A DNA stretch of 64,000 nt from Actinomycetes bacterium (GTDB taxonomy: Bacteria > Planctomycetota > Phycisphaerae > JAACET01): contig JAUXAG010000011.1 in the NCBI GenBank assembly GCA_030614915.1, positions 26,516 through 90,515 on the forward strand, written 5' to 3'. A program made the position numbers and the translations under genes. The notes under the pieces were generated by a model. That model had not been told where the DNA came from, did no database searches, and saw nothing but the letters and a program-made list of their open reading frames with translations. Position 1 is the first letter of the stretch, and each line of letters begins with the position of its first letter. Of this stretch, positions 1 to 64,000 are shown one piece after another.

Positions 1-142
1 AAGGGTCCTTTGGAAACCTTAACGTACCCGCTGAGGTTATTGACTTTCTGGACAGCTCGGGTTAGACTATGGCCTGGAGTTAGCCCCGGGCCAGCCGCTA
101 GTGGCTGCTCGGCCTGAAGTTTCATTACTGCAAGGTGCTTCC

Positions 143-1333
143 ATGAAGAACGAGTTGACCTACGCCCTGATAACCCCCTATTCGATTGTCAAGAGCCGGA
201 CCGGCGGTATCATTGGACGGCTGCTACGCTTGAGCAATCTCGAGCTCGTCGGAGCCCGCATGTATGTCTTCTCCGACGACTTCGTCGATACCTATGCTCG
301 CGACTTGCGGGGAACTACCGCTGATCCTGCCCTGGGCCAGGGATGGTTCGATTACATCAAGGAGAACTTCAGTCGCGGCAACCGCTTCGGCATCTTGCCC
401 CGCTGTATGCTCTTGTTGTTCCGTGGAGACGATGCTCGTCGGCATCTCAAGGACGAGGTCATCGGTTCTTTCACCCGCACACCGGTGGGCGATACTCTGC
501 GGGGAACCTATGGCGATTTGGTCTTTGATGTCTGGGGCAATGTGGACTATTTCGAGCCGGCGGCGATTAGCGCTCCCAACGACGAAGCCAATAACAGGCA
601 CTTGGCCCTGTTCGCCAAGTACGCCATGAGCGACGGCGGCCTCCTGGAAGACCAACTCACCTTTCCCGATGGCCAAAACATCGAGACTTCCCTGGTCCTG
701 CTCAAGCCGGACAACTTCGAGCGCCCCAGCGGCCAGGCCGGAAATATCATCGATGTCTTCAGCCGCACCGGCTTATTCATGGCCGGGGCAGAGGTCGTCA
801 GTATGACCGCCGGACAGGGCATCGAGTTCTACGGGCACCTCCGTGAGCTTTTCGTAGATAGACTCAAAGGATCAGTCAAGAGCCGACTCGATGAGGCCCT
901 TTCCAACACTTTTAATTTTCAAATCAGTGATGAAATCTATGAGCAGATGGCCGATGAGCTCAGGCAGCTAAATGCCCAGCACGAGTTTGAGCGCATCGTC
1001 CATTACATGACCGGCGTGGACCTTAACGAAATTACCGATCCTCAGCAGCGGCAGAGAACCTCGCACACCAAGTGCCTGGCCATCCTCTATCGTGGACCGG
1101 ATGCCATAACCAAGATTCGCACTTGGCTCGGAGCCACTAATCCCAGCGAAGCCATGCCTGGCACTGCCCGTTCGGAATTCGCTCAGGACCTCATGCGCAA
1201 CGGCGCCCACGCCTCCGATTCGCCGCAAAGCGCCATGCGCGAAAGGCAGATACTCGCTCTGGACAAGGAACGCTCGGATACTTGCCGGGTTAAGCAGATG
1301 ATCGAGGAGTATCTCGCTTCAGTGGCCAAATAG
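143..1333 (+). CDS. Tandem nucleoside-diphosphate-kinase-like domain protein. N-terminal NDK-like domain appears degenerate; C-terminal NDK domain keeps the GxTNP...PGTxR...NxxHxSDS motif.
   Basis: Protein has ELTYALITPYS...GRLL (NDK N-terminal motif) and later ETSLVLLKPDNFERP...GATNPSEAMPGTARSEFA...NGAHASDSPQSAMRE matching the NDK catalytic region. The AAGGTG SD lies 6 nt upstream of ATG 143; the ORF-track start at 101 is an upstream Met. Confidence 0.6.
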   Translation: MKNELTYALITPYSIVKSRTGGIIGRLLRLSNLELVGARMYVFSDDFVDTYARDLRGTTADPALGQGWFDYIKENFSRGNRFGILPRCMLLLFRGDDARRHLKDEVIGSFTRTPVGDTLRGTYGDLVFDVWGNVDYFEPAAISAPNDEANNRHLALFAKYAMSDGGLLEDQLTFPDGQNIETSLVLLKPDNFERPSGQAGNIIDVFSRTGLFMAGAEVVSMTAGQGIEFYGHLRELFVDRLKGSVKSRLDEALSNTFNFQISDEIYEQMADELRQLNAQHEFERIVHYMTGVDLNEITDPQQRQRTSHTKCLAILYRGPDAITKIRTWLGATNPSEAMPGTARSEFAQDLMRNGAHASDSPQSAMRERQILALDKERSDTCRVKQMIEEYLASVAK

Positions 1334-1351
1334 TTAGTGTTGCAGAAACAA

Positions 1352-1410
1352 TATTTTGTCATTCCCGCGAAGGCGGGCTCTTACCACTGCTTTAGCGGTA
1401 ATCCAGTTTT
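1352..1410. repeat. REP-like hairpin repeat, family A (GTCATYCCCGCG-AGGCGGG...GCGGTAATCC); possible terminator after the preceding gene.
   Basis: tgtcattcccgcgaaggcgggctcttaccactgctttagcggtaatccagttttt is seen directly. Near-identical copies lie at 18660, 37010, 37368 and 47478. Confidence 0.55.
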
Positions 1411-1512
1411 TAGACCGTGGGCCCCTGCTTTTGCAGGGCTGACAGAACGATGCCGGCTTTCCGCGACAGGTACTAAATAGCACTTGCCATCGGATGATTC
1501 CGGACTGGGCGT

Positions 1513-2157
1513 TTGAAAACCATGCTGATAAAAAAGTTCACCCTTGGGCAGATGGAAACTAATAGCTATGTCCTTGGCTCAGCCGGCCAGCGTAGTTGCT
1601 TGGTTATCGACGTGCCAGCCAAGCCTGCCTCCTTGCTGGACTTTCTAAGTCGCCAGAAGCTGCGCCTTGACGTTGTGGTCCTGACTCACGGCCATTACGA
1701 TCATATTGGCGGTCTCAAGGAGTTGCTCAAGGCCCAGCCACAAGCCAAACTCATTGTCGGACGCGATGCTCAGAAGGTGCTCCGCAACCCTTTGCGGAAT
1801 TACTCAGCTTTTTTTGCCCTGCCCATTTCGGGGCCCAAGGCGGATCGCTTGGTGGCTGAGCCGGAACGCATTGAGATTGACGGTCTGAGTCTGCAGGTCA
1901 TGGACCTGCCCGGTCATTCAGCCGGCTCGATCGGGCTCTATCACGCCCGGGACAAGAGCGTTTATTGCGGCGATACACTCTTCGCCGGCAGTATCGGACG
2001 AACCGATTTTCCCGGAGCTTCGCACGAACTGCTCTTGCAGTCTATCCGTAATAAATTAATGGCTCTTCCGGATGATACTAAAGTCTGGCCTGGTCACGGC
2101 GAGCAGACTACCATTGGCCTTGAGCGCCGAACCAACCCCTTTTATGGCGAGTCTTGA
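1513..2157 (+). CDS. MBL-fold metallo-hydrolase (glyoxalase II-like)
   Basis: HGHYDHIGG metal-binding motif and a PGH motif; about 214 aa, typical size. Confidence 0.8.
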   Translation: MKTMLIKKFTLGQMETNSYVLGSAGQRSCLVIDVPAKPASLLDFLSRQKLRLDVVVLTHGHYDHIGGLKELLKAQPQAKLIVGRDAQKVLRNPLRNYSAFFALPISGPKADRLVAEPERIEIDGLSLQVMDLPGHSAGSIGLYHARDKSVYCGDTLFAGSIGRTDFPGASHELLLQSIRNKLMALPDDTKVWPGHGEQTTIGLERRTNPFYGES

Positions 2158-2160
2158 GTC

Positions 2161-3810
2161 ATGGCCCAAGTTTACGTTCTTCAGGGACCGGATAAGGGCA
2201 AGACCTTCCAACTGCCCCAAGGTTATGGCCTGATCGGGCGAGACTCGCCCACCATTGCCCTGACCGACACCTCTGTGTCCCGCCGCCATGCCGAGCTTCT
2301 CGAGCAGGACGGCCGATGGCTCCTGAAAGACCTCGACAGCGTCAACGGCACCTATCTGAACGGGGTCAAAATAGACCACCCCACCGAGATTCGCATCGGC
2401 GATCAGATTCGCTGCGGCTCCACGATCTTTGTCTTCGGCAGCTCCACTGAATCGCTCTTTCGGGCCGAGCCCCAGGAGGTCCAGCTCGAACCTCACCAGC
2501 ACAAGATTGACTCGACCATCATGGAGGCTGTGCCCGGTGAGTCGGACTTGGCCGGGACCGCCCCCGCTGCTCCTGAGCAGGCTGCCAATGACCTGCGGGT
2601 TATGTACAAATTGGTCTCGGCCATCAGCTCCATCTTCGACCTCGACCAATTGCTCGAAAGGGCCATGGACCTTATCTTCGAGGTCATCTCTGCCGAGCGG
2701 GCCTTTATCCTTCTGCTCGGCGAAGACGGCACAAGTTTGATCCCCAAGGCCGTACGTACTCGTCAGGGCGAAGACCGCGAACAAATCACCGTCAGTCGCA
2801 CCATAGTCAACCACGTAATCCGCAACCGCCAAGGCGTTATTTCTTCCGATGCCCGGCGGGACGAACGCTTCAGCGGCGGCAAAAGTGTCCATGCTTTGGG
2901 CATCCGCTCGGCTATGTGCGTGCCCATCAGCGCCCGCGACAAGATACTCGGCGTGATTCACCTGGACAGCTCCGTGGCCGACGTTACCTATACCGCAGAG
3001 CACTTGAACCTTCTGCGGGCCATGGGCCATCAGGTCGGCCTGGCCATTGAGAACGCCATGCTCTACCGCTCCGGCGTCCGGGCTGAACGACTGGCCGCCA
3101 CCGGCGAGACCGTCGCCTATCTTTCCCACCACATCAAGAACATCCTGCAGGGCCTTCGCGGAGGCGGAGACGTAGTGGAAATGGCTCTCAAATCCGCCAA
3201 CACCGATACCGCCCAGAAAGGCTGGGGTATCGTCAGTCGAAACCTCGACCGCATCTACAACCTGACCATGAACATGTTGGCCTTCTCCAAGCAGCGCCAG
3301 CCTCAGCTCGAGGAAATCGACCTCGACGCTTTGATCCGAGATGTCCTCGATTTGGTCATGCCCCAGGCCCAACAGGCCAAGGTCGAGCTGGTCCACGAGC
3401 CGGGCGAGAATCTTCCCCTGCTCCTGATCGACAGTGACGGTTTCCACCAGGCTTTGCTGAACATTCTCTCCAATGCCTTGGACGCCGTCGAGCCCGGAAC
3501 CGGACGCATTGAGCTCAGCAGCGCCTTCGTCCCGGCCACTAATGCCGTGCTGGTCAGGGTCACGGACAACGGCTGCGGGATTGACCCGGAGGAGTTGCCT
3601 CGGATTTTTGAGGCCTTTCACTCCACCAAGGGACACCGCGGAACGGGTTTGGGCCTAGCCGTAGCCCGGAAGATTATCGAGGAGCACAACGGCCACATCG
3701 AAGTCGAAAGCACTCTCGGCCACGGCACCACCTTTACCATCACTCTGCCGGTTTCTTTGCAGCTTGGCTTAGCCTCCCCGGACGATTGGACGCCTGGGCC
3801 TTCACCATGA
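2161..3810 (+). CDS. FHA-domain / GAF-domain sensor histidine kinase
   Basis: N-terminal FHA signature (GR....I.L.D..VSRRHAEL......L.DL.S.NGTY.NG). Central GAF-like region. C-terminal HATPase_c motifs (DNGCGIDPEE, GTGLGLAV). Only a 4-nt gap after the MBL hydrolase gene. Confidence 0.8.
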   Translation: MAQVYVLQGPDKGKTFQLPQGYGLIGRDSPTIALTDTSVSRRHAELLEQDGRWLLKDLDSVNGTYLNGVKIDHPTEIRIGDQIRCGSTIFVFGSSTESLFRAEPQEVQLEPHQHKIDSTIMEAVPGESDLAGTAPAAPEQAANDLRVMYKLVSAISSIFDLDQLLERAMDLIFEVISAERAFILLLGEDGTSLIPKAVRTRQGEDREQITVSRTIVNHVIRNRQGVISSDARRDERFSGGKSVHALGIRSAMCVPISARDKILGVIHLDSSVADVTYTAEHLNLLRAMGHQVGLAIENAMLYRSGVRAERLAATGETVAYLSHHIKNILQGLRGGGDVVEMALKSANTDTAQKGWGIVSRNLDRIYNLTMNMLAFSKQRQPQLEEIDLDALIRDVLDLVMPQAQQAKVELVHEPGENLPLLLIDSDGFHQALLNILSNALDAVEPGTGRIELSSAFVPATNAVLVRVTDNGCGIDPEELPRIFEAFHSTKGHRGTGLGLAVARKIIEEHNGHIEVESTLGHGTTFTITLPVSLQLGLASPDDWTPGPSP

Positions 3811-3988
3811 GCCAATCACCAGCCGCCCTCTTCTAAGCCGCTCTTTTGTCGTTTGCCTGCCTCAGCGGGTATTATTTTTATTCTCCGGCCCGCCTGATCG
3901 CGCAACTCTTTTGTATAAAAGGAGATACAAAAGACTTTCTCCGGCGGATTTCGCAATTACTATGGACCCTTTCGCCTTCGAGGCATTT

Positions 3989-3998
3989 ATGGTATAAT
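3989..3998 (+). promoter_or_regulatory. Extended -10-like element (TGgTATAAT) upstream of the zinc-ribbon-FHA gene
   Basis: tggtataat is seen at 3990-3998, about 175 nt upstream of start 4173. No convincing -35. Confidence 0.2.
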
Positions 3999-4172
3999 GG
4001 GTTTGCCAAATTCTGACAGGGGCCAGGTACCGCTAAGCACTGGATCGGGGAAAATCAATTCTCTTTGTAGGTACTCGGCCGACACCTAAGACCTGCGTGA
4101 CTACCAACTGTGAAGGGACTCACCGAGATGGCTTCAGTCTTCAACTGCTTGGGCTGATTTGCGAGTAACACC

Positions 4173-5216
4173 GTGCCTATTCCAGTAACTTGCCAATGTG
4201 GTCGCCGCTTTCGAGCCAAGGACTCTGATGCCGGCAAGCGGGCCAAGTGTCCGGACTGCGGGGCTTATTTTCGCATTCCCCAGCAGGCCCCGGAGTTGAT
4301 TGCTTCCAATTCGGTTTATAGCAGCATAAAGCCCAAGTACTGTCTGACGGTTGTAAAGGGTCCCCAGAAGCTCCAGGATCACTTCCGTTTGCGACGCAGC
4401 CGGGTCACCACTGTTGGCAAGGCCTCCGACAATGCTGTGGTCCTGCCTTCGCCGACGGTTTCCCGTCACCATTGCCAGATAAGCTGGTCCCCCAAGGGTT
4501 GGTTGCTGGAGGACTTGAAGAGCACAAATGGCACCTACGTCAACGGCTCCAGAATAGACTCCAGCGCAATCCTCCATGGCAATGAGCGGATAAAGCTTGG
4601 CGATTTCGAGTTGATCTTTGAGGTCCCCAGTGTTCAACCGCCCGGACTCCAGGAGCAGCTGGAGGCTCTGCAGTCTGGTGACCCCCAAGCCAGCCGGGCA
4701 GCCGTGGAATCCCTAGCTGCTTCTGGCCGTCAAGCTGCCAATCACTTGGTTTCCAAGCTCAGCGGATTGGATACCGTATCCGGGCATCTGGCCCTGGAAG
4801 TTTTCGAGAAGCTCGGTTCTGATGCCGTCCCGGCGCTTGTCCGAGCCTTGAAGGATAAAGACAAGCTCACCCGCAGCTCTGCCGCCCGGGCCCTCGGCAA
4901 GCTGGGTTCCAAAGCTGCTTCAGCCGTGCCCAACCTTTTGCGGACCCTTGATGACCAGGACCCCACTGTTTATGCAGAGGTGGCCTGGGCCCTGGGCCAA
5001 ATCGGCTCAGCTGCCGTGCCCGGCCTGCTCGAGGCCCTGCGCTCTACCCAGCGCACGCGCCGGATAAGTGCCGCCTGGACTCTGGGACGCATCGGCCCCG
5101 AGGCCACAGAGGCCGTCCCCACCCTCAGCGAATTAGCCCGCCACCATGATCAGGAAATCAGCCGGGTTGCCACGGCTGCCCTCAAAAAAATCAATCCCTC
5201 CCAGATTAACGCCTAG
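4173..5216 (+). CDS. MJ0042-type CxxC zinc-ribbon + FHA domain + HEAT/PBS-lyase repeat protein
   Basis: CQCGRRFRAKDSDAGKRAKCPDCGAYF double CxxC. FHA motif (SRHHCQI....GWLLEDLKSTNGTYVNG). C-terminal repeated (D.VR..AA.ALG.IG) HEAT-like units. Confidence 0.7.
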   Translation: MPIPVTCQCGRRFRAKDSDAGKRAKCPDCGAYFRIPQQAPELIASNSVYSSIKPKYCLTVVKGPQKLQDHFRLRRSRVTTVGKASDNAVVLPSPTVSRHHCQISWSPKGWLLEDLKSTNGTYVNGSRIDSSAILHGNERIKLGDFELIFEVPSVQPPGLQEQLEALQSGDPQASRAAVESLAASGRQAANHLVSKLSGLDTVSGHLALEVFEKLGSDAVPALVRALKDKDKLTRSSAARALGKLGSKAASAVPNLLRTLDDQDPTVYAEVAWALGQIGSAAVPGLLEALRSTQRTRRISAAWTLGRIGPEATEAVPTLSELARHHDQEISRVATAALKKINPSQINA

Positions 5217-5227
5217 CTAGCATAACG

Positions 5228-5300
5228 CCTTCGAACCCCACGCCTTTTTTCATCTGTGGCTAATTTCTGTATTTCTTTCTGTATTATCTGCCTCAGGCCT
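5228..5300. repeat. Mosaic intergenic repeat modules (F-type ATCTGYG/TTTCTGTAT and E-type CCTCAGGCCTC)
   Basis: ttcatctgtggctaatttctgtatttctttctgtatt...cctcaggcctccagcctc resembles 18720-18810 and 20340-20420. Confidence 0.45.
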
Positions 5301-5312
5301 CCAGCCTCTTAT

Positions 5313-5705
5313 TCAGGCCACCGCCTCCAGGACCTTCTCCTCAACGAAGATTGGTACGCCCGTGCCGATTCCCAGAGCGATCGCGTCGGAAGGCCGCGAG
5401 TCAATCTGCAGAACCTTTTTACCTTGCCTGACCTGAAGCAAGGCAAAAAACGTCCTATCTCGCAGGTCGTTTATGACCACCCGTTCTACTACCCCGCCCA
5501 GCTTTTCGATGACCGAGGCCAACAGCTCATGTGTCGGTGGTCGCGGAGTGGGGTGTTTCTTCAGTCGCCGGTCGATAGCCGCAGCCTCGGTGATACCGAT
5601 GACTATGGGGAAATGTCTATCTCCGTCGATTTCCTTCAAAATGATGATTTGCCGGTCGTCGGTTTCGCTGATCACAATCCGGACCAGTTGCATTTCTACT
5701 TGCAT
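5313..5705 (-). CDS. Bifunctional nuclease (BFN/DUF151) domain protein
   Basis: 130 aa; the pattern (VRI.I.E.D...I.LKEIDGDR.FPI.IG..EA.AI...L......PRP.THEL) is typical of the DUF151 family. Confidence 0.6.
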   Translation of the reverse strand: MQVEMQLVRIVISETDDRQIIILKEIDGDRHFPIVIGITEAAAIDRRLKKHPTPRPPTHELLASVIEKLGGVVERVVINDLRDRTFFALLQVRQGKKVLQIDSRPSDAIALGIGTGVPIFVEEKVLEAVA

Positions 5706-5769
5706 GATTCAGGCCTCCCGGTGAGCGTACAACCATCATAGCCTCACCCGCCCGCCAAATCAAGTCCGC

Positions 5770-8526
5770 CTAATCAAGCTGTTCGATCTGCTGGTCCACG
5801 GCCAAGAGTTGCTTTTGATATGCCTTGAGGTTTTCCCTCTCTCTGGCCACGACTTCCGGCTTGGCTCGTTCGAGAAAATTCTCGTTGGCCAGTTTTTTCT
5901 GAGCCGAATTTATACGCCCAGCCAGTTGCTCCCGCTGTTTGTTCAGCTTGGCAAGTTCCTTGTCCGCATCCACAATCCCCGGGATAAACCCCTGCAGCGA
6001 ACCGCTCAGCACTGACGCCGCACCAGCGGGCTTCTGGCCCTCGCTCTGTACCCGAAGTTCGCTTATATGGGCCAACCGAGAGATTATCTCTCGATTAGCT
6101 TGGAGTATTTCTTTCTCCTTCCCCTCAGCTATTACCAGCAGCTCAACTTTTTTTCCAGGCGTTACCCCGTGATGGCTGCGAGTATCGCGAACGGCCCGGA
6201 TCAGCTTCTGCAGCAGACCCATAGCCTCTCCCGCTGCCGGGTCTTTCCATTCCCTCCGGGCCTTCGGCCAAGCGCTTACCGCCAGCGGTTTGTCGCCGTT
6301 GCCGAACGCCCGTTCAGGAACCACCTCGTTCAAGCGCTCCCACAGGGACTCAGTGATAAAGGGAATCAACGGATGAAACAGCCGCAGCGTATGATCCAGA
6401 ACCACAGCCAAGACCTTCCGGGCCGTCTGCCCCGAAGCTGTATCCAGGGCCGTTCTGCTCTTGATCATTTCCAGGTACCAATCGCACAGCCTGCTCCAGA
6501 AGAATTCATACAGCTTGCCGGCCGCCTCGGCAAAACGGTAGCCTTCCAGGGCTTCATCCACCTGCTCGATAGTCTCTCCCAGGCAGTGCAGTATCCAGCG
6601 GTCCTCCAACGGCAGCTCGGCCTTTTGCCAGGGCTCGGCAGGCGTGTTTTCCAGATTGCCCAGGCAAAAGCGAGCCGCGTTCCACAGTTTGTTGCAGAGG
6701 TTTCGCCCGATGTCGAATTTCTCCGAGACATTGATCAGCGTCCCGTCCGGCTGTTTTTCCTTTTTGACCGGCATGCGGACGTCCTGGGTCTCGGTAGCCA
6801 TGTAGGCCAGGCTGAAGCGCATCGCATCCGCCCCGTACTTGCTGATGATCTCCGCCGGGTCCACCCCGTTGCCCTTGGACTTGCTCATGGTCTCGCCATG
6901 TCCGTCCAGGATTTTGGAGTGGATGTACACGTGGTGGAAAGGTACCCGGCCGATATTGTGCATTCCGGTCATCACCATCCGAGCCACCCACAATGTGATA
7001 ATATCCCGGCTGGTAACCAGCACATTCGTGGGATAGAAGCTCTCCAGGGCTTGGGTTTTTTCCGGCCAGCCTAGGGTGGAGTGCGGCCAAAGGGCCGAAC
7101 TGAACCAGGTATCCAGCACATCCTCGTCCTGGCTGATATCCGCCCCGCCGCATTTCGGACAGGAACTCGGCTCGTCCATCGAGCTAAAGAAGAATCGCCG
7201 CTCGGCGAGTTCGGCATCGCTCGAGCCCACTTCGCAAGAGGCGTACTGGGCTGCATCGTAGCACTTGCGGTTCGCGCAATACCAGACGGGGATGCGATGG
7301 CCCCACCACAGTTGACGGCTGATGCACCAATCTCGGCCTTCGCCGAGCCAGTCCAGGTACGTCTTCGCATAACGCTCCGGGAAAAACTTTATGTCGCCCT
7401 TGCGGACCAGCTCGCAGGCCTGTTCGGCAAGCTCATCCAGACGAACAAACCACTGGTCGGATAGGTACGGTTCGATGGGGGTCTTGGAACGGTCCGAATG
7501 GCCGATTTCCGTCTCGTAGGGCTCGACCTTTTCTATCAGCCCCAACTTTTCGAGGTCGGCGACCACCATTTTGCGAGCCTTGAAGCGGTCCATCCCGGCG
7601 TATTTGCCGCCGTTCTCATTGATCGAGCCGTCCGGATTGAGGATGTTGATTATTTCCAGCCCGTGCCGCAAGCCCACCTGGTAGTCGTTCGGGTCGTGGG
7701 CGGGTGTAACCTTTACGCATCCACTGCCGAACTCCCGGTCAACCAGGATCGCATCGGCAATAATTGTTAGTGCCCGCTCCATCAGCGGCAAAATACATTT
7801 TTTACCGATCAGCTTTTTATAGCGATCGTCATCGGGATGCACAGCCACGCCTGTATCGCCGAGCATAGTTTCCGGCCGAGTGGTGGCCACGATAAGATGC
7901 CCCGAACCGTCGGCCAAGGGATAACGGATGTGCCAGAGATGCCCGCAAACCGTCTCGTGGAAGAGCTCGTCGTCGGCCACGGCCGTCTGCAACTGTACGT
8001 CCCAGTTGACCAGCCGTTTGCCACGATAGATCAGCCCCTCCTCGAAGAACTTCACGAAGGTAACTCGCACCGCCCGGGCGCAAACCGCGTCCAGCGTGAA
8101 GCGCTCACGCTGCCAGTCGCAGCTGCAGCCCATCAACTGCAACTGCTCGCTGATGCGCGAGCCGAATTCTTCCTTCCAGGCCCAGATGCGCTTTACCAGC
8201 TCTTCACGGCCAACGTCATGGCGACTCTTGCCCTCCTTTTCCAGCAGGCCGCGCTCGACAACGCTTTGGGTGGCAATACCCGCATGGTCCATCCCCGGCA
8301 GCCAGAGAGTATTAAAACCTCCCATCCGCTTGCGGCGGATCAGAATATCCTGAAGCGTGCAGTTCAGGGCATGCCCCAGATGCAGGGCCCCGGTAATATT
8401 TGGAGGCGGAATCACGATGCAATAAGGCTCAGCTTCTGAGCTGTCCCTAGCCCTAAAGCAGCCCTTATCCAGCCACAACTGATAGATTCCTTTTTCGACT
8501 TTTCCCGGATTGTATACTTTATCCAT
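5770..8526 (-). CDS. valS: Valine--tRNA ligase
   Basis: Class I HIGH (PPNITGALHLGHA) and KMSKS (MSKSKGN) motifs; C-terminal coiled coil; about 918 aa. The true start is probably MDKVYNPGKVE at 8526. The upstream 7 codons of the ORF-track call lie within the CGCAAT repeat module. Confidence 0.95.
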   Translation of the reverse strand: MDKVYNPGKVEKGIYQLWLDKGCFRARDSSEAEPYCIVIPPPNITGALHLGHALNCTLQDILIRRKRMGGFNTLWLPGMDHAGIATQSVVERGLLEKEGKSRHDVGREELVKRIWAWKEEFGSRISEQLQLMGCSCDWQRERFTLDAVCARAVRVTFVKFFEEGLIYRGKRLVNWDVQLQTAVADDELFHETVCGHLWHIRYPLADGSGHLIVATTRPETMLGDTGVAVHPDDDRYKKLIGKKCILPLMERALTIIADAILVDREFGSGCVKVTPAHDPNDYQVGLRHGLEIINILNPDGSINENGGKYAGMDRFKARKMVVADLEKLGLIEKVEPYETEIGHSDRSKTPIEPYLSDQWFVRLDELAEQACELVRKGDIKFFPERYAKTYLDWLGEGRDWCISRQLWWGHRIPVWYCANRKCYDAAQYASCEVGSSDAELAERRFFFSSMDEPSSCPKCGGADISQDEDVLDTWFSSALWPHSTLGWPEKTQALESFYPTNVLVTSRDIITLWVARMVMTGMHNIGRVPFHHVYIHSKILDGHGETMSKSKGNGVDPAEIISKYGADAMRFSLAYMATETQDVRMPVKKEKQPDGTLINVSEKFDIGRNLCNKLWNAARFCLGNLENTPAEPWQKAELPLEDRWILHCLGETIEQVDEALEGYRFAEAAGKLYEFFWSRLCDWYLEMIKSRTALDTASGQTARKVLAVVLDHTLRLFHPLIPFITESLWERLNEVVPERAFGNGDKPLAVSAWPKARREWKDPAAGEAMGLLQKLIRAVRDTRSHHGVTPGKKVELLVIAEGKEKEILQANREIISRLAHISELRVQSEGQKPAGAASVLSGSLQGFIPGIVDADKELAKLNKQREQLAGRINSAQKKLANENFLERAKPEVVARERENLKAYQKQLLAVDQQIEQLD

Positions 8527-8625
8527 CTCGCAATTCGCAATCCGCAATACGAGCTTCCTTTGCGTCTTTTTTTATCTACTTTGTGCCTTTGTGCCTCTGT
8601 GCCTGTGTGCCTTTGTCTTTATCCT
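8520..8625. repeat. Mosaic repeat modules: (CGCAATYCGCAAT)n F-type and (TGTGCCTY)n D-type
   Basis: gcaattcgcaatccgcaat and ctttgtgcctttgtgcctctgtgcctgtgtgcctttgtc. The same modules occur at 10348-10385, 20305-20325 and 25575-25600. The repeat also supplies the annotated C-terminal tail (KGTQAQRHKGTK) of the next gene. Confidence 0.6.
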
Positions 8626-10237
8626 CTTCCAGCAGCAGCTTGTATTCCACCGAATCGACCAAGGCCAACCAAGAGGCCTCGATGATGTTTTCGCTAACGC
8701 CTACCGTTCCCCATTGGTGCTTGTCGTCGCGGCTCTGTATGACCACACAGACCTTCGCGGCTGTACCCTCTCTGGGGTTTATGACACGAACTTTATAATC
8801 GACGAGCCTTATTTCGTTCACGATGGGGTAGTGCGGTTGTAGTCCTTTTCTGAGGGCCTGATCCAGGGCATTCACTGGGCCGTCGCCCTCGGCTACGCAG
8901 TACTCCGTGTAACCATTGACTAAAATCTTGACGATAGCCTCGGTCAATGGCTCACCCACACCTCTACGGAGAATAGACGTACGATAATGATCCAACTCGA
9001 AGAAGCGGTGCCATCGCCCAAGAGCCTTGTGCAGAAGGATCTCGAAACTGGCCTCGGCGACCTCGAACTGATAGCCCTCGTTCTCCAGGTCTTGAACCTC
9101 ATTGAGAACCTTGCGAAGAACTTTGCGGTCTTCGATCAGGGCCAATTTCTCGCTCTTGGCCAATATGGTAGCCGCGCCGGAGAGTTCCGAGATGATAATC
9201 CGCCGCGTGTTCCCTACGTCTTCGGGTCTGACGTGTTCATAGCTGGCCGTATCCCGCTGCATGGCGTGCGCGTGCATGCCTCCCTTGTGGGCAAAGGCTG
9301 CCGCCCCCACGAACGGCTGATAGTCGGGCCGAGTTTGCAGACTGATCTCTGCCACGTAGCGCGAAAGCTCGGTCAGCTTGCGCAGCGAACCGCTCCGCAG
9401 GCACTTTTTATTCATCTTCAGCACCAGGTTAGGCACCACCGCCGTCAAGTCGGCGTTGCCGCAGCGCTCACCAAGGCCGTTGATGGTCCCCTGCACGTGT
9501 ACCGCCCCCGCAGCTACGGCCGCCAGCGTCCCCGCCACCGCCAGAGACGAGTCGTTATGTACGTGAATACCCAGTGGCACATCCACGGTTTGACGGGCTT
9601 TGCGGAATAGTTCCCCAATGTCTTCCGGCAGCGTTCCGCCGTTGGTGTCGCACAGGCAGATCAAATCAGCCCCCGCTCCGGCTGCTCTCCTCAAGGTTTC
9701 CAGAGCATATTCGGGATTGTGCTTGTAACCGTCGAAAAAATGTTCGGCGTCGAAGATTACCTCCCGCCGGCTCCGGCGGAAAAAATCCAGCGAATCTGAG
9801 ATCATATTCAGGTTCTCTTCCAGCGAGGTCCGCAGCACCTTGCGCACGTGCAGGTCCCAGCTCTTACCCACGATGGTTACCACCGCCGCCGGGCAGGACT
9901 TCAGGGCTTTTAGCGAGCTGTCACTTTGCGGGCGGGTTTTTGGCTTACGGGTCATGCCGAAAGCGGCAATCCGCCCATGGCCCAGCTTGAGCTTCTTGAC
10001 CTCACGGAAGAAGGCCCGGTCCTTCGGATTGCTCAGCGGATACCCGCCCTCGATGTAGTCCACCCCGATATCATCCAGCCGGGCGGCAATGGAGAGCTTG
10101 TCCTTGAGGCTCCAAGACACACCCAGGGCCTGGGCCCCGTCACGCAGGGTGGTATCGTAAATGGCGATTCGTTTGGGCAATTTAGGCTTATTCTTACCCA
10201 CGTGGTACTCACTTTTCTTGACGTTGCACTGGCCCAC
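8576..10237 (-). CDS. Citramalate synthase / 2-isopropylmalate synthase family (HMGL-like + LeuA dimerisation domain)
   Basis: IAIYDTTLRDGAQ N-terminal motif, 553 aa with C-terminal regulatory domain. Cannot choose cimA versus leuA from sequence alone. Confidence 0.85.
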   Translation of the reverse strand: MGQCNVKKSEYHVGKNKPKLPKRIAIYDTTLRDGAQALGVSWSLKDKLSIAARLDDIGVDYIEGGYPLSNPKDRAFFREVKKLKLGHGRIAAFGMTRKPKTRPQSDSSLKALKSCPAAVVTIVGKSWDLHVRKVLRTSLEENLNMISDSLDFFRRSRREVIFDAEHFFDGYKHNPEYALETLRRAAGAGADLICLCDTNGGTLPEDIGELFRKARQTVDVPLGIHVHNDSSLAVAGTLAAVAAGAVHVQGTINGLGERCGNADLTAVVPNLVLKMNKKCLRSGSLRKLTELSRYVAEISLQTRPDYQPFVGAAAFAHKGGMHAHAMQRDTASYEHVRPEDVGNTRRIIISELSGAATILAKSEKLALIEDRKVLRKVLNEVQDLENEGYQFEVAEASFEILLHKALGRWHRFFELDHYRTSILRRGVGEPLTEAIVKILVNGYTEYCVAEGDGPVNALDQALRKGLQPHYPIVNEIRLVDYKVRVINPREGTAAKVCVVIQSRDDKHQWGTVGVSENIIEASWLALVDSVEYKLLLEEDKDKGTQAQRHKGTK

Positions 10238-10247
10238 ATCGTTGTTT

Positions 10248-10385
10248 AGCCCCCAGGTTTATCCTGGGGGTTTCTTTGTTTAATCCATATATCGCCCATA
10301 AGCCCCCCAAAGACAAGTGCAAAATTCGTCCCTCATCACCTCCTCGTCGCCCTCGCTTTGTGCCTTTGTGCCTCTGTGCCTCACT
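10248..10385. repeat. Mosaic repeats: family B palindrome (AGCCCCCAGGTTTATCCTGGGGGTTTCTTT) plus D-type TGTGCCTY module
   Basis: Seen directly; family B copies at 25540, 37045 and 37215. Confidence 0.6.
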
Positions 10386-10448
10386 TATTTGTTAGCAATT
10401 GACATCTCGGCCAAAATGCCGTACCAGTAGGATATATTCGCCTCATCT

Positions 10449-11870
10449 TTGCCGGACCTTGTTATGCTGCGTCACTTCGAACTCTTCTTGGCCTGTCGCT
10501 ACTTGAAGAAGAAACGGCTGGCCTTTTTCTCCATCGCCGCCGTCGCTTTATCCGTTGCCATGCTCATCGTGGTCTCCAGCGTAACCGGCGGCTTCGTGAA
10601 GCAGTACCGCGTTGCCTGCCACAGCTCTTATGGCGACATTATCATCAGTGCCGACAGTTTGATGGGCTTTCCTTACTACGATGAACTTGTCACTCAGGCC
10701 CGCAAGCTCGACGGTCTCCGGGAGGCTACTGCCGTCATCAAGCTCCCCGGCCTTCTACGCATTGACCAGCCCGGAAGATTCAAGCTCTTCGTCAAGGGCG
10801 TTCAAGTTCTGGGCATCGAACCCAAAAGCTATTCACAAATCACCAACTTCAAAGCCGGGCTTTGGAAGCAATCCAAACTGGATGCTCCGCCCAGCCTGGC
10901 CCTTCCCGATAAGCTTCCCGACAATCCCTATCTCAAGGGAGTCAAACTCAGGGGGGCCTGCATCGTCGGCGTGGAGGTCGTCTGCAACCGTTCCTCCGAT
11001 GCCAGCTATCACCGCAAAAAAGATTTATACAACTCGCCGGTCATTATCAGCGTCATGGCCCTCAAACGCACTGGCCTGATCGACGTCGATGCGACCGTCA
11101 GATATCCCTTCCTGCTCATCGACGACTTCGAAGCCTCTGTCCCCCTGATCACAGAACCGACTGTCTACATTCCTTTTGCCTTGGCCCAGAAAATGTCCCG
11201 GATGCTCGAATATCACGACGACGATGCCGCACGCACCAAACCAGCTCGGGCCTCCCAAGTCCAGATCCTCGCCGAGCCCGACGCAGACCTGCAGGAACTT
11301 AAAAAACGTCTGCGGGAGATCTGGGATAAAATCGCCTGGGACAACGCCTATCTCGGCGGGGCAATGGTCTTCGAAACCTGGGACGAGCAGGAGGGCATTG
11401 CCAGTTTCATTGCCCAGTTTGAGCGGGAACGCACTCTAATGACCATTCTTTTTGGCATTATGGGAGTAGTGAGTGTATTCCTTATCTTTTGTATCTTTTT
11501 CGTGATCGTCACCGAGAAGATTCCGGACATCGGCATCATCAAGAGCGTGGGCGGCTCCAGTGCGGCAGTGGGGCGCATCTTCTTCGTCTATGCCGGGGCC
11601 GTCGGAGTGGTCGGCGCCTTTCTGGGCTTGGCCATGGGTTGGCCGTTTGTGGTACACATTAATGCTATTCACGACTGGGTGGCCCAAACCTTTGACTGGA
11701 GAGTTTATGATGCCGCCGTTTTGCTCTTTCCCTACATTCCCAACGAGGTGGATTGGTATGCTACTACGATTATTATGATTGCCGCCCTCGTGGGATCTCT
11801 GATTGGTTCAATGATCCCCGCTGCTCGGGCGGCCCTGATGAAGCCGATACAGGCCTTGCGCTATGAATAA
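10449..11870 (+). CDS. ABC transporter permease, FtsX/LolC-LolE family
   Basis: N-terminal TM, large periplasmic loop, C-terminal three TMs. Overlaps the downstream ATPase gene. Confidence 0.8.
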   Translation: MPDLVMLRHFELFLACRYLKKKRLAFFSIAAVALSVAMLIVVSSVTGGFVKQYRVACHSSYGDIIISADSLMGFPYYDELVTQARKLDGLREATAVIKLPGLLRIDQPGRFKLFVKGVQVLGIEPKSYSQITNFKAGLWKQSKLDAPPSLALPDKLPDNPYLKGVKLRGACIVGVEVVCNRSSDASYHRKKDLYNSPVIISVMALKRTGLIDVDATVRYPFLLIDDFEASVPLITEPTVYIPFALAQKMSRMLEYHDDDAARTKPARASQVQILAEPDADLQELKKRLREIWDKIAWDNAYLGGAMVFETWDEQEGIASFIAQFERERTLMTILFGIMGVVSVFLIFCIFFVIVTEKIPDIGIIKSVGGSSAAVGRIFFVYAGAVGVVGAFLGLAMGWPFVVHINAIHDWVAQTFDWRVYDAAVLLFPYIPNEVDWYATTIIMIAALVGSLIGSMIPAARAALMKPIQALRYE

Positions 11871-12564
11871 CACGATTATCCGAGCAGAGAATCTCGTCAA
11901 GACCTACACCACCGGTCCGGAAGTCCTGCGGATCCTCCGCGGCCTGGAGCTGTCCGTCCGCCCAGGCGAATTCCTGGCCGTCACCGGTGTCAGCGGCTCG
12001 GGCAAGAGCACTCTACTGCACCTCCTGGGCCTGCTCGATGAATGCGATTCCGGCCGTATCTACTTCGACGAACAGGACGTCTCGGCGCTTTCCAGGGCCC
12101 AACGCGACCGGCTCCGCAACCGCCAGATCGGCTTCGTCTTTCAGTTTTACCATCTGCTCCCGGAGCTGACCGTGCTGGAGAACACTATGCTGCCGGCCAT
12201 GGTAACTAATTCCACCTTCTCTTGGTTAGGCAGCCGAGCTAAGTTGCGCAAACAAGCTTTGGAAATTCTAAACCAACTCTCTTTGGCTGATAGGGCTAAG
12301 CACCGACCCGCTCAGCTCTCCGGCGGAGAGCAGCAGCGGACGGCCATCGCCCGAGCCCTGATAAACAAACCACGCCTGTTGCTGGCCGACGAGCCCACCG
12401 GGAACCTCGACCTGGACACCGGGGCCCGCATTCTCGATTTGCTCGAAACACTCAATTCCCAGCACAACCAGACCATCGTGATGGTTAGCCACGACCCGGA
12501 CACCGCCAACCGGGCCCATCGATGCCTGCACCTGGAGCAAGGTCAAATTCACAACTGCTCCTGA
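11863..12564 (+). CDS. ABC transporter ATP-binding protein, LolD/MacB-type
   Basis: Walker A (GVSGSGKST), signature (LSGGEQQRTAIARAL), Walker B (LLLADEPTGNLD). Confidence 0.9.
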   Translation: MNNTIIRAENLVKTYTTGPEVLRILRGLELSVRPGEFLAVTGVSGSGKSTLLHLLGLLDECDSGRIYFDEQDVSALSRAQRDRLRNRQIGFVFQFYHLLPELTVLENTMLPAMVTNSTFSWLGSRAKLRKQALEILNQLSLADRAKHRPAQLSGGEQQRTAIARALINKPRLLLADEPTGNLDLDTGARILDLLETLNSQHNQTIVMVSHDPDTANRAHRCLHLEQGQIHNCS

Positions 12565-12765
12565 ACTTACCAGATAGATAACAACTACAATATCGGACCA
12601 GGCTTTCCACGGCCCGTGCCCGCGTTTATTACCGCCAATACGGGCGCACAGGCCCTTAAGTACGACCCCTAACAAGCCGACAAGACTATGAGAAAAGTGT
12701 CCGATTGACCCGGAAAATCCCTCGGTCGGGCTCTGTGGCTGGCCGGGCTAAGCCGACAAAAAAGG

Positions 12766-15093
12766 ATGCCCATGACTTCCAATAAAACCAAGCCGAACGG
12801 CCAAAGTAAGCCCGGTTCGACACATCAGAAGCCCCCCGAGCTTGCCAACCGTACCTTCTGGTTACTGATTTTGACCGGATTGCTGCCTTCGCTGGTGGCT
12901 GCCCTGGTCAGCGTTCAAACTCAGCAGTCGCTGCTGACAAAGCGGGCCAGGAATCTGCAGACCTCAGCCAACCAGTTAGCCCAATCATTTAGCAGCCGTC
13001 TGCAGAATGCCGCGGCCGAACTGTACCCGCTGGCCCAGGACAAGCTCATGGCCGATCCGCGAGTCTCAACCGACCAGAAGCTCGCCCGGATGCGTCGGCT
13101 TCAAGCCTCTTCTGAGATTTTCGACGAGCTATTTCTGCTCAGCTCAAAGGGACAGGTGTTGGCCTCAACCGATCCGGCGGCGCCGCCGTCTGTGCTGCAG
13201 CGGGATTGGTTGGCGGATGCTCGGCAAGGTATAGCCAGCGTTCACGGCCCAGTTACCCTGGAACAGGGCCAGCCCCAAGGCCTGTTCTTGTCGTGGCTCG
13301 TAGAGCAAAAGCCCGATGGGGCTCCTGTGGTGCTGGTCGGCTTTGCCGCCTTGGACGCCCTGGCCGCCGACATGGAATCATTCGTGCAGGGCCAAAGCGG
13401 TGTAGCCATGCTCGCTGCCGGGGACGGGCAGATATTGGCTGGCAGCACACCTGGCCTGGTGGGCAAGCGCATCGCCGTCCCCTCGTCTGATTCTGGAAAG
13501 GCCATGGATTCCAGTTGGCGGGTCGCCCACTTGCTCAACACCGACGATGCGTACTTCACTGCCGACAGCGCCTTGGCCTATCCGGGATTACTAAGCGACG
13601 GTTCCTGGCAGGTCTTGGTCGCTCAGAGCCGCACCGAAATCTTACAGTCCACCCGTCAGTCCGCCACCTGGTCTTTGATTACCGTGGTTGTGGTTACCCC
13701 CGCGGTGCTGATCCTGGGCTTGATGTTCAGCCATTCCATGCGGAAAGGTTTGGGCACCTTGATTACCGCCACCAGGAACATAGCCCAGGGCGATCTTAGA
13801 CCTATGCCCCCGGTCAAGTCATACCATGAGATTGCCGTACTCGCTGAGACCTTCAACCAGATGACCGCCAGTTTGGCCAAGAGCCGCGATGAGGTCAAAC
13901 GCTATCAGCAACACCTGGAGAACCTCGTGGACGAGCGGACAAAGCAGCTTCAAGAAAAGAGCCAAGCCTTGGCTGTTTCCAACGATGAACTAAAGCTCCA
14001 GGCCCAGCACCTCGAGCAAGCCCGCCAGGAGGCGGTCAAGGCCCACGAGGTGCTCAAGGCCGCCCAGACCGAAATCGTGCAGATGGAAAAAATGTCCAGT
14101 TTGGGACAATTGGTCGCCGGCGTTGCCCATGAGATAAATACACCCGTCGGAGCGGTCTTTAACTGCATGGACCAGATGCATCATCGACTCAGCGATCTGC
14201 CCGGATACTTGGAGCTGATCCGCTCTATCTCCGACCAGCAGCTCCAGGACCTCCGCCAGCTGTTTACTAGAGCTCTGGAAACCCCTGCCGCTGCTGCCCT
14301 GATAGTCTCTGCCGCTGGGCGTAACGAGCTGATCGGCCAGGTCCGACAGATGGGCATAACCGAGCACACCAGAGAAGTTGCCGATCTGCTTGGCCGCTTC
14401 GGTTTGACCGACCAGCAGGACCTTGAGGCTGTGGGCCGCCTGGCCCGGAAGTACGATATCCTCGAATTCCTCCGAACCTTCGGTGACTTGTGCCAGTGCT
14501 CCAAGATTACTAAGCAAAGCGCCGAGAAAATCGCCGACATCGTCCAGGCTTTGCGATACTACTCCCACTCGGACGCTGATGCTGTAACTCCCATTGACAT
14601 CCGCGAGAGCCTCTCCAACACCCTGGTTATCATGCACAACAGGATTAAGTCCCTCGCCCAGCTCGAGTTGAAAGCACCCGATGACTTGCCCACTGTCCTG
14701 GGCAATGGTTCCCTCAGCCAGGTCTGGACCAACCTTATCAGTAATGCCCTCGGTGCCATCGAGGAGCGCGGCGAGGACTTCAGTGAGGGACGCTTGCTGA
14801 TTACTGCCGAGCACAGCGACCAGGATGAGGTGACGGTCACTGTAGGCGGCAATGGTCGGCCCATACCCCCCGAGGCACGTTCGAAGATATTCGATCCGTT
14901 TTTCACCACCAAAGGCGTTGGCCGGGGCTGCGGCCTGGGTTTGTCCGTAGTCACCGGAATCGTCAAGCAGCACCGCGGCAAAATCAGTTTCCAAACCAAT
15001 GACGATTGGACCAGTTTTACCGTAGTTATTCCTACTAAGGGAGCAGATGAACACCAGCCCGTCAAAACAGAAGTACTATGTAATATGCGTTGA
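12766..15093 (+). CDS. Sensor histidine kinase with periplasmic sensor domain, HAMP, coiled coil, HisKA and HATPase
   Basis: Two TM segments flank a periplasmic region of about 250 aa. HAMP, H-box (AGVAHEINTP) and G-box (GCGLGLSV) are present. Confidence 0.85.
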   Translation: MPMTSNKTKPNGQSKPGSTHQKPPELANRTFWLLILTGLLPSLVAALVSVQTQQSLLTKRARNLQTSANQLAQSFSSRLQNAAAELYPLAQDKLMADPRVSTDQKLARMRRLQASSEIFDELFLLSSKGQVLASTDPAAPPSVLQRDWLADARQGIASVHGPVTLEQGQPQGLFLSWLVEQKPDGAPVVLVGFAALDALAADMESFVQGQSGVAMLAAGDGQILAGSTPGLVGKRIAVPSSDSGKAMDSSWRVAHLLNTDDAYFTADSALAYPGLLSDGSWQVLVAQSRTEILQSTRQSATWSLITVVVVTPAVLILGLMFSHSMRKGLGTLITATRNIAQGDLRPMPPVKSYHEIAVLAETFNQMTASLAKSRDEVKRYQQHLENLVDERTKQLQEKSQALAVSNDELKLQAQHLEQARQEAVKAHEVLKAAQTEIVQMEKMSSLGQLVAGVAHEINTPVGAVFNCMDQMHHRLSDLPGYLELIRSISDQQLQDLRQLFTRALETPAAAALIVSAAGRNELIGQVRQMGITEHTREVADLLGRFGLTDQQDLEAVGRLARKYDILEFLRTFGDLCQCSKITKQSAEKIADIVQALRYYSHSDADAVTPIDIRESLSNTLVIMHNRIKSLAQLELKAPDDLPTVLGNGSLSQVWTNLISNALGAIEERGEDFSEGRLLITAEHSDQDEVTVTVGGNGRPIPPEARSKIFDPFFTTKGVGRGCGLGLSVVTGIVKQHRGKISFQTNDDWTSFTVVIPTKGADEHQPVKTEVLCNMR

Positions 15094-16654
15094 CGACGAC
15101 GCCGATTTTTTGGCATCTTTGACCGATCCGCTCCGCAGGGCCCTGGATCGGCTCGGAGCCGACATCCGCTGTGATTGCGAGTTTGTCGACAGCGCTGACT
15201 CTGCCGTGGCTCTGTGCCGGCAAATCGCCGCCCAGGGCGAAGAATGTGCTCTGATCATAACCGACCAGAGGATGCCCGACACCAGTGGGCTCGAGTTGCT
15301 TGAGCAGCTCCGCGAGATTTTCCCCCATGCCGCCAGGGTCTTGCTGACCGGATACGCCGGCCTTGATTCCGCCAGGCTGGCCATCAATAAGCGACTGCTC
15401 CACCGCTACATCAGCAAACCCATCTCGGACCTTACCGAGTTTTCAACCTCCATCGTCGGATTGGTCAACGAGTTTCACCTCCAACGCCTGACCAGACGCC
15501 AGCAGCAGGACCTCCAGCAGCAGGTCGTACTCCTCCAGCAGGCCAACGACCGGGTTACCAGGCTCAAGCTGGCCGCCGAGCAGGTGGCTTATTTCACTCA
15601 GGGCCTGGGCACCCTTGACCTGCAGGAAATCCTCTACCTCACGGTCAACAACGTTCCCCGGTTATTTGGGGCTGTTCATGCCATGCTGGTGGAGGTTGAT
15701 GACCAGGGAAAGCTTCGTTTACTGCGGCGTCTGGGGCACAGCTGCTGCGATTCCTTGCCTTGCGCACAAGTTCTGCCCGAACTTCTGGTCGATTTATTTG
15801 AACCGAATCGGCCCTGCCTGATTAGGCAATTGCCTGCCGATACTGACGCCGGTCTCCACGATCAGCGGGCTTTGCAGGTTATCATCCCCATCGATACCTC
15901 CCCCTGCCGGTCGGAGTCTTCATTTACTCAAGCAGCTCCAAGTGGCAGTGAATCTGTCCGTGCCTCCGGGCTGGTGCGCCCGACCCTCTTGTGCCTTTGC
16001 TGCCCGCGGGAGGATAATCAGCCCCAGCAGACCGAAGAGATAGAATACAAGGCAGCCTTGGTCCGGGACATTATCAAAACCAACCTCACCCACGCAGCCG
16101 TTTATGCCGAAAGTCAGCGGCTCAGCCGTTACGACAGCATGACTGGCCTTCTTGTTCGTCGAGTTTTCGAGGACCGCCTCGTCCAGGCCTGTCAAGAGAG
16201 CGATCGCTACGGTCGGCCGCTGAGCATGATCATGATGGACCTCGATAACTTTAAAGAGGTTAATGATACCTACGGCCATCTCAGCGGAGATTTTGTCCTG
16301 GAGGAAGTTGGCCAGTTGATCCGCAAGAACTTGCGATCCTGTGACATCGCTGCCCGCTACGGCGGAGACGAGTTTACCGCTTTACTTCCCGGAACTTCTG
16401 CCCACGGGGCCCAGAAACTCGCCGAACGCTTCCGCCGGAAGATTACCCAGCACGTTTTTGCTTACGAGCATTTGAAAATAACAGTGAGTATTGGCATAGC
16501 CACCTATGATCCACAGATTGATCAAAGCGCCCTGAGTTTGGTCCATCGAGCCGACGAGGCCATGTACCAGGCCAAGAGTACTGGCGGAGATTCGATCAGC
16601 TGGACCCAGACCTCTCGGCCACAGTTGCAGGATCAGCATGTAGCGGGGGTATGA
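15047..16654 (+). CDS. Response regulator receiver + GGDEF diguanylate cyclase
   Basis: REC domain with the phospho-accepting Asp context (LIITDQRMPD); C-terminal RYGGDEF active site. Confidence 0.85.
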   Translation: MNTSPSKQKYYVICVDDDADFLASLTDPLRRALDRLGADIRCDCEFVDSADSAVALCRQIAAQGEECALIITDQRMPDTSGLELLEQLREIFPHAARVLLTGYAGLDSARLAINKRLLHRYISKPISDLTEFSTSIVGLVNEFHLQRLTRRQQQDLQQQVVLLQQANDRVTRLKLAAEQVAYFTQGLGTLDLQEILYLTVNNVPRLFGAVHAMLVEVDDQGKLRLLRRLGHSCCDSLPCAQVLPELLVDLFEPNRPCLIRQLPADTDAGLHDQRALQVIIPIDTSPCRSESSFTQAAPSGSESVRASGLVRPTLLCLCCPREDNQPQQTEEIEYKAALVRDIIKTNLTHAAVYAESQRLSRYDSMTGLLVRRVFEDRLVQACQESDRYGRPLSMIMMDLDNFKEVNDTYGHLSGDFVLEEVGQLIRKNLRSCDIAARYGGDEFTALLPGTSAHGAQKLAERFRRKITQHVFAYEHLKITVSIGIATYDPQIDQSALSLVHRADEAMYQAKSTGGDSISWTQTSRPQLQDQHVAGV

Positions 16655-16658
16655 GAAT

Positions 16659-18650
16659 ATGGATTGGCCTATTCTAGTTGTCTGGCTTGACGGTCAGGCG
16701 GATTCGCAATTGCTCGAGATGCTCAGCTCCAAGGGCTGGGCCTTGGAGTCCGTCGCTTCGCTCCAAGAGACTCTGCACAGAGCCAGCCGGGCCGAGTATT
16801 TGGCCATTGTCATTCAAGTCTCTCAAGCCCCCGCCCCGGAACAACTCGAAGGGCTCTTTCGGCTCAGAAAATTGCAGCCCTTGGCCCCGGTCTTTCTCCT
16901 GGGCCGGGCCGAGATCGACACCGCCCAAATCCTGACCAAACTGGGCCTGAATAGCGCTTCTTGGCTGCAATCTACTAGCGAGCTTCACCAGATCCTCTCG
17001 GATGTGCTCAGTGCTGAGTGTGATCAAGGCTTGAGCGATACGGTTATCCTCTGTGTCGATGACGACCCCGATTTTCTGCTGTCTATGCAGCAGTGGCTTG
17101 AGCCTCGTTTGGCCGAGTGCTTCGGCGATCGTGGCCGACCACAATTAGAGTTTGCTTCCTCACCGGCCCAGGCCTTGGAGTTTGCCGCCCAGATGAGCCG
17201 CCAAGCCCCTGACTCTCCCACGCATGCCCAGAGTCCTGCTCAAGACCAGTCCGAGCAATACGGCCAGGCTCGACAGTTGGGTTTGGTTTTGACCGACCAG
17301 AAGATGCCCAAAACCAGCGGTACTGAGCTTTTGACCCAGGTCAAAGCAATGCTCCCCAAGGCCCGTCGGGCCCTGCTGACCGGACATGCCGGGCTCGATT
17401 CGGCCGTTACCGCCATCAATAAGCAACTCGTCGACAGGTATTTTACCAAGCCCATTACCGACCACGTTGATTTTGCCAACGGCATAGTCCATCTGCTCAA
17501 CGAGTACCTCCTCGGCGAACGCCAGGAATGGTACATTGCCCGCCTCCGTGCCCAGTATGAATTCGCCAGGGATTTATCCACTCAGGCCAGCCTCAGGGAT
17601 GTGCTCGATTTGACGGTCAGCTTTATCGCTGAAAATCTTCAGTGCAGCCGGGTTTCCATAATGCTCATCGAGGATAACTGCCTGGTGGTCAAGGCTTACT
17701 GCGGACTGCCCGAACAGCTGGACGTGGAGAATATCCGCATTCCCATTGGCCGGGGCGTGGCCGGAAACGTCTTCCAAAGTGCCCTGCCTAATTACCACAA
17801 TGATAGGAATCCGAACTATTGGCAGGAGGATGACTCGCCGGTCGAGTCCAGCTTTCGCGTCTTCGCTTCCGTACCCTTGATGTTGGCCCCCCTGCGCGTG
17901 CACGATATGCCTCTGGGCGTGATCAACGTTACCGAGCGGATGGATGATAAGCCCTTCACCCGTGATGAGGCCGCCCTGTTGGCCTACATTGCCGACACCG
18001 TTTCCATCGCTATTAACAATCAGCTCAGCCGGCGTGAGGTCGAGAACCTTTATTACCAGACCATCACCAGCCTGGCCCTGGCCATGGAATCGAAGGACCC
18101 CTACACTGCCGGCCACAGCCAACGAGTGCACGAATACTCCGTGGGCATTGCCCGGCAGTTGAACTTATCCGCCGAGGATGTCGAGCAGATCGGTAGAGCT
18201 GCCTTGCTCCACGATCTGGGCAAGATCGGCGTCCCTGAACAGATCGTGGACAAGCCCGGACCGATGACCGAAGGCGAGTTCCATCAGATGGCCCGCCATC
18301 CTTCCGAGGGGGCCCGGATTATTCAGGCCCTGAGCTTCTTGAAGCACTTGGCCCCCATTGTTCGCAGTCATCACGAGCGGCTGGACGGCCAGGGATATCC
18401 GGACCATGTCAAGGCCCAGGATATACCGTTGGCCGCTCGCATAATAGCCGTCGCTGATACCGTCGACGCCATGACCTCAGACCGGCCCTACCGAAAGGGC
18501 CTGCCCGTCGAAGATATGCTCGCCGAACTCCAGAAGGTCAGCGGCTCCCAACTCGACGTCCAATGCGTCCAGGCCTTTATTGCCTTCTGGAACGATCGTC
18601 AGGGCGACAAGGCCCATGCTGAGGCATTGGCCCAGGCCGTCACCGACTAA
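16659..18650 (+). CDS. Response regulator receiver + GAF + HD-GYP phosphodiesterase
   Basis: Second REC (LVLTDQKMPKTSG), a GAF-like region, and HD...HHERLDGQGYP HD-GYP motifs. Confidence 0.85.
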   Translation: MDWPILVVWLDGQADSQLLEMLSSKGWALESVASLQETLHRASRAEYLAIVIQVSQAPAPEQLEGLFRLRKLQPLAPVFLLGRAEIDTAQILTKLGLNSASWLQSTSELHQILSDVLSAECDQGLSDTVILCVDDDPDFLLSMQQWLEPRLAECFGDRGRPQLEFASSPAQALEFAAQMSRQAPDSPTHAQSPAQDQSEQYGQARQLGLVLTDQKMPKTSGTELLTQVKAMLPKARRALLTGHAGLDSAVTAINKQLVDRYFTKPITDHVDFANGIVHLLNEYLLGERQEWYIARLRAQYEFARDLSTQASLRDVLDLTVSFIAENLQCSRVSIMLIEDNCLVVKAYCGLPEQLDVENIRIPIGRGVAGNVFQSALPNYHNDRNPNYWQEDDSPVESSFRVFASVPLMLAPLRVHDMPLGVINVTERMDDKPFTRDEAALLAYIADTVSIAINNQLSRREVENLYYQTITSLALAMESKDPYTAGHSQRVHEYSVGIARQLNLSAEDVEQIGRAALLHDLGKIGVPEQIVDKPGPMTEGEFHQMARHPSEGARIIQALSFLKHLAPIVRSHHERLDGQGYPDHVKAQDIPLAARIIAVADTVDAMTSDRPYRKGLPVEDMLAELQKVSGSQLDVQCVQAFIAFWNDRQGDKAHAEALAQAVTD

Positions 18651-18654
18651 TCCC

Positions 18655-18950
18655 CGCGCACCTCTGTCATCCCTACGCACCCCTGTCATCCCCGCGCAGG
18701 CGGGGATCCATCTTTCTCTATTTTCTGCGCAATCTGCGAAATCTGCGTCTAATGGTAATCTGTATTTCTTTCTGTATTTTCCCCCTCAAGCCTCAGGCCT
18801 CAAGCCTTTCTTACGCCGGGGGTCTCTTAACTGGAGCAGACACTTTTTGTCACCTTGCTGCGTCTCTGGGCCAAAATCGGCGTTCCCCCGAAAAAAGCCT
18901 AAAACTTTTGAAGAAAGCAAATTTCTTGCTTGACTAGCTAAGTCGTTTGT
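18655..18950. repeat. Intergenic mosaic of repeat modules (family A hairpin, F-type ATCTGCG 9-mers, E-type CCTCAAGCCTCAGGCC)
   Basis: tgtcatccccgcgcaggcgggg, ttctgcgcaatctgcgaaatctgcgtctaat, cctcaagcctcaggcctcaagcctttctt. Confidence 0.55.
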
Positions 18951-19169
18951 GCTATAAAGATTGTGGTCGCGAGGGGGCTATTTTCGTGCCCTTCTTGGTG
19001 AACCTGAAAACTTTTGGCAGGTGGAGCAGACACTTCGTGTCTTTGCTAATCGGCCTTGCCAGCGTCGTACGTTCAAACCGATCGGCGAAGGCTTCAATAA
19101 CTCTTAGGAATGGGGCGAATGCCCCCGTGTCGTTTTTGTTTGTTGTCAAGTTTAGAAAGAGAGAAAAAA

Positions 19170-20198
19170 ATGAAATGTAAGCGTATCTTTTCGATAATGC
19201 TGGCTCTGCTGATCTTCGGATTCCTGGCCGGCAATTCAGCCCACGCTACCACCTGGACCGTCACCCAACTGACCAACAACAGCTACGGCGACGAATATAC
19301 CCGGATCTACGGCTCCAACGTGGTCTGGTGGGGCTACGACGGCAGCGACAGAGAGATATTCCTCTACGACGCCAACACCACTATCACCACCCAAATCACC
19401 AACAACAGCTACGTCGACAAGGGTCCCCAGGTCTACGGCTCCAACGTGGTCTGGTTCAGCTACGACGGCTACGACAGCAGCACCAGAGAGATATTCCTCT
19501 ACGACGGCAACGGCACCACCCAACTGACCAACAACAGCTACAGCGACGAGTATCCCAAGATCTACGGCTCCAACGTGGTCTGGTACGGCTACGACGGCAG
19601 CGACAACGAGATCTTCCTCTACGACGGCAGCGGCACTACTCAACTGACCAACGACAGCTACGACGACTACAATCCCCAGATCTACGGCTCCAACGTGGTC
19701 TGGTACGGCTCCGACGGCAACGACTATGAGATATTCCTCTACGACGGCAATACCACGGTCACCACCCAAATCACCGACAACAGCTACAGCGACGAGTATC
19801 CCAAGATCTACGGCTCCAACGTGGTCTGGTACGGCTACGACGGCAGCGATTATGAGATCTTCCTCTACGACACCAACACCACGCTCACCACCCAACTGAC
19901 CAACGACAGCTACGACGACTACAATCCCCAGATCTACGGCTCCAACGTGGTCTGGCGGGGCTCCGACGGCAGCGACTATGAAATCTTCTTCTACGACGGC
20001 AACACCACCACCCAACTGACCAACAACAGCTACTACGACAGTTCTCCCCAGATCTACGGCTCCAACGTGGTCTGGTACGGCAACGGCCCTGACGGCAGCG
20101 ACTCTGAGATCTTCCTGGCAACCCCCGAACCCGCCACCCTGGCCCTGCTGCTTCTGGGCGGCTTGCTCCTGCTGGATCGCAGGCACAGATCGGCCTGA
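19170..20198 (+). CDS. PEP-CTERM-anchored PD40 (TolB-like WD40-like) beta-propeller repeat protein, 8 repeats
   Basis: Signal peptide; 8 x 40-aa repeats (TQLTNNSY.DEYP.IYGSNVVWYGYDGSD.EIFLYDGN) resembling PD40. C-terminal PEPATLALLLLGGLLLL-DRRHR exosortase sorting signal. ATG at 19170 with purine-rich SD preferred over the ORF-track start 19110. Confidence 0.75.
   Translation: MKCKRIFSIMLALLIFGFLAGNSAHATTWTVTQLTNNSYGDEYTRIYGSNVVWWGYDGSDREIFLYDANTTITTQITNNSYVDKGPQVYGSNVVWFSYDGYDSSTREIFLYDGNGTTQLTNNSYSDEYPKIYGSNVVWYGYDGSDNEIFLYDGSGTTQLTNDSYDDYNPQIYGSNVVWYGSDGNDYEIFLYDGNTTVTTQITDNSYSDEYPKIYGSNVVWYGYDGSDYEIFLYDTNTTLTTQLTNDSYDDYNPQIYGSNVVWRGSDGSDYEIFFYDGNTTTQLTNNSYYDSSPQIYGSNVVWYGNGPDGSDSEIFLATPEPATLALLLLGGLLLLDRRHRSA
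19260..20110 (+). repeat. Eight tandem ~120-bp coding repeats with near-identical DNA cores
   Basis: tctacggctccaacgtggtctggtacggctacgacggcagcgac recurs at 120-bp spacing. Confidence 0.8.
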
Positions 20199-20214
20199 AC
20201 TGCCTAAAAAACAT

Positions 20215-20420
20215 TGCTATAATTCTTTTCTTTCTGCGCAATCTGCGAAGCTTGTACCTGCGGAGGCAGGTATCAGCGTCTAATAATCTTTCCGTATCTT
20301 TCTTCCCCTCTTCCTCTGTGCCTCTGAGCCTTTTCTTATCAGCGTTCATCTGTGAAATCTGTGGCTAATTCCTGTTTTCCTTCTTTGAATCAGCGTCTAA
20401 TAATCTGAATTTGCATAATC
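20215..20420. repeat. Intergenic mosaic repeats (F-type ctgcgcaatctgcgaa, D-type ctctgtgcctctgagcc, F-type tctgtggctaattcctg / cagcgtctaataatctg)
   Basis: Seen directly; paralogous to 18718-18780 and 5228-5290. Confidence 0.5.
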
Positions 20421-20540
20421 CACCCCGGATAGCCTGGGAATTCCCCACCATCAGGGCAAAAAAATGGCTTTTTATGGGCTGGTCCCATAAAAAACGTCAA
20501 GTCATTACTGGGATAATGACGATTTCTATATCAATCAGAT

Positions 20541-21815
20541 ATGCGAACCATAGCCATAATCAACCAGAAGGGTGGTTGCGGCAAGACCACCATCAGCATC
20601 AACCTCGCAGCCACGTTGGCCGAGACCGGCCGGAAAGTCCTTCTGGCCGATATGGACCCCCAAGGCCATTGCGCCCTCGGACTGGCCGTGCCTGGCGGGC
20701 AGATCGAACGCAGCATTTATGATGTCCTCTGTGAGCCCGACCAGCAGGATTTGGCCAGGAGCTTGCGACAGGTTACCTGGCAGATTGCCACAAACTTCGA
20801 CTTGGCACCTTCGACCATTAGCCTGGCCGCCTTTGAGCAGAGATTCGCCGCAACCCCAGGACGTGAGGATCGTCTGCGGCGGGTCCTTTTGGCCGCTGCC
20901 GACCAGTATGACCTGACCATTATTGATTGCCCACCGAGCGTTGGACTCTTGACCTTTAATGCCCTCCGCAGTGCAGATGAGGTCCTCGTGCCCGTGGAGA
21001 CCGGATACTTTTGCCTCCAGAGCCTCGGCCAGCAGCTCGAGACTCTCGAAGTATTACGCAAAAAATGCGGACAGGGCTTTCGGGTCCGTGTGGTCCCCAG
21101 TTTGTATGACGTGCGGACCAGGTTGGGCAGGGAGGTCTTGGCTCACCTGCAGGCCAGGTATGACCGCATACTGGCCAAGGCCTGCATAAACTTCAACACC
21201 AAGCTTAAGGAGGCCGCCAGCCTCGGTCAGCCGATCACCGAGTACGATACCGCCAGTATCGGCTACCGAGATTTCCGGACCCTGGCTGAAGAACTTCTTT
21301 CCGGCCGTCCGGCCGAGCTCTCGGTCGATGCACTCGAAAAACCGTCCGCTGCTAACGATACAATAACCGAACATGCCCCCTTCAGCACCGCCGAGCAAGT
21401 CCTGGCCCAGGCCCAGCGGATCGACAAAAACGCCCAAGACCTCCTCCAACGCGCCGACAAAATGATGCCCGGAGGATTAAACGCTCCAGCCAAGAAGGAC
21501 AAACCGCAGACCACCGAGCAACGCTTGGCCAAGTTCTATGGAGTTAGCCAGACCGAACAGGGAATCATCTTTCGAGCCCACTATCCGCATGCAGAGCAGG
21601 TCTGCTTGGCCGGCGACTTCAACGGCTGGAACCCCGCTCAAACGCCGATGGCCCGTCACCAGCACGACAATGTCTGGCAGGTGGTTTTACCGCTGATGTC
21701 CGGCTGTTACCGTTACCGACTAGTGGTCGACAATCGTTGGCAGCGAGACCCCTTCAATGACCGGGTCGAAGCCAATCCCTTTGGTGAGCTCAACTCGGTC
21801 GTCGAGGTAAAGTAA
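20541..21815 (+). CDS. ParA/MinD-family ATPase fused to a C-terminal AMPK-beta-like glycogen-binding domain (CBM48)
   Basis: Deviant Walker A (INQKGGCGKTT), DMDPQGH and IIDCPPS motifs. The C-terminus (IFRAHYPHAEQVCLAGDFNGWNP....HQHDNVWQVVLPL..GCYRYRLVVDNRWQRDPFN) aligns with the AMPK beta GBD consensus (VFRW..G.KEVYLSGSFNNW......R..NNF..IL.LP.G.H.YKF.VDG.W..DP). Confidence 0.8.
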   Translation: MRTIAIINQKGGCGKTTISINLAATLAETGRKVLLADMDPQGHCALGLAVPGGQIERSIYDVLCEPDQQDLARSLRQVTWQIATNFDLAPSTISLAAFEQRFAATPGREDRLRRVLLAAADQYDLTIIDCPPSVGLLTFNALRSADEVLVPVETGYFCLQSLGQQLETLEVLRKKCGQGFRVRVVPSLYDVRTRLGREVLAHLQARYDRILAKACINFNTKLKEAASLGQPITEYDTASIGYRDFRTLAEELLSGRPAELSVDALEKPSAANDTITEHAPFSTAEQVLAQAQRIDKNAQDLLQRADKMMPGGLNAPAKKDKPQTTEQRLAKFYGVSQTEQGIIFRAHYPHAEQVCLAGDFNGWNPAQTPMARHQHDNVWQVVLPLMSGCYRYRLVVDNRWQRDPFNDRVEANPFGELNSVVEVK

Positions 21816-21908
21816 GCAGGATATATACCGCTGGGCAAGGGGGACCGTTTTTTTTGGGGCTAGAGGCGGCCTCCGTTTTGTAGCAGTCTTCTACGAGGCC
21901 ATTATGCC

Positions 21909-22574
21909 ATGCAGGATGAGCTGAGCCGGATTGCTCATCTGTTCCTTTCCAGTGCGGACTCGCCTGCCGGGCAGATTACGGTTCGGGCCCTCTTGGCTGA
22001 ACACTTGCCCGATCCCCCTGCGGCAAGCAAACGCATAGCCGCCCACTTCGCCCGCCAGCTCGGCAGCGCAGCTCTGCTGCAGTTCGACAACGGCGGGGCA
22101 CTCCTGCGTTTGTTTAGTACCGCTCAGATTGGCCCCAAACGCCGTTCGTCCCGTAGCCGTGCTGCCCATGTAAACGACTTCTCCCGGGCCGTGGCTGATT
22201 TACCCAAACGCACCAGTCTGCTCCTGGTGGACTTGGACCTTAATAGTGAGTTGTTAGCTCAATGCCCCCAAATTTCCGTAGTAACCTGCCCGGAATCAAA
22301 AATAGTCGTGGATGTTTATAGTCAACTCAAACGGCTGGCCCCCAGCTCGCCCCAAGCCCTGGGCCTGACCATGATCGATTGTCTAAGTGTTGTTCAGGGA
22401 CAGCGCCTGGCCGAGAGGCTTTGCCAGGCAGCCAAGGAATTCCTGGGATTGATCTTGCGACTGGACGCCGTGATCCTGCGCAGCTCGCGATTGCATCAGA
22501 GCACACTCGCCCGGGCAGCTTCAATGGACCAATGCACACTCACCCGGAGCATCGATTCACTTCGCTCAACTTGA
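21909..22574 (+). CDS. Degenerate ParA/MinD-fold protein lacking Walker A lysines (pseudo-ATPase paralogue)
   Basis: LFLSSADSPAGQITVRALLA aligns to IAITNQKGGVGKTTTSVNLA with the lysines replaced. LLLVDLD...ISVVTCPESKIVVDVYSQLKRL matches the ParA Walker B / cargo region. LGLTMIDC matches GVLLTMLDA. Confidence 0.55.
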   Translation: MQDELSRIAHLFLSSADSPAGQITVRALLAEHLPDPPAASKRIAAHFARQLGSAALLQFDNGGALLRLFSTAQIGPKRRSSRSRAAHVNDFSRAVADLPKRTSLLLVDLDLNSELLAQCPQISVVTCPESKIVVDVYSQLKRLAPSSPQALGLTMIDCLSVVQGQRLAERLCQAAKEFLGLILRLDAVILRSSRLHQSTLARAASMDQCTLTRSIDSLRST

Positions 22575-22656
22575 GATGAATCAGGGGCTATCCTGGCCTT
22601 TTGCATGCCAGCAGCGGTCAACGCTTACGATTTCTCGAAGCCCTTGACGCCTTGGA

Positions 22657-22770
22657 CTACGTCTGTCTGCGGCGATACCAGTAGTAGGCCACCAGGATAA
22701 CGACGATGCAGAGGACCAGAACCGTTTGCCACGGGCTCCAAGCCAAAAGACTCCCATTCAAATCAAACAT
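22657..22770 (-). CDS. Small (37 aa) single-TM hydrophobic peptide with canonical Shine-Dalgarno
   Basis: Minus-strand AGGAGG sits 6 nt upstream of ATG (22770). Translation MFDLNGSLLAWSPWQTVLVLCIVVILVAYYWYRRRQT* ends at TAG. Below the 60-aa cut-off of the ORF track. Confidence 0.4.
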   Translation of the reverse strand: MFDLNGSLLAWSPWQTVLVLCIVVILVAYYWYRRRQT

Positions 22771-22899
22771 CAGTGACCTCCTAATCACGATAGTCCAATC
22801 CACGTTTCCAACTCAATATCCAAATATCCTAACCTCCGCCGGGACCGCAAGTCAAGCCCAATTTACCAAAAGATATCAGCCGCAATCTAGTATTTTTGG

Positions 22900-23115
22900 C
22901 TAGAACAATCTGGCGCATCGCGGCAGTTCGCCGACCAGGGGCCTGACGTAGTCAACAAAGGCCTCTTTGATTACTCCAGGCCTGTCGCAGTACTCAGCCG
23001 GCATGGTCTTGGTCTTGCCAGCCACCGAAGACAAGGGCGTCAAAAAGGTTTCCATTTTGTATTTAGCGCCACTCCCGCTCAGCCGGCGAATGGCACCGAG
23101 CCGTCCATTGCCCAA
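22900..23115 (-). pseudogene. Probable frameshifted 3' portion of the phosphofructokinase gene (C-terminal extension in a different frame)
   Basis: The ORF overlaps the pfk stop by 37 nt in another frame. It encodes ...RLSGSGAKYKMETFLTPLSSVAGKTKTMPAEYCDRPGVIKEAFVDYVRPLVGE, which resembles C-terminal extensions of long PPi-PFKs (from memory). Confidence 0.35.
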
Positions 23116-24098
23116 TCCGTTGCGTAACGCACTGCCTCCTGTCCCACCGTGTACGCCTCCTGGGCATCAATCTGAGAAACCACCGTCGGAAAGCAGCGCT
23201 GAAGGTAGCCGAAGGTATCCCCGCGCATACGTTTAATCTCTGGCTTAGCCCGGCGAAGTTCAGAGATTAGCAAGTCCGCCAGCAGCCCCGTCCCCGAGAG
23301 CGTTACATTCCCGTGGGCGTCCTCTTCCATCACCGCTTGGGCCTTCTTGGCCCAGAGTTCTCCCTCTCCGTCGGCAATGCCCTCGGAAACAGCCACTAGG
23401 CAGCGACCCTGAGCCTTGTAGACCCGCTCCACGTCTTCGATGAACTGCGACATCTCCATAGCTACTTCCGGCACATAAATCAGATGCGGGCCGTCGTCCG
23501 CTTCTTGACGAGCCAGCACCCCCGCCGCGGTCAGCCAACCGGTGTGCCGACCCATGATTACATCAATCTTCACGCCTGGTATCGCTGTGTTATCCAGATT
23601 ATCTCCCATCAGGGCCAAGGCCACGAACTTCGCCGCCGAGCCGTATCCCGGGCAATGGTCCGTAACCGGCAGATCGTTGTCGATGGTTTTGGGTATGTGG
23701 ATCGCCCGTAGGTCGTAGCCCACCTTTTCCGACAAGTTGTTGAGAATGTAGGCCGTCGAGGCCGAATCGTTGCCCCCGATGTAAAAGAAATAGTGAATCT
23801 CATTCCTGCGGAAGACCTCGAATATTTCCTTACAGTATTCCTCGTCGGGTTTGTCGCGAGTGCTGCCCAGGGCCGACGAAGGCGTATTGGCCACGGCTTC
23901 CAGCTGCTCCGCCCGAAGGTCTTGCAGCTCAATGAAGTTCTCTTCCTTCATGCCCCGCACCCCGTTCCGGGCCCCGTAGATCTTGCCTATCTCGTCTCGT
24001 TCCTGCCCAGCCTTGACGACGCCTACCAGAGATTGGTTGATTACCACGGTAGGCCCACCCGACTGGCCGACCACGGCATTTCCCTTTATCTTGGCCAT
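23079..24098 (-). CDS. pfk: 6-phosphofructokinase (PFK-A family; possibly PPi-dependent), apparently truncated/frameshifted at the 3' end
   Basis: GQSGGPTVVIN N-terminal nucleotide-binding motif; PKTIDNDL and MGRHTGW catalytic motifs. Confidence 0.85.
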   Translation of the reverse strand: MAKIKGNAVVGQSGGPTVVINQSLVGVVKAGQERDEIGKIYGARNGVRGMKEENFIELQDLRAEQLEAVANTPSSALGSTRDKPDEEYCKEIFEVFRRNEIHYFFYIGGNDSASTAYILNNLSEKVGYDLRAIHIPKTIDNDLPVTDHCPGYGSAAKFVALALMGDNLDNTAIPGVKIDVIMGRHTGWLTAAGVLARQEADDGPHLIYVPEVAMEMSQFIEDVERVYKAQGRCLVAVSEGIADGEGELWAKKAQAVMEEDAHGNVTLSGTGLLADLLISELRRAKPEIKRMRGDTFGYLQRCFPTVVSQIDAQEAYTVGQEAVRYATDWAMDGSVPFAG

Positions 24099-24113
24099 TC
24101 TTTCAACTCCGCT

Positions 24114-25448
24114 CTAAAAACTCCGCTCGATAAATTCAGTGTCCACTTTACCTCTAATGAAATCCCGGTGACGGAATATCTGCTTGAGCAGAGGGATCGT
24201 GGTTTTGACCGGCTCGATATGAAACTCATCCAGGGCCCGACGCATACAGGCGATAGCCTCGCTGCGGCTGGGCTGATGGACGATAACCTTGCCGATGCAG
24301 GAATCGTAATACGGGGAAATACGATATCCGCAGTACACGTGAGAGTCAAATCTCACGCCCGGCCCACCCGGCGACCGAAATTCCTCGATGGTCCCGGCAC
24401 AGGGCCTGAAATCATTGGCCGGGTCTTCGGCGTTTATCCGGCATTCCACAGCCACCCCCCGAGGTTTAATATTGCTTTGTTTTAGAGTAAGCGGCTCGCC
24501 CGAGGCAATCCGAATCTGCCACTTGAGAAGATCAACGCCGGTGGCCAGTTCGGTTACCGGATGCTCCACCTGTATTCGGGTATTCACTTCCAGAAAAGAG
24601 AACGAACCTTTTTGATCCACCAGAAATTCTACCGTGGCCGCGCTGAAGTATTTCGCTTTCTTCATCAGCCGCACCGCTGCTTTACAGAGTTTCTTTCGGG
24701 TGTCATCCGAAATAGCCGGTGAAGGTGTTTCTTCCACCAGTTTTTGATACCTTCTTTGTAGAGAGCAGTCACGTTCGCCAAGGTGTATGACATTGCCCTG
24801 CATATCTGCCAGGATTTGGACCTCCACGTGCCGGGCCCGCTCGATAAGCTTCTCGATAAACAGATCCGAATTATTGAAGGCCGCTTGGGCCTCGGCCCGG
24901 GCAGCGTTTAGACCGGCCTGCAGCGAAATCTCGTTGTGAGCCTGACGCATCCCTCTGCCCCCCCCTCCCCCGGAGGCCTTGATCATCACCGGATAGCCGA
25001 TTTGCCGGGCAATCTTGACCGCCTCTTTGTCGCTCACCGCTGAGTCCGAGCCCTGCTTAACCGCAACTTCAGCGGCCTTGGCTAGTTTGCGGGCCTCCAC
25101 CTTATCCCCCAGAAGATTCATGCTCTGGGCCGAGGGACCGATGAACTCTATCTTGCACGACCGGCAAATCTCCGCGAAGTGGGCGTTCTCCGCCAGAAAC
25201 CCGTAACCCGGATGGATAGCCTGCACGTCGGCAATCTCTGCCGCCGAAATGATCCGCGGGATGTTCAAATAGCTTTCCGTGGCCGGGCCCGGACCTATGC
25301 AGATGGCATCGTCCGCCATTTCTAGGTATGCCGCATCCGCGTCCTCCTGGGAATAAACCACCACCGTCTGAACCCCAAGCTCCCGGCAGGCACGCATGAT
25401 CCGCAGTGCTATTTCTCCCCGGTTGGCTACCAAAATTCTCGAGAACAT
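24114..25448 (-). CDS. accC: Acetyl-CoA carboxylase biotin carboxylase subunit
   Basis: [15 protein letters not shown]-terminus; ATP-grasp motifs; 444 aa; adjacent to accB. Confidence 0.95.
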
Positions 25449-25454
25449 CTACCT

Positions 25455-25635
25455 CGTTCCTCATTTATATTTAGCCCCCGGGTTCCGACCACAGGTCCCT
25501 ACGGGAAGGACGCTACGCGTTACCGGGGGTCTCTTTGTTTAGCCCCCAGGTTTATCCTGGGGGTTGCTTTTCTTACTTTGTGCCTCTGTGCCTTTCTTGT
25601 TCTTCCTCCCTCAAGCCTCAGGCCTTTCTTCTGTT
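25455..25635. repeat. Intergenic mosaic: family C (CCGACCACAGGTCCCTACGGGAAGGACGCTACGCGT) + family B palindrome + D-type TGTGCCTC + E-type CCTCAAGCCTCAGGCC
   Basis: Seen directly; the same module order is partly reproduced at 36960-37260. Confidence 0.65.
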
Positions 25636-25638
25636 TAG

Positions 25639-26106
25639 CTAAGCAGGACGCACCTGGAATATCGGCTGACCGAACTCCACCGCCTCACCGTTGCTGACCA
25701 ATACTCTCTCGACGGTGCCGGACAGGCCGGCCTTGATCTCGTTCATCACTTTCATAGCCTCGATGATGCAGACCACGGTATCTGCTGTAACCGTATCGCC
25801 AGCCTGCACAAAGGGCTCGCTTTCCGGATTCGCGGCCTGGTAAAACGTGCCCACCATGGGCGAGACGATACTCTTAAGTTCTTCCCCCACCGCTGATGCC
25901 TGTGTCTGTTCTGTGGGGCTGTTTCCCTTAGTCGGCTGGACTGCTGCCAGGCTCACCGGTTGGACCTGACCGAGAGTCACCGCCGGAACCCCTTCGCCGG
26001 GACCACGCTTCAGGGATACCCGGCAATCTCCGTCGCGTATCTCCAGTTCACGCAGGTCGTTTTTCACCATCAGGTCTATGAGTTTTTTTATCTCTTTTAC
26101 ATCCAT
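25639..26106 (-). CDS. accB: Acetyl-CoA carboxylase biotin carboxyl carrier protein
   Basis: EAMKVMNEI biotinyl-lysine motif, 155 aa. Confidence 0.9.
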   Translation of the reverse strand: MDVKEIKKLIDLMVKNDLRELEIRDGDCRVSLKRGPGEGVPAVTLGQVQPVSLAAVQPTKGNSPTEQTQASAVGEELKSIVSPMVGTFYQAANPESEPFVQAGDTVTADTVVCIIEAMKVMNEIKAGLSGTVERVLVSNGEAVEFGQPIFQVRPA

Positions 26107-26107
26107 G

Positions 26108-27259
26108 TTATATCCTTTTTTTTACCCGCCCTTCTCGGGAGCATTTTGTCTTCCGCGTCGCCCAGGCTGGATCGTCCGGCAGATCGCTGAGAAGGCGGCA
26201 TCCTTTGCTGCTGACCAGCACGTCGTTCTCGATCCGAATGCCACCGCGCCCCGGCAGATAGATACCCGGCTCAACAGTAAAGACCATCCCCTCTTCGAGT
26301 ATATCACGGCTCCTTGGGCCGATTACAGGTCCTTCATGTACCTCTTTGCCGATTCCGTGGCCCAGCCCGTGCCCGAAATACTTACCATATCCGCCCTGCC
26401 GGATGACCGTACGTGCTGCCGCATCCACTTTTCTTGCGGCCACGCCGGGTTTGATCCTCGCCAGAGCAGCGTCAGCGGCCTGGCGGACACTGACATAGGC
26501 CCTCTGCAAAGAGGGGCAAATGTTATCTAGGAATATCACTCGTGTCAAGTCGCTCTTGTATCCGTCGACATTAGCACCCCAGTCGAACAGAATCGGCTTA
26601 CCCGGCTTGATTCGGCCGGAGCCCGCTTGGACATGGGGCATGGAAGTCCTTGTCCCGCAAGCAACTATGGTGGGAAAGGCCGGCTGAGAAGACCCGCGGA
26701 TCTTCATCTCCAGCTCCAGCCTCGCGGCCACTGCCAGCTCGCTCATCCCCGCTTTGAGCTGGCGCAGCACCGCCAGAAAAGAGTCCTGGGCTACCCTGAT
26801 TGACCGGCGGATGGCGGACAATTCGCGCCCATCCTTGCACATCCTGGCCCGCCGGATAAGCCCCTTCGCCCCCACCAATCGTCTGGCTCCCAGGGCCCGC
26901 CGAAGCTGTTTATACCCCTCCACGCTGATAGCTGCTGGCTCAAAGCCGATTCGCCCCAGCCGGCCCGCACGGGCCTGCTTGGCTATAGCAGTAGTTATCG
27001 GACCTTTCCTCTCGAAAACCCGCAGCCCCGGGCACTCCCGCATGGCCTGCTCGCTATAGCGTGAATCGCTGATCAGAACCGCACTGCGACGAGTAACCAG
27101 CAAGTAGCTATCGTCGCCGCTGAAGTCGCTCAGATAGCTCACATCCGCGCCGGACGTGGCCAAAAAGCCCTCCAGTTGCCTCGCTCGCATCGCCAAACGC
27201 AGCCGCTCCAGGCGGCTCTTAATGTGACCAGGCGAGCTTTTCGATGATTTAGCAGCCAT
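26108..27259 (-). CDS. pepP: M24-family Xaa-Pro aminopeptidase (creatinase_N + M24 domains)
   Basis: HGLGHGIG and other M24 metal-ligand motifs. Start chosen at MAAKSSK (ATG 27259); the ORF-track 5' extension is likely non-coding. Confidence 0.8.
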   Translation of the reverse strand: MAAKSSKSSPGHIKSRLERLRLAMRARQLEGFLATSGADVSYLSDFSGDDSYLLVTRRSAVLISDSRYSEQAMRECPGLRVFERKGPITTAIAKQARAGRLGRIGFEPAAISVEGYKQLRRALGARRLVGAKGLIRRARMCKDGRELSAIRRSIRVAQDSFLAVLRQLKAGMSELAVAARLELEMKIRGSSQPAFPTIVACGTRTSMPHVQAGSGRIKPGKPILFDWGANVDGYKSDLTRVIFLDNICPSLQRAYVSVRQAADAALARIKPGVAARKVDAAARTVIRQGGYGKYFGHGLGHGIGKEVHEGPVIGPRSRDILEEGMVFTVEPGIYLPGRGGIRIENDVLVSSKGCRLLSDLPDDPAWATRKTKCSREGRVKKRI

Positions 27260-27350
27260 AAACGCACACTCCGGCCGGAACTTTTGCCCCGACCTAATTT
27301 TACCTGCCCCACAGCCGCAGCTCAACTGTTCATTCTCTGTCCAAATAATC

Positions 27351-27379
27351 TTGAAAAAATGGTTTTCTGCTAGTATGAT
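27351..27379 (+). promoter_or_regulatory. Sigma70-like promoter (TTGAAA-17 nt-TATGAT) upstream of the giant protein gene
   Basis: ttgaaa at 27351-27356 and tatgat at 27374-27379 with 17-nt spacer. About 59 nt upstream of ATG 27438, which has a GAGGT SD. Confidence 0.35.
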
Positions 27380-27437
27380 AACAGTTGCCACTTTCTTGCC
27401 GGGCTTTCTCCCGTATGGGCCTTATGCGAGGTTGCAG

Positions 27438-30400
27438 ATGGCTATCCGTTTCAAATGCACCAAGTGCTCCCATTCCTTGCAGGTCCCCGACGAACATGCC
27501 GGGCGCAAGGCAAAGTGTCCAAACTGCGGCCAGATTCTCCCAATACCCGCACCCGCTCAGGCCCAACCCCCAGCAAAGCCCCCAATCAAGCCTGCAGTTC
27601 CTGCTGTGCCCAGTCCTCTCGGGCCCAGCACCGCCGGACCAATCCCCTCTCTGACTAAAAAGCAAAAGCCGGGCAAGGCCAAACCGAAGCGGCCTTCGAA
27701 GCAGACACAGCCCCCGAAGGACCAGGGCCGACCACCAGAGTTGCGCTCTGGGAAAAAAGCCGTTATCTTCGGCCTCATCCTCGTGGCTGTGTTGGTCTTG
27801 GTTGTAGTCGTTTGGCAGACGGATTGGTTCAGTTCCAAGAAGGAGCCTTCCAGGCCGCAGCCTCACACGACGCCCACGACCCCTGCCACGACCAGAGCCC
27901 CGATCGAGAAAAAGCCCGCCATTACCGCCGAGATACTCCGGGAGCAAACCGATCAGCTGGAGTTGCAGTTGGCCACTTTGGAGAAGCTTTTGGCCGTAGA
28001 GACGACTGTCCCAGGCCTGGACCAGGGCTTGGTTGGGGCCTTCAAGGCCCTTGACGAGTTCTCTCGCCAAATACAAGGTCAACCACTTGCCCGCACGAAT
28101 CTCAGCCTCTTGCTGAGCCAGAACAGAAAATGGTTGTATGAAAAAGTGCTCGACCGGGCCCAGACTTTGGTTGGCCAATACCGTTTTACCTCTGCCAAGA
28201 CGTTGCTGGAGCAGATCTTGCCTGCCGGGGCAGTCGCCGCAAAGCCTGACACTGGTCCCCCGACACCGGCAAGGTTCCCTCGAAGAGTCGCCAGGTCCTT
28301 GGGCGGTGCTGGCTGGCAGGGCGCTCAGCAGGCCTGCAGGGATTTTGCCAATGGCGAGTTGATCAAGCGTGGCCTGCAGGGAGAGATCTGCTTATGGCTC
28401 CGCGAGGAATCCGACGAATTTGGCCAAACCAGCATAATTCTCAGCCTGGACGCTCCATCCGAACCCTTGAGCTCATTCCGCCGCCAGAACCAATCCCCGC
28501 AAAAATTCCAGCAAAAATGGGCACCTGCCAGTGAGCATTTATCCTTTATTCGCCAACTCCAGAGCGGGGCTGAAGCTGAGTGGGACATACCCACTGCCGG
28601 TCTCATGTATGCCACGATTCGAGAGTTGGAAAGAAGGTGTATGACCTTTGAGACACCGGCCAAGGCCGATTCGGAACTGATGAAGCGCTTGGCCCGACGA
28701 AAAGCTGACTACAAAGTGCACCAGCAAATACTCGCCTTGATTGCCCGTTGTCGTTACGCCCAAGCCTTGCAGTTGGCCCAACGGCTGCTAAAGGATGACC
28801 CGGTAAATCCTGACAACTATCGCTGGCTCCTGCGCTGCTATCTCGAAAGCTACAATACCAAGCCGTTAATCATAGATGCAACTTTGCTATTACGCTATAC
28901 CCGGAAGATAGCTGAGCTGTGCAAGTATGACGTGCCCAACAATTTGTTGGCTCTGAATCTGGCCCCCAGTGCTCTGCCACAAGGACCCGGTGCTTCCGTG
29001 CACCGTGAATTCATCCACAATCGGACATCTCTATTGAAACGCCTCAACGAGTATGCCGGACGCTACAAACCGGTAATCGACTGGATGCAAGGCGAGAGTG
29101 TGGATTTGGTTCTGCGAGATTTTGAGTATAACCCTTTCCTCGCTGGCGAGCCCGTGGACTTACTGGATGCCCAGGGCCTGCTTTACACCCTGTATAGCCG
29201 GGGGGCACCGCCCGGCCGGGCTGCACTCATCTTGGTCAGGCTTCGGCCGGATCAACAGGAGCAGGGACTAAGTTTGCATATGCCCAATGGCCAGCGCTAC
29301 CGCTTGTGGAACATTTATCCGCCCGCTGACTCGTCCGATCTCGATGCCGGCTTATCTGCCAGCCTGCCAGAGCCGCTCATCAGACCCCTGCTGGACTTGA
29401 GCCGCATCAACCCTTCAGAGCTCACTGGGCAGACGACTATACCGGTAGTTAACAGTTTGACTATACTGCGATGCCAGCTGGACAACGGCCAAAGCCGTGG
29501 CGGTTGGAGACTGCGGATTCCCCGTGCTGCTGTGGACAGAGAACAACTCGGACCGAAAGAATCTCGCTCCACTCGCAGGGCAACCCCCTCGCGTGGCTTG
29601 CCCTATCTTGGCCCAGACAGACCCACCACTCGGCGGAGCTCTTCGCGTACCCCTGCCGCAGAGGCGGACAAATACATATGGATCAGCTTCCCTACTAGCG
29701 CTGCCGGCGGACGTAGAGCTACTGTTAGTAGAGCTACGGTTAATGGTCGGAATCAGCCTATAACTTGTCTGGTACGCAGCGGCCGGGGCAAAATTGCATA
29801 CTTTAGCGACGCCAAAGGTAACTACGTAATCGGCTTGGATGGCAAGCGCCTCTACGCCGAAAAAACTGAACTGCTTCGGACGCTTAACGAGGAAGGTCCC
29901 GACTGGTATCTCGCCCTGGATACCAAGGCCTATCCTCCTGAACTGCGGGAGAAGCTGGAAGAGTATGATCGATCCGCTGCCCAGGAGCGTTCCCCTGGCC
30001 GTCCCAGCTTCGGACCTGGAGCTATTCTCCCCGGTCCCGGCATCGGCCCGGTCCCCGGCAGGCCCAGAACTTCCCGACCCCCTCGCCGTGGGCCGTTCAC
30101 TGTGGCCCAAGCTGCATCCTGGCTGAGCGACTTGGCCGCTCAGCCATCGGCGCCGCTTGGGCGACGCAGCTTTGCCGGCAGAAGAGCTCGGACCACCGAT
30201 TCGGGTCCCGTTGTGGGCAGGTGGTTGAACTGGCAGGGAGCAATCATAGCTCAACTGGACGGACGCATCAGACAGTTGGGTCGCGATGATTTTGCCGAGC
30301 CGATGTTTTATTCTCCTCAGGCCGCGGACGATTTGCTCAACACCGCCGACACCTATTACCAGACCAGCCTGCAGGCTTGGCCGACCTTGGCCGGGGAAGT

Positions 30401-32075
30401 CTACAGACAGGCTAATAAGTCCAGGCTTTCTCGCCTGATGGGCCTCGACGCCTCCGCTTCGGCTCGCCGCTCGGCGCGGACCCAGCGACTGACGGGCATA
30501 GACATGGATAAGGTCTCTTTGCGTGCGGAGGCTCTTCTGGCTTCGGGCGATTCCAACCAGGCCATAGCTATATATGCTGACCTGATCGGGTTCTTATCGC
30601 TTCAGCTGCAGCAGGCTATAACTCAGGACCTGTTATCGACCGGCGAACGGCCATTACGCGGCACTGGCGGACCTTCGGATCAGCCCCAACCTGGCCTGTT
30701 TCCAGGGCAGGATCTGAGTTCATTGGTCGATCGGCGAGCCCGGCAGGCGATTGGAGCCGGCCCCGGCCCTGCACGAGACTGGCGAACGGGCCGGACAACA
30801 ACTCCGGACAGCCGAAGGTTCTCGCCCCAGGAGCAGTTCTTCGCCGACGCGGATTTGCTGCTTGAGTCCTGTGCTGGAAGGGCCGCTGCGCTGGAGCAGG
30901 CCGGTTTGCTCGCCCAGGCCCGACAGAGTCTTCGCCAGAGTTCGGGCCGAATCCGGGCTTACCTCTTGACCGAACTTACCGAGTTCATCGAACGCAGCCG
31001 AGCCCGGCAAACGCCCGTATCTCCACAGCTCAAGCAAATCAGGCAAAGGTGGCAGGCAATCTCCCAGGAAAAAATCGCTGCCGCTCTGAGCCGCACCTTA
31101 CAGGCCGCCCGGGGCCAAGCCATTACCGTGCCCTCGCCCTCGAGTTCGCAAGAACCCTCGGCTCCACCAGTTGTTTCGACAGAACCAAGCAAGCCTCCCA
31201 TGAGCCTGGCCGCCTGGTTGGACAGCGAGAATACCGACCTCTCGCCGCTGGAGCCTGAACGCTTGATGGTCGCCGCCCAGTTCAGTTGGATTCGCGACTC
31301 GATTGACCTTGACCAGACCGAGCCCTTAGCCCCTGCCCAGCGCGCCCAGCGAATAATCGAACTGGCCCAAGCATATCAGAGTGGTGCACCAGCCGAGGCT
31401 GCCACTGCCGAGGCCCTGTGGCAGTTGGGCTCGTTCATGGCTGCTATGGGCTACCAAGCTGAGGCTTGGGATTGCCTTGGCCAGGCTGGGGCCCTATATA
31501 GCCAATTAGCCCTGGCCCTTCTTCCTGAGGCTATCGAACCTCGGGGCCGCTCCGAGCTCAGCCAACAGCAGCACTACTACGCTTACCGTGCAGCCGCCCT
31601 GGCTGCCCTGGCTGAAGCTGCCGCCATCCCCGCGGATGAACCTGTCTCTGCAAAGTGTTCTGCGATGTTCGCCGCTGAGATTCGCGCCAAGCTCTTGCAG
31701 CTCCAAAGAGGTTGGTCCGGACTGGCCCTCGCTGAAGAACCGCCCGCGATATTGACCACTGCCGGCCATGCCTTGCGGATTGTGCAGGACTTGGCCGAAG
31801 CAAAGGCCTATGCCCAACCAAGGATGCGCTTCTGGTGGTGGTATTATCCGCCGGAACTTTCTCAACGACAGCTTTCCGCTCCAGGGCGAGGACCCGCACG
31901 TCCGCCCACAAGCTCACCCAGGTCCAGGGACTCTTCGCGGCGGCTCAAGCTTGAATACATCGAGACTCAACAGCAAACCACGCCTGGCCGGCGTTCCCAG
32001 CCCCGCCGCCCTGCTCCGACCGGGCCTATTGACCACATCCTGCCCCCAACCCCCGGTGGTAGGCTCGGATTGTAG
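27438..32075 (+). CDS. Giant (1546 aa) membrane-anchored protein with N-terminal MJ0042-type zinc ribbon, Pro-rich linker, single TM, and a large C-terminal region with no recognisable domains
   Basis: FKCTKCSHSLQVPDEHAGRKAKCPNCGQIL double CxxC is paralogous to the N-terminus of the 4173 gene. TM helix AVIFGLILVAVLVLVVVVW. The rest is low-complexity (Ala/Arg/Gln/Pro-rich). ORF-track start 27351 is a TTG inside the predicted promoter. Confidence 0.7.
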   Translation: MAIRFKCTKCSHSLQVPDEHAGRKAKCPNCGQILPIPAPAQAQPPAKPPIKPAVPAVPSPLGPSTAGPIPSLTKKQKPGKAKPKRPSKQTQPPKDQGRPPELRSGKKAVIFGLILVAVLVLVVVVWQTDWFSSKKEPSRPQPHTTPTTPATTRAPIEKKPAITAEILREQTDQLELQLATLEKLLAVETTVPGLDQGLVGAFKALDEFSRQIQGQPLARTNLSLLLSQNRKWLYEKVLDRAQTLVGQYRFTSAKTLLEQILPAGAVAAKPDTGPPTPARFPRRVARSLGGAGWQGAQQACRDFANGELIKRGLQGEICLWLREESDEFGQTSIILSLDAPSEPLSSFRRQNQSPQKFQQKWAPASEHLSFIRQLQSGAEAEWDIPTAGLMYATIRELERRCMTFETPAKADSELMKRLARRKADYKVHQQILALIARCRYAQALQLAQRLLKDDPVNPDNYRWLLRCYLESYNTKPLIIDATLLLRYTRKIAELCKYDVPNNLLALNLAPSALPQGPGASVHREFIHNRTSLLKRLNEYAGRYKPVIDWMQGESVDLVLRDFEYNPFLAGEPVDLLDAQGLLYTLYSRGAPPGRAALILVRLRPDQQEQGLSLHMPNGQRYRLWNIYPPADSSDLDAGLSASLPEPLIRPLLDLSRINPSELTGQTTIPVVNSLTILRCQLDNGQSRGGWRLRIPRAAVDREQLGPKESRSTRRATPSRGLPYLGPDRPTTRRSSSRTPAAEADKYIWISFPTSAAGGRRATVSRATVNGRNQPITCLVRSGRGKIAYFSDAKGNYVIGLDGKRLYAEKTELLRTLNEEGPDWYLALDTKAYPPELREKLEEYDRSAAQERSPGRPSFGPGAILPGPGIGPVPGRPRTSRPPRRGPFTVAQAASWLSDLAAQPSAPLGRRSFAGRRARTTDSGPVVGRWLNWQGAIIAQLDGRIRQLGRDDFAEPMFYSPQAADDLLNTADTYYQTSLQAWPTLAGEVYRQANKSRLSRLMGLDASASARRSARTQRLTGIDMDKVSLRAEALLASGDSNQAIAIYADLIGFLSLQLQQAITQDLLSTGERPLRGTGGPSDQPQPGLFPGQDLSSLVDRRARQAIGAGPGPARDWRTGRTTTPDSRRFSPQEQFFADADLLLESCAGRAAALEQAGLLAQARQSLRQSSGRIRAYLLTELTEFIERSRARQTPVSPQLKQIRQRWQAISQEKIAAALSRTLQAARGQAITVPSPSSSQEPSAPPVVSTEPSKPPMSLAAWLDSENTDLSPLEPERLMVAAQFSWIRDSIDLDQTEPLAPAQRAQRIIELAQAYQSGAPAEAATAEALWQLGSFMAAMGYQAEAWDCLGQAGALYSQLALALLPEAIEPRGRSELSQQQHYYAYRAAALAALAEAAAIPADEPVSAKCSAMFAAEIRAKLLQLQRGWSGLALAEEPPAILTTAGHALRIVQDLAEAKAYAQPRMRFWWWYYPPELSQRQLSAPGRGPARPPTSSPRSRDSSRRLKLEYIETQQQTTPGRRSQPRRPAPTGPIDHILPPTPGGRLGL

Positions 32076-32204
32076 TAATCCCCCGCTCAAAAGCCGCAAA
32101 TATCTTGTCCCGGCAATCTGTGGGCTGGATTATGCCTGCCCAAAGCAGTATTCTTATCTACCTTGATACAATCTCAGACACACGCCGAAGCTCGGAGTCT
32201 TGCC

Positions 32205-33080
32205 ATGGACCAAGCCATCGCCAAAGCTCAGGCCCTGATTGAGGCCTTGAATTACATCCGCAAGTTCCGCGGGCGAATCGTAGTGCTCAAGATCGGCGGA
32301 GCGGTAATGGATACCCCGGCCGCCTTGGATGGTCTCTTGGCCGACGTGGTCTTCATGGCTACGGTGGGTATGCAGCCCATCGTGGTCCACGGCGGGGGCA
32401 AGGCCATATCGGCGGCCATGGCCGAGGCCGGCCTGGAAGTCAACTTCGTCCAGGGCCAGCGATACACCGACGAGCGGGCCCTGAGCGTGGCTGAGCACGT
32501 CCTGGTCAACCAGATCAACGCCCATATCGTCCAGACCATCGTGCAGTCCGGAACCTCGGCCATTGGTATGCACTCGCTGGCCAGTTGCGTATTGCTGGCC
32601 GAGCGACTCTTTCTCGAAGGCGACCACGGCCAGCGCATCGACATCGGCCTGGTCGGCCAGGTTACCAACGTCCAGAGCCAGGTCCTTTGCGCCCTCTGTC
32701 AGGCCGGTACCATTCCGGTGATCGCCCCCATTGCTCGCGACCGCTCCGGTGGAAAGCTAAACATCAACGCCGACCTGGCAGCCGGAAAAGTTGCTGCCGC
32801 CGTCAAGGCCGAGAAGCTGGTCATGGTTTCCGACACTCACGGCGTGCGCACCGTCGCCGATGACCCCGATTCGCTCACCCCCAGCCTGACTGAGCAGCAG
32901 TTGCGCGACTTGGCCGATCGCGGCGTCATCTCCGCCGGAATGAAGCCCAAGGTCCAGGCCTGCCTGGATGCCCTCGACGCCGGCGTGGGCAAGGCCCACA
33001 TCATCGACGGCCGCCTGGACCATTCCTTGCTCCTGGAGATATACACCGACAAAGGCGTCGGCACGCAAATACTCAAGTAG
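32205..33080 (+). CDS. argB: Acetylglutamate kinase
   Basis: LIEALNYIRKFRGRIVVLKIGG amino-acid kinase N-terminal motif. Start at MDQAIAK preferred; the ORF-track start 32163 is also possible. Confidence 0.9.
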   Translation: MDQAIAKAQALIEALNYIRKFRGRIVVLKIGGAVMDTPAALDGLLADVVFMATVGMQPIVVHGGGKAISAAMAEAGLEVNFVQGQRYTDERALSVAEHVLVNQINAHIVQTIVQSGTSAIGMHSLASCVLLAERLFLEGDHGQRIDIGLVGQVTNVQSQVLCALCQAGTIPVIAPIARDRSGGKLNINADLAAGKVAAAVKAEKLVMVSDTHGVRTVADDPDSLTPSLTEQQLRDLADRGVISAGMKPKVQACLDALDAGVGKAHIIDGRLDHSLLLEIYTDKGVGTQILK

Positions 33081-33119
33081 TGGTCTTGACGCTCTAGTTT
33101 TTGGGAGTGAACCAGCACA

Positions 33120-34364
33120 GTGAAAGAAGAAAAAATAGATACCAAGAAGGTTATCAAACAATACGACAAGTATGTGATCGGCAACTACGGCCGATTGCCG
33201 TTGGTCCTCGTACGCGGCCAAGGCAGTTATGTCTGGGACGCCGACGGCAAGCGTTATCTGGACATGTTCCCCGGATGGGCGGTCAGCGGCCTGGGGCATT
33301 GTCCCGAGCCGGTGGTCGAGGCCATTCGCAAGCAGGCCGGCCAGCTGATCCACATGGACAACACCTTCTACACCGTCCCCCAGGGCCGCTTGGCTCGGCT
33401 GATCTCCAAAAAATCTTTTGGCGGCAAGTGTTTCTTCTGCAACAGCGGGGCCGAGGCCGTCGAGGCCGCCCTCAAACTAGCCCGCCTCTACACATCCGAA
33501 AACAAGTACCGCTATATCACCGCTCTGAACAGCTTTCATGGGCGGACCTTTGCAGCCGTTACAGCCACCGCTCAGCCAAAGTACCACGAGGGATTCTCTC
33601 CGCTCGTGCCCGGATTCAGCTATGTGCCCTTCAACGATGTGCCTGCCCTGGAAGAGGCCTTTGACGACGAAGTAGCCGCCGTCTTGATCGAGCCCATCCA
33701 GGGTGAAGGTGGCATCAATATCGCCAGTGATGAATTCCTGATCAAGGCCGCCGAGCTTTGCCGGCAACACAACGCCGTGCTCATCCTCGACGAGGTCCAA
33801 AGCGGTATGGGCCGAACCGGAAAATGGTTCGCATATCAGCACACCCCGATCGAGCCGGATATTATTACTATGGCCAAGTCCCTGGGCGGAGGCGTGGCTA
33901 TCGGCGGAATCTGTGCCAGCCCTCAGGTCGCCCAGGCTCTCAAACCCGGCACTCATGCCTCTACTTTTGGGGGCAACCCCTTGGCCGCCGCCGCTGCCGT
34001 GGCCGCCATAGAAATGATCGACAGCGAGGGCCTCTTAGCCCGGGCCGCCGAGTTGGGCCGACACATTATGAGCCGCCTGGCCGCCACCAAAGAGAAGTTC
34101 GATTGTATCAGCGATCTCCGCGGTCGTGGTCTGATGATCGGCATAGAACTGGACATCCCCGGAGCCGAGCTGGTCAGCGCCTGCCTCCAGAAAGGTCTGC
34201 GGATTAATTGCACTCACGAGACGGTCCTGCGTTTCATGCCACCCCTGACCGCCACCGAAGAGCAGATTGACCAGGCCCTGGATATCCTGGAAACTGTCAT
34301 GACCGAAAGCGTCCCGGCCATTCGTTCTGCCGCCGGCGCTGAGCCTTCTGCCGGAGCTGACTGA
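33120..34364 (+). CDS. argD: Acetylornithine aminotransferase (class III PLP aminotransferase)
   Basis: PLP-lysine context (DEVQSGMGRTGKWFA); follows argB; GTG start. Confidence 0.9.
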   Translation: MKEEKIDTKKVIKQYDKYVIGNYGRLPLVLVRGQGSYVWDADGKRYLDMFPGWAVSGLGHCPEPVVEAIRKQAGQLIHMDNTFYTVPQGRLARLISKKSFGGKCFFCNSGAEAVEAALKLARLYTSENKYRYITALNSFHGRTFAAVTATAQPKYHEGFSPLVPGFSYVPFNDVPALEEAFDDEVAAVLIEPIQGEGGINIASDEFLIKAAELCRQHNAVLILDEVQSGMGRTGKWFAYQHTPIEPDIITMAKSLGGGVAIGGICASPQVAQALKPGTHASTFGGNPLAAAAAVAAIEMIDSEGLLARAAELGRHIMSRLAATKEKFDCISDLRGRGLMIGIELDIPGAELVSACLQKGLRINCTHETVLRFMPPLTATEEQIDQALDILETVMTESVPAIRSAAGAEPSAGAD

Positions 34365-35104
34365 TGAGCCGACGGGACGCTCGCCGAGCCGACCAATTGC
34401 GTCCGACCAAAATTACTAGAGGCTTTACGGACTTGGCCCCCGGCTCGGTCTTGATTTGCCAGGGCAGAACCCGCGTTTTGTGTACTGCCTGCTGGGAGCC
34501 GGGCGTGCCCGAGTTCCTGCAGGGCAGCGGGCGAGGCTGGCTAACTGCCCAGTATGACATGCTGCCCTCGGCCACGCCCCAGCGCCGGCGGCGCAGCGGG
34601 CGCAGCGGCAAAATCGACGGACGAAGCCAGGAAATCCAAAGGCTCATCGGTCGAACCATGCGCTGCGTAGTTGATATGCCCCGCCTGGGAGAAAACACCG
34701 TCTGGCTGGACTGCGACGTACTCCAGGCCGACGGTGGCACACGAACTACAGCCATAACCGGAGCCTACGTCGCCTTGGCCGACGCCCTCTCCTGGGCTCG
34801 CCGCAACAAATTTCTGCTCGAAGATGCCTTGACCGTTGCCGTAGCTGCCGTTAGCGTGGGCATCGTTGGCGGCAAGGTTTTGATGGATCTGGACTATGCC
34901 GAGGATTCCGCCGCCCAGGTGGATATGAACATTGCCATGACCTCGGCTGGTGAGTTTGTCGAAGTGCAGGCCTCTGCCGAGGCCGCTGCCTTTAGCCGCG
35001 AGCAACTCGACAAGATGCTCCGCTCCGCAGCCAAGGGAATCCGCCGCTTGTTGGCTTCTCAGCAAACTGCTCTAGCTCAAAGGCTCAAGCGAAAAACCAA
35101 ATGA
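34364..35104 (+). CDS. rph: Ribonuclease PH
   Basis: RADQLRPTKITRGFTDLAPGSVLICQGRTRVLCTA N-terminal RNase PH signature; 246 aa. Its ATG overlaps the argD stop (ATGA). Confidence 0.9.
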   Translation: MSRRDARRADQLRPTKITRGFTDLAPGSVLICQGRTRVLCTACWEPGVPEFLQGSGRGWLTAQYDMLPSATPQRRRRSGRSGKIDGRSQEIQRLIGRTMRCVVDMPRLGENTVWLDCDVLQADGGTRTTAITGAYVALADALSWARRNKFLLEDALTVAVAAVSVGIVGGKVLMDLDYAEDSAAQVDMNIAMTSAGEFVEVQASAEAAAFSREQLDKMLRSAAKGIRRLLASQQTALAQRLKRKTK

Positions 35105-35979
35105 CTGATAAGACTAAATACTTCTCTAAACTTGTTCTAGTTGGCGTTAGCGCCTGTCTTTTGTTTGCAGTTGTCGGCTGCATCTTTGGAACTCCCGGTA
35201 GCCCCAGACCCTCTGCAGTTGTGCCGGGGCAAGTTCCAGGACCTCCCGATTGGGCCAACTTCACCATAAGCCTGCAAAGGGTTCAAGACATTACAGATCA
35301 GAGCCTGGCCGGGGCTCGCCAAAGTTTGCAGCGAATACGAAAGCAAACTGGCTGGCGGGATCTGCACGTCCTCCAAACCGATTATGCCAGCGTTGTTTGT
35401 CGGGGTTATTTCAGAAGTTTTACCGACAAGAAAGCCCAACGAATGCTGGATCAGATCCGCAGCTACAAAGACTCCCAGGGCCGCCAGCCCTTCCGGAAAG
35501 CCTCTTTTGCCGCACTGCCCCGCGAAAGAAAGCAGATAACCGCCGGGCCTCCCCAATGGGATCTTCGCCGGGCTCCAGGCAATGCCAGTTTGTGTATCGG
35601 TTTTTTCATTAACGATGAGCTCTGTAAGGATCGGCTGACCGCCGCCGTAAAAAAGGTCAAAGACTTGCGAAACCAGGGCATCGAGGCCTGGTACTACCAT
35701 GGCCAAGACCGTTCCGGCGTCTACGTTGGCCACTTCGATGCCGGCTGGGAGTTGGTCACCACCGGTAAAACAAGGGACGGGAACTTAATCAGGCGGCTGA
35801 AGTTCGTGACCCATGATCCTCAGTTCGCTATCCTGCGCAAGAAGTTTCCCAAGTATGAGGAAAACGGCCAGGTCCAGAGCTACATGGTCGGCAAAGGCCG
35901 GGTTTACGAGGCCTCCATGCTGGCAAGTATTCCAAGCTTCGGACAGGAAGTCACCGACGCGGAGGTTGGACTTCACTGA
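35101..35979 (+). CDS. Hypothetical lipoprotein
   Basis: Signal peptide with lipobox-like AVVGC; no recognised domain. Confidence 0.55.
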   Translation: MTDKTKYFSKLVLVGVSACLLFAVVGCIFGTPGSPRPSAVVPGQVPGPPDWANFTISLQRVQDITDQSLAGARQSLQRIRKQTGWRDLHVLQTDYASVVCRGYFRSFTDKKAQRMLDQIRSYKDSQGRQPFRKASFAALPRERKQITAGPPQWDLRRAPGNASLCIGFFINDELCKDRLTAAVKKVKDLRNQGIEAWYYHGQDRSGVYVGHFDAGWELVTTGKTRDGNLIRRLKFVTHDPQFAILRKKFPKYEENGQVQSYMVGKGRVYEASMLASIPSFGQEVTDAEVGLH

Positions 35980-36009
35980 AAGTTTCGGCCTGGCCGAACG
36001 GTATCGCTA

Positions 36010-36621
36010 TTGAAACAAGTGCCCAGAATACTCCTGGCTACTAAAAACCGCGGCAAGTTACGGGAGATCCAGGCGGAGTTGGCCGACCTGGCTCTTGAGT
36101 TCGTTTGCTTGGCCGACCTGGACCCTTTGCCCGGGGCCGTTGAATCCGGGCCAACCTTTGCCGACAACGCCGACCTCAAGGCCCTGCACTACTCGACGCT
36201 TACCGGCCTGTGGACCCTGGCCGACGATTCCGGCCTGGAGGTCGACGCCCTCGACTCTAGGCCCGGCATCTTCTCTGCCCGCTACGCCGGGCCCGATGCC
36301 GACGATGATCGTAATAATGCCAAACTCCTGGACGAGCTTACAGACGTTCCCGACGAAAAACGAAGCGCGAGGTTTCGATGTGCCATGAGCTTAGCTGTGG
36401 GGGGTGAGATTATCGCCCGCAGTGAGGGCACGATCGAGGGGCGAATCACTTTCAGCCTGCAGGGACAGAATGGCTTTGGTTATGACCCCTTGTTTTACGT
36501 GGCCGAAAAGGGCTGCACCACCGCCCAGATGCCGCCCGAGCAGAAAAACGCCATCAGCCATCGCGGCCAAGCCATCCGGGCCATGAAACAAATCTTACTT
36601 CAGGAGAAGTTTAGATCATGA
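36010..36621 (+). CDS. rdgB: dITP/XTP pyrophosphatase (Ham1/RdgB family)
   Basis: ILLATKNRGKLREI N-terminal motif and FGYDP motif. Confidence 0.85.
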   Translation: MKQVPRILLATKNRGKLREIQAELADLALEFVCLADLDPLPGAVESGPTFADNADLKALHYSTLTGLWTLADDSGLEVDALDSRPGIFSARYAGPDADDDRNNAKLLDELTDVPDEKRSARFRCAMSLAVGGEIIARSEGTIEGRITFSLQGQNGFGYDPLFYVAEKGCTTAQMPPEQKNAISHRGQAIRAMKQILLQEKFRS

Positions 36622-36941
36622 TTACCACTCTTGCTTCGATCCTAGCTGCCACTGACATCGGCTTTAGTATCTTCGAGTTCGGTATGTTGGCCTGCTTCGG
36701 ACTCTGTTGGCCGGTCTCCGTTTACACCTCCGTCAAGACCAAGAGGACCGAAGGCAAGAGCCTGCTTTTCATGCTCATCGTCTTTGTCGGATACATTTCT
36801 GGCGTCATACACAAGGTCTACTACAACTTTGATTTTGTTATTATTTTGTACATATCCAACCTGCTTCTTGTTTTGGTGGACATCGTGCTCTACTTAAAAT
36901 ACTCTCGCCGCATCGCCCCGCCACCAGCCACACTCAATTAG
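36618..36941 (+). CDS. Small 3-TM membrane protein, translationally coupled to rdgB (ATGA overlap)
   Basis: Hydrophobic helices; noticeably AT-richer than neighbours; no homolog recognised. Confidence 0.4.
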   Translation: MITTLASILAATDIGFSIFEFGMLACFGLCWPVSVYTSVKTKRTEGKSLLFMLIVFVGYISGVIHKVYYNFDFVIILYISNLLLVLVDIVLYLKYSRRIAPPPATLN

Positions 36942-36949
36942 CTTTTTCA

Positions 36950-37265
36950 GCGGATGCATTAGGGTTTCCGACCACAGGTCCCTACGGGAAGGACGCTACG
37001 CGTTATCCTTGCTGTCATCCCTGCGCAGGCAGGGATCCATCTTATATTTAGCCCCCAGGTTTATCCTGGGGGTTTCTTTAGTATTTAGCCCCCAGGTTCC
37101 GACCACAGGTCCCTACGGGAAGGACGCTACGCGTCACCTGGGGTCTCTTTGTTTAGCCCCCAGGTTCCGACCACAGGTCCCTACGGGAAGGACGCTACGC
37201 GTTACCTGGGGTCTCTTTGTTTAGCCCCCAGGTTTATCCTGGGGGTTTCTTTAGTATTTAGCCCC
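36950..37265. repeat. Repeat hotspot: alternating family C (about 70 bp) and family B palindromes, plus a family A hairpin
   Basis: ccgaccacaggtccctacgggaaggacgctacgcgt appears at 36966, 37098 and 37163. agcccccaggtttatcctgggggtttcttt appears at 37050 and 37221. gtcatccctgcgcaggcagggatcc is at 37013. Confidence 0.75.
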
Positions 37266-37273
37266 CGGTTTTA

Positions 37274-37350
37274 GGGCCCCCCAATCGAGGGTCCCATCCG
37301 CCCATAAATCGGCGGATGGGTGCCCGCGATATTTCGCGATTGGGGGGCCC
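37274..37350. repeat. 77-bp nested palindromic element: 14-bp perfect inverted termini GGGCCCCCCAATCG/CGATTGGGGGGCCC enclosing two internal hairpins
   Basis: gggccccccaatcg...cccatccgcccataaatcggcggatggg...cgcgatatttcgcg...cgattggggggccc is seen directly. Could be a MITE or a structured RNA. Confidence 0.45.
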
Positions 37351-37367
37351 ACCGGGGGTCTCTTTAT

Positions 37368-37425
37368 CTGTCATCCCCGCGCAGGCGGGCTTATCATCGC
37401 CTTAGCGATAATCCAGTTTTTCATG
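37368..37425. repeat. REP-like hairpin repeat, family A
   Basis: ctgtcatccccgcgcaggcgggcttatcatcgccttagcgataatccagttttt. Confidence 0.55.
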
Positions 37426-37532
37426 AATCAAGTATTGATTTGACTGGCCGCCCTATTTAGCTATAATATACCTTGCCCCGCCTCGTTGTACGTGGCGGCC
37501 GTTGATTTGGCGGTATTGTCCTTTGGTGATTT

Positions 37533-37763
37533 ATGCCCATTTACGAATACATCTGCAACGATTGTGGACAGGCTTTTGACAAGCTTCTATTTAGCGCCGC
37601 AACCACGGCCAAGGTCGCCTGCCCTCATTGCGGCTCCAAGAAAACCACCAAGCAGCTCTCGACCATAAACGTCGGGTCATCCACCCCCGAGCCCTGCAAG
37701 GCCTGCCCGGCTCCGGGCCCAACTGGAACCTGCCCCGCCGGCGGTATGTGTAGCCAATTCTGA
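37533..37763 (+). CDS. FmdB-family zinc-ribbon regulatory protein (CxxC-x-CxxC)
   Basis: MPIYEYICNDCGQAF...CPHCGS matches the FmdB family N-terminal consensus MPIYEY.C..CG..FE. Confidence 0.7.
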   Translation: MPIYEYICNDCGQAFDKLLFSAATTAKVACPHCGSKKTTKQLSTINVGSSTPEPCKACPAPGPTGTCPAGGMCSQF

Positions 37764-37779
37764 ACAGACCAACAAATGT

Positions 37780-39075
37780 TTATTCCGTTACGCGCTGGAT
37801 TCGCGCCCCCAGGGCGTTGAGTTTCTCCTCGATGCGTTGATAGCCGCGGTCTATGTGATATACTCGGCGGACCTCGGTAGTGCCCTCGGCTACCAACCCA
37901 GCCAACACCAACGCGGCGCTGGCTCGTAAGTCCGAGGCCATCACCGGTGCCCCCACCAGTTTTTTGACTCCGCAAACCACCACGGCTGGGCCCTGCTTGC
38001 GCAACTGGGCTCCCATTCGCCCCAGCTCGCCCACGTGCATGAAGCGGTCTGGAAACACCTTGTCGGTCACTACGCTGTTGCCGTCAGCCAAGCAGAGCAT
38101 AGCCAGCAATTGGGCCTGCAAATCCGTCGGAAACCCCGGATACGGCTGCGTCGTCACATCTATCGCCCTGAGCTTGCGACCCGTCTTGACTACCACCGCA
38201 CCAGCTTTCCCATGTCCGCCGCCGCTGATCTTTTCCACCGTAACCCCGACCAGCCGCAGATTAGCCGTTACCGCCATCATATGATCCAGCTGACAATTCT
38301 TGATCGTAACCTCACCTCTGGTCATACCCGCGGCAATCATAAACGTCCCCGCTTCTATCCGATCCGGGATCAGCGTATGCTCAGCCCCGCCCAGCCGCCT
38401 GACACCTTCGATCCTGATCCTTGGCGAGCCCTGCCCGCTGATCCTCGCGCCCATCTTGTTAAGAAAATCAGCCAAATCCACGATCTCCGGCTCACAGGCA
38501 GCCGACTCGATCACCGTTACCTCCTTAGCCAGACAAGCTGCGCTCATCACGTTAGCCGTGGCCAGCACGCTTGAGCCGAACGGCCCGCCCAGGAACAGCT
38601 CCCGCCCTTTCAATCGTCCAGCTCGCAGAGAGATATTCCCCCCCCTGGTCAGTCTGTACTGGGCACCCATAGCTCGCAGTCCTTGAAGGTGCAGGTCGAT
38701 TGGCCGATCCCCTATGGCGCAGCCGCCCGGCTGAGAGATCAAGGCCTTGCCTCGCTTGGCTACCAGAGGACCCATCACACAGATGCTGGCTCGCATCTGA
38801 CGCACCAGGTCATACCGGGCCAAGTGTTTCGATTCATCCTCCACCTGGACCCGCAAAGTGAACGGATCATTCTCATCCCGTTGGACCTTCACCCCCAGCT
38901 CGCCCAGCAGTCTGCTCAGCCGGATGATATCCACCAATCTGGGCACGCCGTGGATCACCGACTCTTCATTGGTCATCAGGCACGCTGCCAGGATCGGCAA
39001 ACAGGCGTTCTTTGAGCCGCTGACTGTAACCTCTCCCCTGAGCTTCGTTCCGCCTTCGACTATCAGTTTATCCAT
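37780..39075 (-). CDS. murA: UDP-N-acetylglucosamine 1-carboxyvinyltransferase
   Basis: MDKLIVEGGTKLRGEVTVSGSKNA N-terminus; 431 aa EPSP-synthase fold. Confidence 0.95.
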   Translation of the reverse strand: MDKLIVEGGTKLRGEVTVSGSKNACLPILAACLMTNEESVIHGVPRLVDIIRLSRLLGELGVKVQRDENDPFTLRVQVEDESKHLARYDLVRQMRASICVMGPLVAKRGKALISQPGGCAIGDRPIDLHLQGLRAMGAQYRLTRGGNISLRAGRLKGRELFLGGPFGSSVLATANVMSAACLAKEVTVIESAACEPEIVDLADFLNKMGARISGQGSPRIRIEGVRRLGGAEHTLIPDRIEAGTFMIAAGMTRGEVTIKNCQLDHMMAVTANLRLVGVTVEKISGGGHGKAGAVVVKTGRKLRAIDVTTQPYPGFPTDLQAQLLAMLCLADGNSVVTDKVFPDRFMHVGELGRMGAQLRKQGPAVVVCGVKKLVGAPVMASDLRASAALVLAGLVAEGTTEVRRVYHIDRGYQRIEEKLNALGARIQRVTE

Positions 39076-39169
39076 CCGTCTTACTCCCGCTTTACTCAGA
39101 CCTCTCGCATCACGCCTCAGACCTTACTACTCTGCGAAGCGGCGCTTCGCTGCGAAGCACGAGCAGGCC

Positions 39170-40072
39170 TCAAGCCTTTTTCTCCCCGATTACCACTCGT
39201 TCGTGTCCTTGCAAGTCCCGCACCGTCCGCACTTCGCTCAGATAGCCGGATTGCTCCAGCAGCCCTCGCGCCGCCTGGGCCTGTTCGTGTCCCAGTTCCA
39301 TTAGCAGCTTGCCCCGCTCTGCCAGATAGCCCTCGGCTCCATCGACAATTCTTCGATGCACCGCCAGGGCCTCGTCCCTCCCCAGCAGCGCCACTCGAGG
39401 CTCGTACTCGCGAACCTCGCGGGGCAAGTCCGGTATTTCTTCGGGCGATATGTACGGCGGATTGGAAACGATAAAGTCAAAACCGCCCGGACGCTTGCCC
39501 TCCTCGCTCAGGGCTTCAAACAGATCTCCTTGGACGAATCTAATACGTTCGCCAAGTTTGTGCTTCTGGGCATTGTCTTTAGCCACCGCCAGGGCCGACC
39601 CGGATATGTCCGTAGCCACCACCTCGGCGTGGGGCAAATTCTTAGCCAAGGCAATAGCTACGCAGCCCGAGCCTGTGCCTATTTCCAGTATCCCCGGATT
39701 GGCAAAGTGGCTGGTTCGGCAGATATTGATCATCTGTTCTACCAGCAGTTCCGTTTCCGGCCGGGGTATCAGAACGTCCGGGTTCACCGAAAATTCCAGC
39801 GAGTAGAAATAGGCCTTGCCCGTCAGATAGCCCACCGGAACCTGCTCGGCTCTAAGTTTTACCAGTTCCCGAAAGCGGGCCACCACCAGCTCCGGCACCG
39901 GCTGCTCGAAGCTGGTATAGAGTTGAATTCGCTCGCACCCCAGGGCATGGGACAGCAGCAACTCAACCGACAAACGGGCTCCCTCTACGCCTTTGTCCTC
40001 CAGATAGCCCCGCGACTTCTCCAGAAGCCGCCCCACAGTCCAGACCTGCTTTAGCTTGCGTTGGCCCGACAC
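39170..40072 (-). CDS. prmC: Release factor glutamine N5-methyltransferase (HemK/PrmC)
   Basis: VSNPPY catalytic motif; SAM-binding LEIGTGSGC. Confidence 0.85.
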   Translation of the reverse strand: MSGQRKLKQVWTVGRLLEKSRGYLEDKGVEGARLSVELLLSHALGCERIQLYTSFEQPVPELVVARFRELVKLRAEQVPVGYLTGKAYFYSLEFSVNPDVLIPRPETELLVEQMINICRTSHFANPGILEIGTGSGCVAIALAKNLPHAEVVATDISGSALAVAKDNAQKHKLGERIRFVQGDLFEALSEEGKRPGGFDFIVSNPPYISPEEIPDLPREVREYEPRVALLGRDEALAVHRRIVDGAEGYLAERGKLLMELGHEQAQAARGLLEQSGYLSEVRTVRDLQGHERVVIGEKKA

Positions 40073-40259
40073 ACCGCACCTGTCCCGTCAAAAAGTGTGT
40101 ATGACATACCTCGCCCCCTCGCTACTATCAGATAACATATTAGCTGGCCAATGGCAAGGCAAAGCCGTGTCCAGCCCTCGGGCCAATCCCGCTCCGACCA
40201 GTCTTCATTCCTCCTCAAGACCGGCGCCGTCCCTGGCAGTGGCGTCTAACAAGGCCCAT

Positions 40260-42077
40260 TCAAAACGGCAGTTTCGCCCTTGGAAAACTAATCTCCTCGC
40301 CAACGGCCGGCGGAACGAACGGCTCGAAATGATCGTCCTTCCATCTTAGCCAGCGCAATGAAGGGTCTTCCAAAGAAACCCCAAACCGGAAACTAGCCTC
40401 CATTACTCGGCCATCATCGCTCAATTCCGTTACTTCAACAGTCATCCCGCTTAGCTCGATCCGTTCGCCCAGGGCCAGGGGGTGATCTGTACTTCGGAAC
40501 ATTTTATCGAACCACCGCCCTAAATATCCCCTCTTCAGACGTACAAGCAGTGTTTGGGCGTCTGGCCGACGGATTGTCTGTCTGGATAAAGCCGATGCAA
40601 GGGTCCTCATTCGGCGAGGAAGCGGTTGTTCGTTCACCGCTCTGGCGCTCAACATGTACAGCAGATGGCCGGGCGCAGGATGGTTCAGAAAAATCAGGTC
40701 CTGTTTCTCAATCGAAGAATCCATCTTGCCGAGCCCATGACAACTCTCCAGGAAGTACTGCGGGCCCATCGGCCACTTCGCACGCACATACAGCAGTACC
40801 GGCGAGCCCAGCACGTGGATTACTACAAGTACTATCGCCAGCAGGACCGTCGGGACCCGTCGGCTCAGTGCGTAATTATCCCGCAGCTGCACGCTTTTAA
40901 ACACCCAGCTCAGATACTCGCTCAGCAAGCCCATCGCACCGATACCGACGAAGAAGAGCTGCCGATCCTGCGGACTGCTCGCACATGGGGCAATGCTGGC
41001 CAGGATCATTCCCAACACCCAGAAACGAGCTACTCGGCTTGCCTTGAGCAGAGGACGAAACAGCACTGCCAATAGTACTAGTACCATCACGCCGATTAGC
41101 CAAACCCAGTGCAGGTTCTGCGGAGAAAAAATACTGAATTCCCCCGGAGGAATTGCCCACTGTCCCAGCAGCAAAATCGGCACGCGCACAGGCAGCACAA
41201 ACAAGAAGCCAAGCGGATCCGCCAGCGGATCCGTATAGATGCCCACCCCTTCGACCCCGTAGCCTTGGTACCACCAGAGTACTCGCCAGACACACACCAC
41301 CAGCACATACGGCATCAGCCCCTTGAGTCTTTGCCCGGCAGGCCCACGATCCAGCACAAGCGCATAACCCAGCAGATAGGCGCAAATGCCGATACCGGCC
41401 TCAGCCGACAGCAAACTCATGCCTAAAAGAATCGGCCCCAACGCCGCACCGGCTCGCCAATTATCTCGCCGCCAGCGATCCTGAGCGAGCAGGGCAAGAA
41501 CCCCAAACAACGTGGCCAATAGTGCGTTGCGGTTAGCCAAAAAACCCACCGCCGTGCCGTGCGAATCATCAAGGGCGTAGAGCAGCCCCGCCAATCCAGC
41601 TGCCGCAGCCACGCCCATGAATCGCCGGTATAGCACTGTTGTGCAGCCTATCAGTGCTCCAAACCATAGCAGGCTCTGAGCGTGCATCAGTCCCGCCCGA
41701 TTAGGCCAGAGCCAATAGTCCAACACATGTGTCATAGCAGCCAAGGGCCGCCAGAATGCCCATCGAATTTTCGGATACGTCCACCACGGAATCCAGCCGG
41801 CGTCCATCATCCGTTCGGTCCGTGCTGCATCCCCATCGAAGAATCGCCATATATCCGGCGGGACGGGTAGCAGCTCACCATACTCGCTCGAACCCATCAT
41901 CGCCCAGCGTTGCAGGTGATCTTCCAGGATCCACCCCACCCCCAGCGACGGCAGGGCAAGGCCCATTGCCAGTATTGCCAGTACAATCGGCAAATACCGC
42001 CAAGTCAACACCGCATCCAGCAACCCCGCCAGACCACCGTCAAGCCCTGTTGCCTGAACCTCTGCCTTCATTTGCAT
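40260..42077 (-). CDS. Polytopic membrane protein (>=10 TM) with C-terminal soluble domain; possible GT-C-fold glycosyltransferase; paralogue A
   Basis: About 50-55% identical to the adjacent gene. Conserved YA(L/I)DD(S/A)HG acidic motif in the first predicted extracytoplasmic loop, as in GT-C enzymes. Family not identified. Confidence 0.55.
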   Translation of the reverse strand: MQMKAEVQATGLDGGLAGLLDAVLTWRYLPIVLAILAMGLALPSLGVGWILEDHLQRWAMMGSSEYGELLPVPPDIWRFFDGDAARTERMMDAGWIPWWTYPKIRWAFWRPLAAMTHVLDYWLWPNRAGLMHAQSLLWFGALIGCTTVLYRRFMGVAAAAGLAGLLYALDDSHGTAVGFLANRNALLATLFGVLALLAQDRWRRDNWRAGAALGPILLGMSLLSAEAGIGICAYLLGYALVLDRGPAGQRLKGLMPYVLVVCVWRVLWWYQGYGVEGVGIYTDPLADPLGFLFVLPVRVPILLLGQWAIPPGEFSIFSPQNLHWVWLIGVMVLVLLAVLFRPLLKASRVARFWVLGMILASIAPCASSPQDRQLFFVGIGAMGLLSEYLSWVFKSVQLRDNYALSRRVPTVLLAIVLVVIHVLGSPVLLYVRAKWPMGPQYFLESCHGLGKMDSSIEKQDLIFLNHPAPGHLLYMLSARAVNEQPLPRRMRTLASALSRQTIRRPDAQTLLVRLKRGYLGRWFDKMFRSTDHPLALGERIELSGMTVEVTELSDDGRVMEASFRFGVSLEDPSLRWLRWKDDHFEPFVPPAVGEEISFPRAKLPF

Positions 42078-42133
42078 TTCCCGGACAAATCGGGCTGATA
42101 CCCAAGAAAGTTTAATTCACAACAGCTAGATTA

Positions 42134-43951
42134 TCAGTGCTGAAGCTCTATCGTTTCTCCAATGGCCGGTGGGACGAATGGCTTGAACTGGTGATCCTCC
42201 CAGTAGATCCAGCGCAACGAAGAATCTTCTAAAGGAACCGCAAATCGAAAGGTAGCCTCCGCCGGTCGGCCATCATCCGTCAATTCTGTTACCGTAACGG
42301 TCATCCCTGTCAGTTTGACCTGCTCTCCCAGGGCCATGGGGTGGTTTTTGCCTCGGAAGAGTTGGTCGCACCAGCCTAGATATCCGCCTAGATATCCGTA
42401 TTTGGGACGGATGGTGAGTGTTTGGACATCAGGACGGTGTATTAGCACTGATGGTATCGCTGGGGCGAGAACTCTCATATGGCGTGGCACCGGCTGGTCA
42501 TTCAACTCCCTCATGCAAAGCAGAAAAATAGTGGCTAACGCTGCGGGCTGATTGACGATGACCACGTCCTGCTCTTCAACCGCCCCACCGGCCATGCACT
42601 GAGCGTAGTAATCTTTATCAGGAGTCCATGGACCAAAAGAGTACGCTGCGCGAAGTGGCAGAAGAATTGGGGCCGCGATCATATGAACAAGCACCAGGAC
42701 TAGTGCAAAGGAGACAGTAGCGAAACGCCGAATTAGATTACGTGGCTTGAGAGCTGATGCGCCAAACAGATCGGCCAATAATTGTGCCAGTAATCCCATC
42801 GCCCCGATGCCCACGAAGAACAGAAGACGATCCCAGGCCAACGTCGCGCAGGCAGGAACCACAGCCAGTAGCATTGCCAATGCCCAAAAGCGTGCCAGCC
42901 GACTGCGTCGAAGTAAGGGGACTAATATGGTGCCGATCAACAGGACAATAGCCAGAGCATACAACCACATAGTCGTTGCGTGTCTGGATGTGAGAGTTAT
43001 TAGACTGCCGATTTCCGCGGGAGGCAAAAACCATTGGCCCATCAACAGAAGAGGAGCATATTTGAGAGCTGATCCTGCAAAACGGGTTGGGTCATTTATG
43101 GGATCGATATACCAGCCCATACCCTCGACGCCATAACCCAATTGTGTCCAGCTAATCCGCCAGACGAGGACAACGGCAACGTACGGGACCAGCGTTGCTA
43201 ATCGCCGGCTCCAAGAGCCGCGATCCAGAATAAGCGCATAAGCCACCAAGTACGCGCAGATTCCAACGCCGATTTCAGCCGAGAGCAGGGCTGCCGTCAG
43301 AAGAATTGGGCCCAGAATCGCACCGGCTCGCCAACCGTCCCGCCGCCATCGATCGTGAGCGACCAGGGCAAGAACCCCAAACAACGTGGCCAATACTGCG
43401 TTGCGATTGGCCAAGAAACCTACCGGGATGCCATGGGCGTCATCAATGGCGTAGAGAAGCCCCGCTAATCCCGCTATCCATGTGAAACCCATAAATCTTC
43501 GATACAACAACGCCACAGCCGTTACCAGTAGACCGAACCACACAATGCTTTGAGCATGCATCAAAGCAGGGCTCTCAGGCCAAATTTGGTAGTCCAGCCA
43601 GTGAGTTATCGCTGTCAAAGGACGCCAGAATGCTCCTTTTATCTCTTTGAAAGTCCACCAGGGCAGGAAGCCGTGGTCCATCATATGAGCAGTATGTTCT
43701 GGATTACCGTCAATGAATCGAAAGATGTCCAGGGGGGAGTGTACAAACTCGCTGACGCTGCCCCCGCCAAGTATTACGCTACGATGGAGATAGTCGTCCA
43801 TGAACCACCCCACATTCAGCGACGGAAGGACAAGGGCCATCGCCAGTATGGCCAGCCCAATCGGCAAATACCGCCAAGTCAACACCGCGCGCAAAAACCT
43901 CGCCAGAGCACCGCTAGGCCCCGTTTTCTGAACGTCTGCTCTCATTTGCAT
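42134..43951 (-). CDS. Polytopic membrane protein, paralogue B of 40260..42077
   Basis: Same length (605 aa); collinear N-termini MQMRADVQKTG / MQMKAEVQATG. Confidence 0.55.
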   Translation of the reverse strand: MQMRADVQKTGPSGALARFLRAVLTWRYLPIGLAILAMALVLPSLNVGWFMDDYLHRSVILGGGSVSEFVHSPLDIFRFIDGNPEHTAHMMDHGFLPWWTFKEIKGAFWRPLTAITHWLDYQIWPESPALMHAQSIVWFGLLVTAVALLYRRFMGFTWIAGLAGLLYAIDDAHGIPVGFLANRNAVLATLFGVLALVAHDRWRRDGWRAGAILGPILLTAALLSAEIGVGICAYLVAYALILDRGSWSRRLATLVPYVAVVLVWRISWTQLGYGVEGMGWYIDPINDPTRFAGSALKYAPLLLMGQWFLPPAEIGSLITLTSRHATTMWLYALAIVLLIGTILVPLLRRSRLARFWALAMLLAVVPACATLAWDRLLFFVGIGAMGLLAQLLADLFGASALKPRNLIRRFATVSFALVLVLVHMIAAPILLPLRAAYSFGPWTPDKDYYAQCMAGGAVEEQDVVIVNQPAALATIFLLCMRELNDQPVPRHMRVLAPAIPSVLIHRPDVQTLTIRPKYGYLGGYLGWCDQLFRGKNHPMALGEQVKLTGMTVTVTELTDDGRPAEATFRFAVPLEDSSLRWIYWEDHQFKPFVPPAIGETIELQH

Positions 43952-44156
43952 TTCCTGGATGAATTACACAGCAGCGTGCTCTTCCCACTGCAGTTAATGA
44001 TAGCAGTCGCCACCTTTCCCGTCAACGAGCCATTCATCTGGCGTGCTGTGTGTTGCCGTTTTGCACACCTATCAGGATTATTGCTGGAAAACGAGGCAAG
44101 ATCAGGCTATTCTATGGCCTCCAAGATGAGGCAATATTCGCAGAGTCGAGGCATCC

Positions 44157-47100
44157 ATGTTTGAGAAAGTAAAATCCCCTTGCGATTTCATCGCCGCCGA
44201 GCACCAGGTTCTGAAGTTCTGGCAGGAGACGGACGCCTTCGAGAAGCTCCGCGCCAAGAACCGCGGCAAAGAGCCCTGGTCCTTCCTGGACGGCCCCATC
44301 ACCGCCAACAACCCCATGGGCGTGCACCATGCCTGGGGCCGAACCCTCAAGGACGTCTTCCAACGCTACTTCGCCATGACCGGCCACGAGCTCCGCTACC
44401 AGAACGGCTTCGACTGCCAGGGCCTCTGGGTCGAGGTCGAAGTCGAAAAGGAGCTCGGCTTCACGTCCAAGAAAGATATCGAAGCCTACGGCCTGGACCG
44501 CTTCGTCGAAAAATGCAAGCAGCGGGTCCGAAAATTCTCCCAGGTCCAGACCGACCAATCCGTCCGCATGGGCTACTGGATGGACTGGTCCGACTCCTAT
44601 TTCACCATGAGCGACGAGAACAACTACACCATCTGGGCCTTCCTCAAGAAGTGCCACGATCGCAACCTCATCTACAAGGGCACTGACGTCATGCCCTGGT
44701 GTCCGCGCTGCGGCGTCGGCCTGAGCCAGATGGAAATGCACGAGGGCTACAAATTCATCCCTCACCGCGCGGTTTTCATCCGTCTGCCCTTGCGCAACCT
44801 CGGCCCCGGCAAGCAAATCCCCACCGGCCAAAAACATTACCTGCTCGTCTGGACCACCACCTCCTGGACCCTGACCGCCAATGTGGCTTGTGCCGTGGCT
44901 AAGGATTTGACCTATCTGAAAGTCCGCGGCCCCGACGATGCCATCTACTATTTCGCCGAGGGCTGCCTCGACTATCAGCGCCTCACCGAGGACTTCAAAA
45001 GCAAGGATTGGCCTAGCAACGTCCCCAAACTCTCAACCATCAAGCACATCTTCGAGCAGCAAGGCCGCTGTGAGATCCTCGCCAAGCTGAAAGGCTCCGA
45101 GCTCCTCGGCTGGGAGTACGACGGCCCCTTCGATGAGCTGCCCGCTCAGCAAAAACCAGGCGGCCTGCCCTTCATCGACAAATCATTTGCCGAAAAAGGC
45201 GCAACCGCCGCCAATACCCATCGTATTATCCATTGGGATTCCGTCCAGGCTGGCGAAGGCAGTGGAATCGTCCACATCGCACCCGGCTGCGGACGAGAGG
45301 ACCACCAATTGGCCGTCGAGCATTCCCTGCCCTGCCTCGCACCACTGGACGAATCCGGTATTTATATCGAAGGCTTCGATTGGCTCACCGGACGAGACGC
45401 CGCCGACCATCAGCTCACCACCGAGATCATCGAAAACCTCAAAGCCAAAGGAATGATGGTTGAGCTCGAGCGCTATCCCCACCGCTATCCGCACTGCTGG
45501 CGGTGCAACACCGAGCTGCTCTACCGGCTCGTTGACGAGTGGTTCATCAGCATGAGCTGGCGCGACGAAATCATGAAAGTCGTCGACGATGTCCGCTGGA
45601 TCCCCTCCTATGGCCGGGACCGCGAAATGGATTGGCTGGCCAACATGCGCGACTGGATGATCTCCAAGAAGCGCTACTGGGGCCTGGCCCTGCCCATCTT
45701 CGAATGCACCTGTGGCCATTTCGAAGTCGTCGGCTCTCGCCAGGAACTCCAGGACCGCGCCGTCGATGGCTGGAAAGAATTCGACGGCAATTCCCCACAT
45801 CGCCCCTGGATAGACGCCGTAAAGATTCGCTGCGAAAAGTGCGGCCAAACCGTCAGCCGAATCCCCGATGTCGGCAATCCCTGGCTCGACGCCGGCATCG
45901 TCCCCTATTCCACCGTCAAGTACCATAGCGACCGCGATTACTGGAGCAAGTGGATCCCCGCCGATCTCGTCCTGGAATGTTTCCCCGGACAATTCCGCAA
46001 CTGGTTCTACGCCCTATTGGCCATGTCGGTGATGATGGAAGGCAAAGCCCCTTTCAAAACCCTCCTCGGCCACGCCCTGGTCCGTGACGAGCAAGGCCAG
46101 GAAATGCACAAGTCCCTCGGCAACTCCATCGCCTTTGAAGAAGCTGCCGAGAAGATGGGCGTTGACGTGATGCGCTGGAGTTTCTGCCGCCAAAATCCAA
46201 GTACCAATCTGAACTTCGGCTACCAGGCCGGCAACCAGATTCGCAACAAGGTCTTCAACACCTTCTGGAACGTCTACACCTTCTTTGCCAACTACGCCCG
46301 CCTGGACGGTTTTGATCCTGCCACTGCCCCAGTCCCCATCGACAAGCGTCAGGACATCGACCGCTGGCTGCTCTCTCGCCTCCACGATTTGACCGCCCTG
46401 GCCAACCGCTGCCTGGCTGATTTCGATACCTTCACTTTTCTCCGCCGGGCTGAGGTCTTCTTCGAGGACCTTTCCAATTGGTACGTACGCCGAAATCGCC
46501 GGCGCTTCTGGCGGCCACGCTCTTCGGACGACACCGACAAACTCGCCGCCTACCAGACCCTCTATCAAACTCTGACCACTCTGGCTAAGCTCCTGGCTCC
46601 GATTACCCCCTTTGTCTGCGAAACCATGTATCAGAACCTGGTCCGCTCCTTTGATTCCAGTGCCCCAGCCAGCATCCATCATTGCAATTATCCCCGCCCC
46701 CAGGACATCCCCCACGACGACACTGTCTGCCATGAAATGGACGCAGCTATCGCCGTCGTCTCCCGGGCCCTGAGTCTGCGGGAAAAGCACAGCCTGCGTG
46801 TCCGCCAGCCGCTGAAGGAGCTCATCGTAAACTCCGACGACCAGCGCACCGCCAGAGCCCTCAGTAATTTCCGCGATCATATCCTCGATGAGCTCAACGT
46901 CAAGACCCTTACCGTTACCAGCGATTTGGCCCAGCGGCAAAAGCTCAGTATCAAGGCGAATTTCAAGACCCTCGGCCCAAAGTACCACCAGGACCTCAAG
47001 GCCATCTCCGCTTGTTTAGCTCAGGCCGACCCCGCCGCCATCGCCGCCGGGGCCGAGGCCGGCCAACAGATCACCCTCGCTGCTGACGCCGGCCAATCTT

Positions 47101-47468
47101 GGACGCTCACCCCCGAGGACATCCTTATAGAAAAATCCTGGCCCGAAGGTCTAGCCGTCGCCGAGCCGCCAGGCCCCATGATTGCCCTGGACATCCAGAT
47201 CACCCCCGAACTCTTCCGCGAGGGCTTGGCTCGCGATCTGGTCCGGCACATCCAGCAGATTCGCAAGGAGATCGACCTGGAAATTCAGGACCACATCACC
47301 GTTACCTACGCCACCGACAGCCCAGAAGTCAGCCGGGCCGTCGCCGAGCACGGCCAATACATCTGCAGCGAAACCCTCTGCGACAACCTCACCCCCGGCC
47401 CCACCGACGACGGCAAGGCAATCACCATTGCTGGCCAATCCGTAACCCTCAAGGTCGGCCGAGTGTGA
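44157..47468 (+). CDS. ileS: Isoleucine--tRNA ligase (type 2 / eukaryote-like, 1103 aa)
   Basis: HIGH-region PMGVHHAWGRTLKD, KMSKS variant MHKSLGN, editing domain, zinc-binding C-terminus. Confidence 0.95.
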   Translation: MFEKVKSPCDFIAAEHQVLKFWQETDAFEKLRAKNRGKEPWSFLDGPITANNPMGVHHAWGRTLKDVFQRYFAMTGHELRYQNGFDCQGLWVEVEVEKELGFTSKKDIEAYGLDRFVEKCKQRVRKFSQVQTDQSVRMGYWMDWSDSYFTMSDENNYTIWAFLKKCHDRNLIYKGTDVMPWCPRCGVGLSQMEMHEGYKFIPHRAVFIRLPLRNLGPGKQIPTGQKHYLLVWTTTSWTLTANVACAVAKDLTYLKVRGPDDAIYYFAEGCLDYQRLTEDFKSKDWPSNVPKLSTIKHIFEQQGRCEILAKLKGSELLGWEYDGPFDELPAQQKPGGLPFIDKSFAEKGATAANTHRIIHWDSVQAGEGSGIVHIAPGCGREDHQLAVEHSLPCLAPLDESGIYIEGFDWLTGRDAADHQLTTEIIENLKAKGMMVELERYPHRYPHCWRCNTELLYRLVDEWFISMSWRDEIMKVVDDVRWIPSYGRDREMDWLANMRDWMISKKRYWGLALPIFECTCGHFEVVGSRQELQDRAVDGWKEFDGNSPHRPWIDAVKIRCEKCGQTVSRIPDVGNPWLDAGIVPYSTVKYHSDRDYWSKWIPADLVLECFPGQFRNWFYALLAMSVMMEGKAPFKTLLGHALVRDEQGQEMHKSLGNSIAFEEAAEKMGVDVMRWSFCRQNPSTNLNFGYQAGNQIRNKVFNTFWNVYTFFANYARLDGFDPATAPVPIDKRQDIDRWLLSRLHDLTALANRCLADFDTFTFLRRAEVFFEDLSNWYVRRNRRRFWRPRSSDDTDKLAAYQTLYQTLTTLAKLLAPITPFVCETMYQNLVRSFDSSAPASIHHCNYPRPQDIPHDDTVCHEMDAAIAVVSRALSLREKHSLRVRQPLKELIVNSDDQRTARALSNFRDHILDELNVKTLTVTSDLAQRQKLSIKANFKTLGPKYHQDLKAISACLAQADPAAIAAGAEAGQQITLAADAGQSWTLTPEDILIEKSWPEGLAVAEPPGPMIALDIQITPELFREGLARDLVRHIQQIRKEIDLEIQDHITVTYATDSPEVSRAVAEHGQYICSETLCDNLTPGPTDDGKAITIAGQSVTLKVGRV

Positions 47469-47477
47469 GATACTACA

Positions 47478-47535
47478 GTCTGTCATTCCCGCGCAGGCGG
47501 GCTTATCACTGCTTTGGCGGTAATCCATCTTTGTT
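47478..47535. repeat. REP-like hairpin repeat family A followed by T-rich tract (likely ileS terminator)
   Basis: tctgtcattcccgcgcaggcgggcttatcactgctttggcggtaatccatctttgtttgttattttttgt. Confidence 0.55.
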
Positions 47536-47610
47536 TGTTATTTTTTGTCTGTTTTCTTCCTTCGTGTTCTTCGTGCTTATCAGAATCGATCAGTTTGAGG
47601 AATTAGAAAA

Positions 47611-48249
47611 ATGGCTGATATCAAACCGATACGTTTGGGCGTGTTGCTTTCCGGTTCCGGCCGAACCTTAGCCAACATCCTCAAGCTCACTGCCGCCGGA
47701 GAACTTTCCGCCCAGGTAGTCACCGTCATCAGTTCACGTTCCACCGTAAAAGGCGTGCAGATTGCCCGCGATGCCGATTTACCCTGTCATATTATTCGTA
47801 CCAAGGACCACCCGGATGTGGACCAGTTCAGTGCTGGCATTGTCGAGCTGCTCGATGCCGCCAACGTGGACCTTATCATCCAGGCCGGTTGGCTGTGTTA
47901 TTGGAAAATCCCCGACCGCTATCTGGCTCAAGTTATGAACATTCATCCCGCTTTGCTGCCTTCGTTTGGCGGCAAAGGCATGTGGGGCCATCACGTCCAC
48001 GAGGCCGTCCTGGCCGCCGGCTGCAAGGTCTCCGGCTGCACCGTTCATTTCGTCAACAACGAATACGACAAAGGCCCCATCATCCTCCAGCGAACTTGCG
48101 AAGTTGCCGAGGACGACAACGCCGACTCTCTTGCCGCCCGCGTCTTCGAGCAGGAGTGCATCGCCTACCCAGCCGCAATCCAGCTCTTCGCCGAAAACCG
48201 CCTGCAAATCATCCGCAATCGTGTCAAAGTCTTGGCCTCATTAGGCTAA
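47611..48249 (+). CDS. purN: Phosphoribosylglycinamide formyltransferase
   Basis: IRLGVLLSGSGRTLANIL N-terminus; SGCTVHFV formyltransferase motif. Confidence 0.9.
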   Translation: MADIKPIRLGVLLSGSGRTLANILKLTAAGELSAQVVTVISSRSTVKGVQIARDADLPCHIIRTKDHPDVDQFSAGIVELLDAANVDLIIQAGWLCYWKIPDRYLAQVMNIHPALLPSFGGKGMWGHHVHEAVLAAGCKVSGCTVHFVNNEYDKGPIILQRTCEVAEDDNADSLAARVFEQECIAYPAAIQLFAENRLQIIRNRVKVLASLG

Positions 48250-48295
48250 CCAATGATGACCTAGCCGAACCACCAGCCTCGTCCGAACCGCGATC

Positions 48296-48309
48296 GTAAG
48301 GGAGCGGAA
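48296..48309. repeat. Left 14-bp direct repeat (GTAAGGGAGCGGAA) flanking the low-GC cassette
   Basis: Matches 13/14 with GTTAGGGAGCGGAA at 49357-49370. Confidence 0.4.
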
Positions 48310-48413
48310 AATCGACGTCAGATTAACGGTACGGACGCGGAAATTGATAGACCGGTGTATGCCGTGTAAAATCTGACGGATGAGAAAACCCTATTAATGG
48401 AAGGACCAAACGT

Positions 48414-49361
48414 ATGAGCAAACGTAACAAAGCTATCGGAGACAAGCTACCGGACGCCCTAGTCCCACCAGCCAGCGAAAATCGGAGCATTGTGGGTGAT
48501 CTAATTAACTTCCGAGGAATGGTTTACGCGCCCATTAACGAGCAAGGCGTGGTGTTCCTCTTCGGGAAGGTCATGGAAGATCTCAATATGTACGTTGAAG
48601 AAATAAAGTCGGGCTTTCCAGATTGCATAGCCAGACGGTTCGTGGGAACGGGCTGGAGACGGGTGAGACTGGAGTTTGAGTTCAGTTCGAAGAACTTCAA
48701 AGATCATGGACACGATCCCACCGCCTGTGACATTGTTATCTGCTGGAGCCACGACTGGACCGATTGCCCCTTGGAAGTCATCGAGCTTCGAGAAATCATA
48801 AAGGGATTGGAAAACTGGTCAATAGAACGTCCGGGGGCAGGCAAGACCGATGCGAAGGAATCTCTAACGGCCAAGGAATGGTTTCAGAAACACCGAGTTA
48901 GGGAAGGAATCGAAAATCTTTTTGAAAAGATGGTCGAACAATTACAGAGCCTCAACGAGGAGGTGTTCTATAAGGTCGGGTCTTCCGCCGTGAGTATATA
49001 CTGTCCCGAACGGGTGATGATATATGTCTATCCAAGAAAGGCTGGTATACGCCTTGAACTTTTCACTGGAAATGAACCTCTGGGTGAGGTGAAAACGCTG
49101 AATAGCGAAGGTAAACCGACCAAATGGGGAGCCCTGACCCTCCAAAACCAGCACGACGTCGCGCGAGTGTTGCCTTGGCTTTCTGAGTCAATGAAGAGGA
49201 TCAAGGACGCAATATCGCGAAATGAGAATACCTCTTGGATGACCAAGATCGAGAATGACGTGACCGGCGCTGTTGCGAAGCTGGAGAAGGACAACGGTAA
49301 GCCCTTGCCAAAACGCAAGCGTAATCCGAACCACAACTGCAAGCCGAACGGTGACCGTTAG
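48414..49361 (+). CDS. Orphan hypothetical protein on a lower-GC cassette; possible PD-(D/E)xK-like nuclease core
   Basis: GC visibly lower than surroundings. Motif ...VVFLFGKV...GFPDCIA...RVRLEFEFSSK... is compatible with a PD-(D/E)xK beta-sheet core. No confident family assignment. Confidence 0.55.
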   Translation: MSKRNKAIGDKLPDALVPPASENRSIVGDLINFRGMVYAPINEQGVVFLFGKVMEDLNMYVEEIKSGFPDCIARRFVGTGWRRVRLEFEFSSKNFKDHGHDPTACDIVICWSHDWTDCPLEVIELREIIKGLENWSIERPGAGKTDAKESLTAKEWFQKHRVREGIENLFEKMVEQLQSLNEEVFYKVGSSAVSIYCPERVMIYVYPRKAGIRLELFTGNEPLGEVKTLNSEGKPTKWGALTLQNQHDVARVLPWLSESMKRIKDAISRNENTSWMTKIENDVTGAVAKLEKDNGKPLPKRKRNPNHNCKPNGDR

Positions 49362-49370
49362 GGAGCGGAA
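49357..49370. repeat. Right 14-bp direct repeat (GTTAGGGAGCGGAA) overlapping the cassette gene stop codon
   Basis: See the left repeat. Confidence 0.4.
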
Positions 49371-49627
49371 GCTATGGCCTCCGGGACGGATGCTGGCGCC
49401 TCGTCTGCAAATGCTCCCGGCCCGAATGTCGGGGGCGTTAGAAGTGAAGAAACCCCCGGTGAAACCGGGGGATAAATATAGCATGATCCACAGAACCTTT
49501 ATGCACCTGCCATAAAGTGTGGCGTTGCCTCTCTGCGCAAAAGCTGCTAGCATATCTGTCCAGTCGGCTCGCGTGTAGCCTAAAGCGATGTAACGGACCC
49601 TCTTTCTCTGCGCCCGGGTTTACAGGC

Positions 49628-52600
49628 ATGAACGATTCTGATACATCTTCAACCTCACAGCCTCAGCAGGAGCTTAGCCGAGCCCCTAAGCGTCGCCGCA
49701 GACGCCGTTGGCTATATCTTGTTGTTTTGCTCGTGCTGGCCCTGGCGGTCCTCGCTTATGCCCTGCTGCCTTGGCTGATCCCCACGGATTGGCTCAGAAG
49801 CCGGATCGTCGCTGGAATCCAGGACCAGTTCGGCCGATCCGCCTCGATATCCTCAATCGAAATATCCTGGTCCCGCGGCATCATCGTCCGCGACATCACC
49901 ATTGATCGCCTGGAGCAATTCGGCCCGGGCTTTTTTCTAAAGGCCTCCCGCCTCCAGTTGGACTTTCGCCCTTTGCGCCTGCTCTTGCAGCACCGCCTGG
50001 GCAGCGTACGCGTGGATCAGCCGCAGTTATGGATCGTCGCCGACGCCGCCGGCAGATTGAACCTGACCTCCCTGCCACCACTCGACACCCAGGAGGACGC
50101 ATTTGAGCAAATTACCATAACCAATGCGAATCTGCAGTTTGTCGATCAGATTCACGCCCGCGAAACTCACCTGGCTATACCGCAGATCAACATTGCACGT
50201 GATGCTCGCAGCGGCCAATATACTTTTATCGCCCAGGGCGCCCCGGCCAAAACTACCGGCCAACCTCTCTTCAGCCTGCGGGCTAATTTCACCCCGCCCG
50301 GCAGCGGACCCGATCTGCAGGATATTCCGGTCAGAGGATCGGCGGAGTTGCTTTGGTCGGATTTTGATTTGGCCGCCGTACCACTGCCGCGATTGTCCAA
50401 AGTGGACTGCCAGGTCCTCAGCGGAACCACCAGCGGCCGGGCCAGATTGGAGCTTTACTCACAGGGCCGCGTCGAACTCTCCGAGTGCACCGCGGGAATA
50501 GATAAGCTCCGTCTGCAAGTAGCTCAAGTTTCCGAGCTGCCTCAAGCCACGCAGCAGCCCTCCGCCCCGGCCCAGATATCCATCCCTCAGGCCCGCTTCG
50601 AGCTCCACGGCTCCTACGAGTTTGTCTCCGGTGAGCTGACCGTCCAGACCCTCAGCGGGACGCTTGCCGGCCTGGATTTTAGCTCATCGTTACAGGGCCG
50701 ATTCTTCCCAGCCGAGCGAACCTTTGCTCCCAGCGACGCTTCACTTGCCCTTACGCTCCAACCCAGCAGACTCCGGGAGCAGTTTCCCTTTTTGGATGAG
50801 TTACTTTCTGAACATAATTTGACAATCACCGGCTCCAGCAGTCTGGCGGTGGATTTCAATCAGAACGCCAGGATCGATCATCTGAGTTTTTCGATTGACG
50901 CTTCCGACACCGGCCTCCATGTGCCGGCTCTACTGCACAAATCAGCCGGTTTGCCTTGCCGAATGAAACTCTCCGCTCTCATTGACCACAACACCGCCAG
51001 CTTGACCCTGGATGAGCCCTTGGAAATTGAGTTGGCCTCCGGCCGTTTTTCACTGGATATGAACTTGGCCCAGCCGCTGCGGATGGCATCTTTTCTGGAC
51101 CTCCTTATTCGGCCCACGGAGATTATCGAACTTGGCGCCCGGCAGTGGCCCCAGGCGCAGATCGACACCAGCTTGGAGATTGCCCAACTCAGCGACCTTA
51201 TGCCCGTCTTTCCAGTGCTGGCCGGCGTGCTCTCGGGCAACGGATTCACCTTGGCTGGGCCCCTACATGCCGAGTTGCACTTAGTGCCTCTGCCGGCTGA
51301 TGACCCAGACTCCCCGAGCCAGCTGACCGCTGCCGTTTCTCTACCCGCTCAGAGTTCTCTACAATGCTTGCCCTATTTTAGCAAGCCGCCTGGTGAGCCC
51401 CTGGATCTTTCATTTGCCGCTCGCTTGGGCCCGGGCAGTTCACGCTTGGATGACCTGCACCTCTCCTGCAAGATCGGCCAAGCCACCCTCTCCGTAACCG
51501 ATGCTTTTTGTGCCCTCCAGTTTTCACCTGGGGACTGGGCCGATTTTACTCCTTCGCTGTCAACTGCCGGCCGGTTTCGCCTTGAAAACTCCGCAGTCTT
51601 GGCCCAAGCCCTGCCCGCACTGCAAGGGCTTAGCTTGGCCGGTGATTTAGTCGGCCGATTTGATCTCGCCTTTGACCCCCTGGTAAGTTTGCGTCTGGCC
51701 TTGGCCTTGGATGCTACCGACTTGGCCTTGCGTGTACCTGCAAACCTCGATATGGCGGCCGGAGATCGTTCTGAGCCTGCTGTTTTATTTCAGAAGTCCG
51801 CCCTTACCCCGGCCATGCTAGACCTGCAGTTCCAGCTCGACTTGCCGGCCGACAACAACCCCCAGGCCAAGCCTCTATCCTGGCTCGAATTCACTGCCGG
51901 CAATGCAGCCACTGCTGCCTTCCAGGCCAAGTTGAACTGGACGCTTGGCGACTCGCTCGGCTCGATTGAGCTCAATCACCGACAGCTCCCAAGCAAGGAT
52001 GGTTTCGGTTTTGATCTAGCCCTTTCAAAAATTGACTTGGACAGCTTGGATGAAAACTTCCCTTTGTTGGCCTCGGCTTGTGAGCCTTATCAACTTGCCG
52101 GCAGTGTCGCTCTGAAGCTCAGCGGTCGGCTCAGCCCCGAACTGTCGCTCGAAAGCCTGGATTTCGCTGGGGATTTCACCGCTGCCCAGTGCGTCCTGCC
52201 GATCGCAACTGGCCAATCCAGCCTGTCCAATCCACCCGTTATTATGCGAAAATCAGCCCAACTGTCCCTCACTCTGCAAGCTCGCCTCAGCGCCGAAGAT
52301 TATGATGAGCAAGGCCGCCGACGCCTCAAAATCGAATCCGCCCAGTTGAACTTTGTCGGCTCGCAATTGAATCTTGCCGGCAGTGCCCTCTTGGCCGGCC
52401 CCCTCGAGAGCCCCAGCCATAGTCTTATGCAATCCGTTTTGCGATTTGAGCCATTTATCTCGGCCCAGTTCGACGCCGACGGCACTGTCGTTTTTGATGC
52501 AGATCTTTTCACTTTGTTTCCACCTCTGGAGGCGGTCCATCGTCGAATGGCATTGACTGGCCTTGTGAATTACAGCTTCCAATTTAGAGCTGAGCCCGGC

Positions 52601-53914
52601 CAGACTTACTTGGCAGCTAAACTCAGGAGCGGTTCGGAGCCCCTGAAGGTGGGCCCATTTGAGTTTGTCAAGGCAGAGAATCATCTGCGGTTATTCTTCA
52701 AGCCAGACACCGATGAGTTGGCTGTATCTGGCGCTTCGCTGGAATTGAACGTGCTGGAGTTGAATCTTTTCGACGAACCGCTGCGATTATCAGCTGAGTT
52801 GGCCCTAAGCCAAAGTCAGCTCGACGTCTCGGATTTGTTTATTACCCTGGGAGATTCCTCCGGACATTTCACCGCCCATCTGGAGGGCATCGCCACCGCC
52901 CCGGCCGGATATGTCAGCTTCTACAGTCCCCTGATTGACCAATCTCGCTTGGGGGATTTTGCTGCTAAGTTATCTTCCTTTGTGCAGCAGCAAATCGGCG
53001 GGCAGAGCTGGGCCCCTGATGATCAAGCATCGTCGGCCGCGGATGAATCGCCTGCTCGCGAGCAAGCCCCCCCCGTCCTGCAATTACCCCCTATGGATAT
53101 TACTTTCCGGGCCGAGTGTGATAAGTTTCTCGTTAGCCTTCCGGATGTTTCGGCAAAGTTTATCCTCCAGCACCTAACCTTTGATTCCCAGCTGACTTCT
53201 GCGTCCCTGACGGGCCGGTTCGCCATGGCTGTCAACGGCGGACGTCTCGGCGGCGAACTCAGCATCCTCTTTGACAAGCCCGGTTTACCCCTCTCTTGTC
53301 GCTACGAGGCCCTGGACCTGATGGCCGACGAAAACATTGTTCCTTTGGTCTCACAGGTCTTTCCAAACATGACCGTTCAGGGAACAATAACCGAGTCCCG
53401 CAGTATCACAGATTATTATATTCTCAGGGGCAAAGATCTGCCCCCCTTCCCCCAGGAGCGGGGCCTAACCATCCTGCACGACGGAATGGTTGTAGGGCCT
53501 ACCGCGCCCCGCTGGGTTATCTATTGGTTTCCAAAGCTTTCGCTTACTGAATATCCTTTCGAGGTGGCCCACAATGTTTTCAGCAGAGACCCCAAGAGCG
53601 GACGCATGAGAAACGACATGGTTTTCCTCGGCAAGGGCAAATACAACATTTATATCACCGGCAAGACCATGGCTGATAACACCACCGATTACACCTTGGG
53701 TGTGGATATGTCTCCGGGCTTCGTGGGCCTTGAACAGCGACACACCTGGAGGCAGTCGCGAGTGCCTTTACTCAGCTACACAGGACAGATTGTTGACCAC
53801 AAGTGGACCAGCCAAACAGCGAACTTCACCTGGCCTACGCGGGCTGCCTGGGATATTCTTATCAAGAATAATGCCCTGAGAACTCTCATTGAGCAGCGCC
53901 GCCAGGCCGAGTAG
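49628..53914 (+). CDS. AsmA/TamB-like giant envelope protein (1428 aa)
   Basis: N-terminal Arg-rich segment + TM + AsmA-like (LIPTDWLRSRIVAGIQDQFGRSASISSIEISWSRGIIVRDITI) region. Start at MNDSD (ATG 49628) preferred. Confidence 0.65.
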   Translation: MNDSDTSSTSQPQQELSRAPKRRRRRRWLYLVVLLVLALAVLAYALLPWLIPTDWLRSRIVAGIQDQFGRSASISSIEISWSRGIIVRDITIDRLEQFGPGFFLKASRLQLDFRPLRLLLQHRLGSVRVDQPQLWIVADAAGRLNLTSLPPLDTQEDAFEQITITNANLQFVDQIHARETHLAIPQINIARDARSGQYTFIAQGAPAKTTGQPLFSLRANFTPPGSGPDLQDIPVRGSAELLWSDFDLAAVPLPRLSKVDCQVLSGTTSGRARLELYSQGRVELSECTAGIDKLRLQVAQVSELPQATQQPSAPAQISIPQARFELHGSYEFVSGELTVQTLSGTLAGLDFSSSLQGRFFPAERTFAPSDASLALTLQPSRLREQFPFLDELLSEHNLTITGSSSLAVDFNQNARIDHLSFSIDASDTGLHVPALLHKSAGLPCRMKLSALIDHNTASLTLDEPLEIELASGRFSLDMNLAQPLRMASFLDLLIRPTEIIELGARQWPQAQIDTSLEIAQLSDLMPVFPVLAGVLSGNGFTLAGPLHAELHLVPLPADDPDSPSQLTAAVSLPAQSSLQCLPYFSKPPGEPLDLSFAARLGPGSSRLDDLHLSCKIGQATLSVTDAFCALQFSPGDWADFTPSLSTAGRFRLENSAVLAQALPALQGLSLAGDLVGRFDLAFDPLVSLRLALALDATDLALRVPANLDMAAGDRSEPAVLFQKSALTPAMLDLQFQLDLPADNNPQAKPLSWLEFTAGNAATAAFQAKLNWTLGDSLGSIELNHRQLPSKDGFGFDLALSKIDLDSLDENFPLLASACEPYQLAGSVALKLSGRLSPELSLESLDFAGDFTAAQCVLPIATGQSSLSNPPVIMRKSAQLSLTLQARLSAEDYDEQGRRRLKIESAQLNFVGSQLNLAGSALLAGPLESPSHSLMQSVLRFEPFISAQFDADGTVVFDADLFTLFPPLEAVHRRMALTGLVNYSFQFRAEPGQTYLAAKLRSGSEPLKVGPFEFVKAENHLRLFFKPDTDELAVSGASLELNVLELNLFDEPLRLSAELALSQSQLDVSDLFITLGDSSGHFTAHLEGIATAPAGYVSFYSPLIDQSRLGDFAAKLSSFVQQQIGGQSWAPDDQASSAADESPAREQAPPVLQLPPMDITFRAECDKFLVSLPDVSAKFILQHLTFDSQLTSASLTGRFAMAVNGGRLGGELSILFDKPGLPLSCRYEALDLMADENIVPLVSQVFPNMTVQGTITESRSITDYYILRGKDLPPFPQERGLTILHDGMVVGPTAPRWVIYWFPKLSLTEYPFEVAHNVFSRDPKSGRMRNDMVFLGKGKYNIYITGKTMADNTTDYTLGVDMSPGFVGLEQRHTWRQSRVPLLSYTGQIVDHKWTSQTANFTWPTRAAWDILIKNNALRTLIEQRRQAE

Positions 53915-53952
53915 TCGGCTGATATGACCACCGCTCTGGCTCCGAGATACAT

Positions 53953-56094
53953 ATGTTTGCCGTTGGAACCCAGGCACAATCTACCTTACCACCGGACCGC
54001 CGCCCGACTAAACCACCCGCGCCCCTGGCCCCATTACGGGCCGTTAGCGGGCCCTTCTGGCGAGGAAGAAATCTCCGCAGATTCCTGCTCGTTCTCGTTC
54101 CCTTCGCTTTGGCCTGCGCCCTGATCTACAAGATACTTTCCGGGCAATGGCTTGATTTTTATCCGTCCACTTACGCCCCCTGGTCGCTCGGTGGATCATT
54201 TCTGTTTCCGTTGAGCATTTTCCAGACACCCCACCAGGTCCTGATCCTGGGCCTGCTCTTGAGTTTGCTGATCATCCTGCCCATCTTCGCCGCTCAAATA
54301 TTCGGCGTAGCCCCGGCGGCTTTTTTCATCGCTTGTGTGTTTTGGCTGGGCCACCTTCCCATCCTGGCCCTGTTCTTGGCCGGGGCTGTTCTTCTGGCGG
54401 GCACCACGCCGCTGCTCAAACGCTCCAGGTTTTATGCCGGGCTTTTGGCCTTGCTGCCTTTGGTGATTTACCTCTTCTTCACCGTGCAGATCGTCCAGGC
54501 CTGGGCCGGCGCCGCTTATACCCCAGCCGCTGGTCCTACCCAAAGCTTATTGCCCCATTTGCTGACCTATCTGGTCGGTCCGACGGCCCTTTACATCTTG
54601 GGCCCGCTCTTTATGTTACTGGTATTCTTGGCCGGCCTACCCGCGGTACTGCGGCGAACTCGTTTCTATTCGCTTGTCCTGGTTGCTGTGGTTATCGCAG
54701 CTTACCTGGCCCTCAGCGCGTTTGTCTTGGCTCAACCGGGCAGATATCCCTCTGCCGCTCCGGTCTGCTCGGCTGCCGAGCTTGTTTGGCCGGAGATGAC
54801 CTTTGCCGCCCGCGACTCCAGAGCGGCCTTGGTCAACCTCAGTCCGATTCAGCAGAGCTGGTTATACGCCCCGGCTCTGCTGGCCGTCTGCCTGGCATTA
54901 CTTTTACTGCCGCTGCTGCTTTTGGCGGCTCGCTGGAGCAAACGGCCCAGTGCAGTATTGGCCTCGGCAACTACGGCCATTATTCTCCTTTCACTCTTGC
55001 TCTTTTATCCGTTGGTCGGTCCCGAGACGCTCGACTACGCTATTCTCAAGGCTCGTTTTGAGCCCGCTTCCGCTCTGTTGCGCGATTTTCCGGAGCTACC
55101 CAAATACAATCGTTATCTGGAGCAATATCGTCAGCCCAGCCCTTCCCCTACTTTGCAACAGTTGATCCGCAGGACTTTCAAGCGCATCATCGACGAATTT
55201 GACGAACGAGTCGTCCTTGCTAAAAGAGCCTGTGGACATTTCCTCGAGGATTACCCGCGTTCACGGCACAAGCCCCACGTATTGTATATGAAGGCCCTGA
55301 TCCAGGACGCCCGCCTCGACCGCCAACGTCTGGCCCGTCACGGCCGGATCTGGGTTTACTATAACTGTCCCTCCCCTCAGAGCAAAGCCGTCTTGCAGCA
55401 GTTGCTCGAGGAGTTTCCTGATAATGTCTTGGCATGTCCCGGCGGTTTGCAGTTGGGACGCTTGTTAGCTCGCGAAGGCCGTTTTGACGCTGCCTTAGTG
55501 GTTCTGGACCAGGCCCAGCGGGCCGGACGCACCTTCCTTGATGCCCAATCCACCCCGAATTCAGCCAAAACCTTCTCCAGCCGGATCGGCTTACCGCCGG
55601 CTGAGCTGATTTCCAGCGAACAAATCTCCACCTCGCTTCTCCGGACGGCTCAGTTGATCGAGCTGATCAGGACCAGTTACCACGACGCTCTCTACGGCTC
55701 TGAACCCTTGCGGAGATTTTGCACCAAGGACCCGCTGAGCCCTGATTACGTCGAGCAGATCGAAGCTATCCTCGCCGAGTTCCCCGACGCCTTAGTAGCC
55801 GATCATATCCGTTTGCAGATCATTCTTTCTCAGCCGCCCGCTCAGCAACTTTCTCTGCTCGAATCTGCCATCGCCCAGTTTACCGCCGGCTCAGCCGCTA
55901 AGGATGCTCTCTTTCACTTAGCTCAATTGGAGATGACTCTAGCCGGCTCGGACCCGCAGAAGGCCCAGCTTCGCCGTCGGGCCGCCGAGCATTTTCGCCG
56001 GTTCCTGGACAAATACCCCCAGGCTTATCAGCTGCAGTTGGTCAAGGATCAGCTCGACCGTCTGGATTTACTGACCCTCCCTAGCCACGAATAA
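53953..56094 (+). CDS. Polytopic membrane protein (about 10 TM) with C-terminal TPR-like helical domain
   Basis: Hydrophobic N-terminal 350 aa; helical Leu/Ala-rich C-terminus. Architecture reminiscent of GT-C/TPR (DUF2723-like) proteins, but not verified. Confidence 0.55.
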   Translation: MFAVGTQAQSTLPPDRRPTKPPAPLAPLRAVSGPFWRGRNLRRFLLVLVPFALACALIYKILSGQWLDFYPSTYAPWSLGGSFLFPLSIFQTPHQVLILGLLLSLLIILPIFAAQIFGVAPAAFFIACVFWLGHLPILALFLAGAVLLAGTTPLLKRSRFYAGLLALLPLVIYLFFTVQIVQAWAGAAYTPAAGPTQSLLPHLLTYLVGPTALYILGPLFMLLVFLAGLPAVLRRTRFYSLVLVAVVIAAYLALSAFVLAQPGRYPSAAPVCSAAELVWPEMTFAARDSRAALVNLSPIQQSWLYAPALLAVCLALLLLPLLLLAARWSKRPSAVLASATTAIILLSLLLFYPLVGPETLDYAILKARFEPASALLRDFPELPKYNRYLEQYRQPSPSPTLQQLIRRTFKRIIDEFDERVVLAKRACGHFLEDYPRSRHKPHVLYMKALIQDARLDRQRLARHGRIWVYYNCPSPQSKAVLQQLLEEFPDNVLACPGGLQLGRLLAREGRFDAALVVLDQAQRAGRTFLDAQSTPNSAKTFSSRIGLPPAELISSEQISTSLLRTAQLIELIRTSYHDALYGSEPLRRFCTKDPLSPDYVEQIEAILAEFPDALVADHIRLQIILSQPPAQQLSLLESAIAQFTAGSAAKDALFHLAQLEMTLAGSDPQKAQLRRRAAEHFRRFLDKYPQAYQLQLVKDQLDRLDLLTLPSHE

Positions 56095-56211
56095 GAGCAA
56101 AAACCTTCAATTTTCAAGACTGACTTGATATCATACTAGAAATGAGCCTTAGCGGCGTAGCTAAGCAAGGATATATGTTACATGGAAAATCCCAGCTAAG
56201 GAGTCTTGAAA

Positions 56212-58035
56212 ATGACAAGGACACATGAACAGCGCAATAGGAAAGGTTCATGGACCAAAACCCTCGCGATTCTGGTCTTCGGTTGCTTGCTGATTCCGCC
56301 CGTCGCCGCGTCTGCCGAATCCGTTCTGCAGGGGGGACCCCATTCCAGCCTCCAAGTCGAGCCAACATTCAAATTTGTCGTTATCGGGGATACCCGCACG
56401 GGGGTCTCTGTGTTTGAGCGATGCATAGCTGAAATCAATCTCCTGGCCCCCGACCTGGTGTTGGACGTTGGAGATCTAATCCCGGGCTACAGGGAAGATA
56501 TACGACAAATCATAGCTATGTGGGATGAATTTGACGAAAGAGTCAAGAGATTCCGGGTACCCTTTGTAATGGTAGCCGGTAACCACGATATCTGGGGGCG
56601 AGACTCCAGGAAGATTTACGAGCAGCGCTACGGCAAAACCTACTTTTCGTTTGATCATAAAGGTGTACATTTTGTTGTGCTAGACTCAGAGGCCTTCGAT
56701 GATAACGACAATATTCTTAATCGCATAGATGAGGAACAACTCAAGTGGCTGCAAAACGACTTGGCTTTACACCACAACGCCCGGCTGACGTTTGTTTTCC
56801 TTCATAAACCCTTCTGGCAAGGCCCGCGCTTTGATCAAGACGCTATAGAACACTGGTTCAAACGTGTCCATCCCATCCTTGCAAAGCATGGCGTTTCTGC
56901 CGTATTCGCCGGCCACTACCACATTTATGCGAAATTCCCTCCAGTCGACGGCGTGCATTACTATATAACCGGCGGTGGCGGCGCAGGGATTGGACCGGAT
57001 CCCACCATGGGTGATTTTCACCATTATTGTTTGCTGACCGTAAGTGGCAACGATTGGAAACTCGCCGTTATTAAACTTGGCTCGATCGAACCCGACATAA
57101 TCGTAACGGCTGATCCTGATCTTCAGGCACTAAGAGACAGTGTGACTGTCCCTGAAATCGTAGTTCCCGAATCCGCCGGTACTCTACCCATTGAGCTAAC
57201 CTTTGCTAATAGGAAGCCAAGAAGTCTCGATATAACGGTACGACCGAGCGACAGCCCTTCCTCACACTTTCGCATCACTCCGGATCACCTGACGGCCTCT
57301 GCAAAGGGCAACGAGGAGGTACATTTCAAATTCACGACCGCCATCGATCCTGAACATGCCTACCCCGTGCCGCAGTTCACTTTTGAAGTACGCGACCAAG
57401 GCAAGAAACCCCTACTATTTACCTGCGCAGTTCCCGTCAAAGCACATCGTACGACGACTTGTCGCAAAACATTGGCCCCGCCGCATGTCGACGGCAAGCT
57501 TGATGACACCGCCTGGGCAACCACTGCGCCCCTCTCAGCCTTCTTCACCCCACGTGGCGATCGCGAGACCAGCTTTCCCACCCAGGTTCAGTCAAGCTAC
57601 GACTCTAACAATCTCTACCTCGCTTTCCGTTGCCAGGAACCTAATCTTGCAGGTCTGGTCACCAAGGTCTCATCCCGCGACGGCCCGGTTTGGGCGGATG
57701 ACTCAGTCGAAATCTTCATCGACACCAATCTCGACCGCAAAACCTATTACCAGTTCGCGTTCAATGCCAAGGGTGTTGCCTACGACAGCTCGGGTACGGA
57801 TGAAAGGTGGAATGGCCAACATGAAGTAAGAGCCAGCCGCACAGCGGATGCATGGACCCTGGAGGTCGCCATCCCCTGGCGGACAATTGGCCTGAAAGCT
57901 CCAGAACCAGGCACAAAACTGGGCCTGGAAATTGTCCGAAACCGTGCACAAGGCCCCCCCGAGCTCACGCAGTGGTCCCCGACCTTTGCTTCAAACCACG
58001 TTCCCACGCAATTCGGAACGATGATTTTCAAGTAA
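56212..58035 (+). CDS. Secreted calcineurin-like metallophosphoesterase with C-terminal CBM9-like carbohydrate-binding domain
   Basis: Signal peptide. VIGDTRTG...GDLI...GNHD...GHYH metallophosphatase motifs. C-terminal DGKLDDTAWATTAPLSAFF....SNNLYLAFRCQEP typical of CBM9. AAGGAG SD 8 nt upstream of ATG 56212; the ORF-track start is TTG 56206. Confidence 0.75.
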   Translation: MTRTHEQRNRKGSWTKTLAILVFGCLLIPPVAASAESVLQGGPHSSLQVEPTFKFVVIGDTRTGVSVFERCIAEINLLAPDLVLDVGDLIPGYREDIRQIIAMWDEFDERVKRFRVPFVMVAGNHDIWGRDSRKIYEQRYGKTYFSFDHKGVHFVVLDSEAFDDNDNILNRIDEEQLKWLQNDLALHHNARLTFVFLHKPFWQGPRFDQDAIEHWFKRVHPILAKHGVSAVFAGHYHIYAKFPPVDGVHYYITGGGGAGIGPDPTMGDFHHYCLLTVSGNDWKLAVIKLGSIEPDIIVTADPDLQALRDSVTVPEIVVPESAGTLPIELTFANRKPRSLDITVRPSDSPSSHFRITPDHLTASAKGNEEVHFKFTTAIDPEHAYPVPQFTFEVRDQGKKPLLFTCAVPVKAHRTTTCRKTLAPPHVDGKLDDTAWATTAPLSAFFTPRGDRETSFPTQVQSSYDSNNLYLAFRCQEPNLAGLVTKVSSRDGPVWADDSVEIFIDTNLDRKTYYQFAFNAKGVAYDSSGTDERWNGQHEVRASRTADAWTLEVAIPWRTIGLKAPEPGTKLGLEIVRNRAQGPPELTQWSPTFASNHVPTQFGTMIFK

Positions 58036-58123
58036 CTAGAAGTCATCCCAAAACCTGCTTTCGCAGCAGAAATTGGGGGTTTGGGACGGCTTCTAAGTGC
58101 TTTCTTGTTAATCAACTCACTTC

Positions 58124-58185
58124 CTCAGGCTCGGCCCGTGGAAGGCGAAGCTGGCGGGGGGTAGAATGTAGGGCGTGGCACAGTT
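58124..58185. repeat. Left imperfect direct repeat flanking the lower-GC islet (core AGGCGAAGSTGGCGGGG..TAGAAT.TAG)
   Basis: ctcaggctcggcccgtggaaggcgaagctggcggggggtagaatgtagggcgtggcacag pairs with ctcaggccccctggcaggcgaaggtggcggggcatagaatctagccctacagacacc at 60353-60407. Confidence 0.45.
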
Positions 58186-58244
58186 ATAGTGCTGGCTGAG
58201 CTTGGTACATAAAATGGGGGACAGGTCAATACGGAGAATAGATT

Positions 58245-58751
58245 ATGGTATTTGCAAAGAACAGATCGAGGAAAGCAAAATGGGTAATTGTTCCGGTCAC
58301 TGTTCTGGTATTTGTTCTGTTTGTTGGGGTGGGGCTGGGTTTGGTGCATTATATTGGCCATCGGGGCCTTCGCGAGATGAACAGCCTGGGTGGCATGACA
58401 TGTGCCATTGGCGCCTATATTTGCACGCACGAAGGTGCCTTTCCCGGGTCTTTTCAGGATCTGGTGGACTCAGATATAGTCAGGCCCAAAGGTGAAGGCT
58501 GGTTCTATGCGTGGAAAGGGGCAATGGTAAATTTGCCTGACTTAGATGCGCACTATTATGATGGACCGCGATTTCGGCCTGAGAATATAATTGTGGCGTG
58601 GGGATACGAATACCGTGAAGCGGATACCATGCCGCTTGTGATCCATAAGAAAATTCGTGTCACAGGTGAGGGGATGGCGATGACTAGTACAAAAAGGTTG
58701 CGTAGCTTTATGAAGCAATATAGGAAAGATAAAAAGCTTCGGCCAGAATAG
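58245..58751 (+). CDS. Small N-terminally membrane-anchored protein (168 aa), copy 1 of a tandem pair
   Basis: Basic N-terminus + TM (KWVIVPVTVLVFVLFVGVGLGLV), then soluble domain. About 85% identical to 58990..59499. No family recognised. Confidence 0.6.
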   Translation: MVFAKNRSRKAKWVIVPVTVLVFVLFVGVGLGLVHYIGHRGLREMNSLGGMTCAIGAYICTHEGAFPGSFQDLVDSDIVRPKGEGWFYAWKGAMVNLPDLDAHYYDGPRFRPENIIVAWGYEYREADTMPLVIHKKIRVTGEGMAMTSTKRLRSFMKQYRKDKKLRPE

Positions 58752-58989
58752 GCTATTACTTCCTGCGCTGGTGCACAGCGGTGAGCGAACCTGCACTCTA
58801 CATGTTCGAAATGCAGGCAAGTTAGTTGGCCCATTTGATTTCAACACTATGAGTGGTGTAGTGGGCCTGGTGAATCTCGACAGAGCTAATCCTCCATGGT
58901 ATATTCTTAAGGTCCAGGATTGCTGGTGGTATGTACGAAAGGTAAAAAGCTATATAAAAGATTCTGGACCCTACTACGGAAAATAGATT

Positions 58990-59499
58990 ATGGCACTTGC
59001 AAAGAACAGATCGAGGAAAGCAAAATGGGTAATTGTTCCGGTCACTGTTCTGGTATTTGTTCTGTTTGTTTGGGTGTGTCTGGGTTTGGTGCATTATTGT
59101 GGCCATTGGGGCTTTCGCGAGTCCCAAGGCATGATTGGTATGACAAATGCAATTGGCGTCTATATTTGCACGCACGAAGGTGCCTTTCCCGGGTCTTTTC
59201 AGGATCTGGTGGACTCAGATATAGTCAGGCCCAAAGGCGAAGGCTGGTTCTATACGTGGCGAGGCGCAATGGGAAATTTGCCTGAAGCACATGGGCACTG
59301 GCTCTCTGATGGACCGCGATTTCGGCCTGAAAATATGATTGTGGCGTGGGGATACGAATACCGTGAAGCGGATACCATGCCGCTTATGATCCATAAGAAA
59401 ATTCGTGTCACAGGTGAGGGGATGGCGATGACTAGTACAAAAATGTTGCGTCGCTATATGAAGCAATATAAGAAAAATAAAAAGCTTCGGCCAGAATAG
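58990..59499 (+). CDS. Small membrane-anchored protein (169 aa), copy 2 of the tandem pair
   Basis: About 85% identical to copy 1. Confidence 0.6.
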   Translation: MALAKNRSRKAKWVIVPVTVLVFVLFVWVCLGLVHYCGHWGFRESQGMIGMTNAIGVYICTHEGAFPGSFQDLVDSDIVRPKGEGWFYTWRGAMGNLPEAHGHWLSDGPRFRPENMIVAWGYEYREADTMPLMIHKKIRVTGEGMAMTSTKMLRRYMKQYKKNKKLRPE

Positions 59500-59640
59500 A
59501 CCATTACTTGCTGTGCTGGTGCACAGCGGCGAGCGAACCTGCACTCTACATGTTCGAAATGCAGGCAAGGCTTAGTGGTTCATGACACTAGATTCTTGAA
59601 TAGACGGAACTCTGCCTAACGCACTGACATAGAGAGGATT

Positions 59641-60216
59641 ATGCCGATAGAAGTCACAAATTTCAAAAGTCATGAACCACTAATCAGGGATGATAATATG
59701 AGCGAACAAGGTCGTCCTATGCGCGTAACCCTTATCGGCCTGGCCTGGGTCATTCTTGGCGGGGTCATGTGTTTTACCGCACTCCGAGCTCTCCTTCTCT
59801 CCGCTTTGACTCAATCACAGGCACGGACTTATTGGGGAATATCAGAAGTCTTCGAGTTCGTCCCCGCGTTCCTTCCGTTTCGGCTGGCCAGTGGTTTTGG
59901 TTTCTCCCCTGTGCTCCTTCCGATTCAGCTGGGCATTGGTATCCTTGGCGTAAACTCCGGTGCCAATTTTCTGAAACTCAAGAAACGGGCCCGCAACGTT
60001 CTGGAAGTCTTGACGTGGCTACTTCTCATTTTCGTCGTCGCTCATAGTATCTTTTGGACCTCTAGCTACTTGTCCGATATTCCGCGATACGAATCTCCGG
60101 TATTCGCTGTCATGGGCATAGTTATGGGTCTATTGGGCATTGTAATCTATGGAGTCCCCCTTGGAATCATGGTTATGTACCTAAGGGGGAATAAAGTCCG
60201 GGACGCAATGCAATGA
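59641..60216 (+). CDS. Hypothetical 4-TM membrane protein on the lower-GC islet
   Basis: Four hydrophobic helices; start could instead be MSEQGRPM at 59698. Confidence 0.5.
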   Translation: MPIEVTNFKSHEPLIRDDNMSEQGRPMRVTLIGLAWVILGGVMCFTALRALLLSALTQSQARTYWGISEVFEFVPAFLPFRLASGFGFSPVLLPIQLGIGILGVNSGANFLKLKKRARNVLEVLTWLLLIFVVAHSIFWTSSYLSDIPRYESPVFAVMGIVMGLLGIVIYGVPLGIMVMYLRGNKVRDAMQ

Positions 60217-60352
60217 TCGGCTATGCTGGATTAACGGGCGGACAAGCCTCTTGAGAGTAAGGGTTTTAGAGAATTAGGTTCATAAATATATTCTTGCGGA
60301 AGAAGAAACAATGTCTTTTTCTCCCGCCAAAAAAACAGCCCTCCCCCACTGT

Positions 60353-60407
60353 CTCAGGCCCCCTGGCAGGCGAAGGTGGCGGGGCATAGAATCTAGCCCT
60401 ACAGACA
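60353..60407. repeat. Right imperfect direct repeat flanking the lower-GC islet
   Basis: See the left repeat at 58124-58185. Confidence 0.45.
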
Positions 60408-60427
60408 CCATCTAGCTTTTGTGAGTT

Positions 60428-61156
60428 TTAGCTGGTTTTTTCTTGGGCGTTTTCTTCGGCAGTGTCGCAGGGACCGTCATCCTCAGCCGCGAGAATCTCT
60501 TCAGTCGGCTCGTCCTCTTTGGGCGCACTTTCTGTTTGTGGACGAAGCTCCGCGACCTTGGGCAAATCCAGCAGGCTGTTGAGCCCAAAAACCTCCAGGA
60601 ATTTTCGCGTCGTGCTGTAGAGCAACGGTCTGCCAAGCTCCTGGGCTCGGCCGACGATCTTGACCAACCCTTTTTCCATCAGGTTGCGCATCATGTCGCC
60701 CGCGGCCACTCCGCGGATGGCCTCCACCGTTACCCGCATGACCGGCTGCTTGTAAGCCACGATGGCCAGCGTCTCCAGCGCAGCCTGTGAGAGCTTGCTT
60801 TCCTGCCGGGTTCGTAGCAGCTGTTTGAGCCAATCGTTGTATTCCGGCAGAGTTAGCATTACATACCCCCCGGCGATTTGCTCGATGTGATAAGCCGAGC
60901 CTCGCTTACTGTACTCGCTGTTGAGTTCCTCGATCAGCTTGCGGACTTGCTTCGCATTACCCGCACCGGCTACCTTGGCGATCTTGGAAGCCTCCAACGG
61001 CTCATCGCTGGCAAAGAGGATCGCTTCAACCACCGATCGCAGCGTTATTTCCTGCTGCAGATCGTCGGCCACCAATTCGACCTCAGCCCGTTCAAGACCT
61101 GCTTCGGTTATGCCTTCTGTGCTCTGGTCCTGCTGTGTATCCTGTTCCTGACTCAT
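60428..61156 (-). CDS. scpB: Segregation and condensation protein B
   Basis: SVVEAILFASDEPL and LSQAALETLAIVAYKQPVMRVTVEAIRGV winged-helix ScpB signatures. Confidence 0.85.
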   Translation of the reverse strand: MSQEQDTQQDQSTEGITEAGLERAEVELVADDLQQEITLRSVVEAILFASDEPLEASKIAKVAGAGNAKQVRKLIEELNSEYSKRGSAYHIEQIAGGYVMLTLPEYNDWLKQLLRTRQESKLSQAALETLAIVAYKQPVMRVTVEAIRGVAAGDMMRNLMEKGLVKIVGRAQELGRPLLYSTTRKFLEVFGLNSLLDLPKVAELRPQTESAPKEDEPTEEILAAEDDGPCDTAEENAQEKTS

Positions 61157-61285
61157 ACCGTCTAGCTTACCCTTTCAGAGCTCTTTCGTCCACCACAAAT
61201 TCCATTTTTGAATTTCCACAGGATGCTACGCATTGATTTGTCATTTCCGAAGGACGCTTCGCGTTGATTTTTGCATTTTGCTCTT

Positions 61286-62572
61286 TTATTTACCTCGTGA
61301 TTTGGCCCGGGTGAGCCAATCAATCAAGGGCGTAAGAGTGTTCATCACCAGCAGGGCACTGTAGGCTCCCAGCGGAGCCATCGCCCAACCGCCGTATATC
61401 CGAGCCACGATGGTCAGTACACCGGCGCCCACGCCGAAGATAATCTGCCCGCCCAGTCGTATCGGCCGAGTCGCCATATCGCCTGCCAGGAAGAAGGCCG
61501 CCAGCATCAGTCCACCGCTGCACAGATGGAAGCTCACGTAACTCAGTCCCACAGCCAGCAGACGCCACCAATCGTCAAACCCGTTGGCCGCCCCGGCCCG
61601 GCTCATCCCCGACAACGCCGGAAGCCACACCAATTCACCGCTCGGGCCCACCGGCAAAGGCAGCACTGCTGCACTGACCGCCGCCGCTGCCAGGAAGCTC
61701 ACCGGCAATTGCCAGCGGACGTAGCCCCGGTAGATCAGAAAGAGCCCGCCCAGCAAGATAGCCACCACCGACGTCTCACCTAGGCCCCCTCCGGTGCAGC
61801 CGACCACGGCGTCGGCCAATGGCGGCAGGGCCAAATATACAACCTGTTCCACTGCCGATGGACCCGTCCCCGACGCGGAGTTTCTAATCTGTCCCTTGCC
61901 TAATTCCTGCAGTATCTGCACCGGGCGATACAACTGCCAGGCCTGGGCAGGCTCTACCGGAACTGAAACGCACCAGCCGCTGTAGTCGTTTGGCTGGAGT
62001 AGCTTACTGCGATCTTGGCCGAACTGATAAAATCGAGGCTCTTGATTCCTGGATAGATCTCCTACCAACAGAGCGTTATTGCTCAGCAGCAGATACTTTT
62101 CCCGGCGATCACCGCCCAGGTATTTATCTTTCCCAACCATCCCCACCTCAGCTTGAAACAGAAAATGCACCGCCAATATACCCACCAGTGCCGGATGCCA
62201 GATATAGTGCCCCATGCCTCCGAATATCCACTTGCCCAGCAGGCTGGCTATTATTGCTCCGAGCACCGCGATCCGCAGCATTAGCCCCATCTCGCTCATC
62301 ACCGGCAGGCTCAGCCCCAGCAGCAGCCCGGTCAACACCGCATGAGGCAGCGAGGCCGGATTGCGCGAACCGGCCAATCGACTCAGGGCCAAGTCTATAG
62401 CCACACAGGTTCCCACCGACCCAGCCAATACCATCAGGCTCGACCAGCCGAAAAACGCCGCACTCACTACCACCACCAGCCACAGGGTCCCCACCTGCGT
62501 CCAGACAATCCTCCGCCCGCTCTCGCCGCTGTAAAGATGCGGCCCGGATTTGATTTTCATTCTATTTCGCAA
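61286..62572 (-). CDS. rnfD: RnfD/NqrB-family membrane subunit of an ion-translocating oxidoreductase
   Basis: N-terminal SGPHLYSGESGRRIVW (cf. RnfD SSPH..S.....IM). C-terminal GGWAMAPLGAYSALLVMNTLTPLIDWLTR matches the RnfD C-terminus ([26 protein letters not shown]). Confidence 0.8.
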   Translation of the reverse strand: MRNRMKIKSGPHLYSGESGRRIVWTQVGTLWLVVVVSAAFFGWSSLMVLAGSVGTCVAIDLALSRLAGSRNPASLPHAVLTGLLLGLSLPVMSEMGLMLRIAVLGAIIASLLGKWIFGGMGHYIWHPALVGILAVHFLFQAEVGMVGKDKYLGGDRREKYLLLSNNALLVGDLSRNQEPRFYQFGQDRSKLLQPNDYSGWCVSVPVEPAQAWQLYRPVQILQELGKGQIRNSASGTGPSAVEQVVYLALPPLADAVVGCTGGGLGETSVVAILLGGLFLIYRGYVRWQLPVSFLAAAAVSAAVLPLPVGPSGELVWLPALSGMSRAGAANGFDDWWRLLAVGLSYVSFHLCSGGLMLAAFFLAGDMATRPIRLGGQIIFGVGAGVLTIVARIYGGWAMAPLGAYSALLVMNTLTPLIDWLTRAKSRGK

Positions 62573-62619
62573 TAACTTTCCGCCTCAAATATCAGGCTTA
62601 AGGCCTGAGGCTTGAGAAA

Positions 62620-62985
62620 TCAAGAAGCCAGCCCCGTATGTAGCGATTTTACAAGACCCGCCAGAACACGCGCAGTTTGCTCGTAAAGATTCTTGAGGTC
62701 CGAGTTCTTTTGCTGCGGGAGGTAGCTGAGCCGACCAGACAACTCGATGTAGTAGCCAAGCTCGCGCAGGGAACCAAAAGAAATGCTCAAGAAGTTGCGG
62801 TATTCTTTCAAGGTTTGCCGGGCACAACCTTCAACGATGTTGGCTGCCACGGAGACCGCCGCCCGTCGCATTTGAGAAGTCAAGCCGAATATTTCTTCGT
62901 TTGGAAAAGCTCGAGTGGCTTTATAAACCGCAAAGACCAGATCATTAGCCAGTTCAAAGGCCTTTAACTTCCTATGGTCTCTCAT
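62620..62985 (-). CDS. Four-helix-bundle protein (23S rRNA-intervening-sequence protein family, TIGR02436-like), inserted between rnfC and rnfD
   Basis: KLKAFELANDLVFAVYKATRAFPNEEIFGLTSQMRRAAVSVAANIVEG...SLRELGYYIELS is typical of this family. Confidence 0.75.
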   Translation of the reverse strand: MRDHRKLKAFELANDLVFAVYKATRAFPNEEIFGLTSQMRRAAVSVAANIVEGCARQTLKEYRNFLSISFGSLRELGYYIELSGRLSYLPQQKNSDLKNLYEQTARVLAGLVKSLHTGLAS

Positions 62986-63061
62986 AAAGGGTAATGCTAA
63001 GCGAATCCACAGGCAAACTCAAGCCTTAGGCCTTTCTGCCCCACGCCTCAAGCCTCAAGCC

Positions 63062-64000
63062 TCAAGCCTTTCTTCCTTCCTTCCTCAGGGACCACTTGCC
63101 CAGGCGTATCTTCTCCAGCAACGGCAAATGGCTCGGGCACACGTAGGAACACAGCCCACACTCGATGCAGTCTTCCAGGAAGGCCTTTTGGGCCTTGTCT
63201 ACTCGGCCCGCTTCGATTAGTTGGTAGAGCCTTGCCGGCTCGAGTTCTGCTGGGCAGTCGTCGCTGCACCACCCGCACCTGATACAGGCCACCGGGCGCT
63301 GTCTGTCGACCTTGCTGAGTATAGTCAATCCCGTAATGTTTTTGGTGATTACGCCCTGGGGTTTTTCTCTGCCCCAGCCTCTAAACGGTCCGCCCAGGAT
63401 ATACACAGACGCCTCCGGCAAAAGCCCCACATGCTCGGCGATATCCTGCACCCTGGTCCCGATTCGCACCCGATAGTTGCCTATTCGTTCAGTTCCGTCC
63501 CCGCTGACGGTGATGACCCGTTCGGTTAGTGGTTTTCCCTGGTACCAGGCCTGGCTCAGAGCCCAGACGGAACTGGCGTTTATGACCAGCACTCCCGCCT
63601 CGGCTGGATCGCTTCCGGCCCGCAGTCCGGCATTGGTCAAAGTGTTAGCCAAAAGTGCTTCTTCATCCTGCGGATATACATCCGCCAACGCTGCCAAGCG
63701 AAACCGTCCACCCTGCAGGGCCTTGCCCATCGCCCCCAAGGCCTGACGCCGACCGCCGCAAAGTGCTAGAATACCCCTGGGCCCGGCAGATTTTTCCCCC
63801 CCCCCGGCTAAAGCAAATACCTCTGCCAGAAGCTCACAGCCTTGGGCGATCTCACTGGAGCACTCGCTCATCAAGCGGCTTTCGCAGGTTATCAGAGGTT
63901 CGCTTTCTACACCGTTGATTATTACCCAGCGCAGTCCTGCCTTGGTGGCCTTGCGGACCTCTGCCACCAGCGAGCCGCCCCCCAACTGCATCTGGGTTAT
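63062..64000 (-). CDS. rnfC: RnfC-like electron-transport subunit; 5' end beyond the window
   Basis: Two 4Fe-4S ferredoxin motifs (CIRCGWCSDDCP, CIECGLCSYVCP) at the C-terminus. N-terminal part runs off the window end. Confidence 0.8.
   Translation of the reverse strand: MTQMQLGGGSLVAEVRKATKAGLRWVIINGVESEPLITCESRLMSECSSEIAQGCELLAEVFALAGGGEKSAGPRGILALCGGRRQALGAMGKALQGGRFRLAALADVYPQDEEALLANTLTNAGLRAGSDPAEAGVLVINASSVWALSQAWYQGKPLTERVITVSGDGTERIGNYRVRIGTRVQDIAEHVGLLPEASVYILGGPFRGWGREKPQGVITKNITGLTILSKVDRQRPVACIRCGWCSDDCPAELEPARLYQLIEAGRVDKAQKAFLEDCIECGLCSYVCPSHLPLLEKIRLGKWSLRKEGRKA

Follow-up and report, generated by a model that had tools for sequence, protein, structure and literature searches.

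A strain-variable slot beside scpB in marine Phycisphaerae-like planctomycetes holds small cassettes bordered by a recurrent G-rich motif

The low-GC islet beside scpB in the 64-kb stretch of DNA analyzed here (the window) is real, and it is the second of the two cassettes that occupy a slot flanked by core genes, one encoding a TPR-like membrane protein and the other ScpB. The host lineage of this slot is that of uncultured marine Phycisphaerae-like planctomycetes. We put at roughly 55% the probability that the space between the two genes is a strain-variable cassette slot in which a co-oriented array is built by att-type recombination, with the enzyme acting in trans.

Composition and layout of the slot

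The GC content is 0.485 over 58124-60407 versus a window mean of 0.566, making this the lowest 2.3-kb stretch in the window and bearing out the drop to about 48% reported in a first-pass annotation of the same DNA. GC3 is 0.48 to 0.55 in the three islet genes versus 0.64 to 0.69 in neighboring core genes, and GC skew is positive in the islet and negative elsewhere in the window, including both sides of the islet, with no sign switch of the terminus type. The islet is compositionally foreign. The other cassette, which holds a metallophosphoesterase gene (MPE-CBM9; Pfam Metallophos and CBM9_1), has a GC content of 0.52.

The left anchor of the slot gave TPR and YfiO matches below the Pfam threshold and none above it; the gene is syntenic in L002, L052, and L102, with 78 to 87% nucleotide identity. 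The product of the right anchor matched Pfam SMC_ScpB (E = 3.8e-56), and scpB served as the anchor for finding related loci. All of these comparators lie on short metagenome contigs, and three of them (L049, L100, and L103) end inside the array.

Table 1. Features of the slot and its two anchors, in window coordinates
Feature	Coordinates	Strand	Description
TPR-like membrane protein gene, 713 aa	53953..56094	+	ORF; core gene, left anchor of the variable slot
Hairpin GCCTTAGC-GGCGTA-GCTAAGC	56146..56166	+	3' flank of the TPR gene; from sequence
Cassette 1, secreted MPE-CBM9 gene and flanks	56153..58117	+	Gene 56206-58035; metallophosphoesterase (MPE)
Left junction-motif copy	58118..58171	+	Profile score, 44.9 bits
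Tandem copy 1	58230..58824	+	Ribosome-binding region, gene 58245-58751 (168 aa), 3' hairpin region
Nonduplicated spacer	58825..58974	+	Final 57 nt (58918-58974) are the upstream region of copy 2
Tandem copy 2	58975..59570	+	169-aa paralogue gene 58990-59499, 3' hairpin region
Perfect 15-nt inverted repeat enclosing 82 nt	59572..59683	.	Arms 59572-59586 and 59669-59683
4-TM membrane protein gene	59641..60216	+	Longest ORF, 191 aa
Left extension of right motif copy	60282..60346	+	C-rich arm AGCC.TCCCC.C.G.TCTCAGGCCCC
Right junction-motif copy	60347..60396	+	Profile score, 50.3 bits
scpB	60428..61156	-	Right anchor of the slot; core gene transcribed towards the cassettes

Empty sites and alternative cargo in related loci

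Comparison of the scpB-side region among relatives, which had been proposed with the original annotation, turned up both empty sites and alternative cargo. In three to four related metagenome contigs, the TPR gene and scpB are convergent, with one copy of the junction motif between them. In L052, the 3' flank of the TPR gene (equivalent to window position 56152) is joined to the motif and, about 20 nt later, to scpB, and L050, L105, and L051 look like this empty site; each of these four loci has a single motif copy, versus two in the window, L049, and L103. The direct convergence of the two genes in relatives shows the whole of 56153-60361, MPE-CBM9 included, to be insertion; it measures 4.2 kb, with the 2.3-kb islet as the second of its two cassettes. 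The first-pass view of an integrative islet or recombination-prone locus held with respect to foreign composition, absence from the closest relative, and proneness to recombination, but not with respect to the extent of the inserted DNA.

On the left, relatives whose slot is empty or holds other genes lose homology to the window at 56152/56153, within the hairpin that follows the TPR gene: blastn alignments to L002, L052, and L102 end at 56152, and the homology to the MPE region of L101 begins at 56153. On the right, homology ends at 60342-60362 for L049, L050, L051, L052, L103, and L105, at 60376 for L002, and at 60426 for L101. Overall, these end points are graded across relatives (60282 to 60426), with no one sharp crossover.

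The closest relative, L101 (95% ScpB identity), has the MPE-CBM9 gene and lacks the islet. Its MPE-CBM9 gene (L101 4154-2271, 95.7% identical to that of the window) lies between an upstream motif copy and scpB, 210 bp from scpB, and the gene is absent in L052, L050, L051, and L002. Other cargo at the site consists of two PEP-CTERM genes (L002), a 149-aa lipoprotein-like gene (L049), a 170-aa 2-TM gene (L103), a 112-aa membrane gene (L053 and L054), a 564-aa gene (L102), and tandem copies of the 168-aa family found in the islet, with no 4-TM gene (L100). At least six gene contents are found at the slot among about a dozen relatives, and the cargo types are PEP-CTERM, lipoprotein-like, and multi-TM proteins and a secreted CBM9 enzyme.

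A single cassette gene is bracketed by motif copies in three further lineages. The flanking copies are identical at 43/47 positions in L049 and at 24/32 in L103; in L053 and L054, the distal copy scored 22 and 19 bits with a motif profile that was not trained on them, and a degenerate half-site lies at scpB. The cassette genes of the window, L049, L103, and L053/L054 all point towards scpB, and L049 and L053 have a further co-oriented ORF upstream of the distal copy. To call the window's insertion a decayed integrative islet undersells this pattern; the same element brackets different single genes elsewhere, and the locus looks like a cassette array.

Sequence and specificity of the junction motif

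The imperfect direct repeats of about 55 bp first described as flanking the islet are present: the best local alignment, of 58118-58171 with 60347-60396, has 42 of 54 columns identical and one 4-nt gap. A 28-nt motif core, allowing up to 3 mismatches, occurs at only these two places in the 64 kb and was found 0 times in 100 shuffles. With a profile built from 12 copies in 9 loci, the best score in the window after these two copies was 11.6 bits, and a search of 19 related loci (84 kb) found copies only beside scpB. The motif is present at this locus in the window and 13 related loci, where it coincides with cassette borders, and it recurs at such borders in at least four genomes. Within the window and these loci, this distribution speaks against the concern, raised with the original annotation, that the repeats belong to a genome-wide family unrelated to insertion boundaries; an interspersed repeat of the REP/MITE type was rejected on the same counts.

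The element is 45 to 70 nt long and G-rich, with the core GGCCCC.TGG[A/C]AGGCGAAG[C/G]TGGCGGGG..(T/G)AGAAT. It is not palindromic and has no dyad symmetry. Single-stranded DNA folds of 8 copies had z-scores from -2.5 to +1.4, and the only common stem was a 4-5-bp CCCC/GGGG clamp. A motif with neither dyad symmetry nor a significant fold is unlike most characterized recombinase sites. A 21-base version of the core had 0 matches in a set of 185,579 species-representative genomes that does not include the source genome, and the one match in IMG/VR, inside a coding region with unrelated flanks, was judged to be due to chance. We also considered two other readings of the motif: a sigma-54 promoter was ruled out on spacing, and a small ORF was rejected because the reading frames differ between copies.

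The two copies in the window have hybrid arms. The left copy joins a native-type left arm, TGGAAGGCGAAG, to a cassette-type right arm, TAGAATGTAGGG, with a -10-like TAGAAT located 78 nt ahead of the start codon of tandem copy 1; the right copy joins a cassette-type left arm, TGGCAGGCGAAG, to a native-type right arm, GAATCTAGCCCTACAGACACC, that is continuous with the 3' flank of scpB. The TGGAAGGCGAAG signature is read in all empty sites and in the left copy of the window. TGGC(A/C/-)G is read in scpB-proximal copies at occupied sites (the right copy of the window, L049, L103, L100, and L104) and also in the single copy of L101, upstream of MPE-CBM9. Full TGGC(A/C/-)G copies span two scpB clades, and L002, where the motif is a degenerate remnant only (GGCCAGCG), would make a third. 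At their ends, all distal copies read AATGT.GG, versus AATCTGG in native and proximal copies. The C-rich arm to the left of the right copy is common to cassette-side arms of other lineages, and the blastn alignment to L104 begins at its first position, 60282. These signatures fit attL/attR hybrids of a host and an element arm but are partly confounded with scpB phylogeny: every slot is occupied in the clade of the window, L101, L103, and L049, and independence of the left-arm signature rests on L104 and L002. Recombination between a site on the chromosome and one on a cassette would be expected to give such hybrid arms.

The motif as such is native to the scpB flank. It is conserved downstream of scpB in relatives with an empty site and is kept down to 77% scpB nucleotide identity (L102) amid otherwise unalignable spacer DNA. 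The right half of the right repeat is likewise native scpB-downstream sequence, and that repeat did not come with the islet alone. The left copy matches the orthologous site of L051 at 38/43 positions, versus 42/54 for its own partner; the window copies resemble each other no more than they resemble their orthologues elsewhere and are not a fresh target-site duplication.

How the slot may have been filled

No integrase, transposase, or recombinase was found in the islet or the rest of the slot or among 20 further window ORFs scanned with Pfam, which extends the first-pass finding for the islet. The islet proteins had no recombinase-family match in Pfam, NCBIfam, PHROGs, or PADLOC; no circular or free cassette was seen; and ARAGORN detected no tRNA or tmRNA in the 64-kb window.

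In the reading that we favor, the ancestral empty state would be one element copy beside the scpB stop codon. A cassette would be a short DNA that ends in its own version of the element and carries between one and three genes, all in one orientation, whose products are small membrane or exported proteins. A recombinase encoded elsewhere would insert it through a reciprocal, site-specific exchange of the att type between the resident element and the one on the cassette, and a hybrid copy would be left on either side each time. Repeated insertion would yield a co-oriented array of units, each made of gene(s) plus element, and the window would hold two of these: MPE-CBM9 with the left copy and the islet with the right copy. 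Where an element copy precedes a cassette, it contains a -10-like box (TAGAAT, TATAGT, or TTGAAT), and such a copy may be the promoter of that cassette. The tandem duplication of the 595-bp block within the islet would be a separate event, due to unequal crossing-over or to gene conversion. The window has no motif ahead of its MPE-CBM9 gene or between the three islet genes, and L101 has none from MPE-CBM9 to scpB; with the motif missing at expected sites, secondary deletions must be assumed if the slot is an array of cassettes. The motif model also leaves one arrangement unexplained: in L001, a gene of the 168-aa family is bracketed by a 52-nt repeat (45/52 identical) that is unrelated in sequence to the scpB motif and corresponds to the 3' coding end of the host ACR3 arsenite-efflux gene. 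A 10-nt similarity between the reverse complement of this repeat and the motif core is weak and consistent with chance (estimated p of about 0.09).

Rather unlikely, in our judgment, is a replacement-type flexible islet, whose content strains exchange as a whole through homologous recombination in the core genes on either side, the TPR gene and scpB. In that case, the motif would be a regulatory module (a promoter or an scpB 3' element) that travels with the genes or is duplicated by unequal crossing-over, and it would coincide with the borders as the sole shared homology in the slot. Its layout is indeed promoter-like (TGG[A/C]AG, 17 nt, TAGAAT), the right copy was flagged by a promoter scan, and the -10-like box is kept upstream of cassettes (TAGAAT, TAGAAT, TATAGT, and TTGAAT) and degenerate beside scpB (GGGAAT and GAGAAT). 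The graded homology end points, the lack of a recombinase in the slot and the 20 further ORFs, and the lack of a motif hairpin would also suit replacement, and replacement islands that homologous recombination maintains have been described in aquatic prokaryotes (PMC4033161). However, both flanks of the distal copies are nonhomologous between genomes, leaving only 45-55 nt for a crossover, and replacement does not predict arms that are consistently native on the left and cassette type on the right, and the reverse. In addition, the putative promoter would fire antisense into scpB in an empty site, and the persistence of the element in the unalignable spacer of L102 is likewise at odds with this explanation.

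We regard as improbable that the repeats are long target-site duplications, made when breaks staggered by about 50 nt at the 3' end of a convergent gene were gap repaired and the copies later diverged. The L001 arrangement, in which a gene of the same family sits inside a duplicated ACR3 3' end, is what such a process would leave, and the left cassette border there is exactly the border of tandem copy 2 in the window. Moreover, both copies in a genome have a genome-specific left extension in common (CACT..CTCAGGC in the window, GCGTCTCGGCCCCGT in L049, and TTGT.TC.T.CC in L103). Yet the window copies differ at 12/54 columns, while scpB is only about 6% diverged from that of the islet-less L101, and the left copy is nearer to the orthologous site of L051 than to its own partner. 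Drift would not repeatedly produce the AATGT shared by distal copies or the C-type left arm shared by proximal ones. Terminal inverted repeats and a transposase are also lacking, and no transposition system is known to make 45-55-bp duplications.

An assembly artefact, in which strain variants of one locus were concatenated into apparent repeats and an apparent tandem duplicate, is very improbable: although the window and all comparators are metagenome assemblies, several contigs end inside the array, and the exact window proteins occur on no other contig of the searched index, the repeats are imperfect (78-91% identical) and so are not k-mer overlaps, both tandem copies keep intact and differently diverged reading frames, and the motif-cassette-motif order recurs in four independent assemblies from different samples, with a fifth (L100) placing tandem copies by the motif and scpB.

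Comparison with known systems

A transposon or insertion sequence would carry inverted repeats at its ends, encode a transposase, and be flanked by a short target duplication (2-15 bp). We found no terminal inverted repeats in 57900-60600 and no transposase, and the repeats are about 50 nt long and only 78% identical; the islet is not assigned to this class.

The slot more closely recalls an island bounded by att sites, in that its direct repeats correspond to a chromosomal site that is present once in empty-site relatives. In tycheposon-seeded islands of Prochlorococcus, an attachment motif of about 40 nt lies on both sides, one host- and one element-derived; each new integration at that site displaces earlier elements towards the interior; the island is strewn with degraded remnants and additional partial sites; and cargo differs between closely related marine strains (bioRxiv 10.1101/2020.12.28.424599). 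The scpB slot likewise occurs empty or with other cargo in relatives and has repeated motif copies, with arms that look hybrid. Unlike those islands, its target is the 3' flank of scpB and not a tRNA or tmRNA gene (neither ARAGORN nor Rfam found a tRNA/tmRNA 3' end to serve as target in the 64-kb window), its units are single small genes of 0.6-2.2 kb, and there is no integrase, integrase remnant, or replication module in or near the array.

Resemblance to integrons and CALIN arrays (PMC4889954) lies in the co-oriented short ORFs with unassigned functions, each followed by a lineage-specific repeat (MPE-CBM9 plus site and islet plus site in the window; L049, L103, and L053/L054). A further likeness is that sites are more alike within one genome than across genomes; the array has no adjacent recombinase, as in CALIN, and its first site may supply a promoter, as in an integron. 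The differences concern the site itself and the size of the array. The scpB motif is G-rich and lacks an R''/R' pair, dyad symmetry, and a better-than-shuffled fold: a search for R'' (RYYYAAC) and R' (GTTRRRY) 35-130 nt apart gave 0 pairs on both strands of 58036-60430, with one R''-like and no R'-like heptamer, and the attC hairpin was rejected for want of a fold common to the 8 copies. The arrays are tiny (one or two sites), and some units are multigene with their own promoters. A complete integron was rejected as well, with no intI integrase match in the slot or the 20 further window ORFs.

IMEX/dif modules are integrated DNA without a recombinase of their own, with a short host site repeated in direct orientation at both ends, as in the scpB slot. 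They use a host enzyme in trans and accumulate tandem and successive insertions, to which the slot may be likened if an enzyme acts on it in the same manner. The motif differs in lacking the 11-6-11 dyad-symmetric dif architecture, and the locus is not at a GC-skew switch; a Xer/dif element was rejected on these grounds.

Finally, flexible islands of aquatic bacteria that encode envelope or surface variation (PMC4033161; PMC4898812) occupy a conserved place between core genes and have strain-specific content and low GC, as the slot does. All slot cargo seen is membrane bound or exported. The islands described there span tens of kilobases, in contrast to one to three genes in the scpB slot, which also differs from them in having a discrete repeated junction element.

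It is conceivable, though we hold it doubtful, that the slot represents an undescribed, integron-analogous cassette-capture system of Phycisphaerae, with a 55-70-nt G-rich, dyad-less site by scpB, a recombinase from elsewhere in the genome, a site that doubles as the promoter of the next cassette, and fast-evolving small envelope proteins as cargo. If the motif is a recombination site, the locus would be a compact and tractable case of single envelope-gene shuffling in uncultured marine planctomycetes, without linked integrases, transposases, or tRNA targets. Its 50-nt handle could be searched for in genomes and reads to find excision junctions, and the recombinase could be sought by co-occurrence; a site type that is not attC, dif, or tRNA would extend the small set of cassette-style systems for gene capture. 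Even on a conservative reading, the slot documents fine-scale strain variation in membrane and exported proteins at one conserved locus.

The duplicated orphan gene and its neighbors

Within the islet, 58230-58529 and 58975-59274 are 90% identical, and 58559-58821 and 59307-59569 are 95% identical. The duplication in tandem is as first described, with head-to-tail block copies and both reading frames intact; the 745 bp given for the unit is instead the period (745-748 bp), and the duplicated block measures about 595 bp (58230-58824 and 58975-59570), with about 150 bp between the copies (58825-58974) outside the duplication. The end of this spacer (58918-58974) is common to the homologous gene of L001 (L001 267 corresponds to window 58918). 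The 168-aa and 169-aa proteins are 82% identical, slightly below the 85% originally estimated. A hairpin does follow each gene copy, but it folds no better than shuffled sequence and has no T-run.

The tandem arrangement also occurs outside this genome. Copies are about 92% identical within a genome versus about 80% between genomes, a pattern consistent with either lineage-specific duplication or gene conversion. In L100, an independent assembly, tandem copies of the family adjoin the same motif and scpB, so the arrangement is unlikely to be an assembly artefact. The dN/dS between copies 1 and 2 is about 1.5, and they diverge chiefly through amino acid replacements within two exposed patches.

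The duplicated protein is a fast-evolving, membrane-anchored orphan. Its lack of a recognizable family, noted at first pass, extends to Pfam, NCBIfam, PHROGs, and PADLOC and to the PDB, where no sequence match was significant. The 168-aa protein has one hydrophobic segment (residues ~9-40), and its AlphaFold2 model (pLDDT of 79) has a small sheet after a long, hydrophobic N-terminal helix; Foldseek found no match to the model in the PDB or BFVD. The family has only 5 close members among 5.8 billion proteins and no relatives in JGI metagenome contigs or IMG/VR, and a deep profile search gave about 10 remote relatives, all small, membrane anchored, and unannotated. Matches to giant RCC1-repeat proteins were spurious, via a "VAWG" motif. 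Evolution of an orphan membrane-anchored family at a dN/dS of 1 or more is typical of functions that face phages or the environment, and a role of this kind, envelope or phage related, may apply here.

The helix and small sheet resemble type II secretion pseudopilins of the GspG fold, and the protein has the pattern Y-I-x-x-x-x-G-x-F-P-x-S-F-x-x-L. Unlike GspG, it lacks a prepilin cleavage/methylation signal, and its N terminus, MVFAKNRSRKAKW, is without a G-F-T-L-I-E type motif. With no T2SSG match in Pfam or NCBIfam and no prepilin motif, assignment as a GspG-like pseudopilin was rejected.

The 4-TM gene follows the duplication, as originally noted (ORF 59641-60216). Its protein is 172 aa in the NCBI source record, which fits a start at ATG 59698, and Pfam gave only a below-threshold DctQ match. 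Homologues occur in unrelated contexts; in L100, which lacks this gene, the duplicated gene abuts the motif. The 15-nt inverted repeat lies directly upstream of the likely start. It is not conserved at homologous genes elsewhere, and its match to an Rfam miRNA model, the only Rfam match, was attributed to chance. The fold of the repeat has a z-score of only -1.5, and a promoter-like site lies inside it on the minus strand.

Slot content beside scpB

The islet is the second of two cassettes that precede scpB in the window; the first carries a gene for a secreted metallophosphoesterase-CBM9 protein (MPE-CBM9). We found the low GC content and the flanking imperfect direct repeats that the first-pass annotation had reported: GC content averages 48.5% in the islet and 56.6% over the whole window, making the islet the window's lowest-GC stretch of that size, and the repeats are identical at 42 of 54 columns with one 4-nt gap. 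A 28-nt core of the repeat occurs at only two places in the 64 kb at ≤3 mismatches, and at none in 100 shuffles. Third-position GC is 0.48 to 0.55 in the islet genes versus 0.64 to 0.69 in neighboring core genes, and GC skew is positive in the islet and uniformly negative across the rest of the window. The 4-TM gene described after the duplicated genes is present, the islet proteins have no match in Pfam, NCBIfam, PHROGs, or PADLOC, in line with the absence of a recognizable family, and no transposase was found, nor any recombinase in the slot or among 20 other window open reading frames (ORFs) scanned. The first-pass observation held; its interpretation as a decayed or miniature integrative islet or recombination-prone locus was only partly supported.

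Using ScpB as the anchor, we fetched related loci (designated L numbers) from species-representative genomes, JGI metagenomes, and ENA assemblies. NCBI names the ScpB of the nearest metagenome-assembled genome Phycisphaerae, and the next relatives are Sedimentisphaerales. The "Actinomycetes bacterium" label of one locus (L002, DAOVKO010000012.1) is probably wrong, because NCBI assigns its ScpB to Phycisphaerae and its neighbors are all planctomycetes.

The gene for a TPR-like membrane protein and scpB are conserved and convergent, and the space between them is a hypervariable slot (see the table). Since relatives have empty sites, the window's slot content, including MPE-CBM9, is an insertion relative to the empty-site lineages. 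All cargo genes seen in the slot, in the window and in relatives, encode membrane or exported proteins. We are confident that the site is an insertion slot that varies among strains and has its borders at the junction element described below.

Features of the window and of related loci
Locus	Position	Strand	ScpB identity	Feature
Window	56153-60361			Insertion vs. empty-site lineages, 4.2 kb
Window	58118-58171			Junction element, left copy
Window	58124-60407			Islet
Window	58125-58430, 58542-58847, 58822-59175, 59215-59568	minus		Antisense ORFs
Window	58230-58529 / 58975-59274			Duplicated blocks, 90% identical
Window	58559-58821 / 59307-59569			Duplicated blocks, 95% identical
Window	58825-58974			Spacer, not duplicated
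Window	59572-59586 / 59669-59683			Inverted repeat
Window	59641-60216			4-TM ORF
Window	60347-60396			Junction element, right copy
Window	61204-61278			31-nt tandem repeat, 2.4 copies
Window	19263-20134			5-7 in-frame tandem repeats of 120-135 nt
Window	40260-42077 / 42134-43951	minus		Adjacent 605-aa ORFs
Window	10245, 25538, 37047, 37220			Hairpin element TTTAGCCCCCAGGTTTATCCTGGGGG, intergenic
Window	25480, 36963, 37094, 37162			Dispersed family with GGACGCTACGC
L001	213-264 / 871-919			52-nt imperfect repeat
L001	173-517, 557-877			Antisense ORFs
L099	921-1748			4-TM homologue upstream of TIR-domain gene
L102	~10760-10800			Hairpin element adjoining scpB motif
L052			86% aa	Slot empty: window-56152 equivalent, ~20 nt, window-60362 equivalent (motif, scpB)
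L050, L105, L051			87-89% aa	Slot empty, arranged as L052
L101			95% aa, 94% nt	Closest relative; MPE-CBM9 210 bp from scpB; islet absent; one motif copy, upstream of MPE-CBM9
L002			91% aa	Two PEP-CTERM genes
L049			93% aa	149-aa lipoprotein-like gene
L103			91% aa	170-aa 2-TM gene
L053, L054			82-85% aa	112-aa membrane protein gene
L102			81% aa	564-aa gene
L100			scpB 3' region 90% nt	Tandem 168-aa-family copies abut motif; 4-TM gene absent

A junction element brackets the cassettes

The flanking repeat is a junction element that is not private to the islet. Its right copy is native scpB-downstream sequence, as homology with six relatives crosses it and stops at 60342-60362. The cargo genes of L049 and L103 are each flanked by two copies (43/47 identical in L049). 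L053 and L054 each have a distal copy upstream of the cargo gene, plus a degenerate half-site joined directly to the scpB stop; the distal copies score 22 and 19 bits with a profile not trained on them. L049 and L053 carry more co-oriented ORFs upstream of the distal copy. Together, the bracketing copies and these upstream ORFs indicate a layout of repeated (gene[s] + element) units with all genes directed toward scpB. Of the two units in the window, that of MPE-CBM9 ends with the left copy and that of the islet with the right copy.

Profile searches recovered only two copies in the window (50.3 and 44.9 bits; next best, 11.6) and, in the related loci, copies beside scpB only. In the sequence searched, the element is therefore not a dispersed repeat family of the kind that the first-pass annotation had raised as a counter-explanation. 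The window does hold several other dispersed families.

Known site types were rejected. There are no integron attC R''/R' core pairs anywhere in 58036-60430 and the element lacks a hairpin; a dif/Xer site is excluded by arms without dyad symmetry and by the lack of a GC-skew switch, a tRNA-end att site by the absence of any tRNA or tmRNA from the window, and an insertion sequence or transposon by the lack of terminal inverted repeats and transposase and by repeats that are far too long. The element has no significant fold, and Rfam returned nothing relevant.

Proposed att-type recombination and its rivals

In the best-supported account, to which we assign a probability of roughly 55%, att-type recombination in trans has built a small array of co-oriented cassettes at a conserved attachment element near scpB. 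A chromosomal site B-O-B' would recombine with a cassette-borne site P-O-P' to give B-O-P' and P-O-B', with the crossover somewhere within AGGCGAAG.TGGCGGGG. The arms show the pattern expected of such a reaction, falling into two types on each side. The left arm TGGAAGGCGAAG is found at every empty site and in the window left copy, and the left arm TGGC(A/C/-)G is found in proximal copies (those beside scpB) at occupied sites (window right copy, L049, L103, L100, and L104) and in the single copy of L101; L002 retains only a degenerate left-arm remnant (GGCCAGCG). A C-rich extension, AGCC.TCCCC...GTCTC.GGCCCC, precedes the TGGC(A/C/-)G-type copies and is common across lineages. The right arm AATGT.GG ends all copies upstream of a cassette (window left copy and the distal copies of L049, L103, L053, and L054), and AATCTGGCCCTACAG continues all native and proximal copies. 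In the scpB tree, every locus in the clade formed by the window, L101, L103, and L049 is occupied, which partly confounds the left-arm signature with descent; only L104 and L002 break this confounding.

This account has further weak points. Homology end points with relatives are graded, not sharp, and element copies are expected but missing in the window, both upstream of MPE-CBM9 and between the islet genes, and in L101 between MPE-CBM9 and scpB. The negative recombinase scan and the element's lack of dyad symmetry and of a significant fold also weigh against it. Such an array would fall among known categories, as a variant of att-flanked islets and of integron-like arrays.

A rival reading is that the element is a regulatory module and that homologous recombination reshuffles the slot. 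Its main support is a promoter-like layout: TGG[A/C]AG and TAGAAT, 17 nt apart, resemble a sigma-70-type promoter, a promoter scan flagged the right copy, and the -10-like box is well preserved where a copy precedes a cassette (TAGAAT, TAGAAT, TATAGT, and TTGAAT) and degenerate in copies beside scpB (GGGAAT and GAGAAT). The TAGAAT of the window left copy lies at 58162-58167. This layout is equally compatible with a recombination site that also supplies a promoter, and a predicted promoter may be a second role of the element.

The sole observation favoring a sequence-independent, target-duplicating mechanism comes from L001, a TARA scaffold on which a 168-aa-family gene sits elsewhere, inserted in the 3' end of a convergent ACR3 arsenite-efflux gene and adjoining arsC and arsR. 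The gene is bracketed by a repeat (45/52 identical) of the ACR3 3' coding end; because this duplicates C-terminal coding sequence, ACR3 keeps most of its C terminus. The repeat differs in sequence from that at scpB, and the left cassette border corresponds exactly to that of window copy 2 (L001 267 = window 58918). The motif model leaves this bracketing unaccounted for. A fresh target-site duplication is an unlikely source of the two window repeats, which differ at 12 of 54 columns whereas scpB differs by only ~6% from that of islet-less L101, and the left copy is nearer the site of L051 (38/43) than its own partner.

The duplicated gene family

The islet does contain a tandem gene duplication, but the duplicated block is ~595 bp with a period of 745 to 748 bp, not a 745-bp unit, and a spacer of ~150 bp separates the copies. 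The 168-aa and 169-aa proteins are 82% identical, slightly below the ~85% first given. The family is tiny: a search of 5.8 billion proteins gave five close members, namely both window copies and three marine metagenome sequences, and there are none in JGI metagenome contigs or IMG/VR. An HMM scan that covered 1.8 billion representatives in full yielded ~10 remote, unannotated small proteins of the same build; its RCC1-repeat matches were spurious. The protein has a basic N terminus followed by one N-terminal hydrophobic segment, and the AF2 model (pLDDT 79) consists of a long helix (residues 3 to 61), a small sheet, and a basic C-terminal helix. PDB and BFVD gave no fold or sequence match, and a resemblance to pseudopilins did not extend to family membership.

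Between the window copies, dS is 0.07, dN is 0.11, and dN/dS is 1.5, numbers too small for significance; across genomes, dN/dS is 0.7 to 1.1. Changes cluster in codons 31 to 60 and 91 to 115, and the blocks between these patches are almost invariant, silent sites included. The pattern is consistent with exposed patches under diversifying or relaxed selection, perhaps along with gene conversion. Copies are ~92% identical within a genome versus ~80% between genomes, and L100 likewise has tandem copies; thus, the duplication is lineage specific or homogenized, not a one-off event here. In every locus, long antisense ORFs (~100 to 117 aa) remain uninterrupted on the strand opposite the family genes. 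These and the silent-site invariance are probably by-products of composition or gene conversion; opposite-strand constraint is possible.

The 4-TM gene

At 172 aa, the NCBI copy of the 4-TM protein is consistent with a start at 59698. A perfect 15-nt inverted repeat enclosing 82 nt stops 15 nt before this likely start and contains a promoter-like TTGAAA-17-CATAAT facing away from the gene, a predicted layout reminiscent of an invertible promoter switch set to "off." The repeat could instead be a plain 5'-untranslated-region stem, with a fold z-score of only -1.5. It is not conserved at the homologous 4-TM genes of L098 and L099. PADLOC gave no match for the window protein; in L099, the homologue directly precedes a CAP12/PCTIR-type TIR-domain gene, a hint of a defense-related context for the family.

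Other repeats and duplicates

The intergenic hairpin element TTTAGCCCCCAGGTTTATCCTGGGGG is dispersed in the window and directly adjoins the scpB motif in L102. Further short intergenic repeat families include octamer runs of CTGTCATCCCCGCGCAGGCGGGG and CTTTGTGCCT. A 31-nt tandem repeat between scpB and rnfD has the word GGACGCTACGC in common with a dispersed family. Tandem repeats (GGCTACGACGGCAGCGAC...TTCCTCTACGACG...) sit within a 362-aa ORF with no Pfam match, and a second tandem gene duplicate, the 605-aa ORF pair, shows 73 to 80% nucleotide identity over several blocks.
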